The position numbers and the translations under genes were made by a program. A DNA stretch of 62,917 bases, the filler included, from Reticulomyxa filosa (taxonomy: Eukaryota; Protista; Foraminifera), in NCBI GenBank assembly GCA_000512085.1. It is 17 parts of 17 records of this genome, joined end to end, with 100 filler letters (N's around TTAATTAATTAA, not from the genome) between each part and the next. Parts side by side here need not be neighbours in the genome. Positions count along the whole stretch, not along the records: positions 26,675 to 33,558 come from ASPP01023814.1; 16 more parts are not named here. One strand, 5' to 3'. Positions 1 through 62,917 of the stretch are shown here, one piece after another. Below the pieces are notes generated by a model. That model made no database searches and had not been told where the DNA came from. It saw only the letters and a program-made list of their open reading frames with translations. Each line of letters starts with the position of its first letter. Position 1 is the stretch's first letter.

Positions 1-2
1 GA

Positions 3-150
3 CCATTTAATACCACTGAAGAACTTTGGAACCAATTCGAAACAAAATGGGAAAAAATAGAAACAAAATATTTGTGAAACCTTAATAAAGTCGACACCAA
101 AGAGAATACAGGCAGTTAAAAAAGCCAAATTAGATTAAATACGTTGGTAA
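3..150 (+). pseudogene. Tc1/mariner transposase C-terminal remnant
   Basis: Manual translation gives PFNTTEELWNQFETKWEKIE, then a +1 frameshift, then QNICETLIKSTPKRIQAVKKAK. This matches the Tc1 C-terminal pattern ELW...W..I...C..LI.SMP.R...V.KAKG. A TIR-like end follows. Confidence 0.7.
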
Positions 151-224
151 ACTTGAATTAAATTTTAAAAAACAAATCTTATCATAATCAGGCACCACAA
201 AAAATCTTTTAAAGTAAATGAAAA

Positions 225-403
225 ATTAAAATTTTTGAAATAATTGTAAAGACTTAATAAAAAACCAAATGATATTTAAAAAATACACTATTCGTAGATA
301 TTTTTTAAAAAAATTTTGATTAAATGTTGTTTTTTCATTTAGAAACACAATAATCTCTATAATGTGGCATTTTAGGTGTCAACTTCTTTTTTATAATACT
401 GTA
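225..403 (-). mobile_element. Tc1/mariner-type terminal inverted repeat (right end, ...ACTG|TA)
   Basis: Ends ...TTTTAGGTGTCAACTTCTTTTTTATAATACTG-TA, directly downstream of the transposase remnant. Similar copies at 24704, 25340-25487, 25982-26140, 35615-35753 and 44700-44853. Confidence 0.7.
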
Positions 404-1235
404 CTTATCATTTATATCTTACTTCATCACTATGTTCACATAATGACATATCTTCGTTTATATTTGTTCCTCTTGTTGTTTGATGAGAAATTGGAAGTTA
501 TTTTTTGTATAACGAAACAATGGTCTTAATTGATGTTATATTAACTAATCCAACTGTAACTAATTTTTTCTTTTTAAAAGTTAATGTTGCAATTCACTTA
601 AACAAGGTATCGAGACGTAAAGTTAAAAAATGTTTATAAAATACGTAAGTAATAAATTTTGAAATTTGTTGTACTCGATAAAAAATACAAAACTATAATA
701 TTACTTATTTTCTGTGTTCTTCTTGGTTCGTTGTCATAGCTTGTATTATCGATGCTTCGAATATCTTGAGTACAACATTACTATGCATTGCTTTGAAATA
801 AATAACATGGACTGTTGCTCAGATTGTTTTTATTTGGCGTTTATTATTATTTGTGGATTTATAGTGAAGTTTTTACATTATTGATGTTATTTTGCGGTTA
901 TATGACAGTGTTATATGTTTTTTAAATATTAACATTGTATCGAAAAAAAAATTTGATCACTGACGCAACTTTCAGCAAAGTACATTTTTCAATTTGGAGT
1001 TACAAATATTTTATAGTGGACAAACAAAATACGTAATTGTAGAGATTCTATGTTGTGTATACATTGAAAATATTGAATTCGTTAAAAATTCAGAGTTGGT
1101 ACCGCAATGAGGGTATTGGAGTGAATTTTGTATTTTGTTGCTGACCACTGAACACGCAACAAAACAGACAAAGCCCCTTTTTGAAGATTAGGTAGAATGC
1201 AAAAAAATTTGTTTAAAGTGTTCTTCAAATAAAAA

Positions 1236-2273
1236 ATGACGACAGTTGTAAGATCAGTATCGACATTGTATAGCAGAGTTTCCGAGTATTTTAATCTTGT
1301 GTTCTATGTTTCCAAAAATGAGTAAAGTGTGTAAAAAGACTGTGGTTGTGTCAGAACTTTAGGAATCAATCCAGCGACATTAAGCGGTGCAATTGATGTA
1401 ATAGTAGTAAGACATCCAGGTGTACGAGAGAAAGGTGAAGGAAAAGATGAGTCAGGAACAGACCCGAATGCAGATAATGACATGTACGTATCATCTCCAT
1501 TTCACGTGAGATTTGGAAAGTTGCAACTATTGCGAACGAAAGATATTCACGTGAGTGTGCGCGTGAACGACAAAAGCGTGGACCTGCCGATGAAATTGGG
1601 TAGGGCAGGTGTGGCATATTTTGAAGTCCCAAAGAAAGGAAGAGAGGACGAGGTGCCAGACGAGTCACTAGTGACATCACCTATTGAGCCAGTTGTAGCG
1701 CGTACTGTTCCTCCGCAATTTTCACTCGACGAAAAAGAAAAGGAAGAAGAAAAGGGGAAAGAAAAGGAAAAAGAAAAAGAAAAGGAGAAAGAAAAGGAAA
1801 AAGAAAAAGAAAAAGAAAAAGAAAGAGAAAAGGAAAGCGTAGAACATTTGTTAATAAGTTCCCCAACAACAACAATAACAACAACAACAACAACAACAAC
1901 ACGAGAAGACCCGAGTGACGTCATGTGGTGGACATGGGATTGGGGGAATGTTCCAGAACACAGGGGCGAATCTCGCAGAGAAGAAACGGAAACCGAGTCC
2001 GAGTCGAGACAGTTGATATCGGAATTGATGGATGCAGAACAAAGAAATGAAGGACAATGGAGATTCTCTTGGCTGACATCCGTGTTTGGAAGATTCCGAG
2101 AGTCCAGTGGTCAAAGAGACACGGACACAGAGTCAGTCAAAGCATATTTCAACAAAGAAGAAAAAGCGAATTTAGAAAAAATGAGAAAAAAGCAGGAAAT
2201 TGAAAAGCATATCAAAGAAAAAGAGAAGGAAATGAAATTGGAAAATAACAAAAACAATGGCAATAACAATGAC

Positions 2274-2341
<68 letters not shown>

Positions 2342-4660
2342 CAATAATATTGAGGATGAAAATGAGAACAATGATTATAATGATAGTGATGTCGGCGCGA
2401 ATGATCAAAAAGACGAGACATCGAGCGACGACAAACACGAGATAGCGAATCAGAATGGGAGTGGCAATAATAACGACAATGGCAATGCAAAGTCGGGAAT
2501 AGCGAGGGAGTTAGAACGTCACAAAGGCAATCGTCCATTGGATGCGTTAACGCTAATGAATTCGGATTTGACGCTGAACACGACGACAGGAATGGAAGCC
2601 AATGCCAATACCGATACCGATGCGGACGCCAGCACAGAGGCGTCTACCATAGAGATACACACCAGAGATGGCCACTCTGTGGAAATGGAGACAGAGATGG
2701 AAATGAAATGGAGATCGACATATCGTTGTTCTCGGACAATGAAATGAACTCGAATATGTCAGTTCCATCGTTGTACGAGTCTGTGGAGTTTATGCCAAGC
2801 GATGCAAATTCTACGTGTGATTTGAATACTGTTGGAGATGTCGAAACGACTCATGCTTTAACCAGTACGAGTAAATCTTTGAATCACAATAATAATAATA
2901 CTACTACTACTACTAATAATAATAATACTAATAATACTAATAATAATACTAATAATAATACTAATAATAACAATAATATTACGACCACCACAGAACATGT
3001 GCATGCGACTGGTTCTGAATATCTTTCCCCACAACCCCAAAAACCCTTTTCGCAATTGCGAATGTCAAGTGATATGGAATTTTTGGAGAGCATTCAGATC
3101 TCGAAATGTGGACAATATCTGTCCAAATCGCAACAACACAACAAATTGGTGTTTGAGCAGCACTTGATTACATACGAAGAGCTATGCGCGGACCCGTCGG
3201 TTGTGTTTCACCCTGATATAATCGTATTGCATCAGAAAAGATTGTATCCTGGAGCGGTGGCATTTCCTTTGTTGATGTCCTACTTGGCCTTTAAAAAGCC
3301 ATTGTCCAACGAGGCCTTGCTGAAATTATCGCTGCAGCCCAAGTTCAAGCATTTGGACAACAGCAATCCGAAAGTGATGACAGATTTGAAAAAAGAAAAA
3401 GAAAAGAAAGAAAACTACCATTCGTCCGGTTACAATTGGTTTGGATGGTTTGCCAATGCTAACAAGCAGACATCCAATCCTCCGCCTGCGTCCACGACTA
3501 CGTCAACCACATCAACCATATCAACCACGTCAACCACGTCAGCCACATCGACCACGGCGACCACATCAACCATGTCGACCACATCGCTCACGTCGGACAT
3601 CCATCCGACCGAGTCCAAGACGCCTTTTCACATTGACAGTGCAGCTGCTACTCTGTCCGTCGGTACTGCCACGGCCTCTGCCGTGGGCACAGTCACACTC
3701 ACGACCACTGCTATCAACGCCGTGGCCAATGGCAACAACATCGTCTCGCCCTTGCCCGGCGTGGATCATGATCACTCGCAAAACGCAAAGCGTCTGTCCA
3801 CTGAAACGGATAACAGCAAGTCGAGCGTTGAGGATCAAGGCTCACTGAAGCGTTCATTAAAACCGACTTCGAAAATGCTAAAATCGCTGGGACTGAAGCC
3901 TGGCAAGAATAAGATCACATTCACTGTTCAGAGTACTCTGCAGGGTGTTCAGTCGGTGGAGGCGTGCGTTTACTTGTGGTCGCACGACACGCAAATCGTC
4001 GTCAGCGACGTCGACGGCACCATCACCAAAAGTGATGTCATGGGACATGTCGCACCCTGGTTCATTGGCACCGATTGGTCTCACGCGGGAGTGGCACAGC
4101 TTTATACCAATATTTGCAAAAATGGATACGTCATTTTATACTTAACTTCTCGGGGCATTGGACAGGCCTCGGCCACTAGGTCGTATTTATTTGACGCTGT
4201 CATTCAAACCACTCAGACCCATGTTCATTCGACATTATCCAATGTCAAATTGCCAGAGGGTCCTGTCATCATGTCTCCTGACTCTCTCATTCGCTCCTTT
4301 CACAGGGAAGTATGGAGGCAGAAACCCCAAGAGTTCAAAGTCCCTGCTCTTACCGATATACGCAACTTGTTTCCTCAGGACTTCAACCCATTCTTTGCCG
4401 CTTTTGGCAATCGCATGACAGATGCTTATTCTTATCTTACTGTCAAAGTTCCCAGACAGCGCATCTTCATTATTGATACCACCGGCCAAATTAACACTGA
4501 AAATACCTTCTATAAAACTACTTACGATCAACTCAACGCGAATGTTGATCAAATATTTGCACCCATTATAAAAACAAAAATAAAACGTCATGAGGCATTC
4601 AGTGACTTTGTTTACTGGAAAAATGACGTCCTTTCCGAAGACTTACCAAATTTGGATTGA
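1236..4660 (+). CDS. PAH1: Lipin / phosphatidate phosphatase (NLIP + HAD-like CLIP); 2 introns and one apparent frameshift near 2705
   Basis: Spliced N-terminus [54 protein letters not shown] (introns about 1286-1354 and 1420-1473). C-terminal SLKPTSKMLKSLGLKPGKNKITF, catalytic DVDGT, YLTSR and FFAAFGNRMTD. Confidence 0.95.
1731..1900 (+). repeat. (GAAAAR)n poly-EK tract followed by (ACA)n poly-Thr tract
   Basis: Directly visible simple repeats inside the lipin CDS. Confidence 0.9.
2272..2348 (+). repeat. (AAT)n microsatellite encoding poly-Asn
   Basis: Directly visible. Similar tracts at 2886-2980, 13774-13825, 41701-41745 and 53870-53990. Confidence 0.95.
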
Positions 4661-5041
4661 GGTCCTTTTTTGTTTTTTCACCGTCAGATCTAAGGCTAGC
4701 TTTTATTTTTTTTTCCAAATTTTCTTCAAATAAACAATAGAAAATAAAAAATGAAAACAATACATTAATTACATAGTCCCTTTGAAAAGAACTCTCCATT
4801 GAGAGCTTCCAGTGGATCATTCTTTTCATTGCACACAATCTTTCAATAGACAAATGTTGCAATACATTCTACTACAATTTTTTCCCACAACTTTTCATGT
4901 ACGGAAGCAACTCTAAAAATTTTATCAAATTTAGGTCCTACGTGCTTTGAAAAAGTTTGATCTTGTTCGGCCCCTTTATTCATATCCAAAACAACAATCT
5001 TCGTCCATTCTTACAGCTTTTTAAATTATTTTTAAGCGACT

Positions 5042-5484
5042 ATGTCCGGTCGTGGAAAGACAGGAAAAGGTGTGCATAAGTATTGTTATGGCTCTTTTTT
5101 TTAAACAACTGCCGAGGAAGATTCCTAAAATATTCCATAGGTTTAGGTAAAGGTGGTGCAAAGCGTCACCGAACAAAATCGGATAAAGGTTTAAGTGGTC
5201 TTACTAAATCAACTATTCGTCGTCTGGCAAGAAGAGGAGGAGTAAAGAGAGTTAGTAGCTCCATTTACGACGAAGCAAGGGCTGTTCTTAAAACGTTTTT
5301 GGTATGTATTTCTTTAAGCTGATGTTGAAAATAGTAAAAGTTTGTTTTTGAAAAATTGCAGGAAGGGATTGTCCGTGATGCAGTAATTTACACAGAGCAT
5401 GCTCGCAGAAAAACAGTGACTGCTTTGGATGTTGTTTATGCATTGAAAAGACAAGGTCGTACACTGTATGGATTTGGTGGTTAA
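5042..5484 (+). CDS. H4: Histone H4 (divergent), two introns
   Basis: Exons about 5042-5069, 5141-5301 and 5362-5484 give [103 protein letters not shown]. Introns are GT-AG. Confidence 0.97.
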
Positions 5485-6213
5485 CATTGTCTAACACAAA
5501 GACAACGGTATGACGATTTGGGATAATTGTTCCTAAGCCATTGTTTGGTTTATGGTCGGGTTTGTGGGATTTTCTGCATTGAAGGAATTGTTTTTCGTGA
5601 ATTCGGTTGTAAGGCTGACTTTGGCCATGTTTTTGTCTAGTCAAATATAATGTTGTGAAGTAACCTATGACATTCAGTCAAAGGCAACAGTTTTGCACAC
5701 CATATAATTTTTTAGTATTTTCTTCTCAGGCTAATATCAGCAATTAATTATTTTCAAAATTTCAATACTAATAGCGTTTTTTAAATTAAAATGGTGTAAC
5801 GTCCATTAAATTATGAAAAAGAAATTTTTTAAAAGGAAAAACACTAATTATAAACAGGGCTCCAACAAAGAAAATAATTTAAATTAGCTGCTCGTAATAA
5901 ATGAAATAAATATAAATTCTTCAAATACTCTCCACATTGAAAAATAAGATTTCAGTTTTTTTCGGCATTCTGTTTAGCACACATTATTTTGGCATTTTGC
6001 ATTTGAATTTTTTTATGTATTGCATAAGATTCGGCAACTGTGATATGAGGATTAGTTAATTGTTTTTTCAATGTTTCAATGGTTTCTGATTTGTCAGTGC
6101 TTGAGTTGGTTTTAGGTAAATTAATGCGACTTTGTTTCCTTTTTTTTCATTGAAAGATAATTTTAATGGTTATGTGAGTGACTACGAATAAAAACTTAAC
6201 TGCTTCAATAGCT

Positions 6214-7306
6214 TCAATTTTTCTTGCGCAAAAACTGGTTGTTTTTTACTGGGCAATCGTCAAACATGTTCTTGATCGTGATTGTATTTGCTTGTTTCAA
6301 TCCGGTGAATGTCTTTTCAGAGCTTTTTTTTTGATACTTTGCTTCGTAAATTTCCATCTCTTCCTTTTCGGTTAACTTACAGCCAGACTGAAACGGAGTT
6401 GTAAATAGTTCGTTCTTGTCAACACCGTCCAGTAAAGAAGAAAAATTGGTGATGCCACCCAGACCGGCAAATTCTTCAGCACCTTCGCCCAAACTATCGA
6501 CAATTTTTCCTCGTGCGATACGTTCTTGTCTCTGTGTTGCATGGTCATTGAAAAGTATGCAGATGAAGCAAAGCAGACACCAGAACATATACACTCAGAC
6601 AAACTGTTTCAATCAATGTGTGGTGCGCATCAAAGTTTTCACTGCATGCACATCCGAACGAAGATGCAAAATGGTCACACGGACACTGTCCTTTTGTTGG
6701 ATGAGCCTATTGTAATGAAAAAAAAATATTTTTGTACTAATGCTCATTGTGATCAGTACGTACGTTTTTGCATTTCATTGTCAAGGCGTTGTGTTGTTTG
6801 TAGGAGTGCTTGCAATGACATTTCAAATCTTGAGAACCACCTATTTGTCATTCCACTTGTCAAAGACGAAGAAACACAACCATATAAAATAGTATACATA
6901 CGTATGGGAACATATCGATATTGGGTGCAAGGACATTTGGAAATTTTGCAGTGCACTTGTTTGGTTTGACTGTCAGTGGCATGATCTCGAAATTTATGAT
7001 CACAAAAACACTTACTGAAAGGACCAACACAACGGCATTCCATTCCGGTGGTCGAATTTATCCATGTTACATACAAACGATTTTTTCGAGACTCAGCTGC
7101 TTTTTTTTTGAATTCTGCGTACTCTGCTTCTGATAACAATTTTCCGCCATCCAAGTCCCCGACGGTGCTTTTAGGAGTATGTAGTGTCAAATGTTCTTAT
7201 TGTAACAAATAAACTGTAAAAAACATAAGTAAAACTCATACTTTCGGTACTCAAAGTATGCACGTACGTGGGCCTGCGCTTGTGCGTTCAAAGCAATTCT
7301 TTCCAT
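6214..7306 (-). CDS. FAM221A: FAM221A-like (DUF4475) Cys/His-rich protein, multi-exon
   Basis: MERIALNAQAQAHVRAYFEYRK / VGDLDGGKLLSEAEYAEFKKK..NRLYVTW..TGMECRCVGP..CFCDHKF..H / TQRQERIARGK..AGLGGITNFSSLLDG closely parallels the FAM221A sequence as recalled. Confidence 0.85.
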
Positions 7307-7730
7307 AACACTCAGAAATTTTGCTTACTCTAATTGAGAAACTATCAATAAGATCAAGGCCTACCAACGATTACAATTCAAAAAAATTCATATGAGACAA
7401 ACGTCACTAAATTTACTCCTTTCAAGGCTTTTTCTCTGTCGTGCGTTTTTCATGAACTTAAAGAACAATAAAAATTATAACAAAAAAAAATTTATCCAAA
7501 GAGATTGCATTTATTTTCAGGAAAATATTCGCAGAACAGAAATTTTTTCTTGAAAAGCAGTCAGCTTGGTGTTAATATTCCACATAAGTCTTTTACAAAC
7601 TTTCATGCCTCTTGAGTGTAAATTTCCGACTCAACTAACTTAATTTTTAATTGGCTATAGCATAGATTCCATTGCTAAAATAGTAAAATCTCAAGGCAAG
7701 ACATCAGAACGTAACATGAGTGAAACTACA

Positions 7731-7870
7731 TGTAATACGAAGGAACTTAGTTCCAAAACAAATTAAATAAAAAGAAAGTAAATTAATAACAATAATTACA
7801 GCAAAACAAAGAAAAGAGTAAAACAAGAGAAAGCGAGTTGTGTTTTAGCCCACTAGGAGCTTCGTAGTCC
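7731..7870 (+). repeat. Dispersed repeat beginning TGTAAT with internal palindrome GGAACT-T-AGTTCC
   Basis: An inverted, diverged copy lies at about 24955-25095 on another contig. Confidence 0.6.
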
Positions 7871-9528
7871 ATCACGAGGCAAGAAACCATTGTCATTCTA
7901 TTTGTTAAATGAACACAGCCTTTAAGTGCTTGTTTATCATTTATTTGACTATTGTCCAATTATGAATAATTGGCTAAAATGCTTTTTTTCCTTTGCTAAA
8001 TAGTCTTATAAACTGAGAACAGACTAAATATGGTTGAAAACTTCAGTATTGATGTCATTTCTCCAAGTTTTGAAATTGCATGATTGTCTAGTTTGTTATG
8101 ACGAAACTATACAAATTTACTGCAAAAAAGCATGTCAAAATTATGTAGCGAAATGATTTCATATTATAATTATTCTAGCAAACAAAAAATAATTTTTTTC
8201 AGAATAAAAAGTGTGGTTTATAAAATGAAAATAGTATATATGTTTAATTATTATTCAATTGAAAAAATAAAATAAAAAAACATTCACAATAAATTTTTCT
8301 TGACAACAGCAACAGTTTTTTCCACATAAAATATAATAAAACAAATTCCGAAATATAAATATATATAAGGTCTCCCGCAAAATTAGCACATGTGTGACAC
8401 TTTTTGTAAGATTTGTTTTTACATGAAATATAATTACAAATTTTTTATCAAAAACTTGTTAGCTGTGACGAAAAATTTATGTTAGAAATCAGTTTTAAGT
8501 AATTTAGTTATGATATTTATTTAAAAATTCATTGATAAAGTAAAAATTTTCAATTAAGGAACTTTGATACTCTAGGCCATTAAAAAAAGATTAAACAAGC
8601 TAAATCATATTACTTTAAAAATTTGAACAATTCATCATGCTTAGAGGTGAGCACCAATTGTGTGAAAATTTCTGTTGAAATTAATCTCTTGATATGAAAA
8701 ACAGAAAGTACAAAAATTTTCAGATAAATCTTTGGATAAATATTAATGCATCTTTTTACGATGATGCAATCTTTCTTAATTCAAATACTGTTTTGCTTTA
8801 CTTATTCCTTTCTTGAAGTTTTAATATCTCATACTAATAATTATTTTGTTATATAACCTTGTTGAAAATCAAACAGAATAATAAAATTGAACAATTGTTA
8901 GATTCCATCGACACGTATACAAAAAAGGTTAACATATCACAAATATATCAAAATAAAATACCAACAAATTTTTACAATATTTTGTTAGTAAGTTGCAAAT
9001 ATTTTATTTTGTAATGTATAATCGCATTTGAATCAACTATTTCATTATTTGAATATATTTTTTATGATTAAATATTTTTTCTAATTAACATGTTATTATT
9101 CTTTTGCAATTGTATACGAGTACTGTCGAAGTCTTTAGTTACATTTCTTTTCTGTAGTAAGCATAAATGTATTTTCACTATTAACCAGTTTATTTATCTT
9201 TTTAAGTTAAAGAATTTGTTAAGTCACAAAATAATACACACAAAGCAAGATTAAAAAAAAATTTTAAAAGTTCAAACTCAGGCCCAACGTTCATAAACCT
9301 TCATGTTTCATTGTCTATCATAAAAGAATGAAAGACCAAGTAATCTTTTTTTAATTGGAAGATGGGAATTGGTTTGACGAAATAGCACATTTGTTTTAAA
9401 CTTGAAAACTTGCTATCTGTTGCAAGTTTTTAAATAAACTATTGTGAAATCAGTACGAGTGAAAGAAACATGTCTGTTGATTTCGGGGAGTTTGCATCCC
9501 ATTAAAAAAAAGGATGAAACAGTCAGCA

Positions 9529-12048
9529 CTACAAATAAAGTGTTTGATACTTGACATCTACAATTTCTCTTTGTATCCCTCTCAACCAATGACTTCAGAA
9601 AAGACTACATCCTCTCTTTCACCAGTGCTGGTATTAAAAACATATTTGAAGGGAACACATTTTTCAATATATTCCTCTCCCTTCATGGACACAGTGGCTC
9701 GGATAACAGTGTTTCCAAAATAAAAGTTAACAAAAATACCGTCATTTATAGCGTCAAAGCCTTTGGGGTAGGGAACAACAATTTTTCCTAATATATTATT
9801 TTCGTTGATTATACCTGGGTCTATGTCATCACTCCAAAAGAAGGTTGTAGTAAATTGCCTTTGTTTTTTGCTGTTTTGGGTCAAGTCGACTGTAAATTTC
9901 TTTTGGTTGTTTATTTCGATAAGTTTATATTATTATTTGTCAATTTATGCAAAAAAAGAGAAGACTGAACTTCGTTCATGGATACATCATCGCCTTTGTT
10001 GACAATAACTGAAAAGCAGCCACGAACGTAGGATTGGTTGTCAATATCGCAAACATAAGTGTTTGCATCCAAATACTCTTTGGTAATGTTTGGATGGAGT
10101 TTGGCGAGTTCCAACGGCCAACCGCAATAAATGCCATAGGTTTTCTGAACTTTGCGTTTGATAACAAATGAGGCAATTTTGTCCAGGACGGCAGCTCCGC
10201 GTACTACGGATAAAATAGGCCTTTGAGGAATGACTAGCTCGTAGTCCTTTCTGAATTCATCTCGCATCCTTTGCTGCAAATATGGAGATTGACTGAATCC
10301 ACCTACTAAGCAAATATATTTCAATCGATTTTCCTTCAATTCAGGACTCTGAAGTAATTGCTTCGTATGATCCACGATCTTATCAATAACCTCATCGAAC
10401 AACATCTTCCACATGTCGTAAGAGAATGACAAGTGATCATGGTCATAGGAGCACATTCTGTATTTACACATCGAGAGATGGAGATTGAACAAAGTGGGTT
10501 TGCTGCCTCTTTTTTTTTTTATACGTATGAAATGGAGACGTACCCCTGTTGTTGATTGAACGAATAGTTTTGGACCAATTCCTCTAAGTCGTTTTTACAA
10601 ACGCATCCCAAATAATCATCCAGCTCAAAAGGAATGGCAATGCTGAACTTTGACTTTTTGATTTTGCCAGCAAATGCGCGTCGCTTGCACTTTTCAAACT
10701 CGCGCATAAGTGTGACAAACACCTCCGGCTTTTCTTTGGAAAACTGTTTAATGACGCCCTCGCCGAACATTTCAAACAGAATTGACTGAAAGCGTGCATC
10801 AATGAGTGAGCTGCCCCAAGGTCCTCCGGAGGACGTCAGAAGTTCTTTGACTTGAAAGGGCCCCACAACTTCGTGACATACCATGTCGGCGGTGCCTGCG
10901 CCCAAGTCCAATAGTAAATAGCGATCTCCTTGCTGCAGAGAAACAGAGGGATGCGAAGGTGGCTCTTTGACGTCTTCGTGCAACATACATTCCCGTCGTT
11001 GGGCTTCTTGTCTTTCGAGCATCAGATTCATACTTGCGCACTCGGGCTCGTACACAATCACTAATTGATTGGGGATCGCCTTGTTCCACAGTCCTGCTTT
11101 GTGCGCCCAATCCATCATTCGCGCTTTGGATTTGTCACTCCAACTTACTGGCACTGTTATCACCCATTGGATGTCGCTGTCCCTCTGTTCTAACGTCTTC
11201 CCTTTCAAATACGACTGTGCCTTTTCTTTGCAATATTTCAGCGCTCCGACAAACACCCTCTCACTTTTCACATATTTGCCATTGGCCGCGCGCAGACAGC
11301 CTTTGAGTTTCAACTTTCGCTCATTGCCTAGTTCGTGGGTTTCTTTCGCAATTATTTGTCACTTCTTTCATTTATTTCTTATCACGTACTCATTTTTTTA
11401 AAATATAGAAAGCATACCACACAAGTGCATTTTAAATTTGTCAAAAAAAAGCCAATTATTTATTCCCTCTTTCACGGCCTTGGCGTATCTATTCCATACA
11501 TCAAACAAAAAAGTGCAAGGAGAGAGAAAGAACAGAGGCACAACTAAGTGAATGGATTGAATTAGTTCAAAACTTATCCACTGCTTCATTTCCAAACGCA
11601 ACGACTTCATTCTTGTTACTCAACAACAGGGCTGTCCTTGTCTTCTCATTGACATCGATTTGATCGCATATGCCATTACTATTCCAATCAGTAATCGTGT
11701 ACACTTTTTGTGTGTTACGTAGACTCACACTCATTGCTGTTCCATCGGTACCAAAATCAATTGCCACGATAACATTGAACTTCCCTGACTTACACCATGG
11801 AACGTCTAAGGAAGTGCTGTAATTGTGTTTGATACAACAAAAGAGCACTGGAGGCAACAAAATAAAGAATTAAAAACACAATTTTTACTCGAGTTTCACA
11901 TTCTCTCCACTGCCATTGGAGTTGTCTTCTTCGTCGTCTTTCAGTTCTTCCGAGTCTTTTCATATAGAAACAATGTTACATCGAAAACATGAGGTCAATA
12001 TTAGAACTTACCCAACAGACGGCCTGGTGTTTCCTTATTTGCAAACAT
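9529..12048 (-). CDS. HSPA12: Atypical Hsp70 (HSPA12-like), multi-exon
   Basis: VIVAIDFGTDGT, WVITVPVSWSDKSK..M..AHKAGL, LVIVYEPECAS, LLLDLGAGTAD, GGPWGSSLIDARF and LVGGFSQSPYLQ. Gene ends approximate. Confidence 0.85.
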
Positions 12049-13673
12049 GTCAAAATCGCATACAATTTGCCCTGTTCAAAAATCTGTGCACAAAACTTTC
12101 GGTCTAGTTTTAAAAACAAGTTTCAATAATAGGCTAAACCTCGGATTAACTTTTCAACTTGTGTTCAATAGCAGAATAATTTATCTGCCAACATATTTTT
12201 TTTGTTAAGAAAACAAATATTTGTGCACTTGAAGGCCATTACTCGAACTTAGCTTTTGAAAATACAGTCCCAAAATCTACAAACACATTTAAATGTCAAA
12301 ACGCCAGATGTTAAGGAATCAATAAGAAGCTGGATAATATTTTGGTTGTAGACAATATGAATAAGTAGTTCTTCTTTCTGGTCATGAATCGACACCATTA
12401 TATATGTAACATTTCGAAGAAGGACATTTTTAGTGATTTATCAATTTATCACACAACATGATGAAGAGAGGTAGAAACATCACATATTATGGCACTCACA
12501 ATAATGAGACCTTCACTTTTTGCTATGTTGAATTTTTTCTTTAAGTTTTTGTTAAATTATACTTTTTATTTTATGTCATTAAATTGTAATTCATGTTGTA
12601 TGTGTGATATTGACAAGTTGTTTTGGTTTGTTTTTTTTAATTGTGACATGTTATTTTTGGATAAGATGGGCTAACCTGATTTGCAAGTTTAGTGCTTATA
12701 TGAGCATTGTATTAAAAAAAATACACAATAGGATTGCTACTGATCCAAAAGACTAGTACGTACACTTGCAAAATTTCAATTTTGCAAATGTATAGATACT
12801 CTTAAGGTTAATCAAGGTTCTATATTATCACACAGCATCAAGTTTCCAGTAAAAGAGTTACTATTGATGATACTGTTGCAAATTTAAGTTATTTACATAT
12901 TTATTGTTATGTTTTTACGAGCAATTTTTTATTCATGTAATTTTTTGTGACAACTATAAAATATTTTATAGTTTGATTAATTTTTAGCAATTTGGCTATT
13001 ATTTTGACTATGTTTTGCACGTTTGTCAGTACAAGAATTTGATAGTTTTCTCTTTTTTTGTTAAATCATGTCTATTGATATCAAAGCATTTCTATGATTC
13101 AAATGTTTTGGATATTGTTAAAATTTAAACATTGGTTACACTGTTGTTACTCGCTATCCGCTACTGATTCCACAATCTACAGTTGCGTCAAAAAAATTAT
13201 TTTTTTTAGCAAGAATGAGATCTTATCCAAGTTAAATGAGCACATAGTCCCAAAAGGAACATAGTACTCTAATGAAAACAAACAAAAAAGGAAAAGATCA
13301 ATAAAATATATTAAAAACTCACACAATCAACAACAAGTGAAAAAAAATTTTAAGTTTTAATTTAATCTTTAAAATATCAAAAAAAAAACAAATAAATCTG
13401 GAATGGTCAGGGAGAATTACAGGAGCAATGCTAATGATTAACAGAATCATCTGAGCCTGTTTTCGAAGTGTTGAAGTTTCATTGAAATATTGAGATTCAA
13501 TTCACTTCTTTTAACAAATTAAAGCAAACTAAACAAAAAATAAAATTTAAACACTTATTAAAGAAAATCATGTGAATGTTTTTGATATTGCCATTTCGGC
13601 TTATTTAATAGCAAAGTTGCTCACTTTTATTCGACATTCTTTCTTGTTAATATTATTTTGTTTCGACTGTTCA

Positions 13674-13773
13674 NNNNNNNNNNNNNNNNNNNNNNNNNNN
13701 NNNNNNNNNNNNNNNNNTTAATTAATTAANNNNNNNNNNNNNNNNNNNNNNNNNNNNNNNNNNNNNNNNNNNN
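13674..13773. other. Artificial contig linker N44-TTAATTAATTAA-N44 (first of 16)
   Basis: Identical 100-nt linkers start at 13674, 16795, 19734, 26575, 33559, 36262, 37362, 41601, 44521, 47046, 48888, 52995, 56117, 57299, 59080 and 60923. The core has stop codons in all six frames. Confidence 0.98.
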
Positions 13774-15307
13774 TAATAATAATAATAATAATAACAATAA
13801 TAATAATAATAATAATAGTAATAATATAAGCAACGAAAGTTTGAATGATAAGAAAATCGCTAACAACGACATTGAAACAATGCAAAACAAAGTGAAACAA
13901 GAGATATTGGAATGGATCAGCGGCAGTATATTGACGGCGACCAGCATGGTGACGGACGACAACAAAGACGAACCGGTGCAACAGTTTCTAGCAAAAATGG
14001 ACAATTTCATGGAAGACTTGCAATTGGTGACCACACATATCCATCCTTGCTTCCCTCCCAAATACAAGATCCTGCCTTTTTATATCGACAACTATCTGAA
14101 GATCCTGACGGCGCCCTTGATGAATCGTCTGGACGCAAACATGGTGAAGACCCAAGAGCGACTCAGCATTGTGTCTTGGATCGACCGCTTCACGCGCAAA
14201 ATCGAAGATCTGAGGAGCAAGCGCAGCCTGGTCGTCGGCGACGAGGAGGACACTCGGGGTCAGGAGGTGCTCGGCCATTTGAGCGATCAAAAGGAAGCCT
14301 TACTGCGATCATACGTGGACACGTGTGCGGAAAAGATCCAAACCTGGGTGGACAACATTTTGGACGAGGAAATGAAAACGTGCAAAGAGGTGATGGTAAA
14401 TGATGTCCCACATACGCACATGCCGCAGGACTTGTTCACCACTTTGAACCATCAGTTTGACACGGCACAAGAAAAGCTCAAGGGACATGCCCTCGTTCAA
14501 GTGCTGCAAATGATCTTGAAGTGCATGGATGGCTTTCGACAAAAGCTCCAACAGCGTGTGGACGAAAAGTGGAAGAATTGGAGTGATTTGTATTTGTGTG
14601 CACTTATCAATAGTTGTCACGATATCAGCGAAAAGCTGAAGGAACGCATGGATGTATTCCTCTTGGATGACAATGCTGAATTGTACAATTTGGAACATGG
14701 AGATAAAGAAAAATTATACGATGATTACGATAGCAAACTCTGTGCGTTCACCAATTTGGCCACGCTTTGTGTTCGGTATGTCGTGCAATTGATGATGGAC
14801 CAAACCATCAAACCCAAACTCTTTGATACCTATTTCACCAAAGAATGGTTTGAGTCTCCTGAGCTGATCCAAAGTTGGGAAAAAACTTTGGATGAGTTCT
14901 TCCAAGATTACGAAAAATGGATGTGCGAACGCTACTTCTTTCAAAATATCTTTGTCAAAGTTTCCTGTGTGGAAATGGTGGAGGAATACTTGGTCACCAT
15001 GGCCCGTAAAAAACCAAAGTACTCAGCACAGGAATTAACCGAACGCATTCAATTGGATTCACAAGTTATGGACGCGTTTTACAAAAAATGGGACATGGAC
15101 TTGAAAGAATCTCTCATGAAAATTCAACATGTCACTGTCTTACTGCAAGCTGACAGCGGCTTTCGCGCGGTCTTCGAACAAAACATTCGTGATATGCGCA
15201 ATGGAAAAGAAATCATGGAATTCATTGACACTTTTCGTCCCTCAGAAGGCGCCTTGGGAGGTCTTGACAAAATTTTCATTTCTCAAATCATTCGAAAAGC
15301 AAAGTAA
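13774..15307 (+). CDS. SEC6: Exocyst subunit Sec6/EXOC3 (5'-truncated by contig end)
   Basis: DLQLVTTHIHPCFPPKYKILPFY, LSIVSWI, HTHMPQDLFTTLNHQ and YLCALINSC are characteristic of the Sec6 domain; 488-aa helical ORF. Confidence 0.8.
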
Positions 15308-16038
15308 TTTGTTGTTTTTGCTGTTGTTGTACTTTCTCTTTATATTCTTGGATACTCTTTTTCCTTCGCATGTGCAGTTTTTGATCATTTCAGCATTGAT
15401 CAACAATTTATTCTTTCTCTTAGATGCCGGCTGGGGATGTCAAACAAGTTTTATTTAATGATCCGCATATTTGTATCTGTGCCAAATATAAAAATAAAAT
15501 TACACTGATATCATATTAACTTTTTAAACCAGTTTTAAATGGTTAGTGTTTATTACAACAAGAGATCGGAAGTTCCTTCTTTTTAAGCTTCGGATAATTG
15601 ATTTCAATGACTCAAGAGATTCCAGAAAAGAAAGAACTAGATAACCCGTGCACATTGACTATTGAAAAAATGGGGGATGGTGATGTGACAGAGCTAATTT
15701 TAGATAAATCTATATTTGGAGTTTGTACATCTATTATACCGAGCATTGGCAAAAAATGAACAACGCAAAAAAGTTACAGTTGAAATTTACGAAAAAAACA
15801 AAGACCAGTATCACCAGGTATGTACAAATTTCATGGACAGGATTTGGGATCTCTATAAACTGTACACTTAATGCAACTATTATTTGGTCTTTTTTTGCAT
15901 ATTTGAGAAAAACAAGACTACTTTCATGAATGATAAAATAAATATTTTCTCATTCCGTTCCACTTATGGGAAAAAGAGACAAATAAATTTAAAATTAAAA
16001 AGTATGCTGACTTTTGTCAAATGTTACAAAGGTTCGTA

Positions 16039-16794
16039 TTATTTCATAAATACTTTGGCCTTGCATAATAATGTTGATCGAGCGGGGTCGTGTTTGTCAA
16101 TTTGAACAATTCCTGGAAAAGATAAATACATATCGGTGTCGTTGGTGTCTGCCTTGTGTTCAAATTCAAACCATTCAATGATAAATTCTTGTGGAGTATT
16201 ATCTTGATTGGAATGGAATTCCAAAGGATAAAGTAACACAGTTTTTTCATTGGTCTCCATGCACAAAAGACACCATATTACTTCACAACACTTTGCGATG
16301 AAGGCCTTGGTCACACTTGTCACTTCTTCGTTTCTATGAGTATCAACTGTATTCCTTATTGTCAGGATATTAAAAAAAAAAAAAGATCAACGAAACTGTT
16401 TGATGATATCAACGTAATCGAAATAGGTAGATAGAACATCATCATAAATTTGATTGACGATATTTTGACATAAAGAGAACGACGCATCCTCATTTTCAGC
16501 ATGCTTGGAACAATGTTTTTCAAATGCGACAAAAGTCATATATTTTTGATTGTCTCTCTCAACTCGATCATAGGCCTTTTTTTTTTTGTTGACTGCTGCA
16601 TTACCTTTCTTAAAAAAAACTTTATAAAAAAAAAAATACCTTTAAAACGTTCGCCTTTTCGCAAACCATATAATAATAACAAGAGATGACTGTTTGAAAT
16701 ATGACTTCTTTTGCCAGTGTTACATTCTTGCCTGGTACTGTTTGAATCCACTCTTCCAATGCCTATTTTGTCAAAAAAAAAAAAAATGCAAAGC
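16039..16794 (-). CDS. Hypothetical protein, 3' part; C-terminus weakly resembles the MIEAP/SPATA18 C-terminal domain
   Basis: Last exon FIAKCCEVIWCLLC..P..F..H..YLSFPG..LLCKAKV; upstream open exon at about 16390-16575. Confidence 0.35.
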
Positions 16795-16959
16795 NNNNNN
16801 NNNNNNNNNNNNNNNNNNNNNNNNNNNNNNNNNNNNNNTTAATTAATTAANNNNNNNNNNNNNNNNNNNNNNNNNNNNNNNNNNNNNNNNNNNNTTTTTT
16901 TTTTTTTTTCTCCTTTTGCAAAAAAATAAATAAAAATAAAAGAACGAGATAATGGCCCC

Positions 16960-19645
16960 CGCTACGGATATGATGACGAATTGAATACAAGCCGTGGAAA
17001 AGGAAAGATTCGATTTATTGGACAAGTGCACTTTGATGAAAAGGAAATCTACTACGGGGTGGAACTGTTAGATAAAATGGGAAAGAATAGTGGATATCAT
17101 CAAAACGTGCATTATTTCAACTGCGCTCACTTTCGAGGGATTTTCATGACGGAAAAGGACATTTTGTCTCACAATCCAAACAAGCCCGTTGGGTCTACAA
17201 ACTTTGCAGACAGCAGCGGCAGCAACATATCCAAGGAAGGAGAACGGGGGAGCTGTCGTCGAAAAAGAAAAAGCAGCAGAAGGGGGAGAAGAAAAAAAAA
17301 AGAAAAAAGAAAAAAAGAACAAGTATTTGGAAAATGCAGAGGAACATCACTCGTCAGAAAGCGAAGCCTCCAGCTCGAGTGACGAAAATGGACAACATGA
17401 CAAGTCCAACGACGAACAAGATGATGCTGATAATGATAATGACAATGACAATGACAATGACAATGACAATGACGATCAAGCTCATTACATTGACAGTGAT
17501 AGTGATGATGATAAGGATTTCAATAGCGAAATGGAAGAAAAGGAATTTACAAAGCGAAATAGTAAATACGCTATTCCAGAAAGATTGAAAAAAGCGTCCT
17601 TTGCTCATCAATTCCAAAGAGGTATTTAAAAAAATATATATATATTCTATTCCCCTTCCTCCTTTAACAAACTTTCTCCTTGCACCACACGTTGCAAACA
17701 TTACAGTGAAAGTATTGGACAAAGCTCAGTTTTTTACTGAACAAATTGAAAAATCAGTTATTGTTGAGAGGAAAAAAATTTATATATGCATATACATATA
17801 TGTATGTATATTATTTAGTTTTGTTTTACAAAAAATGAATTGGAATACTGTGGATTATATACATAAATATGTTTATGTATATTGTATATTGTATATTGTA
17901 TATTGTATATAGAGAGCAGGCATGGCGACGATGCCATTGGATCGCCTCAATGAGTTGGCACGTATTCGTGGACGTCCAACACAACAAGAGAATGCAAGTG
18001 GACAATCAACCCCGACGTCAGGCAATTTCAATGGGAGTAGCGTCTCCCCAAGCGCGCGCATGTCCGTACCGAAGCCGGTGCAAAAGATCACACAAAAGCC
18101 GATACAAATGCCGAGGGCAGTGTCACTCACGACCTCCGGCACACCTGTTAGCAGTAGCTCAACTCCGAAGGCGAATACACGAAGCACAAGCCAAGTCACT
18201 CTTTCTATCTATCAAAAGTTAACGTACATTTTACGCTCTTTTTTTTTTTGTTGTCATTGCATGTTATGTAGATGAAATAGTGCATTAATTTGCTTTGGAA
18301 CAAAAATGATGTTAGACATCCCAAAGAATGGAGTGTATCGGACGTGGGCAGATTTTTGAGTGATCCAACGAGCGTCGGAGGCGTTGGCTTGCAACGTGAC
18401 ATAATAAGCATCTTCGAGGACGAGTTTGTGAATGGTGAGGCCTTGTTGCAATTGTCTCAAGAGGACTTGAGAGCAATGGGAGTCAAAATGGGTCCAATCA
18501 AGCTGATTCTGGATCATCTTAAAAAAGTGGTGGACGCGATTGAAACTCAGTCACAGTCGACCAAAGTCCCTGAAACTGCGAGTCAGGCATCACCATCATC
18601 ATTATCAACACCAACACCAACACCAATACCAACACCAACGCAACCTGTTCAACACACTCCCACTTCGAATCCTCAGCCCGCTGTTGTCAACACTTTACCG
18701 TCGTCTTCGACCACCACTTCACTCGATAAGGTGGAGTCGGAAGCAAAAAAGGAACCCGCACCTCCCGCGCAAGCAAATCAAAAGGAGGAACTCATCGAAC
18801 AAAAGGAACATTCAAGTGAACCACCCAGTGCAACGACCAACAATGTCGAACAAGTCAAAGCTGCCAATGCAACTGATCCAATCGCGTCACAAGTGTCGGA
18901 CAAGGTAGAACAAGTCACTCCTGCTGAACCCCCATTATCAACGCCATCGGCGAATTCGGAAAAAGCGACGAGCGATATCGACACCAAGTCGACCAAACAA
19001 GACCTGGAAAATACAACGAAAGATGAAGTGGTGCTATCATTGCCAGAGACAGTGCAAAAAAATAGCAGCTCGGAGCCTACCGCAGACGCGAACTTGTCTT
19101 CCGTTCAAACCTCAAAGACAGAGGATCACACTAGTGTCGCCCCTGCAATATTGCCAACGGTGACAAGGGAAATTAATTTAGTGATTGCTATATCCGACCC
19201 ACCTATCAAAAAACCACAAGCGTTGGAAGTCCCAAGTTTCATACTATCATTTTTTGTTTTTGTTTTTTGTTTTTTGTTGTTGTTCGTAATTTCGTACTGC
19301 CTGTAGCTCAATTCAATATACAACATAATAACACATAGCAAACAGCCATGGTACAGCTAATGCTAATGCTAATACTAATACTAATGCTACTGCCAATACC
19401 AATGCAGACACGGATATAGCGGATCTGTTCGGAATGTCGTTAGAGCGACAGAAAGATCTAACCAAAAAGAACTCGAGTCCACCGACCTCACCCAAGAAGG
19501 CGTCGCCGGTGACACTACTGCAGTCAGGACCAACCGAACATGACAGCACAACAAAAACACCCTTTGCTGTGGAAGAGACATCGATCCCTCCTAAGCTTGA
19601 CCGACAAGTGTCCAACAAAGAAGGATGGGTCTTTAAGCCGTTACC
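16960..19645 (+). CDS. CAP-Gly + SAM domain protein, possibly starting a PH domain; partial, multi-exon
   Basis: GKIRFIGQVHF..YYGVELLDKMGKNSG..HYFNC..RGIF (CAP-Gly); HPKEWSVSDVGRFL..FEDEFVNGEALLQLSQEDLRAMGVKMGP (SAM); KEGWVFK just before the last intron. Probable homopolymer frameshift at about 17246-17250. Confidence 0.8.
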
Positions 19646-19702
19646 GGTTGTTTTATTATCATTACTTTTTTTATTTAATTTTTGTCTGATTACTAATTCA
19701 TT

Positions 19703-19733
<31 letters not shown>

Positions 19734-19833
19734 NNNNNNNNNNNNNNNNNNNNNNNNNNNNNNNNNNNNNNNNNNNNTTAATTAATTAANNNNNNNNNNN
19801 NNNNNNNNNNNNNNNNNNNNNNNNNNNNNNNNN

Positions 19834-20230
19834 TCATCATTATACTGATCTTCATCATTATACTGATCTTCATAATTATACTGATCTTCATCATTATAAT
19901 GATCTTCATCATGGTACTGGATCTCAGGTGGACCAATGCTGTAAATTTCGGGATATGGCTCTGAATATTCTTTGGGCATGGGCCTAGACTCAATACTAAT
20001 GTCCAGTATGAGGTCAAAGTCTGGACCAATGTCGATGTTTTGACCAATGTCGATGTCTTGACCAATGTCGATGTCGATGTCTTCAGGTTCCGGATCGGTT
20101 TTAGGTGTATCCGGCGCCTGTATTTCCCCATACTTATTCCGCTTAGGCTGGTCTTTCATTTGGTCTTGCGTTTTGTACTTTTTCTTTAAAATTACCTTTT
20201 CTTCAAGACATCTTTTTTTTTACCAGAAAG
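19834..20230 (-). CDS. Acidic repeat protein, 3'-truncated (DIDIGQ and YNDEDQ repeats)
   Basis: Open frame running into the linker, with 18-nt tandem repeats. Confidence 0.5.
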
Positions 20231-20493
20231 ATGCCTATTCCCCCTAAAAGTTTGTATTTTCAAATGAATTGTGGACGTGCAATTAATTCATATTTATGTT
20301 TTTATGAATGGAGACTTTGACAAAATTAAAACAGGATGTATTCATTGTAAGAATGAGTATAAAATGAAGATGATTACAATTAACATATCGCTTCATTCCA
20401 TCAATGATATATTGGACATTGTGAATGAAAAACGAAATAATCCATTAAAAAAAACAAATGTAAATTGTTGTTTGCCTAGGAAATAAAAAGTTT

Positions 20494-21010
20494 TTAAGAA
20501 CCAAAGTACGCCAATGGATCGAGGATCTCTTCCTTTTTTTTCCTCATTCTTTGTTTTCGTACCCGAGGTGCACCTTTCGGTTTACTTACACGTTTTAAGC
20601 ACGGTGCATGTCGTCTTCTCAAGCCGGGTCCCCACATGACAGAGGTTGTATCAGCAAACTGCATAACTTTTAAGTTTTCAAACACTATTTCTAAGCATCG
20701 ATTCCTCGCAGTGCTAAATCCTTTGACTTGCAAATGCACATACTCCACTTTTTCGTCTTTCAGATATTTTATTGCCAATTCAATCATATCTTGTACTTAA
20801 AAAGTTTGGTAGTAATTTTTTTGTGGCAAAAACAAAAGAGAGCTTGTTGATTTTCGTTAAGCCTTTAGAAAACGAGAACTGTGATCATTTTAAGAAAAGA
20901 GAAAGGGTTTGCCTCCTTGCTGTTTCTCACGGCTTTGCATTCACACCACAGAGTCTCTAAACACGTTCAAAACCTTTTGTATCATGAATGTGAAGAATGT
21001 CTTTAATTGC
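20494..21010 (-). CDS. Divergent uS11-like ribosomal protein (probably mitochondrial)
   Basis: VHLQVKGFSTARNRCLE..LKVMQFADTTSVMWGPGLRRR parallels the S11 pattern V.VKG.G.GR...I..I.D.T..PHNG.R. Upstream pieces IHDTKG and VRNSKEANPF. 5' structure unresolved. Confidence 0.45.
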
Positions 21011-21913
21011 TTATAACTTGATAGAACTTTTGATTGCAAAAATATTTGTATGGTTGTACAAACACTTTTTAGTTTTAGTTTTGCGTTAAAAAAAATATCG
21101 TCAAAAAGGTGCAATTTTACAATAGTATGTAGTTTGCATTTTTTTTAAAGTATATTGTCTTTATACTGATTTAAAAAGAAGTTTACTTATCTAGCCCAAC
21201 AACACTATACTAAATGAAAAAAACATTATCATAATATTTGTAAAATGATTTTACACCTTGAAATAATCAAGCAATGAGAAAACAAAAGTTTTTTCTTTAA
21301 GTATGGTTCATCAAGTCTATCTTTTTGTGAAATTTTGTTTAATCCTTCAAATGGATTTTTATAAGTTTGTTTTTTGGAAAAGTAAATACAACGAAAAAAA
21401 ACAAATGTTTGATTAATTTTTTTAAATATACAGTATTATAGCTTTTAGATTTTTTTCCTATCTGGCATATAGTCAATGTGCCGAGGTCACCGCAATCACT
21501 GTTTGATTCCTTATTTGAAATGATTGCGCTGAAAGATTTAAGTATAGTACAATGAAAAACATTTATGAATAAAGAATAAAACCATATAACGAAAAGTAGT
21601 AAGTTAAAAAATAAGCAAATGCATTTTAGATTCCTATATTCTTACAGAACTTCCTTGAAATTGTTAGCACCTTTAACATCCTCGAGGAAATAACGGGCAG
21701 ACCTTTCATTCTCACGCCTTGTTCCATCTATTTTGAGTTTCAATCAATATCAATTAAATTTTTCTTTTTGTTCGTAATTACCTTAGTTTTTGACAACAAA
21801 CGACCAGCCGAGCCTTTCTTAGATTTCGGTTTTGAAGAACAAAAAGAAACGGGCAAAGACCGTAACTTTTTTATTTTTAGGTTACATTACAATTTAAAAA
21901 TTAGTTTGTCACA

Positions 21914-24431
21914 ATGTTGCGAAGTTTAAAATTAGCAAGATTAAGAACACGCAAAGTCTGGGACTTTGGTCTGCAAACAAATATTCTAAGATTTTCCAGT
22001 GCAGCGCTTGCAAACGTCAGTGAGCGTTTTTTTTCCACTCCTTTTCCTTCTCACTTCCTTTTCTTCACTTTTGCTATGAAAACACTTTTCGTACAATATT
22101 AACAATAGCCTCCAACAGCAAGTCACAAGTCATTGCGCAAGCGTAGTTTAGTCTCATTAGGACTAGGTGACATTGCTCCGACCCCTTTTTCAACCTGCTA
22201 TTGGAACCTACCATACGGAGAGCTTGCTGATCATGAGGCCAAATCGTTAGAAGGAGTGTTTGCATCGTTAAGAGAGCAACCAAACAAAGAAAATACTTTT
22301 ATCTTGCTTTTTTTTCCCCCCCCCTCTTGTCGAAGGAAAAAATAAAGACTCAACTGAATAATAATAAAAATAAAAAATTATTATGCAAACAAATCGGAAC
22401 TGATCTAGTAATGGGGCGTACGTAGTGGACACAGGAAAGTTTACAGGGAGATCACCTCAAGACAAATACGTGGTAAAGCAAGATCCTTCCTCAGGAAATA
22501 TTTGGTGGGGTAACATAAACCAGCCAATGGATCCCAAAGTCTTTGATATATTGCACGAAAAAGTTACTTTGCAAAAAAAAAAAAAAAAAAATTTCCAAAG
22601 GGAACAAAAAAAATACCTTTTTGCACACACACACATGACACTTATGTAATTGTACACAAGATCATACAAATACATTAAATGTGCCATAAATAACTCGGAT
22701 CCTTTTTTTTTGTTGTTGTTGTCGTTGTTGTTGCAAAAAGGCGTTTAAGTACTACCGCAATGAAGTGAATGAAGTATACGTATTGGATGGTTTTTGTGGT
22801 GCTCATAAAAAATCGCGTCGCCATGTTCGCTTTGTCACAGAAAAAGCATGGTATTAGTTTTTTTTTTTTTTTTTTTTGTGAATGGAAATGTATTATAAGT
22901 AAAGTCGTGACTTTGCTTGTGGAGAGAGGATTGACCGAACAAACGTTTTGCGTGTACTTAAAAAAAAAATTATAAAGGCATCATCACTTTGTGAAAAACA
23001 TGTTCATTCGGCCGAATGATTCTGATACGACAGACAAAAAGCCTGATTTTACAGTATTCAACTGTTGGAATATGGTCGACGAAGATTGGAAGAAACATGG
23101 GTATGTACATAAGAAGAGAGTGCTAAAGGGGGGGGGGGGGGGCAGCACCAAAAAAACAAAACAAAAAAAAGATGACAATTTCGGAACATAGATTGCTCAA
23201 ATAAAAAAATAAAAAAAATAAATAAATAAAAAAATTGTAAAATGAATGACATAAAAATAGGTTGAACTCCGAAGTGTTTGTGACATTCAATCTTGAAAAA
23301 AAAATCGCATTGATAGGCGGCGCGTGGTATGGTGGTGAAATGAAGAAAGGAATATTTTCAATGATGCACTATTGGCTCCCAATGGAACATTGCCTATCGA
23401 TGCATTGCAGTGCAAACATAGGCGAAAAAGGGGACACGTGTTTGTTCTTTGGACTAAGTGGAACCGGTAAGACGACATTGTCGACAGATCCAAAGCGTAG
23501 ACTGATCGGTGATGACGAGCACGGCTGGGACGATGAAGGGATATTCAATTTCGAAGGCGGTTGCTACGCGAAGACTAGTAAATTATCCAGATCGACCGAG
23601 CCCGAGATTTATGATGCCATTCGATTCAACTCATTATTAGAAAATGTTTGGGTTGATCCTTTGACTAGAGACCCAGACTACTTCAACTTGTCAATCACGG
23701 AGAACGGTCGTGTGTCGTACCCAATCGAACATATCCAAAATCGTGAGCCCTCGCTGAGTGGTAATCATCCCAATTATATTATATTCTTATGCGCTGATGC
23801 CTTTGGTGTACTCCCGCCCATTGCGAAATTGTCGCCTGGACAGGCCATGTATCATTTCGTTAGTGGATACACCGCCAAAGTCGCCGGAACGGAAAGAGGC
23901 ATCAAAGAACCTGTTCCAAACTTCTCTTCCTGCTATGGCGCTGCGTTTTTGACTTTGCATCCTTTGGAGTACGCCAAACTGTTGAAAGAAAAATTGGAGA
24001 AACACAAAGCCGATTGCTATTTAGTCAACACAGGCTGGACTGGTGGGCCTTATGGAGTCGGTCAGAGAATGGGCATTAAAGATACACGTGCTTGCTTGGA
24101 CGCCATTTTTGATGGTAGCATCAAAAAAAGCAAATTCCGAAAAGATGACACCTTTTTGTTTGAAGTGCCAGAATCCTTATCAGGGGTTGATCCCAAAATA
24201 TTGAATCCTAAAAACACTTGGACGGTTTGTTTTTGTTTTTTCCCTCCTCCTATTCACATTCTCTTTTTACAGTTGGAGCAAAATGCTATATACATTGATG
24301 GTTGAAACTTTCAATAGGACAAGGAAAAATACGATCAAGAATACAAAAAATTGGCAAAACGATTCGCAGACAATATCGCATTGTATGCGCAAGGAAATGT
24401 TAATCAATATAAAGGATGTGGACCCATTTAA
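21914..24431 (+). CDS. pckA: Phosphoenolpyruvate carboxykinase (ATP), multi-exon
   Basis: [81 protein letters not shown]; last exon [19 protein letters not shown]. Confidence 0.97.
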
Positions 24432-24703
24432 ATAGAATAAGCTTTTGCTGTTTCATATCAATCATTTTGTGTAGGGTCAGGGGGGTTATTTTATTTTTTG
24501 TTTTTTTTTCGTTTGTGTGCTGTAGAAAGGCCAGAGTTGTGTGTGGGTGCGTTATGTGCCCAAACAATAAAAAAGGGAAATACTGTTGCCTATCTTCGAT
24601 TTCGAAATACCTTGTTAAATTGTTATTGAACATTGCTTTTCACAACGTCTCTCTTATCAACCAAGCTGTGCCAATAAGTGCAATTTAAATTTTTTGCAAA
24701 AAT

Positions 24704-25487
24704 TACAGTAGATTGCAAAAAAAATTGCATCCTAACAAGATTGGTGAATGTAATGCTACAATTTGAACTTGCTTGATCCAAAATGTGTTAGGATATCTGT
24801 AGATAAATAATGAAATTAGTTATAAAATTTGTAAAGAAATATTAAAAGATGACAAGCTGAAAAGTGTATCTAATTGTTTAGATTATAAAAATAATGTTAA
24901 TTACAACAAGTCTGTAGAGTAAGCCCCTATCACACAATATCAAATACTAAGTGAACGGTGGGACCCCCGTGGTTAAAAATCCTCTCACTTTTGTGTTTTT
25001 TTTACTTGTTTTCTTTATTGTGTTAAAATTATTTTTGTTAATTTAATTTCCTTTTACTGAAGTTGCTTTTGGAACTAAGTTCCTTTCGGATTACGTTTAG
25101 TCGTCTCAATATTCCTACAAGTCATTGCTGTACAAAACTCAAACATAAATAAAAATTCAAAAAAACTTTACATAAAATAAAATTTTAATTGTTGAATTTT
25201 AAAAATTACAAAAGATACAACGCGAATTTTTTTAGAAAAGTATACGCTTGACTTATACTCCTTAAAAGAAACAATAAAATTTAAAATTTCACCTTAGTAA
25301 TAAATGTTTGATTTATATTCATTCGACCAGATATAAAATCAATTTCATATTTAAAAACTACAAGATTTGTAGATATTTTTTTTAAAATAAAAAAAAATTA
25401 GGTCTAAATGTTGATTTTTCATGGAGAAAATCAATTATCATCATATGATATCGTTTTATGCGTTCAGTTTTCTTTGCACCTACTATA
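24704..25487. mobile_element. Non-autonomous Tc1/mariner-derived element (MITE-like, about 780 bp) flanked by TA
   Basis: Left end TA|CAGTAGATTGCAAAAAAAATTGCATCCTAA. Right end read as reverse complement: TA|TAGTAGGTGCAAAGAAAACTGAACGCATAA. No coding capacity inside. Confidence 0.55.
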
Positions 25488-25981
25488 TATCGCTACAATT
25501 ATCAGGTAGTAATAAATGTGTGTTTTGTTATTGTATATGCAATGTAAAATTTTATGCAACATACTTTTAAAAAATTTTTTGAAAGTGCCATTAAAAAAAA
25601 ATTAATTGCAATTTGCCTATTTCAAAAGAACATTTTTTTTTGCAAGTAATAGCAGTTTTCATTCTTTCCTACAGTAATAGAACTTTGTGTTACATTACAC
25701 GATATCAATATCAACAAACTTTTTTTTCATTAATCAAAAATCAAATGAAATACTTAAGATTATTGTTGTGATAATGAAAATCAATTTAATGTCCAAAACA
25801 ATTTGTCTTGAAGAAGAATACGTTTTCTGGAGTTTAACAGGTATAAAGATTTTAATCCTATCATTATGATTATAATGTTATTTGTTTTTCATCAACTAAT
25901 GACACAATTTGTTGTAGTTATCTGTTATCTTTGTAATCTCAAGAACCAGCTTCTAGTGTTTGTGATATTTATTTTTCATCA

Positions 25982-26140
25982 TATAGTAGAATGTAAATGA
26001 AAGTTGACACATAAAACGGCACCTTATATAATGATTGATTTTCTTCATGAAAAAAACATCTATGAATTGTGTAGTTTTTAACATCATTTTGGTTTTTTAT
26101 TAAATCTTTACTAATTGTTTAAAAATTTGAATATGTTATT
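25982..26140 (+). mobile_element. Tc1/mariner TIR copy (left orientation)
   Basis: TAGTAGAATGTAAATGAAAGTTGACACATAAAACGGCACC..GATTTTCTTCATGAAAAA..TTTGGTTTTTTATTAAATCTTTAC matches the reverse complement of 225-401 and of 35615-35753. Confidence 0.7.
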
Positions 26141-26674
26141 GATTTTTGAAAATTTTTGAGAAAAAGTTGACAATGTGACTGTGTCATAACAATGAAATTT
26201 GCAAAATTTTTTTTAGCATTTTCAAAAAGTGCTATATGCATATATTTTTTAAAAAAATTAGCATTCTTCGTTAAGTAGTTTTTGAGAAAATTCAATTTTT
26301 TGTTATCAAAAATTATTTTTGCAGAATTTAATGTTATTTTCAAAGTTTCTGCATTGTGAAAGCATGATTGTTTTTGACTACTATTTGTTTGCCTTTTTTT
26401 GTCCACTACAAGTTAATTCAAAAGCTTAATAACTGAAAATTTTTTGTGTTAAGATTTTTTTTAGTGAAAATTATCATTTGATTAAATCACTTTTTGCATT
26501 GTATAACGCTTGTATTCACTGTAATATTGATTTTATTAAGTTTGTGCATGTTCCTTTGTCAATTTTTTCACATTNNNNNNNNNNNNNNNNNNNNNNNNNN
26601 NNNNNNNNNNNNNNNNNNTTAATTAATTAANNNNNNNNNNNNNNNNNNNNNNNNNNNNNNNNNNNNNNNNNNNN

Positions 26675-29150
26675 GTATTATCAGATGATCCAGACACAAT
26701 TTTAGAACCATCAGGAGAAAATCCAACCGAACAAACATCACTTGAATGTCCGTTCAATAATCGAATTTGTCCTCCAGATGACACATCCCATATTTGAATG
26801 GTTCTATCATATGATCCGGATACAATTTTAGAACCATCAGGAGTGAATCCAACAGAACTAACAGAATTAGAATGTCCTTTCAATGATCTAATTTGTTTTC
26901 CAGATGATACATCCCATATTCGAATAGTATCATCATCTGATCCTGATACAATTTTAGAACCATCAAGAGAATATCTAACAAAACGAACAACATTTGAATG
27001 TCCTTTCAATGTTTGAATTAGTTTTCCAGATGATACATCCCATATTCGAATAGTGTCATCAGATGATCCTGAAACAATTTTAGAACCATCAGGAGAGAAC
27101 GCAACAGAATAACAAAATTTGAATGTCCTTCCAATGTCGAATTAGTTCTCCAGATGATACATCCCATATTCGAATAGTTTTATCTCTTGAGCCAGAAACA
27201 ATTTTAGAACCATCAGGAGAGAATCCGACCGAAGTAACAGACTTTGAGTGCCCGTTCCATGACCGAATAAGTTTTCCAGATGACACATCCCATATTTGAA
27301 TGGTTTTATCAAATGACCCTGATACAATTTTATACCCATCAAAAGAAAAATCAACAGAATTAAACCAATGTGAATGTCCTTCCAATGGTCGAAGTAGTTT
27401 TTCAGATGATACATTCCATATTCTAATGGTTTTATCCCGCGATGCTGATACAATTTTAGAACCATCAAGAGAGAATCCAACAACATAAATAAAATCTGAA
27501 TGTCCTTCCAACGTTTGAATTAGTTTTCCAGATGATACATCCCATATTCGAATGGTTTTATCCCATGACCCTGATACAATTTTAGAACCATCAGGAGAAA
27601 ACTCAACAGAAGCAATATAATTTGAATGTCCTTCCAATAATTGAACCTCTTCTCCAGATGATGCATCCCATATTCGAATAGTGTCATCATCTGATCCTGA
27701 TACAATTTTAGAACCATCAAGAGAAAGTTTAACAGAATTGATACACGCTGAATGTCCTTCCAACTTTTTCATTAGTTCTCCAGATGATACATCCCATATC
27801 CGAAGAGTTTTATCTAATGATCCTGATACAATTTTAGAACCATCAGGAAAAAAATCAACAGAATAAACAGTATCTGAATGTCCTTTCAATGATCGAATTA
27901 GTTCTCCAGATGATACATCCCATATTCGAATGGTTTTATCAAATGACCCTGATACAATTTTAGAACCATCAGGGGAAAATTTAATAGAAGAAATACTTTC
28001 TGAATGTCCATTCAATAATTGAATTAATTTTCCAGATGATACATCCCATATTCGAATGGTTTTATCACATGATCCTGATACAATTTTAGAACTATCAGGA
28101 GAAAATCCAACAAAAAGAACCCAACTTGAATGTCCTTCCAATGATCGAACTAGTTCTCCAGATGATACATCCCATATTCGAATGGTATTATCCTGTGATC
28201 CTGACACAACTTTAGAGCCATCAGAAAAAAAATTAACAGAACGAACAGCATCTGAATGTCCTTCCAATGATTGAGTTAGTTTTCGAAAAGGTACATTCCA
28301 TATTCTGATCGATTTATCAAATGATCCTGATACAATTTTAGAACCATCAGGAGAGAATCCAACAGAATTAACCCAATGTGAATGTCCTTCCAATTTTTGA
28401 ATAAGTTTTCTGGATGATACATCCCATATTTGAACAGTTTTATCTAATGATCCTGATACAATTTTAGAACCATCAGGTGAAAATTTAACGGAAGTAATGC
28501 CTTCTGAATGCCCCTCTAATTGCCGAATTAGTTCTCCAGATGATACATCCCATATTCGAATGGCTTTATCATATGATCCTGATACAATTTTAGAACCATC
28601 AGGAGAAAATCCAACAGAAGTAATAATATTTGAATGTCCTTTCAATAATTGAATTTGTTCTCCAGATGATACATCCCATATTCGAATGGTATTATCATAT
28701 GATCCGGATACAATTTTAGAACCATCAGGAAAAAATCCAACAAAAGAAACAAGCCTTGAATGTCCGTTTAATGATCGAATTAGTTCTCCAGATGATACAT
28801 CCCATATTCGAATGGTAGTATCAGATGATCCAGACACAATTTTGGAACCATCAGGAGAAAATCCAACAGAAGCAACAATACTTGAATGTTCTTTCAATAA
28901 TTGAATTTGCTCTCCAGATGATACATCCCATATTCGAATGGTTTTATCTTGTGATCCTGATACAATTTTAGAACCATCAGGAGAGAATCCAGCAGAATGA
29001 ATAATATTTGAATGCCCTTCCAATGATTTAATTTGTTTTCCAGATGATACATCCCATATCCGAACGGTTTTATCACGTGATCCCGATACAATTTTAAAAC
29101 CATCAGGAGAAAATCCAACAGAAGTGACACTATTTGAATGTCCTTGTAAA
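26675..29150 (-). repeat. Tandem 126-nt repeats encoding WD40 units (about 20 copies)
   Basis: GATACATCCCATATTCGAAT..GATACAATTTTAGAACCATCAGGA recurs every 126 nt. Confidence 0.97.
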
Positions 29151-32100
29151 TATGATTCACCAAAGTTGATAGAATTAGTAGATGCATTTGTAAAATTGGT
29201 GTTATTGAGACATGCTTGAAAGAAACTGACATGATCTAAAATGGCCCCTTTGAAAGTTGTTCCTTCCAGAAATGCTTTATCTAATATTGCATGTGGTATA
29301 CAAATATTATCCCAATTTTGATAACTCATACTAACATTCGCAGCATTAAGTATTGTTGCTGCATTTGCTGCTGCAATAGATATATTTGGATTATTTTTTG
29401 ATAGTTGTATGATTTGAAATAATTTTTGTATTAAATGTGAAAATTGTTGTGATTGATCATAAATCCTATCTGCTATAAATTGAATAATACTTAATTCTGT
29501 ATTTAATAATTTTTGATTAATGTATAATTGATTAATATACAATTGATTATTGTCATTCCATGATATAATATTGAATAAAATTTTTTGTGCAGCATAATAT
29601 TCTTGACATGATTTATGTAGAAATTGATATTTGTTATCACCAACTTTTCTTAATACATATTTGGCAATACTGTCTCCATTGAAATATCTTTGCCATTTAT
29701 CCACATCAACATTTTGGAAATCATTCACATCCACATCCATATTCAATTCAGTTATGATTTGTTTTTCTTCAAAAAACATATCAAAGCCTAAATCAAGACA
29801 ATATCGTTCGAGCACTGATTTAAGTTTATTGATGCTCATTTGTACTTTCAATTCTTTTAATTTCAAAATAATATTTTGTGCATGATTATTAATCCATTGA
29901 TCATTGAATACTTGATATACTTGTGCTCTTGAAATTCTTGTGTTTTTATCATAATTTTTTTGCAATAATGGCAAAACATCCAAAATGAGACGAAGAAGAA
30001 AAGGTTCTTCCACCATTTTTTGTAAATTTGGATAATTGTTCAATGTCTCTTCATATTGTTGTGATGTCCAATTGTTATTGTTGCTGTTATTATTATTATT
30101 TGTTTTCATTGCTGCAAACTTGTCAATATAATCACGCATCTGTATTTTTGTAAATGGCCACAAATACATCATTGATATATGATTTTGGTTATTATTACCA
30201 ATTAAGCACGTTTTAATATCTTCTTCTTTTAATGCACTACTTCGACAAGTAACAATCACTTTTGCATTCCATTGATTCAAATTAAAACGATCATAAAAAT
30301 ATGATTCATTTTCATTATGATTTTGACTATAAACATCAAATATTTCGTCAAATCCGTCCATAATAAATACAAATGGTACTTTTTCACGAATTGCGTCCAT
30401 ACTTTCTTTGTTAATATGTCTGCCTTGTAATGCTTGCAAAATGATATCTTTTTCATTTTGTTTATTATAAAATTTTGTAAATGAAATATAAACAGGAATA
30501 GCCTTTTTTGAATCAGACGCATAATTGTTCCATAAGGTTTTTTCTAAATAACGACAGAATATACTTTTTCCTGATCCTGATTTACCTTGAATTATCATTA
30601 CTTTATTTTCTTTTTGTTCATTTTTTTCTTCTTCTTCATTTAAAAATGTAATGACATGTTGATGGCAATTAAAAGTATTTTGTTTTTCATGATTGTCGCC
30701 ATCAGTATATGGATACTTATTGGCTTGTAATGGAATATATGTTTCGAGTGCTTGTGATGTGGCTATATCTTCTTTTAATTCTTGCTTCATGGACTCTTGT
30801 AATAACAATGCAAAATCATGACAACTTGCTGGATGTTTATCTCCAATGATATATTTTTTATAATATTCATATAAAATCACATACATTCCTTTTCCTTTTA
30901 CTTTCTCTGGAGTGAATTTACAAAGTTGTTCATATGTAAATTGTGCGATTTTTAATGGCACATTATTGTTAATTTCAATTTCACTTTTTTTATGTAATTG
31001 TGATGGTTTCAATATTCCAATATCTAAAGGTGGCTTATAACGAGTTGCCAATTTTTGTATTCCTTTATCATCAATCCATTCACATATAATATCATTCATT
31101 TTTGTTAATGCTTCATCACTTGCTTGCTTTAAATCTTCTTCTTCAGCATTCTTTGGTTGCCATGCTCTAATATGTTCATAAAATATATGACTTAATTTTG
31201 GATTCTCAATTATAGTATACCCTTCTAATGTTGTAAAATTTTTTAATGTCGCTTGCATTTCAATATATACATCATATTTTGGAACATATAATTTGATATT
31301 GTGGAATCGATGATGCGTTTTGGATTGTTTCTCAAAGAAATCTTTATCTTCAGATACAATTAAATGAAATTGTTCTGCTTTCTTCATTACAGTAACCGCT
31401 GTCTGTAATTTGACTTTATTTTCACAAAGAATAGTAAATCTTCCAACATCAAACACTTGATTATGATCTCCACCATAATCTGCTTTAATTTTCTCTGATA
31501 ATCTTTCATTTCCTTTCAAACTTGGTGGCCGCACAACTGTGATTTCATGTTTTTGTAATTCAGCAACTAAGTTGATGATATCATTACTCATCATTGCCTT
31601 TTCACTTCTGTCTCTTAAATCTTCAATACTTTCCGCGTGCTGTCTGATTTTATTTGCTTTCAATGTATATTTCAATCCTGATTGGATTGGATAACTACGT
31701 TGATAATTGTAGTCATTTTCATGTGACGATCCATCACTTGCATAAATGGAGTGCTCTGAATTAAAGAATAGTGCTTTAATGACGGATGTCAGTGTGAGTT
31801 GCTTACAAACAGGACAACTATAAGATATGTTGTTGGAATCCAATGAAATCTCACCAAATTCAAGATTCATCCATACAGAAATCTTTGCTTTGCCTGCTAA
31901 ACATTCTTTGTTTTTACAATAACCTTGCAAATTTATTCCTGCTTTAATCTCTCCAATTACTGATTTTTCTTCTTCTTTTTCCAATGTCTTTGACTGTTTT
32001 TTTTTTTCTTCTAATTCTTTATTGTCTTCTATCTGTTTTATATGTATTTGAAAAAAAAAAAAAAACGATCCAAATAAGTACTTTATCAAAGTATACCGGA

Positions 32101-32850
32101 TAAATATAGATTGTTATTTTTTGTTGTTGTTGTTGTTGTTGTAAATACTCGCTTATCTACCGTCTCAGTTTTTTCATCTTCTAAGGTGTCCTCTATTTTT
32201 TGATCAGCCACTTTCAATTGCAATGACCATTTACGACTGTCTTCATCGTATAGACTCTTCCAGATGTTTTTTAAATCCTCACCAGTTTTAATCACCACCT
32301 TTCCCTTCTTTTCGTCTCCCAAACTATATTCATTATATGCATTATATTCACCATTTTCATTATTTTGATAGTCACTTATTCCAGTCAATGCTTTGAATTC
32401 TTGCAAATGCTTTCCCCAATCTTCTTTTTCTAATTCTTGGTAAAAACGTGGTTCATTCGAATTCTTTGGACACCACGTAGTTCTTTTTCCTTCACTGTCT
32501 TCGCTTATTATTACTATGCACCGCTATTTAATTTTTTTTTAATAAAGTGTATGTATATCTTTTTTTTTTTTTTTTTTTTCTTAGATATATGTAGTGACCA
32601 TCTTAAATGTATAGTATCGCGCTTGTTTGCTTTGAATAAGTTCGTTCCAAACATGCATGAAATCATTGCCGTCATTAATTTGAGCATTGTTGCTTTTTTT
32701 TTTTACAAAAAGAAAGGATGACATATCTGTCAAATTCAATCCATGTTTGGTTGCTTGTTGCAATAATTTCCAATTCTCTTCTTTGGAAAGTTCATCTGCC
32801 ATTTGCCCACTGCCAGGCTTGAACGTTACCGGTTCATCATCAGAAAGCTT
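26675..32850 (-). CDS. NLR-like STAND protein: N-terminal modules, Zn-binding domain, RelA/SpoT-like nucleotidyltransferase, NACHT, pentapeptide repeats, about 20 WD40 repeats (3'-truncated)
   Basis: 1666-aa ORF 27089-32089 plus upstream exons and a frameshifted continuation. Walker A IQGKSGSGKS, Walker B FVFIMDGFDE, VIVTCR sensor, PF motif (EEPFLL), YQFLHKSCQEYYAA (WHD), AANAATILN + pentapeptide repeats, then GHS..V.SV.FSPDGSKIVSGS.D.TIRIWD repeats. Confidence 0.93.
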
Positions 32851-33658
32851 AATTAATACGTACTTTTCCTTTTTTTTTTTTTTTTGGCTAAATCCAGTTT
32901 TTTTTTTTTAAAATAAACAAACCATTTTGGGTTTTTTCGCTGTTACGCTTTTTTTTCTTATTAGTGAGTGTAGTATGTGCTTAATTATAGCAAAAAAAAA
33001 AAAAAAGCGATGATGTAAAATTTTTTTTGTTTGAGGTTTGTACTCCCGCCCCCTCTGTGACAGGTTTTTTTAAAAAAAAGTTGATGTGACAATTGAAATG
33101 AAAATAAACTTTATTTTGTTTACAATTTTGAAACGATTTTGTTTGCAAAGGCAAAAAAAAACGCTCTTTGCTGTTTTTCTCTCTTTCCTTGCTTTCTTAA
33201 AACATTGAAAAAAAGGACACTTTTTCATTTGTTCAAAAAAAAAAAATGCAACTGCTTACTATTTCTTTCTATCTATATTGTTAAGACAATTTGAAGAAGA
33301 AGATGCTGTTGCATTTTTGCAACTACAAAAAAAAAATTCTTTTAAAAACACTCAGCACAAGCATATTTCTGTTTCATTCCAAAACCTTCTATCACCAAGT
33401 GAATCTCTTTCATTTTTACGCCTGTTTCTTTCGTCTCCTTTTGATGATATCTCTACCTCCATATTCCACCAGCTTTCTTTCCTAAGCTCTTCAATTCGGA
33501 TTTTTGGGATGACAGAGATCAGATTTTTAATTCAATCAATATTACAACCTACAACCCCNNNNNNNNNNNNNNNNNNNNNNNNNNNNNNNNNNNNNNNNNN
33601 NNTTAATTAATTAANNNNNNNNNNNNNNNNNNNNNNNNNNNNNNNNNNNNNNNNNNNN

Positions 33659-34340
33659 TTACATATCCGCCCAATCAAATAATGGTTTTGGATTCAAAGT
33701 CATTACATATGCTTGCCAAACATACACTGCCATTTTATCTATTTGTTGGTAACCATTGCATATTTAACACGAACAATGACAACAAAAATGAATTGAGATT
33801 ATTTAATTATAATTCCCAGGTGGTTGTTAGATTTGATGAACACAATAACACATGGGAGAGCACAAAATTTAAAATTGATCGTGAATTGGAACATGTATTT
33901 GATTATTCATTTGTTTGCATCGATGGCTTTGTCATTGTATTTGGAGGATGTTGCAATGGCACACACAGCAGCAGCGTGAAAGTTTATTGCATCAAAACAA
34001 AACGATGGAAGCTATGTCCACATAAGCTACCTGGATTTTATTTCAAAACTTGTGCTCTTCTCAATGCAGACAATACAGAGATTCATATCATTGGTGGAAT
34101 TTCGAGACACATTATCTTAGGACAACATTTGAAAATAAAAGTCAATGATATTATTCAAATGGTAGAATTTTCTTTTGATATACTAAAAAATAATACAATC
34201 CAACAACAGTAAAAAAAAAAAATTAATAGAGACTAGATTGTGTCGAAATGGTTATTCAACAATGGCTACGAACGTCATATGTTAAAAAGATTGGATGGAT
34301 CAATGAGTTTAATATTATCGTATTTGATTTTTTATGGTAA
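33659..34340 (+). CDS. Kelch-repeat protein, 3' part
   Basis: YSFVCIDGFVIVFGG..VKVYCIKTKRWKLCPHKLP..EIHIIGG; final exon VIQQWLRTSYVKKIGWINEFNIIV. Confidence 0.75.
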
Positions 34341-35614
34341 AAATGTCTTTATAACATATAAATCTCACAACTGACCGCTTTACATTATTACCTGATATAA
34401 CATCACACATTCTAACTATTTCCTTCAAACAGTTCTATAATTTAAGACGCTGTTTGACGAAGGAAAAATCACTGGTTGTTTTTTAGTTAATTTAATGCAG
34501 TTGAATATTTTTGTCGTGTTATGCAACGTTCTTTTCAAATTGGGTTATCATGCTATAAAAATTTTTTTAAAAACTTAGAACCTTTTCTTTTTGAGAATGT
34601 TTTCTTTGTAGAAAACCGGAATAATATTTTTTGACTATTGAGAAAAAAAACAAAAATTTTAAACAAATAGATTCAATAAAATGCAAAAAAATCTGCTTTT
34701 ATTTATTTGAATTAGCAATTTTTTAAAAGAACGTTTCACAAAACAAATCACAAAAAAAAGGTAAAAGCCAGACAAATTTTTTTGTTATAAAAAAATCCTC
34801 GATAGATTTTTCATTCAAAAAAAAGCTAATAATAATGTTATCGTAATTGTTTTATACGAAGATTTTAACCATTTGTGCGTTGATAAAGACTATCCATTGT
34901 GTTAATTGCTTCGATATGTTGCTGTCTTTCGTATTTGCGAAGCATTTATTTGACCACATTTGTTTGTGTTCCAAAAAAAGTTCTTTTATAGTTTTTTAAA
35001 ATTACATTTTCGAACTCAAAGAATTTTTTTAAATAGATTTGAGTTATACGTATTAAATTGATAACGTAGAGATGCATTTGAAGAAGCTATATTGGATCGA
35101 AAAATTAATAAGTTTGTAGAAATAACGATAGCAAAAGATAAAACAAAATTAGTTATTAACTACATTGACAAAATAAATAAAATTGATAAAGTACTGAAAC
35201 AAATAACTAAAATTGAGGAAATATATCAAATAATTGATTGAATAAAAGCTATAAAAAGATTTAACTATTATTTAATACATTAAAACAATAAACAATATTT
35301 ATAAACTAAGATTAATAAATATAAGAATAAAAGATTTACTAAATCAAACAAAGTAATTAAAGTGACAAAAGAAAAATACGATAATTAGTATATAAGTTAT
35401 TATATACATAATAAAAAGGACTAAAAAAATTTGTTTATAAACATATAATAAAAAATATGATTTTAATAACTGATTTAGAATAGTTACAAAAAATGTGACA
35501 ATTTATTTTGATATTTATATCATTGTCAACTTAATATTTACTTGATGTAAATTTTTTTCAAAATTTAAAATCAATAAAAGACATAAATTTTGAAAAAAAC
35601 AGCAAATATGTAAT

Positions 35615-35753
35615 AAAAATCAAATAAAAACTACATATTTGTAGATTTTTCTTTTTTTTTTAATTTGATTAAATGTTGTTTTTTCATTAAGAAAATCAAT
35701 CATCTATATAAGATGGCATTTTAGGTGTCAACTTTTTTTTGCATTCTAATGTA
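35615..35753 (-). mobile_element. Tc1/mariner TIR copy (right orientation)
   Basis: TTGATTAAATGTTGTTTTTTCATT..GGCATTTTAGGTGTCAACTTTTTTTTGCATTCTAATG-TA, very similar to 300-403. Confidence 0.75.
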
Positions 35754-37519
35754 TTTTTCAGTATAATTTTTATTTGATAAAACATTTAACTTTAATTATA
35801 TGCTTATCAAATAAAAATAATTTTTATGCTTTTATTGACATTTTCACTGCTAATGCAATTATCGTTCTATTACCATACAAAATTAAGTATTTTACAATAA
35901 ATATATATTTGTTTTAAAAAAAAAAACATACTATTTAATTTGAACGAATCACAATATCGTATTTGCATATGCATGGAAGAAATAAATTTGGCTTTTTTTC
36001 TTTATTTGTATTTTGTTCTTGTAAAATATTTTGAGTAATAATTTGTGTGCTTCCGTCATTCAAACGTCTTTTTTTATTTATATTAGAAATAGATCCGTCT
36101 GTTAATGGCAGATTTTTCTTTTTACTATTGAAATTTGTTGAATCAACAAATGCTGTATTACTATTTTTTTCTTTTCTCTTTTGAGATAATTCTTTTTTTT
36201 CATTATCTATTAGTAAACTTGAATTACTAGAATTGTTACTACAATGTTGATATCTATGTACNNNNNNNNNNNNNNNNNNNNNNNNNNNNNNNNNNNNNNN
36301 NNNNNTTAATTAATTAANNNNNNNNNNNNNNNNNNNNNNNNNNNNNNNNNNNNNNNNNNNNAACTACAATACCACGTTGCTTTATTCTTTATAATATCAA
36401 TAACTAGTATAAAATAACAACAAACAATTTATTATAAATAACATATTCGAATTAATATCATGTCATTAGTTATAATCAATATGATCATAATTATTATTGC
36501 TACAATTAATTGTCATTCTTGATATCAAAATATTCAATAGTTAATCTACTTTTATTATTCTGACCATGTAGCGATTACAATGTTGCACATACTGTTGTGT
36601 AATACATTTCAATATATAACACATTAGTAAAAACTGTAAATCAATAAAACTTTACAAATATCAAATTGATTTTTGTGGATGTTAATTATCTGACTTTTGT
36701 GAATGTGTCTTGTCGGAGATATGATATTGTATACGCAATTGAGCTTGTTCGGCAAAGGAATTTGTACTACTTGGCAATGTAATTTGTCCTGACTATGTAT
36801 TGAGCTTGGTATATTAGTGGCGCTTGTACTGTAAATAGTGCTTGAACAGACAAAGGTGATTAGCCTGGTCAATGCACTTGTTCATATAATGTGGCTTGCA
36901 CTAGTAAATGTGCTTATACAGACAATAAAACAATTTTTACTATTTCCACTTGAACAGTTTCTTGTTATTGAATGTTTTACTGCAACTTTTCACACCGGCC
37001 GCTTTAGTCAATGCTTGTCCTTTCGCAGGCAATGCTATATTGACATTAATTGTCAATGTTTGGACTGCTGCCACTATCGTCTGCACCTTCGCATAGCACT
37101 TTATGGTATGTTTAGTTCCCGCTCGTTGGACGCCGTTTTCTTCGCATCGATTGTGGACAAGGTAAACGTTACTTTTTTACTTACGTCGACTGCCATTATC
37201 ATAACATAAACATAAAAAAAACAAATATACAAAGAAAAAGATATTAATAATAATAATTTTAAATTAACTATCACTTCCTTTTTTATCAATTTACTAATTG
37301 AATAAGTGGATGCACCAACACATATCATAAACGACAGAGACATCATGTCATTTGATTTATTNNNNNNNNNNNNNNNNNNNNNNNNNNNNNNNNNNNNNNN
37401 NNNNNTTAATTAATTAANNNNNNNNNNNNNNNNNNNNNNNNNNNNNNNNNNNNNNNNNNNNTTTTTTTTTTTTTTTTTTTTTTTTTTTGTGCAACGGCAA
37501 TCATCATCCTTTCCATAAC

Positions 37520-37878
37520 TGAAAGATATCTACTGTGTTGTGACCAGAGAATCCGTGAATTTGGATGAAAAGACAGATATTATTTGGGTGTACATGTTGC
37601 CCCTTTTAAAATACACACGACACATTACGTATGACGTACCCCGCCGAGTGTCACAGCATTACATTGATATTTGTTTGAAAGGATGTCTTGAATACGGTGA
37701 GGAATTTCTGGAAGATTTTGTCAAGACCACTTTTGGATGGCATCCTTCCATCATCTTCAAAAATCGCCAAACCCATGGACCCGTGTGGAACCTGACACCA
37801 TATGATTGCGAAACCGTTGATCGTTTGCTACTACACTTTGCACACAAGTACCACAATTCAGTCCAAATTGAATTGTAG
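37520..37878 (+). CDS. Hypothetical protein, C-terminal part; resembles gamma-glutamylcyclotransferase-like family proteins
   Basis: IWVY..SQHYIDICLKGCLEYGEEFLEDFVKTTFGW pattern; 5'-truncated. Confidence 0.45.
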
Positions 37879-38533
37879 AATAATTAATCCATTCTTAGTT
37901 GCTTATTTTCTTTTTTTATGTTATTGTATTCTGCTTATGATTGGAATTTTCTTGCTTTGTCCTTGTTTTTGCTATGATGTTATTTATGTTGTCCAATTGC
38001 TACTGTATTGTCATTGCCGCTATCCGCAAGGTATTGATTGACTTGAATCTTTTCATATCTTTCAATTGATGATTCATTTCCACTAGATAGCCAGTTGTTT
38101 TGCAATTCAACTTATAAGATTTATTTAAACATTCTCCGTAAGTTGAACTTTCTCCACGACAAACATTTAAAACTTTTCTAATTCTTGCAGAATTGCATCG
38201 CACACATGAAATCATTAAAAAGTTTACAAATCAAATTTGTGGTAATAAACAAGTTTTTACGAAATAAAGAGCAAAGAGTACTGCCTAGCTTTGCAATCCT
38301 ATTTTTGTAAGACATTGAAAAAAAAAAATGAAAAAGCATTTCCGTAATGTCACAGCCAGGGTTTTTCATAAAACAAGCATAAATGCAAGAGCTATTAATC
38401 AAAAACACATTAAACATTTTAATCAGTACGTTTTGACCATTTGCACTTGTTGAAAGCTTTCAAGTAAAAAACGAGGGAGAAAACAACAAGAAAAAACTAC
38501 AGTTGATAGTCTTTTGTAATCATCGACAAAAAA

Positions 38534-39447
38534 ATGCGAGTATTTCTCAAGCATTCAAGACTCAACACATTCAAACGTTTTATTGTGGCAATTCCTGCAC
38601 TTAGTTTAAGTGGTGCAGTGGTCGAACCCAAAACAAAATTTTCGTTCCAGGACAACATTTCATTACCAAGTATGGGCCCTCTGTGTTCTTTTTGATGTTT
38701 CTCTCCATCGTGTCCAACAAACAAACAACAATTAAAAAAAAATGTATTAAAGCATATGTGGGATCCAACAAATTGGATACGTATGCATTACAAAGAAGCG
38801 GGCACTCAAACCTCCAAACAAGTTGGAAAGAGACAGTGCAAAAGGACCTCAAAGGATTATTTTTGCCACTGTTTGCGATCGGTTCTTACCAACATATTAC
38901 AGTTGATACCAAAGAGCAGCTGAACACATTTCGTCTTGTCTTTCAACGTGACGTCCAGGGTCCCTATTTGCGACATGTGATCACACCAGTAAGTAACACT
39001 TGCAAAAGAGGAAGAAAGAGTAGAGAGAGAGTTTGACAGGAATAAAAAATAGAACATATGTTGATATGTTACAATAAACTGTGTCTCTATATAAACACAT
39101 ACATATGCATATGTATGTATGTGTAATTGTTGTTAAATTGCAAAACGCTATATGCATAGGCTTTGGTGAAACGATCAAAAGAAAAATTTGGCTGTGAAAT
39201 TGACGGAATGCGTTCCGGTGTGTTGTTCTTGGAAGGACTGGCAGGATTAGAACTGAAACAAGGGGAGGAGCTACTATTCATATGCGACCATCGCGAAAAC
39301 AAAAAAGTCTTGACCGTGTTGCATGTAAATCAAAAACAAGAGATACACACAATTATCGTTGTTGAGTCTGACATTTTGGTCGATTCTATCGAACATGTTT
39401 TTGGTGGGGAAAAATCGTCTTTGGTGAAATTCACTGCTACATCATGA
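38534..39447 (+). CDS. Chalcone-isomerase-fold (CHI-like / fatty-acid-binding) protein with presequence-like N-terminus, multi-exon
   Basis: MRVFLKHSRLNTFKRFIVA..VVEPKTKFSF; FRLVFQRDVQG; LKQGEELLF..LTV..VESDILVDSIEHVFGGEK match recalled CHI-fold motifs. Confidence 0.6.
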
Positions 39448-39959
39448 GTGAGCAGAAGGCAAAAAAAAAAAAAAAAGGGGACAGAGAAGGGTGCAGGTAA
39501 AAAAATTTAATGAATAATTTCCAATTCGAATTTGATTCAATTTTACAAAATTTTAACCATCATTTTTTTAAAAAAAGACTACCCTATCTTTAATTTTTTG
39601 GTATGTTAGTTTTTTTTTTTGCTTGTCGTTTCACCGCTTGAAAGTTTCTCTTTCAATCTCGCGTAGTACACAATTGATTGTAATTTGTATGTAGGGCCTT
39701 TTTTTTAGCACAACATACAACAATAGTGTCCCCATGTATTTCTCAACCTTAACATTGCTCTGTACAGCTTTGAGTTGATAAGATTTTGTCCGACTTGAAA
39801 AAAAAAAAGGATGAGATGATGATAAACAACGAATTAAGTTGTAAAAAAAAGGATTTTGTGTACATTTCATAAATCACGAATCCCTCCAAAATTTTTCAAG
39901 AAATCATCAAAAAAAATACTATTTTTTTTGGGCGTGTATTCTTAGGTTTAACTTTGGTT

Positions 39960-40439
39960 TTAATTTTCGATCCGAACGAAATGTTGCTGAAGGCTGCCAC
40001 CAGACACAAGGCTTTCCAACGTATTTTTCCATTGGATCGCCCATCTTGCAAAAACAATTCCGGTGCTAATTAAACTAACGACGGCTACACACATATAAAT
40101 TAAGTAGCCCGTGTATTTGGCACCCAGAATCAAGCCACTAATGTAGTTCATTGTGATAATGGCGTGTCCAAGCGGGACTAACACGCGATGCCAGTACGCA
40201 TATTTTACGGATAGTCCATCACTTGTTATGAATATTGACGTTATTCCAAACACACCAGAATAAAACAATACAATTGTAGAAAGGATGCCAAAATCTATAC
40301 CAGCATGTACTGATTTAGATTTGCTCTTTAGTACTACTGTGTTGTACAAAGCCCAAGACCAAACGACACAGGAAAAAATTATTTGAGCTAAGCAATACAA
40401 TAACACGTTTTTGCCTAAGGGCAAGTCCAAACGGCTCAT
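39960..40439 (-). CDS. Hypothetical membrane protein with about 4 TM helices
   Basis: Clean ORF from MSRLDLP with four hydrophobic segments. Confidence 0.6.
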   Translation of the reverse strand: MSRLDLPLGKNVLLYCLAQIIFSCVVWSWALYNTVVLKSKSKSVHAGIDFGILSTIVLFYSGVFGITSIFITSDGLSVKYAYWHRVLVPLGHAIITMNYISGLILGAKYTGYLIYMCVAVVSLISTGIVFARWAIQWKNTLESLVSGGSLQQHFVRIEN

Positions 40440-41248
40440 TTCCTTATTATTGTATAAATAATCGTTATACAGATTGCTAAAATCCACCCCCGTTCACTCT
40501 TACTTTTTACGCCGGTGAATAAGTTCCTTATTTTTTAAGTTTGAAAGGTTTAAATTTTTGACAAGTAAATTCAAGAAACCTCTTTTGCTCTCAATACAGA
40601 AAAAATTCAGTGGTTATAACAGCAATTAGTATTTCTAGCTACTTACGTCACAAGTCAACGATCACATTGCAGTTTGTCTTAAGAAGGGTTTGATTTTTTA
40701 GAAAATTTGCAAGGGTGTTGCCACTTCAAAATAAAAAAGATAATCTGAAGATGTAAAGTATAACAGACCGATCTACATAATAGTCGGCAGAGCATTTCAA
40801 GACAAATATGTGGGACAAGACATGATAGTTGTAAAATCAAGTTCTGCGTCTTATACTGGCCGTTGCGCACTTGAGCCGAAGAAAACGAAGAACACATTAT
40901 AAATTACGTGCAAATAATTGCTCATGCAGATCTCTCCAAAACCAAATGAAGAATAATGGAGACTATCTTTTGTCCAAGTTTCGTCCTTTTCTTTTTAAAA
41001 AGAGAAATTATCCTTGGAATGCATCACTTCGATTGTATGCAAACATTTAATTAATGTCTTTTGGTTAAAAAATTCAGTAAATTAAATTTCAAATTAGTTT
41101 CGTCTATAAAAAAAATTAAAGTATCAGCTTTTTATGTCATACTTAACTTTCCAATTATAAAGTAAAACCAAATCGTCACGTCTTTGACCTTCCAACGTTT
41201 CTTTTTGTTTTGAAAGGGTATTTTTAAGGAAAAAATATTGACAACAAG

Positions 41249-41560
41249 ATGAGCTTTGCTTATGTGTTAACGGTCTATTTATGTATCGTAGTTCCAGTGG
41301 TGGTGTTTTTGCCGTTGGTGATACTAGTTGCACGTGAAATGTTGAAAATTGATCGTCAGACTCGAGTGCTGAAAAGGAGACCAAAATTGTTAAAGTTGTA
41401 TGCGATAGCAATGGCAGTGTTTATAGGAATCGATGGTCCATTAACTTATTCCTTCTGCCTCAATTTTTTATCTATAAACTTGCAAAAAGTAGAGCATGCG
41501 ATTTACGTCTTTTCTTGTCATGGCATGATTTGGATCTTTGCAACCAAGTTTGCAGATTAA
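41249..41560 (+). CDS. N-terminal fragment of a multipass membrane protein (7TM-RGS-like)
   Basis: TM1, then KRRPKLL, TM2 and TM3; cut by an intron and the contig end. Confidence 0.45.
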   Translation: MSFAYVLTVYLCIVVPVVVFLPLVILVAREMLKIDRQTRVLKRRPKLLKLYAIAMAVFIGIDGPLTYSFCLNFLSINLQKVEHAIYVFSCHGMIWIFATKFAD

Positions 41561-41563
41561 TGC

Positions 41564-41600
<37 letters not shown>

Positions 41601-41700
41601 NNNNNNNNNNNNNNNNNNNNNNNNNNNNNNNNNNNNNNNNNNNNTTAATTAATTAANNNNNNNNNNNNNNNNNNNNNNNNNNNNNNNNNNNNNNNNNNNN

Positions 41701-42663
41701 ATTATTATTATTATTATTATTATTATTATTGTTATCATTATTGTTAGTTTCCAATTCATTCCATTCATACCATCTTCCTTTTTCAACATCATTCGACCAC
41801 AAAAAAGCGGTTACAAACTCACTATTTTTGAATACGATGCGGTAGTCTTGCTCCATTGCAACGGCATGGACCACTTCATATTCGTCATTGGACTCGATCA
41901 CCTCAATGGCCAGTGCCGGACTTGGAACAATCAATTTGTCCTCCAAAGGCGGGGATATCCTCGTCACCACTTCGTGCGATTTCCAGGTCCAATATGCTAT
42001 CTTCTCATCATCCGTTATTGTTTTCCATTTCCTTTTCGCACAAAAATCTTGTGCTTTTTTTTTTTTTTTTTTTTTTTGAGTGAGGAAGATTGTTTTTTTT
42101 TTTGCAAGAAAATATCCGCAGATACGTATACTCAAGACACAAAACACAAGACGTAAGAAACACACGATCACATAACGAAAACAACCCAAAGCAATGTTCT
42201 TGAGCAGCATTTCAGCGGCAAAAATGGACGTGAAAATCAGATCAGCGATGAAAAACAAAGTGTGGCTTTGTTCGTTTGTCTTTGGTTGATCTGCGCTTAG
42301 GAAGCCACAATTCACCAAAATGAGCAAATCCACACAAATATCAAAGGCGCGATGAGTGACAATGGCGTGGACTTGTTGCCGGAACCAATTGGTCGGAGCA
42401 AAGAGACCAAAGGAAGCGCCTTCCAATTTGAGTTTATCGCGCGAATGCTTTCCTTCGCGTTGGCCCTGGTGATATTTCGTGAGTTGTTCCATCCGTTGCA
42501 ACTTGGACACCAGTCTCATCAGACACTCTGTTTTTGTCAGGTTGTTTCCATTGCCGTGTTTTTGCATCCGCAGCTCTTTGGCATACGTTATGCAATCTTC
42601 CATTGCAAATTTTTTCTCAGCCTATTTTGTAATGGTGTCTACAATATACTTATACAATATACG

Positions 42664-42701
<38 letters not shown>

Positions 42702-44484
42702 CATGTTTTGGAGCCAGTAACGTTTTCAGCATGCAAATGACTAATGAGCACTGCCATAAATAGATTGATGACAATATACGTGCCGAAGCAAATGACGATG
42801 ACAAAGTAGGCGATGGCTCCATATCCCACGGCATCGACGGCGTCGTACATCATCGAATCCCAGGCATCTCCGGTGATAAGAATGAACACCGACACCATGG
42901 CGGAGAAGATAGTGTCGAACCTCCATTCCCCTCTCGGATTGGGCAAGTTGCTGACGGACGAGCCGAACACAGACATGCCCAGCGTGGCAAACATGAACAT
43001 AAAGATGAAGAGAATAACTGTAAGCCACGTCACCTCCGCTATCGATTCAAGCACCAAGTCGAGAAGTGACCGCAGCACCTCAAACTTGCGCAGCAGACGG
43101 AACGTCCGAAAGGCGCGGAAGATACGGAACACACGGAACGCGCGCAACGTGGTCGCATGAAAGTTTATACTCCGCAGTGCAAATAGATCCACCAAAGAGA
43201 GCAAGACTATCACAAAATCAAAGATTTGCCATGGGTCGCAGAAATATGCTTTCGGTCTGTGTTCTCCCCCCCAAAAAAAAAAATGAACAAACAAGCAAAG
43301 TACATGTTTACGTATACCTAAATAAATAAAATAAAAAAACTTTTTTTTTTTTGCATAAAACATACCCCAATCCCAATAGCTTCAATATCAATTCGACGGT
43401 GAAAAACAAGGTAAATACCAAGTTAAGCGTGGCGCAAATGTTACTCCAATAATGGGACATACCGGGCCATTCCATTGACAATACGGCCACGTTGGCTAAA
43501 ATCACAATTGTCACCAGTACGTTGAAGTAGTCATGTTCCACGAGTCGATTGATCGTCACTATTATCTCGGACTTTCCTTGCAAATACAAATTTGGTTTCT
43601 CGCGGGACAAACGTAGCGCCTTTCGAGCCAGCACTTCGTGGTTTTGTCTTTGCGTCAGCTCGTCTTTTCTTGCCTTTTCAATGTCATTGCCTATTTCTAT
43701 GCCGTCAAGTACTAACGACACCTGTGTCGAAAGTTCTTTTTTTTTTTTTTTTTTTATTGTGACATTTTTTTATACGTATTTTGCGGAGTTGTTTGTAAAA
43801 TAAAAATAAAAAAAAAAGAACTTTTTTTATGTGAACGCGAGGACTGCGCTATTTCGGATTTCATGGGCTCGAAATCGTCAGCATCAGCGTCGCTTTGGTT
43901 TAAATATATACTACTGCTTCGCCATTGCTGTAGCCACGACATTGCGTATTCTGTTGTTGGATAAGACATTACATACACACACACACACAACACACACGAC
44001 ATGATAATTTCGAAACAATGGATTATGTTGGTAGTGATCTCAACAAATCAACTCCCCCCCCCTCTCCCTTTTTTTTTTACCTGGCGCAAGAGCTCTGGTA
44101 CTGACAGAACTTGCAAAGATAGGTTTCAAAGCAGTAGTCTCCCGGGGCGTTTCGGAGTCACTTTTATATCGAATTTCCATCTCGTGGTCGTTGGCCTTGT
44201 AGGGGAGGTCTTCGGTCAGTTGCGGCGGAATCATGCTTATGGAAGGGTGGCGTCGATGCTCGACTTCGGGCATTGCCTTGCCATCGTTGAAGAGCTCCTC
44301 CACTTCTTTCTCGTCGAGTTGGAACTCTTCATTTTTGCCGGACTCGTCCCGCAGGCTTTCACTGTTCTTTTTGTCGTTCATTTCTTCTTCGTAGAGACTT
44401 TGAATGACTGTTACGTATATTTGTTAAAAAAAAAAAAAAAAAAAAAGGATGAAATATAAAGCCATATTTGAATATGTACACACA

Positions 44485-44520
<36 letters not shown>
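41701..44520 (-). CDS. Four-domain voltage-gated Ca2+/Na+ channel alpha subunit, internal fragment (I-II linker, domain II, start of III)
   Basis: YFNVLVTIVILANVAVLSME (S1), YFCDPWQIFDFVIVLLS (S3), LRAFRVFRIFRAFRTFRLLR (S4), FDTIFSAMVSVFILITGDAW (pore), INLFMAVLI (S6), SFGLFAPTNWFRQQVHAIV (start of domain III). Confidence 0.93.
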
Positions 44521-44699
44521 NNNNNNNNNNNNNNNNNNNNNNNNNNNNNNNNNNNNNNNNNNNNTTAATTAATTAANNNNNNNNNNNNNNNNNNNNNNNN
44601 NNNNNNNNNNNNNNNNNNNNGTTCAATTTATATGAAGTCCTTCGAAATTTTTAAAAATCATTTGGAAAAATTATATTTTTGATCAACCTAGGAAAAACT

Positions 44700-44853
44700 T
44701 ATCATAAAACCAATTTCATATTTAAAAACTACAATATTAGTAGATTTTTTTTTAAAAAAAAATTATGTTTAAATTTTTATTTTTCATGGAGAAAATCGAT
44801 TCTCTTCATATAGTGCCATTTAGGTATTGCAGTTTTTTTTGCAATTTACTGTA
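44700..44853 (-). mobile_element. Tc1/mariner TIR copy (right orientation, ...TACTG|TA)
   Basis: CAATTTCATATTTAAAAACTACAA..TTTTTCATGGAGAAAATC..GCAGTTTTTTTTGCAATTTACTG-TA, very similar to 25340-25487. Confidence 0.75.
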
Positions 44854-44858
44854 TTTCA

Positions 44859-46042
44859 ATGGTAGAAACGATTCTGATGAAAAGAAAGCACGATAACGAA
44901 AATTACAAAAAAAGTGAAGAAAGATGAAAGAAATAAAAAAGAGGTATCGCAGAAGAAAGATGAAAGCAATAAAAATGAGGCATCGCAGAAGAACGATGAT
45001 AAAGGAAAAAAGGAATCATTGCAGAAGAACAAAGATAAAAGCAAACCAAAAAAAGAAACTATAGAAGAAAGAGAATAATCGATGGTGATTATGACCAAGT
45101 ATTGAAAGATGAAAAAATTGGAATAATTCTTAAAGATATAGGGCTCTCCGATGTTTACCCGGATAAGGTCAATGCCACAGCATACCTTTGTACCATCGGA
45201 AAAAAACGAGCTAAATTCATGGAAGTGGTGTTTGATAATACTGCTGTATCAGGCAGAACAGCGATCGAGTTCGTATCATTAGTCACTCAAAGTCAAGAGG
45301 CCTACACCGGAAGCGTATTACCTTATCAACAATTTTTTTACAAAAGATAACATATCCGAAATAAGGTTCGTGATTGACAATTTCGAAAGCAGTCGACAAG
45401 CTAAAAGAAGCACTTTCGCAGGATAGCAACAATAAAAGTAACAAAAACAACAACAAAAACAACAACAAAAACAACGACAATTGGAAATATGCTAAGACTA
45501 AAGACGACAGGATAGTCATTACAGTCACTCTCCAAACAAATTACAAAAAGAGCGAAGGAATGTTCTTTACGTATACTTTCCCCGCTTATGCGCAACCCTT
45601 TTTTGTCAGCTGTAAGCTAATACTCTACAAAAGCGCAAACGTCCATATTACTCACAGCTTTCATACATCGAAGGACAGGTCATCGCAACAATTTGTAAAA
45701 GACACGGGGAATTATCGGTTGGAAGGAACAAAAACACTAAGAATTATGCAGCAAATGCATCAGTGGAGACACAAACTTAATACTGATTGTAGAAATAGTG
45801 CCTCACCTGACCCTAAAACTCCAATTCCCATTTTTAAAAAAACTGATTTCAATGGTAAAGCGATAACCATACAAGGTGATGAACGACATGATATCGTGTA
45901 TCCTATGCATAACCAAGTCGGAGAAATAGTGGAGGATATCGTACTGTGCAAGGATATACTAAAAGAAATAATACTGGTGGATTTAGGAGAGCGGAAAAGC
46001 GAGGAAGAGCAAGATGAAAAAGTGAAGATAAAGAAAAGTTAA
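44859..46042 (+). pseudogene. Disrupted, apparently intronless hypothetical coding region, probably the 5' part of the CE-clan gene
   Basis: Consecutive same-strand ORFs (45102-45350, 45374-46042) separated by frameshifts or stops, with protein-like composition. Confidence 0.4.
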
Positions 46043-46166
46043 CTTAAAAAAAAAAAGAAGAAACTCGAAGAAGACAAAAAACACTCTTTTTCACACAATT
46101 AAGCAGTGGAGCAAGGACATTGGAAATACTGTCGGTAACAAAAATATAAAGGAAATTAGTGAAAAG

Positions 46167-46976
46167 ATGCTTTTTGACATCGATTACATTGAAAATGAGT
46201 TAATCCCTAAACTGGAATATTTTGGAAATAACGGCGAATGGAATACGATGAACGTGCATGGAGGCTCTGGAAATAAAATCCTAAAACCTATAGACCGTAA
46301 TAATATACTTGTAGAACATCATGCCGAAACAGGCAAACTAAATCGGTTTGTAAACTTCGCTATATATCATAATACATTTAATCAACAGCAGCATAGTGAA
46401 ATAATGGCAGCATTTAAGCTAATAGATCCAAGTAAAAAAACTGACAAAGTGGCCGGAGAAGGAAAGATTTTGTTTACATCGATGTTGGGCACAGAAAATA
46501 GCAAAGACTTAGATGATGCTGTTCTTGACAGTACGTATAACCTTGTCACTACGGAACAGGTCTTGAAATTAAGAGTCAAGTCCCTTGGCTTGGATGATCA
46601 GGTGCAAGTCCTAGGTAAAGGATATTTCATTAACAGAGAGGCGAATAATATCAAACTGCTTGTTCCTAGTTGCAATGCAAGTTGTTGCAGTTATCAGCTA
46701 TTGCCAATTAATCTTAATGGCCATTGTGTGGGCGTCATTATCTGTGGTAATTATGTAAATTATATTGATCCAGAAAACAATACTATGCCAGATGAATTAA
46801 AACTGCTCTTTCAACAAGCAGGCTTTACATCAGAACAAATTTTGTCTGAACGACAACAATATGCAGACAACTGTGCCCCTACCTGGATTGAAACTTGTGT
46901 CGTGTATATGGGAGCAAATCCATTCTCTCAAACAGAGGCTGTTGCTTGTCATGCAAAACTCTTAAACAAATTTTAA
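46167..46976 (+). CDS. Protein with C-terminal CE-clan (Ulp1/C48-like) cysteine protease domain
   Basis: LLPINLNGHCVG (His), YIDPEN (Asp), QQYADNCAP (oxyanion Gln + Cys), in the CE-clan order H-D-Q-C. Confidence 0.7.
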   Translation: MLFDIDYIENELIPKLEYFGNNGEWNTMNVHGGSGNKILKPIDRNNILVEHHAETGKLNRFVNFAIYHNTFNQQQHSEIMAAFKLIDPSKKTDKVAGEGKILFTSMLGTENSKDLDDAVLDSTYNLVTTEQVLKLRVKSLGLDDQVQVLGKGYFINREANNIKLLVPSCNASCCSYQLLPINLNGHCVGVIICGNYVNYIDPENNTMPDELKLLFQQAGFTSEQILSERQQYADNCAPTWIETCVVYMGANPFSQTEAVACHAKLLNKF

Positions 46977-48987
46977 CAGAATTTTCTTATAAAAGAAAAC
47001 TATTTTTGTATATTCATTATTTTTTCAGTATTTGCTTTTTTTTTTNNNNNNNNNNNNNNNNNNNNNNNNNNNNNNNNNNNNNNNNNNNNTTAATTAATTA
47101 ANNNNNNNNNNNNNNNNNNNNNNNNNNNNNNNNNNNNNNNNNNNNTTCTTGTGTATCAATAAAAATGTGATTGCAATTTCTCCATGTCTTCAAAATAGTT
47201 GTGTTGTCCATTTTACTACCAAATGTTTGTAATAAATGCATTAAATTTTGTTGTTGTTGGGGAGTTATGCTATAATTATATGTATTGTTGACATTAGTTT
47301 TAGAAAAGAGACAAATTATTATAAAATATTATGTTAGCTTTAACTTATCCTCTACGATGGAGCCCAGGATAATGACTGTTTCATCTAGATGGAACAAACA
47401 CGACAACCATGTCCTGAAGATAATCTCTTTTTCAATTGTACTGAACGCTTCTTGAAGCTGTTCCATTTGAGATAGAAAAATAGATATAGATTAAAAAAAT
47501 CTTTTTTGAAATGGGGTAAAGAACCCTGAACACAGCAAAAAAAAGGTTTCTCTATTTTTGTTTAAATAAATTTAATAAGTATCTTATTTGACAAGTATTA
47601 AATGTAGATCAATATGAATATCAGACTGGCATGTATTCTGTAGTTACGAACCACATTCTAAAAAATAGTACATATTTTGTTAACACGTAACACTAAGTAA
47701 ATGAACGAAAGTGAATTTATACTTAATTAAAAGAAAAAAACGCTCGCAACCGCACAGCATTTTGAAAGTGGGGAAGCGCTGGTATTACTTACCTTTGGAA
47801 AAAAGAATAAACTCTGGCGATTGTAGTGGAAGATTAGCACTAATGTAAAAAAAACCAGTTGTAATATAATCTACAATAATATCAAACATCTTTACATCAT
47901 TTGACTATTTTTTAATCAATGTAATTATTTAATTTCTTACTAAATTGCCAAAATTAGACTATTATAGTTAATTTTTTTGTTTATTTCAACAGAAGAAAGC
48001 TTATTTGATATTTGTCCACATACACAAAAAAGAAAAGTATAACCAAATCCAAGAAACTTTTTAAATATATTTAGATTGGAGGATTTTCATAGCATAACCA
48101 CAATATCATCATAGCAAAGGATTGTAATTTCTTAATTGATGAACGTGAAATTTACTTTTGTTTAGTGACATTAGATTTGAACAATTAAAAGAATTGTAAA
48201 TTTGTCTTATTTATTTGGTGTTTTGTTTTTCAACTGCTTTAAAAACAAGTATTTCCATTTTGATTTTAAAATATTAATTAAAAGGTGAAAGAGAAGGCAA
48301 ATAGTAAACAAATAAATTCAATAAATTAATGTAAAGATATGTATTTGAACAAAATAATTTTAGAATGGTGAGTTTTCTTCAATTTTCCAATAAAAACATT
48401 TGTGTCAAAATTGAACTAATGAAGGAATTGATTGTGCGGCAAGGCCAAGACTTGAAGACAACACATGAAAATAATCATGGCAACACTGATCGAGATATTG
48501 AAATAAGCGGTGGAGGATCGGACACAGAGTTGGACGATGATCTGATTCAAGCAATTGCTTTGTTGATGATTACACTGAAATCAGATAATGTCAACGAGAA
48601 TGACAGTACCCTAACAATTAATAACCCATTACCTCAGTTGACTTTGAGTGGTTCTTTTGACAATGAAAACGAAAAGGATAAAGTACCATAGAACTATCTT
48701 TTTTTAAATTCACTTTTCCGATATTTTCATTATTCAAGACTGTCACAATTCAGTCTTGATTGATAGATAACAACGTTTAACTGAAAGTTCTCGATACAAT
48801 AATTCAATCTTTCACACATTTCAATTTTCTTTACTCAAATTATGTTTAACCAAATAAAATATTTTTTGTTTTCTCAAAAAGGGTCAGNNNNNNNNNNNNN
48901 NNNNNNNNNNNNNNNNNNNNNNNNNNNNNNNTTAATTAATTAANNNNNNNNNNNNNNNNNNNNNNNNNNNNNNNNNNNNNNNNNNNN

Positions 48988-49900
48988 AAAAGGAAGAAAT
49001 CCAAAAAGAGACTGAAAAAAATTATTTAGATTTTTGCAAAACTGTTGAGGGATTGATTTTCGCTGTCAATACTTTCATATGCTTGTTTCAACCCAAGCTG
49101 ATGATCATTTATTTCATCCACTTGATGCTTGCATGCTTGCATTTCCATTTGCAAAAGCCTTTTCATGCTGCGATATTTGGAGAAGTTGTTCGTTAATGTC
49201 GTGCAACTCTTTAATTGAAATGTTGATTTGCTTTTTGACTGCAAAAAGTATTTCATCCGCGATATTGCATTGTCTTGTTAACTGACAATTTGCTTTGGTG
49301 GGCACGTCATTTTGTACTTGTATTTAATCTATCTCTTGAATGTAGTCTAACTATCTATTTAGTTCTTCACGAATCAGTTCTAGATCAACTCTTTCTTTTT
49401 TTAACTTTTCGACGTCCGCTTGGATAAGTGACAAATCTTGTCTAAGCTTGTTTTCAATAATCTGGTTCACCTCCATTTGATCCATCTCCCTTTCTGACTT
49501 GGCGATGCCATGGGAAGAGGGCAGGTAGCATATTTCATTATTTCTATGGGATTCCAAAGTTTGCTTTAGATTTACTATTACTTCTCTCATCTACATACTT
49601 CTTCGATTGGTTCCCCAATTAAATTCTTTGTTTTATATATATATATTTTTTGGAGCCACTCAGACATGCACAAAAGCAAAACTTGCGACGATGATAAAAT
49701 ATTGTCCTTCCCTGCAGCGATGTATCCGTTCTGAATAAAGAAAGTATTTTTATGATAAGCATCACTCTGACAGTATCTAGTGATTGTTGACGACGCATAT
49801 GGAGACGTTGCACTGATCCACGTGGCTTCATTTGATAACATACCTCTGTTTAATAGAGGTAACGATGTGTTAAGTGGTATCAGATTCCCGATCCAACATC
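48988..49900 (-). CDS. Hypothetical coiled-coil protein fragment (structure unresolved)
   Basis: Overlapping ORFs with heptad-like E/K/Q/L-rich sequence (LRQDLSLIQADVEKLKKERVDLELIREEL). Confidence 0.35.
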
Positions 49901-51649
49901 TCCATGTTTCTTTCCATTGACATTATTCACCGTTGTTGGGTGTTCCATTATCTACACTACCAGCGGACTTAGCATATCCTAGTTGTTGTAAACATAAAAC
50001 AATAAACAATGGCTTAATTCAAACTGCTTTAAAAGAATGACAAAAGTAGTCAATATTTTTAACTTTAACCTTCTTTCAGAGACATTTTAAATCATCAAAT
50101 CAATCATTTACTTCCAATCTTCATTAATGATAATAGCCACTGTTCTTTTGAATCAAATTGCAATATACCAAAGGTTTAACATCTTCCACCAAATTGACAT
50201 GAAAATCATCCAATTTTATATTTGAAATATCTCCATGCATCTTGGTGTGTCGACATCGGGGACCACATATACATAATCGCAAATACATATGAATAACAAC
50301 GACGGGTATTTGATTAATTATGATGTGACGATTTGAGTGATAGTAGTGTATATTAATCTGGATGTGGTTGTGTGATCATTAGCACATAATGTCCATTGTC
50401 ATTGCGCTTCGCTTCCGTTAATATCATTCATAACAACTAATAATTTTGGTGACACATGTTAACACCTTTTAGGGATTGATTGTGTCAATTCTCTTTATTC
50501 ATACTGTTCACTTGCTTCTCTTGATAAGTTCACCTTGACGATTCATTAGTACTTGTTACATTTCTTGACATGATTCATATGTTTGATCGATAATTTTCTT
50601 CTTCTTCCTCTTTATTTTTCTTTCACTCGAATCCTAAAAGGCCCATGTTCGTATTATTTTAATTAAGACATATCAAAACTGAAAAGCTGATAAAAGTAAT
50701 ATAGACCTTATATAATTGATACTGTTTACTGAAATATTCCATTTATTCAGTACCACTCGCATTTGCATTCACCACGACTATGATAAAGCTGTCCTTCAAT
50801 GAATTGTATCTATTGCGCTGATAGATTTATGAACGTACCACAAAGTAATCCACTTTTGAATTTTAATTCAACATACCAAAAGAAGGCCAGGTCACAATTG
50901 CATATATTCTGTTAATGGATTATGTTCACATCGTCTCGTTATCCTTGATGGTGGCTCATGATATAATTACATTTTAAGATTGGTAATGTAATTGTTGCTT
51001 GTTTCAAATAGCCAATTAATGAGCTTGTGGAGACTATCCCAAATTATTTGTTTTTTGGACATTAATAAATGCAATTACATTCAATCATTTTCCAAAAAAC
51101 TAATAAATTTACTTGACGACATTGATACACGGTTGAATTTCTATAATGTGATATATATGGTCCAAATTTGCTTTTTTTAAACAACACACATTAAAAAAAG
51201 GATATACTACTTAACTTTGTTGATATCCTCGTGCAGGACAACAATTATTTTTCTTTACAATATAAAAAATTAAGATATTTCAATTATTTTTTTCTTTCTT
51301 GTTCTTTTTTTCATAATGTTCTTTTTTCATAATGTTCTTTTTTTTGCTTTTTTTTTCTTTTTCATTATTCATCTTTTTTTTTTTATTACTACATTTTTTC
51401 CCCCCCCTTTTTCTAATTATTATTTCATTTTTTTTACTTCCTTTTTTTTTTATTATACATCCTTTTTTTTTTTATTTTTCCATTTTTTTCATTTTTATTT
51501 TATTATTCCCTTTTTCCCCCTGCCCCCCCACCCCCTTATTACTTTATTTTTTACCAACCCTCCCAAAGAAGTTAACATAAGTCTTTTTTTTTTTGCTGCA
51601 CTTAATACCTATGTGCATACACAAACAAACTTATATTTATATTTTTTAA

Positions 51650-52994
51650 AAAAACAAACAAAAAAGATAGCCATAACTAGACGAGTTGGGACGATCCACA
51701 AATTCCTTTTCCATGGTAAGCACTTCACAATGTTTTTTTGGGGGGAAGGGGAACAAATAAATACAAATACAAATATAGGTTTTTATTGCGGGGGAATTCC
51801 TATTTCATCCAAGACAAACAAACATTTCATAACAAAGGTATATACATAATAAATAAAAAACATATACAAACCTTTTTTTGGCTTTTCGCCAACGGGGTAG
51901 ACTTCGACCCCATAATCATTATTATTTTGTTTGTTTGTGTGTGTGTGAGAGGAGTAACAAATGAAATCTTTGCTTGACGGGGGAACCTATATCATACACA
52001 TAAAACATTTAAATATATGTATACAAAAAAAAGTAAATAGGACAAACCATTTTTCCTCCTTGCGGAGACGGGGGTGGTTGCTACCCCATTTTCTTCTGTT
52101 CATTCCATTGGACTGTTCTATTGCAATCATCAAACAAGACATTGTTATAAATTGGATATAAAATAAAACAAAATATTTTACCTTCGCTTGGCCATTTGCA
52201 ATCTTCGACATTCACAATTATTATCTATACACAAATAACAAACAAAAAAATAAGATCTATTATTGAACAACATCAAAGGAAAAAAACATAACTTGGCAAT
52301 ATCAGTGGCATCTTGACATTTGGATTGACGGTAATTGGGACAATTTAAACTTGATTTGCAGCAATATGTTAATGAATATAATTTGCAACGACTGCCAATT
52401 TGCCCATTGAGTGTGGATGTTGTGTGAAAGGCTAAGTGCCATACAATATCACGCATTTGATAATAGAGTGATGGTTTGCATAGATGAGGATAGGCACTAC
52501 GACCAACTTTTTCGTCGGCTGCGTTGTCGCCTACTTTCCTCATTTGAGCAAACAGCGCCTCTATAACACCAAATGCATGTTTGGGCACTGCTGACTTGCC
52601 GTCACAGTTCGCGCCAGCAACTGCAGCTGGTTGAGCAACCATTCCAAGTATACGTCGCCCTTTCATTTTCCTTTTATCAACGGCACTGCGAAATTGCAAT
52701 ATCTATTTTTTTTATTTATTTGTTTTTTTTTAAACAAAAAGGAAGTAAAAGAACTTAACATTCCAACATTGGACAATGCTTTGAAAATTGTGTCGAAGTT
52801 TTGGACCATTTGGGCTTTGCATAAATGTGTTCTTGAGACTTGGCTGAATGATGCAACGATACTTGGGAAAAAAAAAATTTGCAGTGGCTGCAGGCAGTGT
52901 TGGTGTTTGTTGCTGCGTTGTACGAGAACAATTCACATCCAATTTTCATAATCGATATTTGTTCCATGTTGTTGCACGATTTATTCCATGATTG
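51650..52994 (-). CDS. Hypothetical Cys-containing multi-exon protein (5'-truncated)
   Basis: GC-richer exon-like blocks separated by A/T-homopolymer introns; 173-aa open segment 52178-52699. No family recognised. Confidence 0.4.
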
Positions 52995-53212
52995 NNNNNN
53001 NNNNNNNNNNNNNNNNNNNNNNNNNNNNNNNNNNNNNNTTAATTAATTAANNNNNNNNNNNNNNNNNNNNNNNNNNNNNNNNNNNNNNNNNNNNGAATCA
53101 AGTATCGACTACTTAAAAAAAAAAGAAAAACGTAACGTAAGAGCGCAGAGGGGAAAAAAGCAGAAGGTGGCTAGGGGTCTGTTTTTTTTGTTATTATAAT
53201 TCGTTGGAAAGA

Positions 53213-53932
53213 ATGTTGCCCTTGTATGCGGGTGTGGTGGACATAATATGGCTTGGACTATTGTTAACGATTGCAGGAGTGTTTTATTGGCAATATCATC
53301 ATTCAAATCAAAACTATATAATGAAAGGCCGTGTGCCGTCGCATATGCACACGATCAACTGGCTGTTATGCGGTTCGTTTGTGATGGAATTGGTGGGGAC
53401 GTATATATCGGACAACCTGAAGGCATCAGTGATAGTGATAGGTATAGGCCACGTGAGTATATTTCTAGCGACGGCAGCGTGTGCGTTGCGTATGTATACA
53501 TTGGACCGTCGTTTGGTGTTGGAGCGAAGGAACCTGTCGAAGCGACACAACTACAAAATAATGGAAAAGCGAACAATATCAGGACGAATACTGGACGAGG
53601 CAGGAGGAGAAAAAGCGTCAAGTTCGAATTCGAACTTGAAGCCAGCAATTCAAGCCAATGACAATGACAATAACAATGACAATGACAATGACAATGTCAA
53701 TGCGAGTGCCAATGCTGAAGATGAGCACAAGCTGTCTATTAACATTGTGGAAGCCAACGCATTGAATCAAAGCACAGTAGTGGTAGCAACGCCGTCAGGG
53801 GACGTACACATAACACACGACCTAGACGAAAAGTTGAGTGACCCCCCGAATGAAAAGTTCAACGACGACAACGATAATAAGAATAATAATGATAATAATA
53901 ATAATGATAATAATAATAATGATAATAATAAC

Positions 53933-53992
<60 letters not shown>

Positions 53993-54525
53993 GCTGTCAT
54001 CATTGAGTCACCTCTCGCTGACACGCTTGAACTTCTGTCCACTGAACATCTCACCACTGAAGAAGAGGAACAAGAACAGGAACATACACAAGCGAAACCA
54101 CAACCACAGGTGCAAGGCCAATCAAAACTACAGTTGCAGAATCCTTCTGCTGCTCATGCCGACGCTTCCAACCTTGATTTGCTCAAACGGCCTTCTAATG
54201 AAAGTTTTGATAGCAATACTTTTTTTTTTTTTTTTTCTTGGAAAGACCCCTTTTTTTTTTTCCTATCTCTGTTGTTTGTTTGTCTTGGAAATTCTTATAT
54301 ATACATGTATATATATGCATATATATAGATCCTGGTGAAATGCATCTGGATGAGGTCGAATTTGACGAACAACAAGAAGGGTTCGAATTGTACAATAAAC
54401 AAAAAAAACATGAAAGCATTGGGCCGCTTATTCACGGCGACGACGATTTAATTGGAAACCCCATTCTCTCCGGCGTCGAGCCTGATGAGGGAGTTGGCGA
54501 AGGACTTCAAATTACTGGATTATAA
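53213..54525 (+). CDS. Membrane protein with 3 N-terminal TM helices and a long Asn-rich/acidic tail
   Basis: MLPLYAG..TM1-KGRVP-TM2-TM3-LRMY, a poly-Asn tract, then a last exon DPGEMHLDEVEF..ITGL*. Confidence 0.6.
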
Positions 54526-55792
54526 AAAAACTATCTTTATAAGTTTTTTTTTTCTTCCTCCCCAAAACTCCCCTCCCCCTTTTTTTCTGCTTGTCATTGA
54601 AAGAGACTACGTCTGTATATAAGGTCATTCTTTAAAACATAAAATAATACTTTTGGCATTGCCTCTTTCCGAACTTCTTACTTTTTGCTATTGTTTTCTT
54701 TTTTTACGCTTTTTTTTTAGCTGCGGTCATTGCTCTTATGGGTTTTTGTTTTGTTTTTTTAAGGTCGAAGAGGACAAATAATATATCTGCCAAGAGGTAA
54801 TGGAGACTGTATGTTCAAAATCAATACTTCGCTGCAACTGCGAATATTAATCTGTACGATTGATCTCAAAAATCACGGAGTCATATATTTTTTCCATTAC
54901 CAACCTGCATGCACAACTTTGGCACAAACACTATTCAAGATGCTAGGCCAAAAAAAAATTTATGTAAAAAGATTTTTAAATTTATCGATAAAAAATTATA
55001 CAATTAATAACAAAACAATTCATTTGAAAATATTTTTTGGTAATTTCTTTTTTTAAGCTATTGAAAGATTAAATATTATTTCATGTCATGGTTTTAATTT
55101 ATTTTGCAATTGGATATATTGTTTAATTTAACGAAGAAAATTCTTAGATCTTGACTTAGAAATCTTTGCACTTTTCTTTTGCCAATAACTACAGTGTTCA
55201 AAGGAAGCTGGCACCTTTTTTTAAAAACTTTCCTTTCGCAAACTTTTCTTGTTTTCGCCTTCTTTCATTTTTATCATTCTTCCACTATCTAACTCAGTTT
55301 CGTTTTTTCTTGAAACTTGACACGAAAACCAATTTCCTTTCGTATTACACTTCTGAATTCTCTTACTCTCCACATTTTCGAAATTTTTACATTGTTCAGA
55401 TTTACAAAAAAAACAAATTTGTAATTTTAAAAACCTGGAAATGTTGAAATACTGTATTTTCTTCCTGTTTAAAAAATTTTTTAGAAGATAGACCCATTTT
55501 TTGTTTGTCGTTGAATGTAGCAATGATTTTTGAACTTCCAAAAAAAGTCTGGCTGATTTTGACACGCAATTTTTGTCACTTATCTCAATAGAGAGCCTGG
55601 TGTTCCCATGTGCTTCATTTCACAGTACCTAAGCGGTAATAACAAAGAAATAGTACACCAGAGAAGTACAAAAACTTAAGGGAGCAGTGCTACCGACCAA
55701 TAAGCCTTGTTCAACAACAGTAAAGGGGCTATGAAAAAGTTTTGTGGCAACGGGGGAGGAAAAAACACACAAAAAAAAAACAAACTGTAAAA

Positions 55793-56065
55793 ATGACACA
55801 ATCTTTGAGTACTGTGGCAATATCTGATGATATTGACACCACTATTGCAAATGCTCAAAGCCTGTTGAAAAACACATTGACAATAAACACAAAATTGGCG
55901 TCAAACTCCTCGACGCAAATGCAAAGCATGAGAACGAGCGATCTAAGTATCAAGTCGATGACTCAATTGGCAAGCAAACAAAAGCCCCAAGTCGGAAGTT
56001 ATTTGCAAAGCGTTGCGTCTCAATCAAACTCGGGCACAAAGGTAGCATCTCTGAGCCCCACTTGA
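55793..56065 (+). CDS. Small Ser/Thr/Gln-rich hypothetical protein
   Basis: AAAATG start and a clean 90-codon ORF with GC above the flanks. Confidence 0.35.
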   Translation: MTQSLSTVAISDDIDTTIANAQSLLKNTLTINTKLASNSSTQMQSMRTSDLSIKSMTQLASKQKPQVGSYLQSVASQSNSGTKVASLSPT

Positions 56066-56216
56066 ATAGTATACGACTAAAGAGCACAATGCAATAAAAC
56101 AACACTTTATTATTTTNNNNNNNNNNNNNNNNNNNNNNNNNNNNNNNNNNNNNNNNNNNNTTAATTAATTAANNNNNNNNNNNNNNNNNNNNNNNNNNNN
56201 NNNNNNNNNNNNNNNN

Positions 56217-56921
56217 AAAAAAAAAAAAAAGGTTTAAAAAAAAAATTTGTGAGTAAGCCAAAAGCTAACATACCTCAAAAAGTTTTTCTTTTGGGGGGAC
56301 CTTTGGATACAAGACAACAGGTTCAAAGAGATGGAAATGTTTCAAATGTCGTGCGGTGACCAAACCGTCGCCACCATTGTTTCCGGTACCACACAACACT
56401 AATGCCTTTGGCTTTGCTTTGCTTTTTTCACTTTTGAATGCTTCACCGTATTGCATCACTATTGCATCTGCCACTGCTATTCCGGCCAGTTCCATCAGTT
56501 GATCTACTGAAAACCCGTGCTTCTCATCCATCAAGGTTTGGTCCAATTCTGCCATTTCCTTTCGTCCCAAATACTTGCATCAATCCATGTTTTTTTTTGT
56601 TTTTTTTTTTTGTATATACGTTTTTTTGTTAATTGTGTATATTATACAAATACAATATGCTATCACTTGTGTGTATATATTATATATTTGCTTTTACGCT
56701 TGCTGTCATCTACGCTTTTCTTTTGTCCTTGATCTCTTTGTCTTTTCCCTCTTTTGAGACAAAACTGAAATTTCTGTTAATTTGGAGCTTGAAGACGCTT
56801 GTGCCATTCTACGATTGAATAAAGTTGAGCGTAAAAAATGTTGACCACGGAAACCAAAAGCAAGTCCTAAAGTTTTATTGGATGGAATAGATTTTATTCG
56901 ATATGCGCTCAAGCATGCCAT
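56217..56921 (-). CDS. NAXE: NAD(P)H-hydrate epimerase (YjeF_N / APOA1BP), 3'-truncated
   Basis: AELDQTLM..GFSVDQLMELAGIAVADAI..LVLCGTGNNGGDGLVTARHL; first exon is a presequence-like peptide. Confidence 0.93.
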
Positions 56922-57398
56922 TAATAAGAAAAAAAAAAACTACTTTTCATACTACTTTCAAAAGTTAAAAATTTTTCAAGAATGTATCGTTGTTGAATTT
57001 GAAAGTTGTACAAATTGAATTGTGAAATTTATTATTAAATTAGTCACGGTCGTATTGTTATAATCTTATGAGTGAAGATTGGCAACGCAAATAGGGAGTA
57101 GAGGACCGAAGAAAATTTGGTAAACTGAGAACATGCAAAAGAGAAATTAGAGAAAAACAAAAAAATGAATACATTCACTGAACCCTTTGAAAACTGAATT
57201 TAGTCACACCAGGCCATTTGAAACAATTTGTGGCAGTGGAGAAGAGGAGAAAAAAAAAAAGGTTCAAAAACATACATTTTAAAAATCTCTTTCTCAAANN
57301 NNNNNNNNNNNNNNNNNNNNNNNNNNNNNNNNNNNNNNNNNNTTAATTAATTAANNNNNNNNNNNNNNNNNNNNNNNNNNNNNNNNNNNNNNNNNNNN

Positions 57399-59079
57399 GT
57401 TTCGACCGTTGGGAACCAAGTCAATGATATGAGTGGTATCGAATATTGAAATTGTGGTTGAAAACGACAAAGACAATTCCTATTTTTTTTTTTTTTAAAA
57501 AATAAAAGGAAATCGAATAGCACACAGATATTTCGATCACACAAAACTGAAACGTCGCCCTCGTAATGTTTGACAAACATCAAATTTCTATCAGCACAAA
57601 TTTGCGTGTGTATGGTGTGTTGTTTGATTGGTTGCATTTTTAAAAAAGAAAAGAAAAATAATTGTTTCAACTTGTAAAGCTCAGCGTCGTAGCATGACAA
57701 ATCGTCCACTGGTTATGTGAGCATGTTTTGCACATGGTGTAAAACATAGAAAAAAAAAGTAGAAAACGTAAAATTTAAAAAAAAAAAAATACCATTGACA
57801 GGTAATCCAAACATTGGACGTAAAAAGAACGGCGCAAATGGAATGTCCATAACGATTCCTTCATAAACAGCTCTGGCAATAATCCTCCCCATAAACTCCA
57901 TCAAATGGGGTGTTTCAGGAAGCAACTTGGACGTCGGATTTGGATAGAACAAGCCATCGGGAGTGGTTTTGAACAGTCCGAACGTCTCTTTGAAGGCTTC
58001 TCGTGTGACCACTTCCAAAAACTCTTTGAACACGCCCGACAGATCAATTCCGCTTTCAGACCGGCCAAACTCATCAACAAAGGTGACGCTGATTCTCCGT
58101 CGAAACGCCTGTCCCAGACGATTGACAGCGGCGAAGCCGTCTTCGATGATGCAGTTGCGACGAATGACGATGCGAGTAGGAGGCCCTGCCTCCAAGATCT
58201 TTCGTTGGTGATAGATGTCATTGCGCATCAGAGTGACTCTGAGTTCAAATGGGATGCAAAAGGGGATGGTCCGCAGCACCTTCATGGCCAAGACAGGAGT
58301 GGAGGATTCGAGATTTTGTTCAAACGTCTGTAGTTCCAAGGGGTCCAGCAGCCAGGTTTTTTCCTCGCAATACGATTGTTGCATATTGCGTTCCTGACAC
58401 AGCAGCATAAATCGTCGCATGCTGGACACGAGACTTTTGTCGATGGATGCGCCTTCGTTCCAGAGCGAATGAAAAAACAGTGACTGTGATGCATGACATG
58501 ACACGATATGGTATTGTTATTAATGTAATTATTTTAAGGAAAAAAAAAAAAAATATATATATATATATACATATACCTTGAGGATTTGAATTAAAGATGG
58601 CAATGTACTAATAGTGAATGGACTGATTTGCTGAACAAACTCTTCCTTCTCCATCACAAATAGGTGGTTGTTGTACAACAACAAAAACAAATCCAACAGC
58701 TGATGGACAGAGCTATTAACCCAAAGGGCGTCTTTCCAGATATCAACGTTATTGGAACCACTTGGACTGAGTCCAATTTCATGGACCAACAATTCCCACA
58801 CACACGACACGCAGGGCGTGAAGAATGACAATGTGCTGATATACTCTTTTCGCACGTCGTGCAGCGACGAAAAGGTAATGATCAGCGTGTGCGCGAATTC
58901 CAAAATGGTCCGCGTAATGGGCAGATCAATTGCCTGCGCAATGTGCTTTTGCAAGTCCTTGCCGAGTGGCTCGGTGGCACGATACACATATCGTTGTTGG
59001 TTGATTGTCATCGTTGCATGTTGAAAGATTCGCCAAAACAGTTTTAGCACGATCTTGGAATCGCACAGCTTGTTTACAT
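57399..59079 (-). CDS. HECT-domain E3 ubiquitin ligase (UBE3B/UBE3C/Hul5-like), internal fragment
   Basis: IPFCIPFELRV, IRRNCIIEDGF, ISVTFVDEFGRSESGIDLSGVFKEF, FGLF..LFYPNP, EFMGRIIARAVYEGI..PFAPFF, DDLSCYDAELYK, LMFVKHYEGDV. Confidence 0.93.
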
Positions 59080-59179
59080 NNNNNNNNNNNNNNNNNNNNN
59101 NNNNNNNNNNNNNNNNNNNNNNNTTAATTAATTAANNNNNNNNNNNNNNNNNNNNNNNNNNNNNNNNNNNNNNNNNNNN

Positions 59180-60850
59180 TACCATAAGGCTTCGTTATAA
59201 GAGAGGTTGTTGTTTGGACCAATTTCTGCGTCTTCTTCTTCTGCTTGTTTTCTCAGTCTTTTCTTTACATCAGTTTGAATTGATGCCAACGTTACATTGC
59301 TTCTTTCTTTTTACAATTCATACGTTAATTCTTTATTTTTAAGTTTAGATTCTTTTTCTTTTTTTAAATAGTTTACAGATATTGATGATATTGTATTTTT
59401 TTCAGTTAATTGTATTATTGCATTATAATAACCTCTTAATTCTGTTTCATATTTTGATCTTAGGTTCTTCAATGCTTTTTCGTATTGAATTTGTTCTTTT
59501 TCCATTTTGTTTCGTTGAGTAGATAATTCTTTTGTTAATTCTGTTTTAATTCTTTATTTTGTTCTATTAAATAAGTATTTATTTTTTCTAAATATTGGTT
59601 ATAAGATTCTTTAGTGTTTGATAGATTTAATTGATGTTGTTGTAATGAAACACTTTCATTATTTTATATAGATGAAGGAAGAGGTATCAAAAGATTTGTA
59701 TTGATACTTATTTTCATTGTCTTTTTGTTTATTTTCAATTTTTGTTGATAATTCATTATCATCATCTATTACAAATATTTGTTTTCACTAGTTTTTTTAT
59801 CACTTGTATCAAAGAAGGTGTTATTTCCGTTGTAATGATTTCTTGCGTCTTCGTTAATTTTGTCTTTGATTTGTTTGGCACTTTTTATCACACTAGGAAA
59901 ATTCAAAAGATTGTGTCTTGTATAGATTCAACCTTTTTGTGATCTAATAACAGGTATGTTATATTCTTTCCTAAAGTCGTCGCAAGTATTAGAATTACAA
60001 TTGCAAAGATAATAATGTCCACAACTGCAATAACTAAAACAAGCATTCATCAAACCTTCAGATATATTACTACCTAGTTCAGTTTTCAACATATCTTGAA
60101 TTCCAGTATGTCTTAATCTTTTTTTATGTCTTTTTCCACTTTTTTCTCATTTCTATTTTCTGTTTTACATTTTCTTCTTTGAGTTTTTCAATTTCTTTTA
60201 TTTTCTGATCAAGTTCTAATTCAAAGTGAGTTGGTTGACTTTGATAAAACTCAAAAAAGGGTGATACTTCAATGTCTATCTGTTCTTGTTTTATTTCTTT
60301 CTTTTTCTTCTTGTCCTTGTTCTTCTTGTTCTTTTGTTCTTTTTATTCTGGTTGTTCCTCTTTTTTCAAGTATTTTTTTTAAAATTCTATTATTATTTTT
60401 AAAACTAGCTAATGTTTTTTTGATTTCCTTTATTCTTTTGCAATTTTTCTTCGAAAAATCTTTCATTTTAGCTATATTTGTGCTTTTGTTACATCGAATA
60501 TCGCCAGTTAAGTTGAATGCATCACGAAAACTTTTGCATTCCAAGCTATTGCATGTACAATATGCCGGATGATACATTACAAAATAATTCAATGGCCAAC
60601 CGCATGTGTCCTCCATATAAATATTTATTATCAATTCTATCCCAAAAGCTGTTATCTATATTTTCACTCAGACTGCCAATTATTTCATGGATTGAATTTT
60701 TATGGCATTTTCGACAATCAACGTGTCTCAAAACATAATTACAGCAAACTTTGGGGGTAGTGTGAATACAGTTGCTCATCCAAAATGACACAAAAATCGT
60801 TCTATATTTACAATAAAAAACATATCAAGTCGTCATAATAAGTTGTATAC
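59180..60850 (-). pseudogene. Degraded AT-rich coding region with two Cys-rich modules and a coiled coil
   Basis: CGWP..YCTCNSLECKSFRDAFN and CSCGH..CNCNSNTCDDFRKEYN, broken by frameshifts; K/E-rich coiled coil at 59311-59600. Confidence 0.4.
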
Positions 60851-61022
60851 AGATCATTAAAAACACTTTTCTGTTAATAGATTTTACTGTCAGTAAAAAA
60901 ACTCAGGATTCAGATAATATAANNNNNNNNNNNNNNNNNNNNNNNNNNNNNNNNNNNNNNNNNNNNTTAATTAATTAANNNNNNNNNNNNNNNNNNNNNN
61001 NNNNNNNNNNNNNNNNNNNNNN

Positions 61023-62917
61023 GACGACATGGAAAGCTTTGATCAGCCCGATGAGTTCGACGACGACGATGAACTCACAGAACGAAGCAAGTTCAATGCA
61101 GCCGCGCTTGGACGACAACGACGACGACGGCCCACTGAGAGAAAGCAGCGCCGAGGACCAGCCGCAGCACCCTTCCAGTCGCGCTATCACAGGAATAGAG
61201 CCCTCCATGGTGTGGCAACAGGTTGGTGAGAGAAAAAAAATCACACATCGAGGAGTTAACAAGAACAAGGGATAAAACAAGATTGAAACGGGGGATTATG
61301 TCGTTGATGACCAATTGGAAATGATTGAAAATCGAAAAGGTTTTTTTTTATAATTTTTTTTTTTAATGTATATGTATATATGTCTATATGTCTATAATAG
61401 GTGTGATCAAATATATTGGAAAAGTCCACTTTGCCAAAGATGTCAGATGCACCAAAGGACATAATGGGACAGTCGGCGAACAAGCTTATTTTGAGTACAA
61501 AAATAACCATGGCAAAAGAGACGATCATCAAGCGCTTGGAAAAAATCGGCACTGAAAATTCCTTCTTTGACATTGCTTAAAGATAAAAAAATAGGTATTT
61601 TTTTTAAAAAATTGGTAAATTCCCATCTACATCATCCATTTGAGAGGTTTGATAATGTTTTTCTTTGCTTGGCCGTGTCCATTGGACAAACACACTCACA
61701 CATGCAAATTAAAAGAAGGAGACATTGCAATGACTTGAAGAAAAACAAATAATAAAATAACAATTAACAAAGCTGAACAGGCGTTGTGAAATATATCGAC
61801 AAGACGCCAATGGTAAATACCATACTGGTCGGATTGGAGCTTGATGATACCATCGAACATGGCAGTGATGGACGCTTTGGGAGCGAAAAGTAGCGAAGCC
61901 GCGCAGCGAATTGGAAATCGAGGAAGAGGAAGAGCCTAGACCATTCCGGAAGACTTGGAAATGGAACCTCCAGTGGACCAATCCCAATAATGACCTCACG
62001 TCGAATGAAGGAAACTGGCGTTGATAAGGAACAGTGATTGAAAGGGATGGATGCATGGACAACGACAACGACAACGACCAAATGAAGACAATCGATGAAG
62101 ACGAGGAGGTTAACGATGACGTCCGTGATCCACAAAACAAGAAAGCTATCAACCGCACAAAAAAATGAGCTGTTGAAACGAATGATTGCCAGATTGCAAA
62201 TCAATGATCGAGTGGAATTGTTTGGAGGTCAGATGGGAGCCGCGTGCTATCTTGGAACGGTTGAAACCGATGAAAATGAAAACATTGGAATCGAGCCCGG
62301 ATGATGTCACGATCGGAGGCCAATGGCAGGTACAAATTCACCGCGAAGAAAGGACACAGTATATTCGTGACGACCAAGGCTATTTTCAAAGTATATCCAT
62401 ATACATTGATAAGTGTTCTATTTGGACAACCCGAACGGCAGCAATGAAGAGCTAGTAACTGTACAATACTTGGATCGCGTTTGCTTGCAAGGCGGAAGAA
62501 TCGGAGTTGTTCGATATGTGGGTCCGTTGGACGGCATGGGGGAGAGGAGAGGGATTCAACCAAGGAGTACATCAGGTTGGAACTGAACCAATTCAACCCC
62601 CTGGCGACGTCGGGCATATTCAAAGGAAAGGAGTATTTCACAGTCCATCCCAACAAAAGCGCATTCATTGACAAGTCGCAAATCGTTACCAACTTGGGGG
62701 AGGAGCTCCATTGCCATGGGCAATCCGTATAACGGCGAGTTGAAGTGCATCCAACAGAAAAAGTGATTGCTACAACCAGAGAACAATCCCCGAACATTTC
62801 ATCCGCATTTTTGGACAGTGAATCGATAATGGTGTGTTGTGAGCTTTCGTTTTCGGTTGGATCCGTCGAAAGTGCAAATCAAGCGCACTGCAAAAGGAGA
62901 TGAAGAACGAAAACGAA
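61023..62917 (+). pseudogene. Multi-CAP-Gly protein pseudogene (four degenerate CAP-Gly domains)
   Basis: VIKYIGKVHFAK..GHNGTVGEQAYF (about 61403); TGVVKYID..VGLELDD..GSDGRFGSEK* (about 61777); INDRVELFGGQMGAACYLG..IGIEPG* (about 62200); DRVCLQGGRIGVVRYVG, frameshift, YIRLEL..GIFKGKEYF (about 62473). Confidence 0.75.

Follow-up and report, generated by a model that had tools for sequence, protein, structure and literature searches.

A RelA/SpoT-type synthetase domain in a NACHT-WD40 receptor family of the foraminiferan Reticulomyxa filosa: a candidate nucleotide-based effector

Alarmone toxins and RelA_SpoT receptors

RelA/SpoT-type (RSH) enzymes are viewed as signalling enzymes of bacteria and plastids and, lately, as bacterial toxins and anti-phage effectors. 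The best fold match to the domain discussed here is Tas1/Apk1, a (pp)pApp-synthetase type VI effector of Pseudomonas aeruginosa (PDB 6OX6). Synthesis of (pp)pApp and depletion of ATP are known from both Tas1 and FaRel; CapRel and FaRel2 pyrophosphorylate tRNA (10.1101/2021.04.30.441581; PMC7229694). Tas1 is specific for adenine nucleotides (10.1101/2021.04.30.441581), and SaEAS, a Tas1-related exported enzyme, prefers guanine acceptors (PMC12691689). The 2,959 Tas1/Apk1 homologues of a 2025 survey are described as bacterial, and its main text makes no mention of eukaryotes (PMC12691689). On the receptor side, Dyrka et al. described in 2014 fungal NLRs that carry RelA_SpoT at the N-terminus (RelA_SpoT-NACHT-WD40), Gaeumannomyces graminis being one of the species concerned (PMC4986451), and 17 RelA_SpoT NLRs were listed for Sordariales in 2025 (PMC12258605), which documents the statement, made in an earlier sequence-only reading of our locus, that RelA_SpoT is a rare effector of fungal NLRs. 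The architecture is already known from fungi, where it has been on record from 2014 on. Receptors of this kind have so far been reported in fungi only, and the searchable literature mentions RSH-NLR fusions neither for Reticulomyxa nor for any other protist. To our knowledge, none of the RSH-bearing NLRs listed from fungi over these years has been studied experimentally.

Three things appear to be new here: that the domain is of a Tas1-like subtype, that it has expanded in a rhizarian, and that a metagenomic protein contains a homologous RSH-NACHT module. By described architecture, the R. filosa protein resembles the fungal receptors in combining an RSH effector, a NACHT module and a conserved WD40 array with hypervariable sites. 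It differs in its rhizarian host, in an additional four-cysteine (Cys4) beta domain in front and in a pentapeptide stretch before the WD40 array; the domain is rare in fungal NLRs, whereas R. filosa has about 46 copies. A protein search with the RSH-NACHT alignment returned eight proteins, with no fungal RSH-NLR among them. With Tas1, the R. filosa domain shares the K..R..EK, D..R, KD, E.Q and H..YE..R motifs, including the motif of the C-terminal helix, which is missing from housekeeping SAS enzymes. Unlike Tas1, it carries no PAAR, eCIS or signal-peptide delivery module (Pfam and the model place no PAAR, eCIS or signal domain beside it on this ORF) and is fused to NACHT-WD40 in a eukaryote; furthermore, the G-loop GY of Tas1 is HH in this copy, and identity is only about 20%. 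The toxSAS enzymes (FaRel, FaRel2, PhRel2, CapRel) share the fold as well, the part that matches in CapRel being the synthetase fold alone, and no sequence-level match to the FaRel, FaRel2, PhRel2 or CapRel subfamilies was found. Their concept is the one proposed below, an RSH enzyme that would stay off until an invader is sensed and would then arrest the cell. Control, on the other hand, would lie with a fused STAND NTPase and repeat sensor in R. filosa and lies with an antitoxin or pseudo-ZFD lid in toxSAS.

The locus and its RSH domain

The window, that is, the whole stretch of DNA analysed (62,917 nucleotides, 17 parts of the R. filosa genome joined by filler), contains the ORF whose features are collected in Table 1. 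It encodes, in order, the Cys4 beta domain, the RSH domain, a helical linker, the NACHT module, pentapeptide repeats and the WD40 array. The ORF listing of the 6.9-kb piece that holds it shows no candidate immunity gene.

Table 1. Features of the R. filosa locus; positions are those of the window, residues those of the ORF
Feature	Position	Residues	Strand	Basis
ORF, 1666 codons	27089-32089	1666 aa	-	ORF listing
71-nt GT-AG intron of public gene model P0002	32026-32096		-	P0002 protein against DNA
N-terminal all-beta domain, four-Cys (CxxxxC...CPxC) putative zinc site	31643-31939	51-149	-	AF2 model, paralogue conservation
RSH synthetase-fold domain, Tas1/Apk1-like	31043-31630	154-349	-	Pfam, PDB and profile searches, model, fold search
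RSH motif LKGNERLSEKIKADYGG	31469-31519	191-207	-	exact string match
RSH motif VFDVGRFTILC	31424-31456	212-222	-	exact string match
RSH motif VSEDKDFF		245-252	-	exact string match
RSH motif KTHHRFHNIKL		257-267	-	exact string match
RSH motif VYIEMQ		274-279	-	exact string match
RSH motif SHIFYEHIR	31166-31192	300-308	-	exact string match
Helical linker, RSH to NACHT	30743-31042	350-449	-	helices at model residues 306-405
NACHT NTPase (NOD) module	29567-30601	about 497-841	-	Pfam NACHT, Walker motifs
Short pentapeptide-repeat stretch, NACHT to WD40	29141-29338	about 918-983	-	Pfam, marginal
WD40 array, 126-bp tandem unit, 19.6 copies	26678-29145		-	TRF, Pfam WD40
Two single-base frame shifts in one WD40 repeat	27105-27135		-	read directly from sequence

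The sequence-only reading had placed a RelA/SpoT synthetase fold ahead of a NACHT-WD40 receptor. The six motif strings on which it drew all lie inside this ORF, on the minus strand at 31166-31519; the interval it gave, 31160-31540, holds the catalytic core and falls short of the whole domain (about 31043-31630). Pfam domain calls confirm that the RSH domain adjoins a NACHT-WD40 receptor, and Foldseek and VIA-align bear out the fold, the AlphaFold (AF2) model (pLDDT 82.6) predicting, unambiguously, the alpha/beta nucleotidyltransferase fold of RelA/SpoT. All of the top 39 Foldseek matches are RSH synthetases, with Tas1 first (E 9.5e-9), which answers the comparison with RelP, RelQ and Tas1 that had been proposed, the ranking being Tas1, then RelQ, CapRel and RelP. 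VIA-align superposes the model on Tas1 with Z 12.7 and an rmsd of 3.1 Å over 164 residues at 20% identity, on RelQ with Z 11.6 and on CapRel (chain residues 41-247) with Z 11.5 and 3.0 Å over 174 aa, the longest alignment; small alarmone synthetases and toxSAS lie at Z 10.6-12.7, generic nucleotidyltransferases at 7-8. Since Z scores of 12.7, 11.6 and 11.5 do not separate the Tas1, RelQ and CapRel types, the acceptor is assigned below from sequence kinship. A homodimer prediction for the RSH domain scored 0.01 and gave no answer, so that it counts as evidence neither way.

In sequence searches, this copy by itself stays below the Pfam threshold for RelA_SpoT (PF04607; 17.3-17.8 bits, E 0.0058, gathering cut-off 27 bits), and no NCBIfam model matches the domain. 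The same Pfam family, however, matches 31 of the 32 paralogue domains at E<=1 (best E 3.8e-7), and paralogue P0001, 77% identical to this copy, exceeds the 27-bit cut-off with 30.2 bits. Tas1 is the sole PDB match both of the single sequence (E 0.027) and of the paralogue profile (E 0.0046). When the profile is extended by 17 metagenomic relatives, Tas1 is matched over the whole domain at E 1.1e-30, YwaC following at 2e-9. The nearest bacterial relatives bear eCIS-core delivery domains, and hhalign aligns the RSH domain with the C-terminal domain of an eCIS-core toxin at 97% probability (E 9.6e-11). As judged from these profiles, the RSH domain is specifically closest to the secreted (pp)pApp-synthetase toxins of the Tas1/Apk1 type, not to housekeeping RelP/RelQ. 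A chance resemblance to RelA/SpoT motifs is ruled out by the fold and profile evidence.

The active site is largely retained. K192, R196 and K200 are putative ATP-phosphate contacts, D214 and R217 form the putative Mg site, and further key residues are K249, the G-loop pair H259-H260, E277, Q279, H301, Y304 and R308; of these, K192, R196, K200, D214, R217, E277 and Q279 align with Tas1, YwaC and YjbM. In domain numbering, K62, R66, K70, D84, R87, E147, Q149, Y174 and R178 are invariant across foraminiferal and bacterial sequences, and each of the nine is either invariant or conserved to at least 90% among the 42 aligned paralogues. Over these 42 copies, on which conservation was counted (G-loop and Pfam counts refer to 32 paralogue domains), the ATP-binding K/R/K, the Mg-binding Asp, the Glu-x-Gln and the His..Tyr..Arg are invariant or nearly so, in keeping with the earlier remark that both putative catalytic acids (D, E) are present, and the catalytic motifs are conserved also in distant bacterial toxin relatives. 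The catalytic core has a dN/dS of 0.08-0.20 against paralogues and is conserved more strongly than any other stretch of the N-terminal region; the helical linker shows less conservation (dN/dS 0.32-0.48). The active-site residues are clearly under purifying selection.

The G-loop, on the other hand, is altered, as had been read from the sequence: a gapless alignment sets THHRFH here against QGYRDY, THYRDY and TYYRDY in the closest relatives, so that the Tyr that stacks on the acceptor base is His260 and the Asp after it is Phe. His is found in most paralogues and Tyr (THYR) in 4 of the 32 aligned domains. As the His is conserved and alternates only with Tyr, a retained base-contacting role is suggested. 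Substitution of the G-loop Tyr by Ala inactivates FaRel2 (Y128A; 10.1101/2021.04.30.441581) and merely compromises FaRel (Y175A), which is still toxic if overexpressed (PMC7229694).

In an AF2 model covering 447 N-terminal aa, beta strands extend over model residues 7-105, forming a Cys4 domain that lies consistently upstream of the RSH domain and has been duplicated together with it, as a unit, in P0001. Its C14 and C19 are invariant in 42 paralogues, and C48, P49 and C51 nearly so. It matches no Pfam family, and the fold search with the 447-aa model gave a match list filled by RSH proteins. A language-model search with it returned only unnamed, rotifer-dominated clusters, which we treat as leads.

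Receptor part and family

The NACHT module (Pfam E 8.1e-10; 39.2 bits, cut-off 26.7) has a Walker A motif GKSGSGKS at aa 502-509 and a Walker B motif FVFIMDGFDE at aa 573-582, and shares up to 38% identity with bacterial MAG loci. The pentapeptide stretch that follows is marginal, with 20.3 bits against a cut-off of 20.2 for Pfam Pentapeptide and a sub-threshold Pentapeptide_4 match (E 1e-4). The WD40 array begins at aa 983, Pfam WD40 finding 16 stretches, and its tandem unit shows 81% matches and no indels (TRF). At least 19 repeats are present: the main ORF holds 16, a frameshifted one comes next, and from there to the edge of the piece the array runs for two and a half units or more. The variable WD40 repeats of the sequence-only reading are indeed near-identical units that differ at few places: per-position entropy reaches 2-3.2 bits at the six hypervariable positions 4, 5, 7, 10, 23 and 40 and stays at or below 1.6 bits over the nearly invariant remainder. 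The same focused variation has been described for fungal NLR repeats (PMC4986451).

Counting paralogues, as had been suggested, gives about 46 R. filosa proteins with a complete or nearly complete domain, and additional fragments. Three paralogue gene models taken from this assembly do not translate straight through and are therefore interrupted, presumably by introns. Bacterial contamination of the assembly was considered and rejected, the piece being low in GC, in line with the R. filosa annotation, and two of the three fetched paralogue models adjoining eukaryote-type genes (MRG, Disintegrin/WW). A search of public sequencing runs found a 'synthetic metagenome' study alone and no RNA run.

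Proposed function, rival readings and the origin of the module

We propose that the RSH-NACHT-WD40 protein is likely to be a nucleotide-based immune or death effector, as its domain make-up suggests. The hypervariable WD40 propellers would bind a non-self or danger ligand, upon which the NACHT module would oligomerise and switch on or unmask the N-terminal RSH domain, which would then move pyrophosphate from ATP onto an acceptor's 3'-OH group. With an adenine nucleotide as acceptor, (pp)pApp would be formed, the ATP pool would run down and the cytoplasm concerned would be arrested or killed, in effect an abortive response of an amoeboid, syncytial cell that feeds on bacteria. On balance, we favour the view that the gene is one copy of a large NLR-like STAND family with an RSH effector acting in this way. 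Because the RSH domain groups with the Tas1/Apk1 toxins, an adenine nucleotide is the most likely acceptor, and this kinship favours an adenine-nucleotide acceptor with ATP depletion over (p)ppGpp, though we would put (pp)pApp chemistry itself at a little short of an even chance. With 46 near-full natural variants, a selected active site and an ATP-depleting toxin as the closest solved relative, the family makes it testable whether eukaryotic NLRs can kill or arrest by alarmone chemistry, and with which acceptor. Should the (pp)pApp reading be true, eukaryotes would have their first adenosine-alarmone immune effector, a link between NLR immunity, toxSAS defence and the polymorphic toxins of bacteria.

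Other chemistries have to be weighed against this proposal. The RSH domain could be a tRNA pyrophosphokinase of the CapRel/FaRel2/PhRel2 type, which would modify the 3'-CCA end and block aminoacylation and translation with no free alarmones. CapRel matches the model as well as RelQ does, the altered G-loop suggests a non-canonical acceptor, the CCA end is universal, so that the chemistry would work in a eukaryote, and toxSAS enzymes of the CapRel/FaRel2 type act in anti-phage defence (10.1101/2021.04.30.441581); we nevertheless regard a tRNA acceptor as unlikely, given that the paralogue profile detects only Tas1, that no CapRel entry appears among the PDB matches of the RSH profiles even at E 10 and that the nearest relatives are eCIS-linked toxin domains grouping with Tas1. 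Synthesis of canonical (p)ppGpp directed at bacterial prey, symbionts or organelles would fit the presence of an RSH fold and the fact that Reticulomyxa feeds on bacteria. Manipulation of prokaryotic signalling was suggested by Dyrka et al. for the fungal RelA_SpoT NLRs (PMC4986451), and the guanine preference of SaEAS points the same way (PMC12691689). The domain, however, is intracellular, fused to a receptor and without a delivery domain, its closest characterised relative is adenine-specific and its G-loop is altered, all of which leaves this reading very improbable. We give an equally slim chance to an acceptor other than an adenine or guanine nucleotide or the tRNA CCA end. The loss of the stacking Tyr to His and of the next Asp to Phe, together with the sub-threshold Pfam score of this copy and the degenerate motif residues in the first of the two tandem units of P0001, could on the other hand mean that the domain is a catalytically dead pseudo-enzyme, retained in the role of adaptor, as a sensor of nucleotides or as a platform on which another effector oligomerises. 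This is quite unlikely in our view, as the phosphate-binding, Mg-binding and catalytic residues are near-invariant and common to active toxins, purifying selection acts most strongly on the catalytic core, and the G-loop His is itself conserved.

It is also conceivable, and compatible with every one of these readings, that the family is functional and this one locus is dead or mis-assembled. Two 1-nt frame shifts within a single WD40 repeat cause the stop at 27089-27091, beyond which the array resumes in another frame (downstream ORF 26623-27009), and the piece, at only 6884 bp, cuts the gene. At the 5' end, 14 of 18 inspected paralogue models have a start Met 22-77 aa ahead of the GINLQGYC motif; in this copy, no in-frame ATG lies in the 22-77-aa zone before the conserved N-terminus, above the beta domain. 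The public gene model P0002 bridges this end by an intron that splices a non-conserved upstream exon onto the conserved coding region, and its upstream 312 aa have a counterpart in no paralogue. The ORF is otherwise intact, however, with every motif present, both shifts fall in short runs of T in what is a draft assembly, and dN/dS against paralogues is low; we thus hold a dead or faulty copy to be possible but doubtful.

Our proposal also touches on where the module came from. The RSH domain of a metagenomic Ank-RSH-NACHT protein (P0129), together with P0103 and P0105, is sister to the R. filosa clade (support 92/94). The C-terminal part of the linker and the NACHT module are 35% identical between P0129 and R. 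filosa over 471 aa, and the RSH-NACHT module is therefore homologous as a whole. P0129 differs from this R. filosa protein in its N-terminal ankyrin repeats, in the lack of WD40 repeats and in having retained Tyr in the G-loop. It is probably bacterial, since its ORF is intron-less and its contig carries transposase genes on either side; a word-indexed protein search for named relatives returned P0129 itself only. That a eukaryote employs a Tas1-type (pp)pApp synthetase as an NLR executioner, with an RSH-NACHT module derived from or shared with protist-associated bacteria, is put forward tentatively, as a possibility we would not yet lean on. Finding the module in a protein that is probably bacterial has a bearing on the way in which the NLR repertoires of eukaryotes came together. 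The nearest bacterial NACHT-WD40 relative, L006, has no RSH domain in its N-terminal 1082 aa. NACHT-WD40 relatives are present in Mycoavidus, Legionellales and other host-associated bacteria, and these bear on the assembly of NLR repertoires too.

An RSH domain ahead of a NACHT-WD40 receptor

The contig at 26675-33558 (6884 bp, ~30% G+C) carries a single long open reading frame, and its public protein model, P0002, is annotated as 'NB-ARC domain-containing protein, partial' from Reticulomyxa filosa, a naked foraminifer of fresh water (assembly GCA_000512085.1). Every motif string cited in the sequence-only reading lies where it had been placed, and the resulting architecture is an N-terminal RelA/SpoT homologue (RSH) domain fused to NACHT and WD40 repeats. 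Three parts can be distinguished in the N-terminal 447 residues by an AlphaFold prediction that drew on 42 paralogues (pLDDT 81.7, pTM 0.71).

Features of the receptor gene and its product
Feature	Location	Strand	Basis and details
Long ORF	27089..32089	minus	1666 codons
RSH catalytic core	31166-31519		motif strings
RelA_SpoT	ORF aa 192-279		Pfam, E 0.0058, 17.3 bits; sub-threshold (cut-off 27)
NACHT	ORF aa 497-631		Pfam, 39.2 bits
Pentapeptide stretch	ORF aa 918-983		Pfam, marginal
WD40	16 repeats in ORF		Pfam
WD40 tandem array	26678-29145		126-bp unit, 19.6 copies, 81% matches, no indels
All-beta domain	model residues 7-105		AlphaFold 447-aa model; four conserved Cys
RSH domain, alpha/beta	model residues 110-305		AlphaFold 447-aa model
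Helical linker	model residues 306-405		AlphaFold 447-aa model
Frame slips (two)	~27105-27135	minus	single bases, each in a short T run, same WD40 repeat
GT-AG intron	32026-32096	minus	71 nt; P0002 model; leads to upstream exons

The RSH assignment is real and is carried by three lines of evidence, namely sequence, fold and distant relatives. Pfam RelA_SpoT matches 31 of 32 paralogue domains (best E 3.8e-7), and the paralogue P0001, which shares 77% identity with the window copy, exceeds the curated cut-off at 30.2 bits. Among all PDB sequences the only match is Tas1 (6OX6), a (pp)pApp-synthetase type VI effector, at E 0.027 with the single sequence and 0.0046 with the paralogue profile. For the RSH-domain model (pLDDT 82.6), RSH synthetases occupy Foldseek places 1-39, Tas1 being first at E 9.5e-9. 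VIA-align Z is 12.7 for Tas1 (rmsd 3.1 Å, 164 aa), 11.6 for RelQ, 11.5 for CapRel, 11.2 for an exported Streptomyces synthetase, 10.9 for RelP, ~8 for long Rel/RelA/SpoT and 7-8 for unrelated nucleotidyltransferases (Cid1, cGAS). The RelA/SpoT fold proposed from sequence thus stands.

A profile search that went exhaustively through 1.8 billion representatives matched 102 proteins. The strong matches whose source was checked comprise 10 R. filosa proteins and 3 metagenomic or environmental sequences; the weaker ones are metagenomic or bacterial, several carrying an eCIS-core toxin-delivery domain and several matching RelA_SpoT themselves. K62, R66, K70, D84, R87, E147, Q149, Y174 and R178 in domain numbering (K192, R196, K200, D214, R217, E277, Q279, Y304 and R308 in the ORF) are invariant in the joint alignment with these relatives. 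The joint profile matches Tas1 over the whole domain at E 1.1e-30, with YwaC (2e-9), YjbM and RelSeq far behind, and hhalign aligns the foraminiferal profile with the C-terminal domain of an eCIS toxin (probability 97%). The domain is thus kin to Tas1-type toxins.

Close relatives of the foraminiferal domain (P0083, P0062 and P0066; E 6e-26 to 6e-99) lie on short environmental contigs, one of which belongs to a WGS set whose accession prefix is AAFX01; environmental samples therefore contain Reticulomyxa-like organisms with this RSH family.

Active-site constraint and the likely acceptor

The catalytic residues do not vary freely among paralogues, which would have spoken against the sequence-only reading: those of the active site are invariant or at least 90% conserved in 42 paralogues. 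Per-column conservation is 0.86-0.90 in the catalytic core, the highest in the N-terminal region, versus 0.6-0.75 elsewhere. Pairwise Nei-Gojobori dN/dS among four copies is 0.08-0.20 in the core, 0.19-0.39 in the beta domain and 0.32-0.48 in the helical linker, values that are approximate because the underlying dS (0.5-2.8) is partly saturated. The RSH domain is under purifying selection.

By comparison with STAND/NLR proteins, the WD40 propellers would bind a ligand and NACHT would exchange nucleotide and then oligomerize, activating or unmasking the N-terminal enzyme, which, as in Tas1 and the toxSAS toxins, would move pyrophosphate from ATP to an acceptor 3'-OH. Adenine nucleotides are the most likely acceptor because of the kinship to Tas1, with ATP depletion as the probable consequence; tRNA is the main alternative. 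The earlier proposal of a nucleotide product is thereby narrowed towards adenine; its RSH fold, NACHT-WD40 fusion and catalytic Asp and Glu hold. The G-loop bears on both the acceptor and activity. It reads G-Y-R-D in relatives but H-H-R-F in the R. filosa family, a replacement of GY by HH already noticed from sequence and now borne out by comparison with the three nearest relatives (QGYRDY, THYRDY, TYYRDY), whose alignment needs no gaps and so fixes the register; 4 of 32 aligned paralogue domains keep H-Y. FaRel2 loses its activity when the equivalent tyrosine, which stacks on the acceptor, is changed to alanine (Y128A; 10.1101/2021.04.30.441581); Y175A merely weakens FaRel (PMC7229694). The histidine could still stack on a base, and the change may point to another acceptor or to lower activity. 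The domain could even be a dead enzyme, a reading to be weighed against the purifying selection on it.

P0001 (RFI_08856) has two tandem Cys4-beta and RSH units (residues 26-325 and 392-707) before one NACHT; in its first RSH copy the KD lysine is Asn, H..Y..R is N..Y..K and the G-loop is HD.

Paralogues, bacterial relatives and the window copy

A search with residues 40-470 recovers P0002 together with another 55 R. filosa proteins; identity is 51-74% for those covered almost in full, and the family has expanded to about 46 copies. P0049 ('vcbs repeat-containing') has its RSH domain near the C-terminus (residues 694-912) and no NACHT match; either its architecture departs from that of the family or the gene model has been fused or mis-called. 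Beside the paralogue P0044 lies another NACHT gene (L005:12538-18417, 1905 aa) with HEAT/ARM-type repeats; thus other NLR-like architectures occur near the RSH family.

Maximum-likelihood analysis unites the R. filosa RSH domains in a single clade (support 100/99), whose sister group (92/94) consists of three metagenomic sequences associated with Ank, TPR or NACHT domains. P0129 (L001:2745-6257, metagenome contig ERZ25070786) is an intron-less Ank-RSH-NACHT gene, homologous to the window protein in the RSH region and sharing 35% identity with it across 471 aa of linker and NACHT; the RSH-NACHT module therefore predates the foraminiferal expansion. Its contig, with YhgA-like and DDE transposase genes, is probably bacterial, and the G+C contrast (~50-53% in the gene, ~36% in the flanks holding those genes) suggests a recently moved gene. 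At L002:508-3222, an Ank-NACHT gene comes directly after P0103 (RSH and TPR), so that RSH and NACHT are neighbours here rather than fused.

When bacterial genomes were scanned with the module, related NACHT-WD40 loci turned up in a MAG of Bacteroidota (38% identity) and in bacteria that live with hosts, namely Mycoavidus cysteinexigens and MAGs of Legionellales, Francisellaceae and Coxiellaceae. The Bacteroidota ORF (L006:1755-8888, 2377 aa) has 16 WD40 repeats and no RSH domain in its N-terminal region; the Mycoavidus locus (L007, 3150-8831) has ARM-like repeats and no Pfam RelA_SpoT match. In these nearest chassis relatives, N-terminal regions of other kinds (TPR, ARM-like) replace RSH.

In the window's WD40 array, entropy over 18 repeats reaches 2-3.2 bits at positions 4, 5, 7, 10, 23 and 40, most others being invariant, so the 'variable WD40s' of the sequence-only reading amount to six positions per near-identical repeat. 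Fungal NLR repeats show the same pattern (PMC4986451). Near-identity at DNA level together with variation at so few positions suggests that, like fungal NWD genes, the array undergoes concerted evolution combined with diversifying selection. The two frame slips produce the stop at 27089, past which the repeats run on in a different frame as far as the contig edge (26675). No in-frame ATG precedes the conserved beta domain in this copy, and 14 of 18 paralogue models inspected begin 22-77 residues ahead of it. The P0002 5' end is doubtful because its upstream 312 aa have no counterpart in any paralogue and no Pfam match; its several upstream exons (32100-33558, minus) include low-complexity poly-Lys translations of A-rich tracts. 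Either sequencing error or pseudogenization may account for the defects.

Fungal precedents and further leads

A 2014 study (PMC4986451) had already described fungal NLRs with an N-terminal RelA_SpoT domain, RelA_SpoT-NACHT-WD40 among them, and the architecture class is therefore a known one; in fungi the domain is still regarded as a rare canonical effector, with 17 NLRs across Sordariales (PMC12258605). The searchable literature yielded nothing linking Reticulomyxa or other protists to RSH-NLR proteins. The R. filosa family is notable for its Tas1-like subtype, about 46 copies, extra Cys4 beta domain and His G-loop, and for an RSH-NACHT module that also occurs in a probably bacterial protein. 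In the ESM Atlas, clusters that resemble the RSH model (mac09cdde4d85) in shape include a TPR-fused one and unnamed ones of Nucleocytoviricota, tailed-phage and diatom origin, and may serve as leads towards RSH-like effectors outside bacteria.
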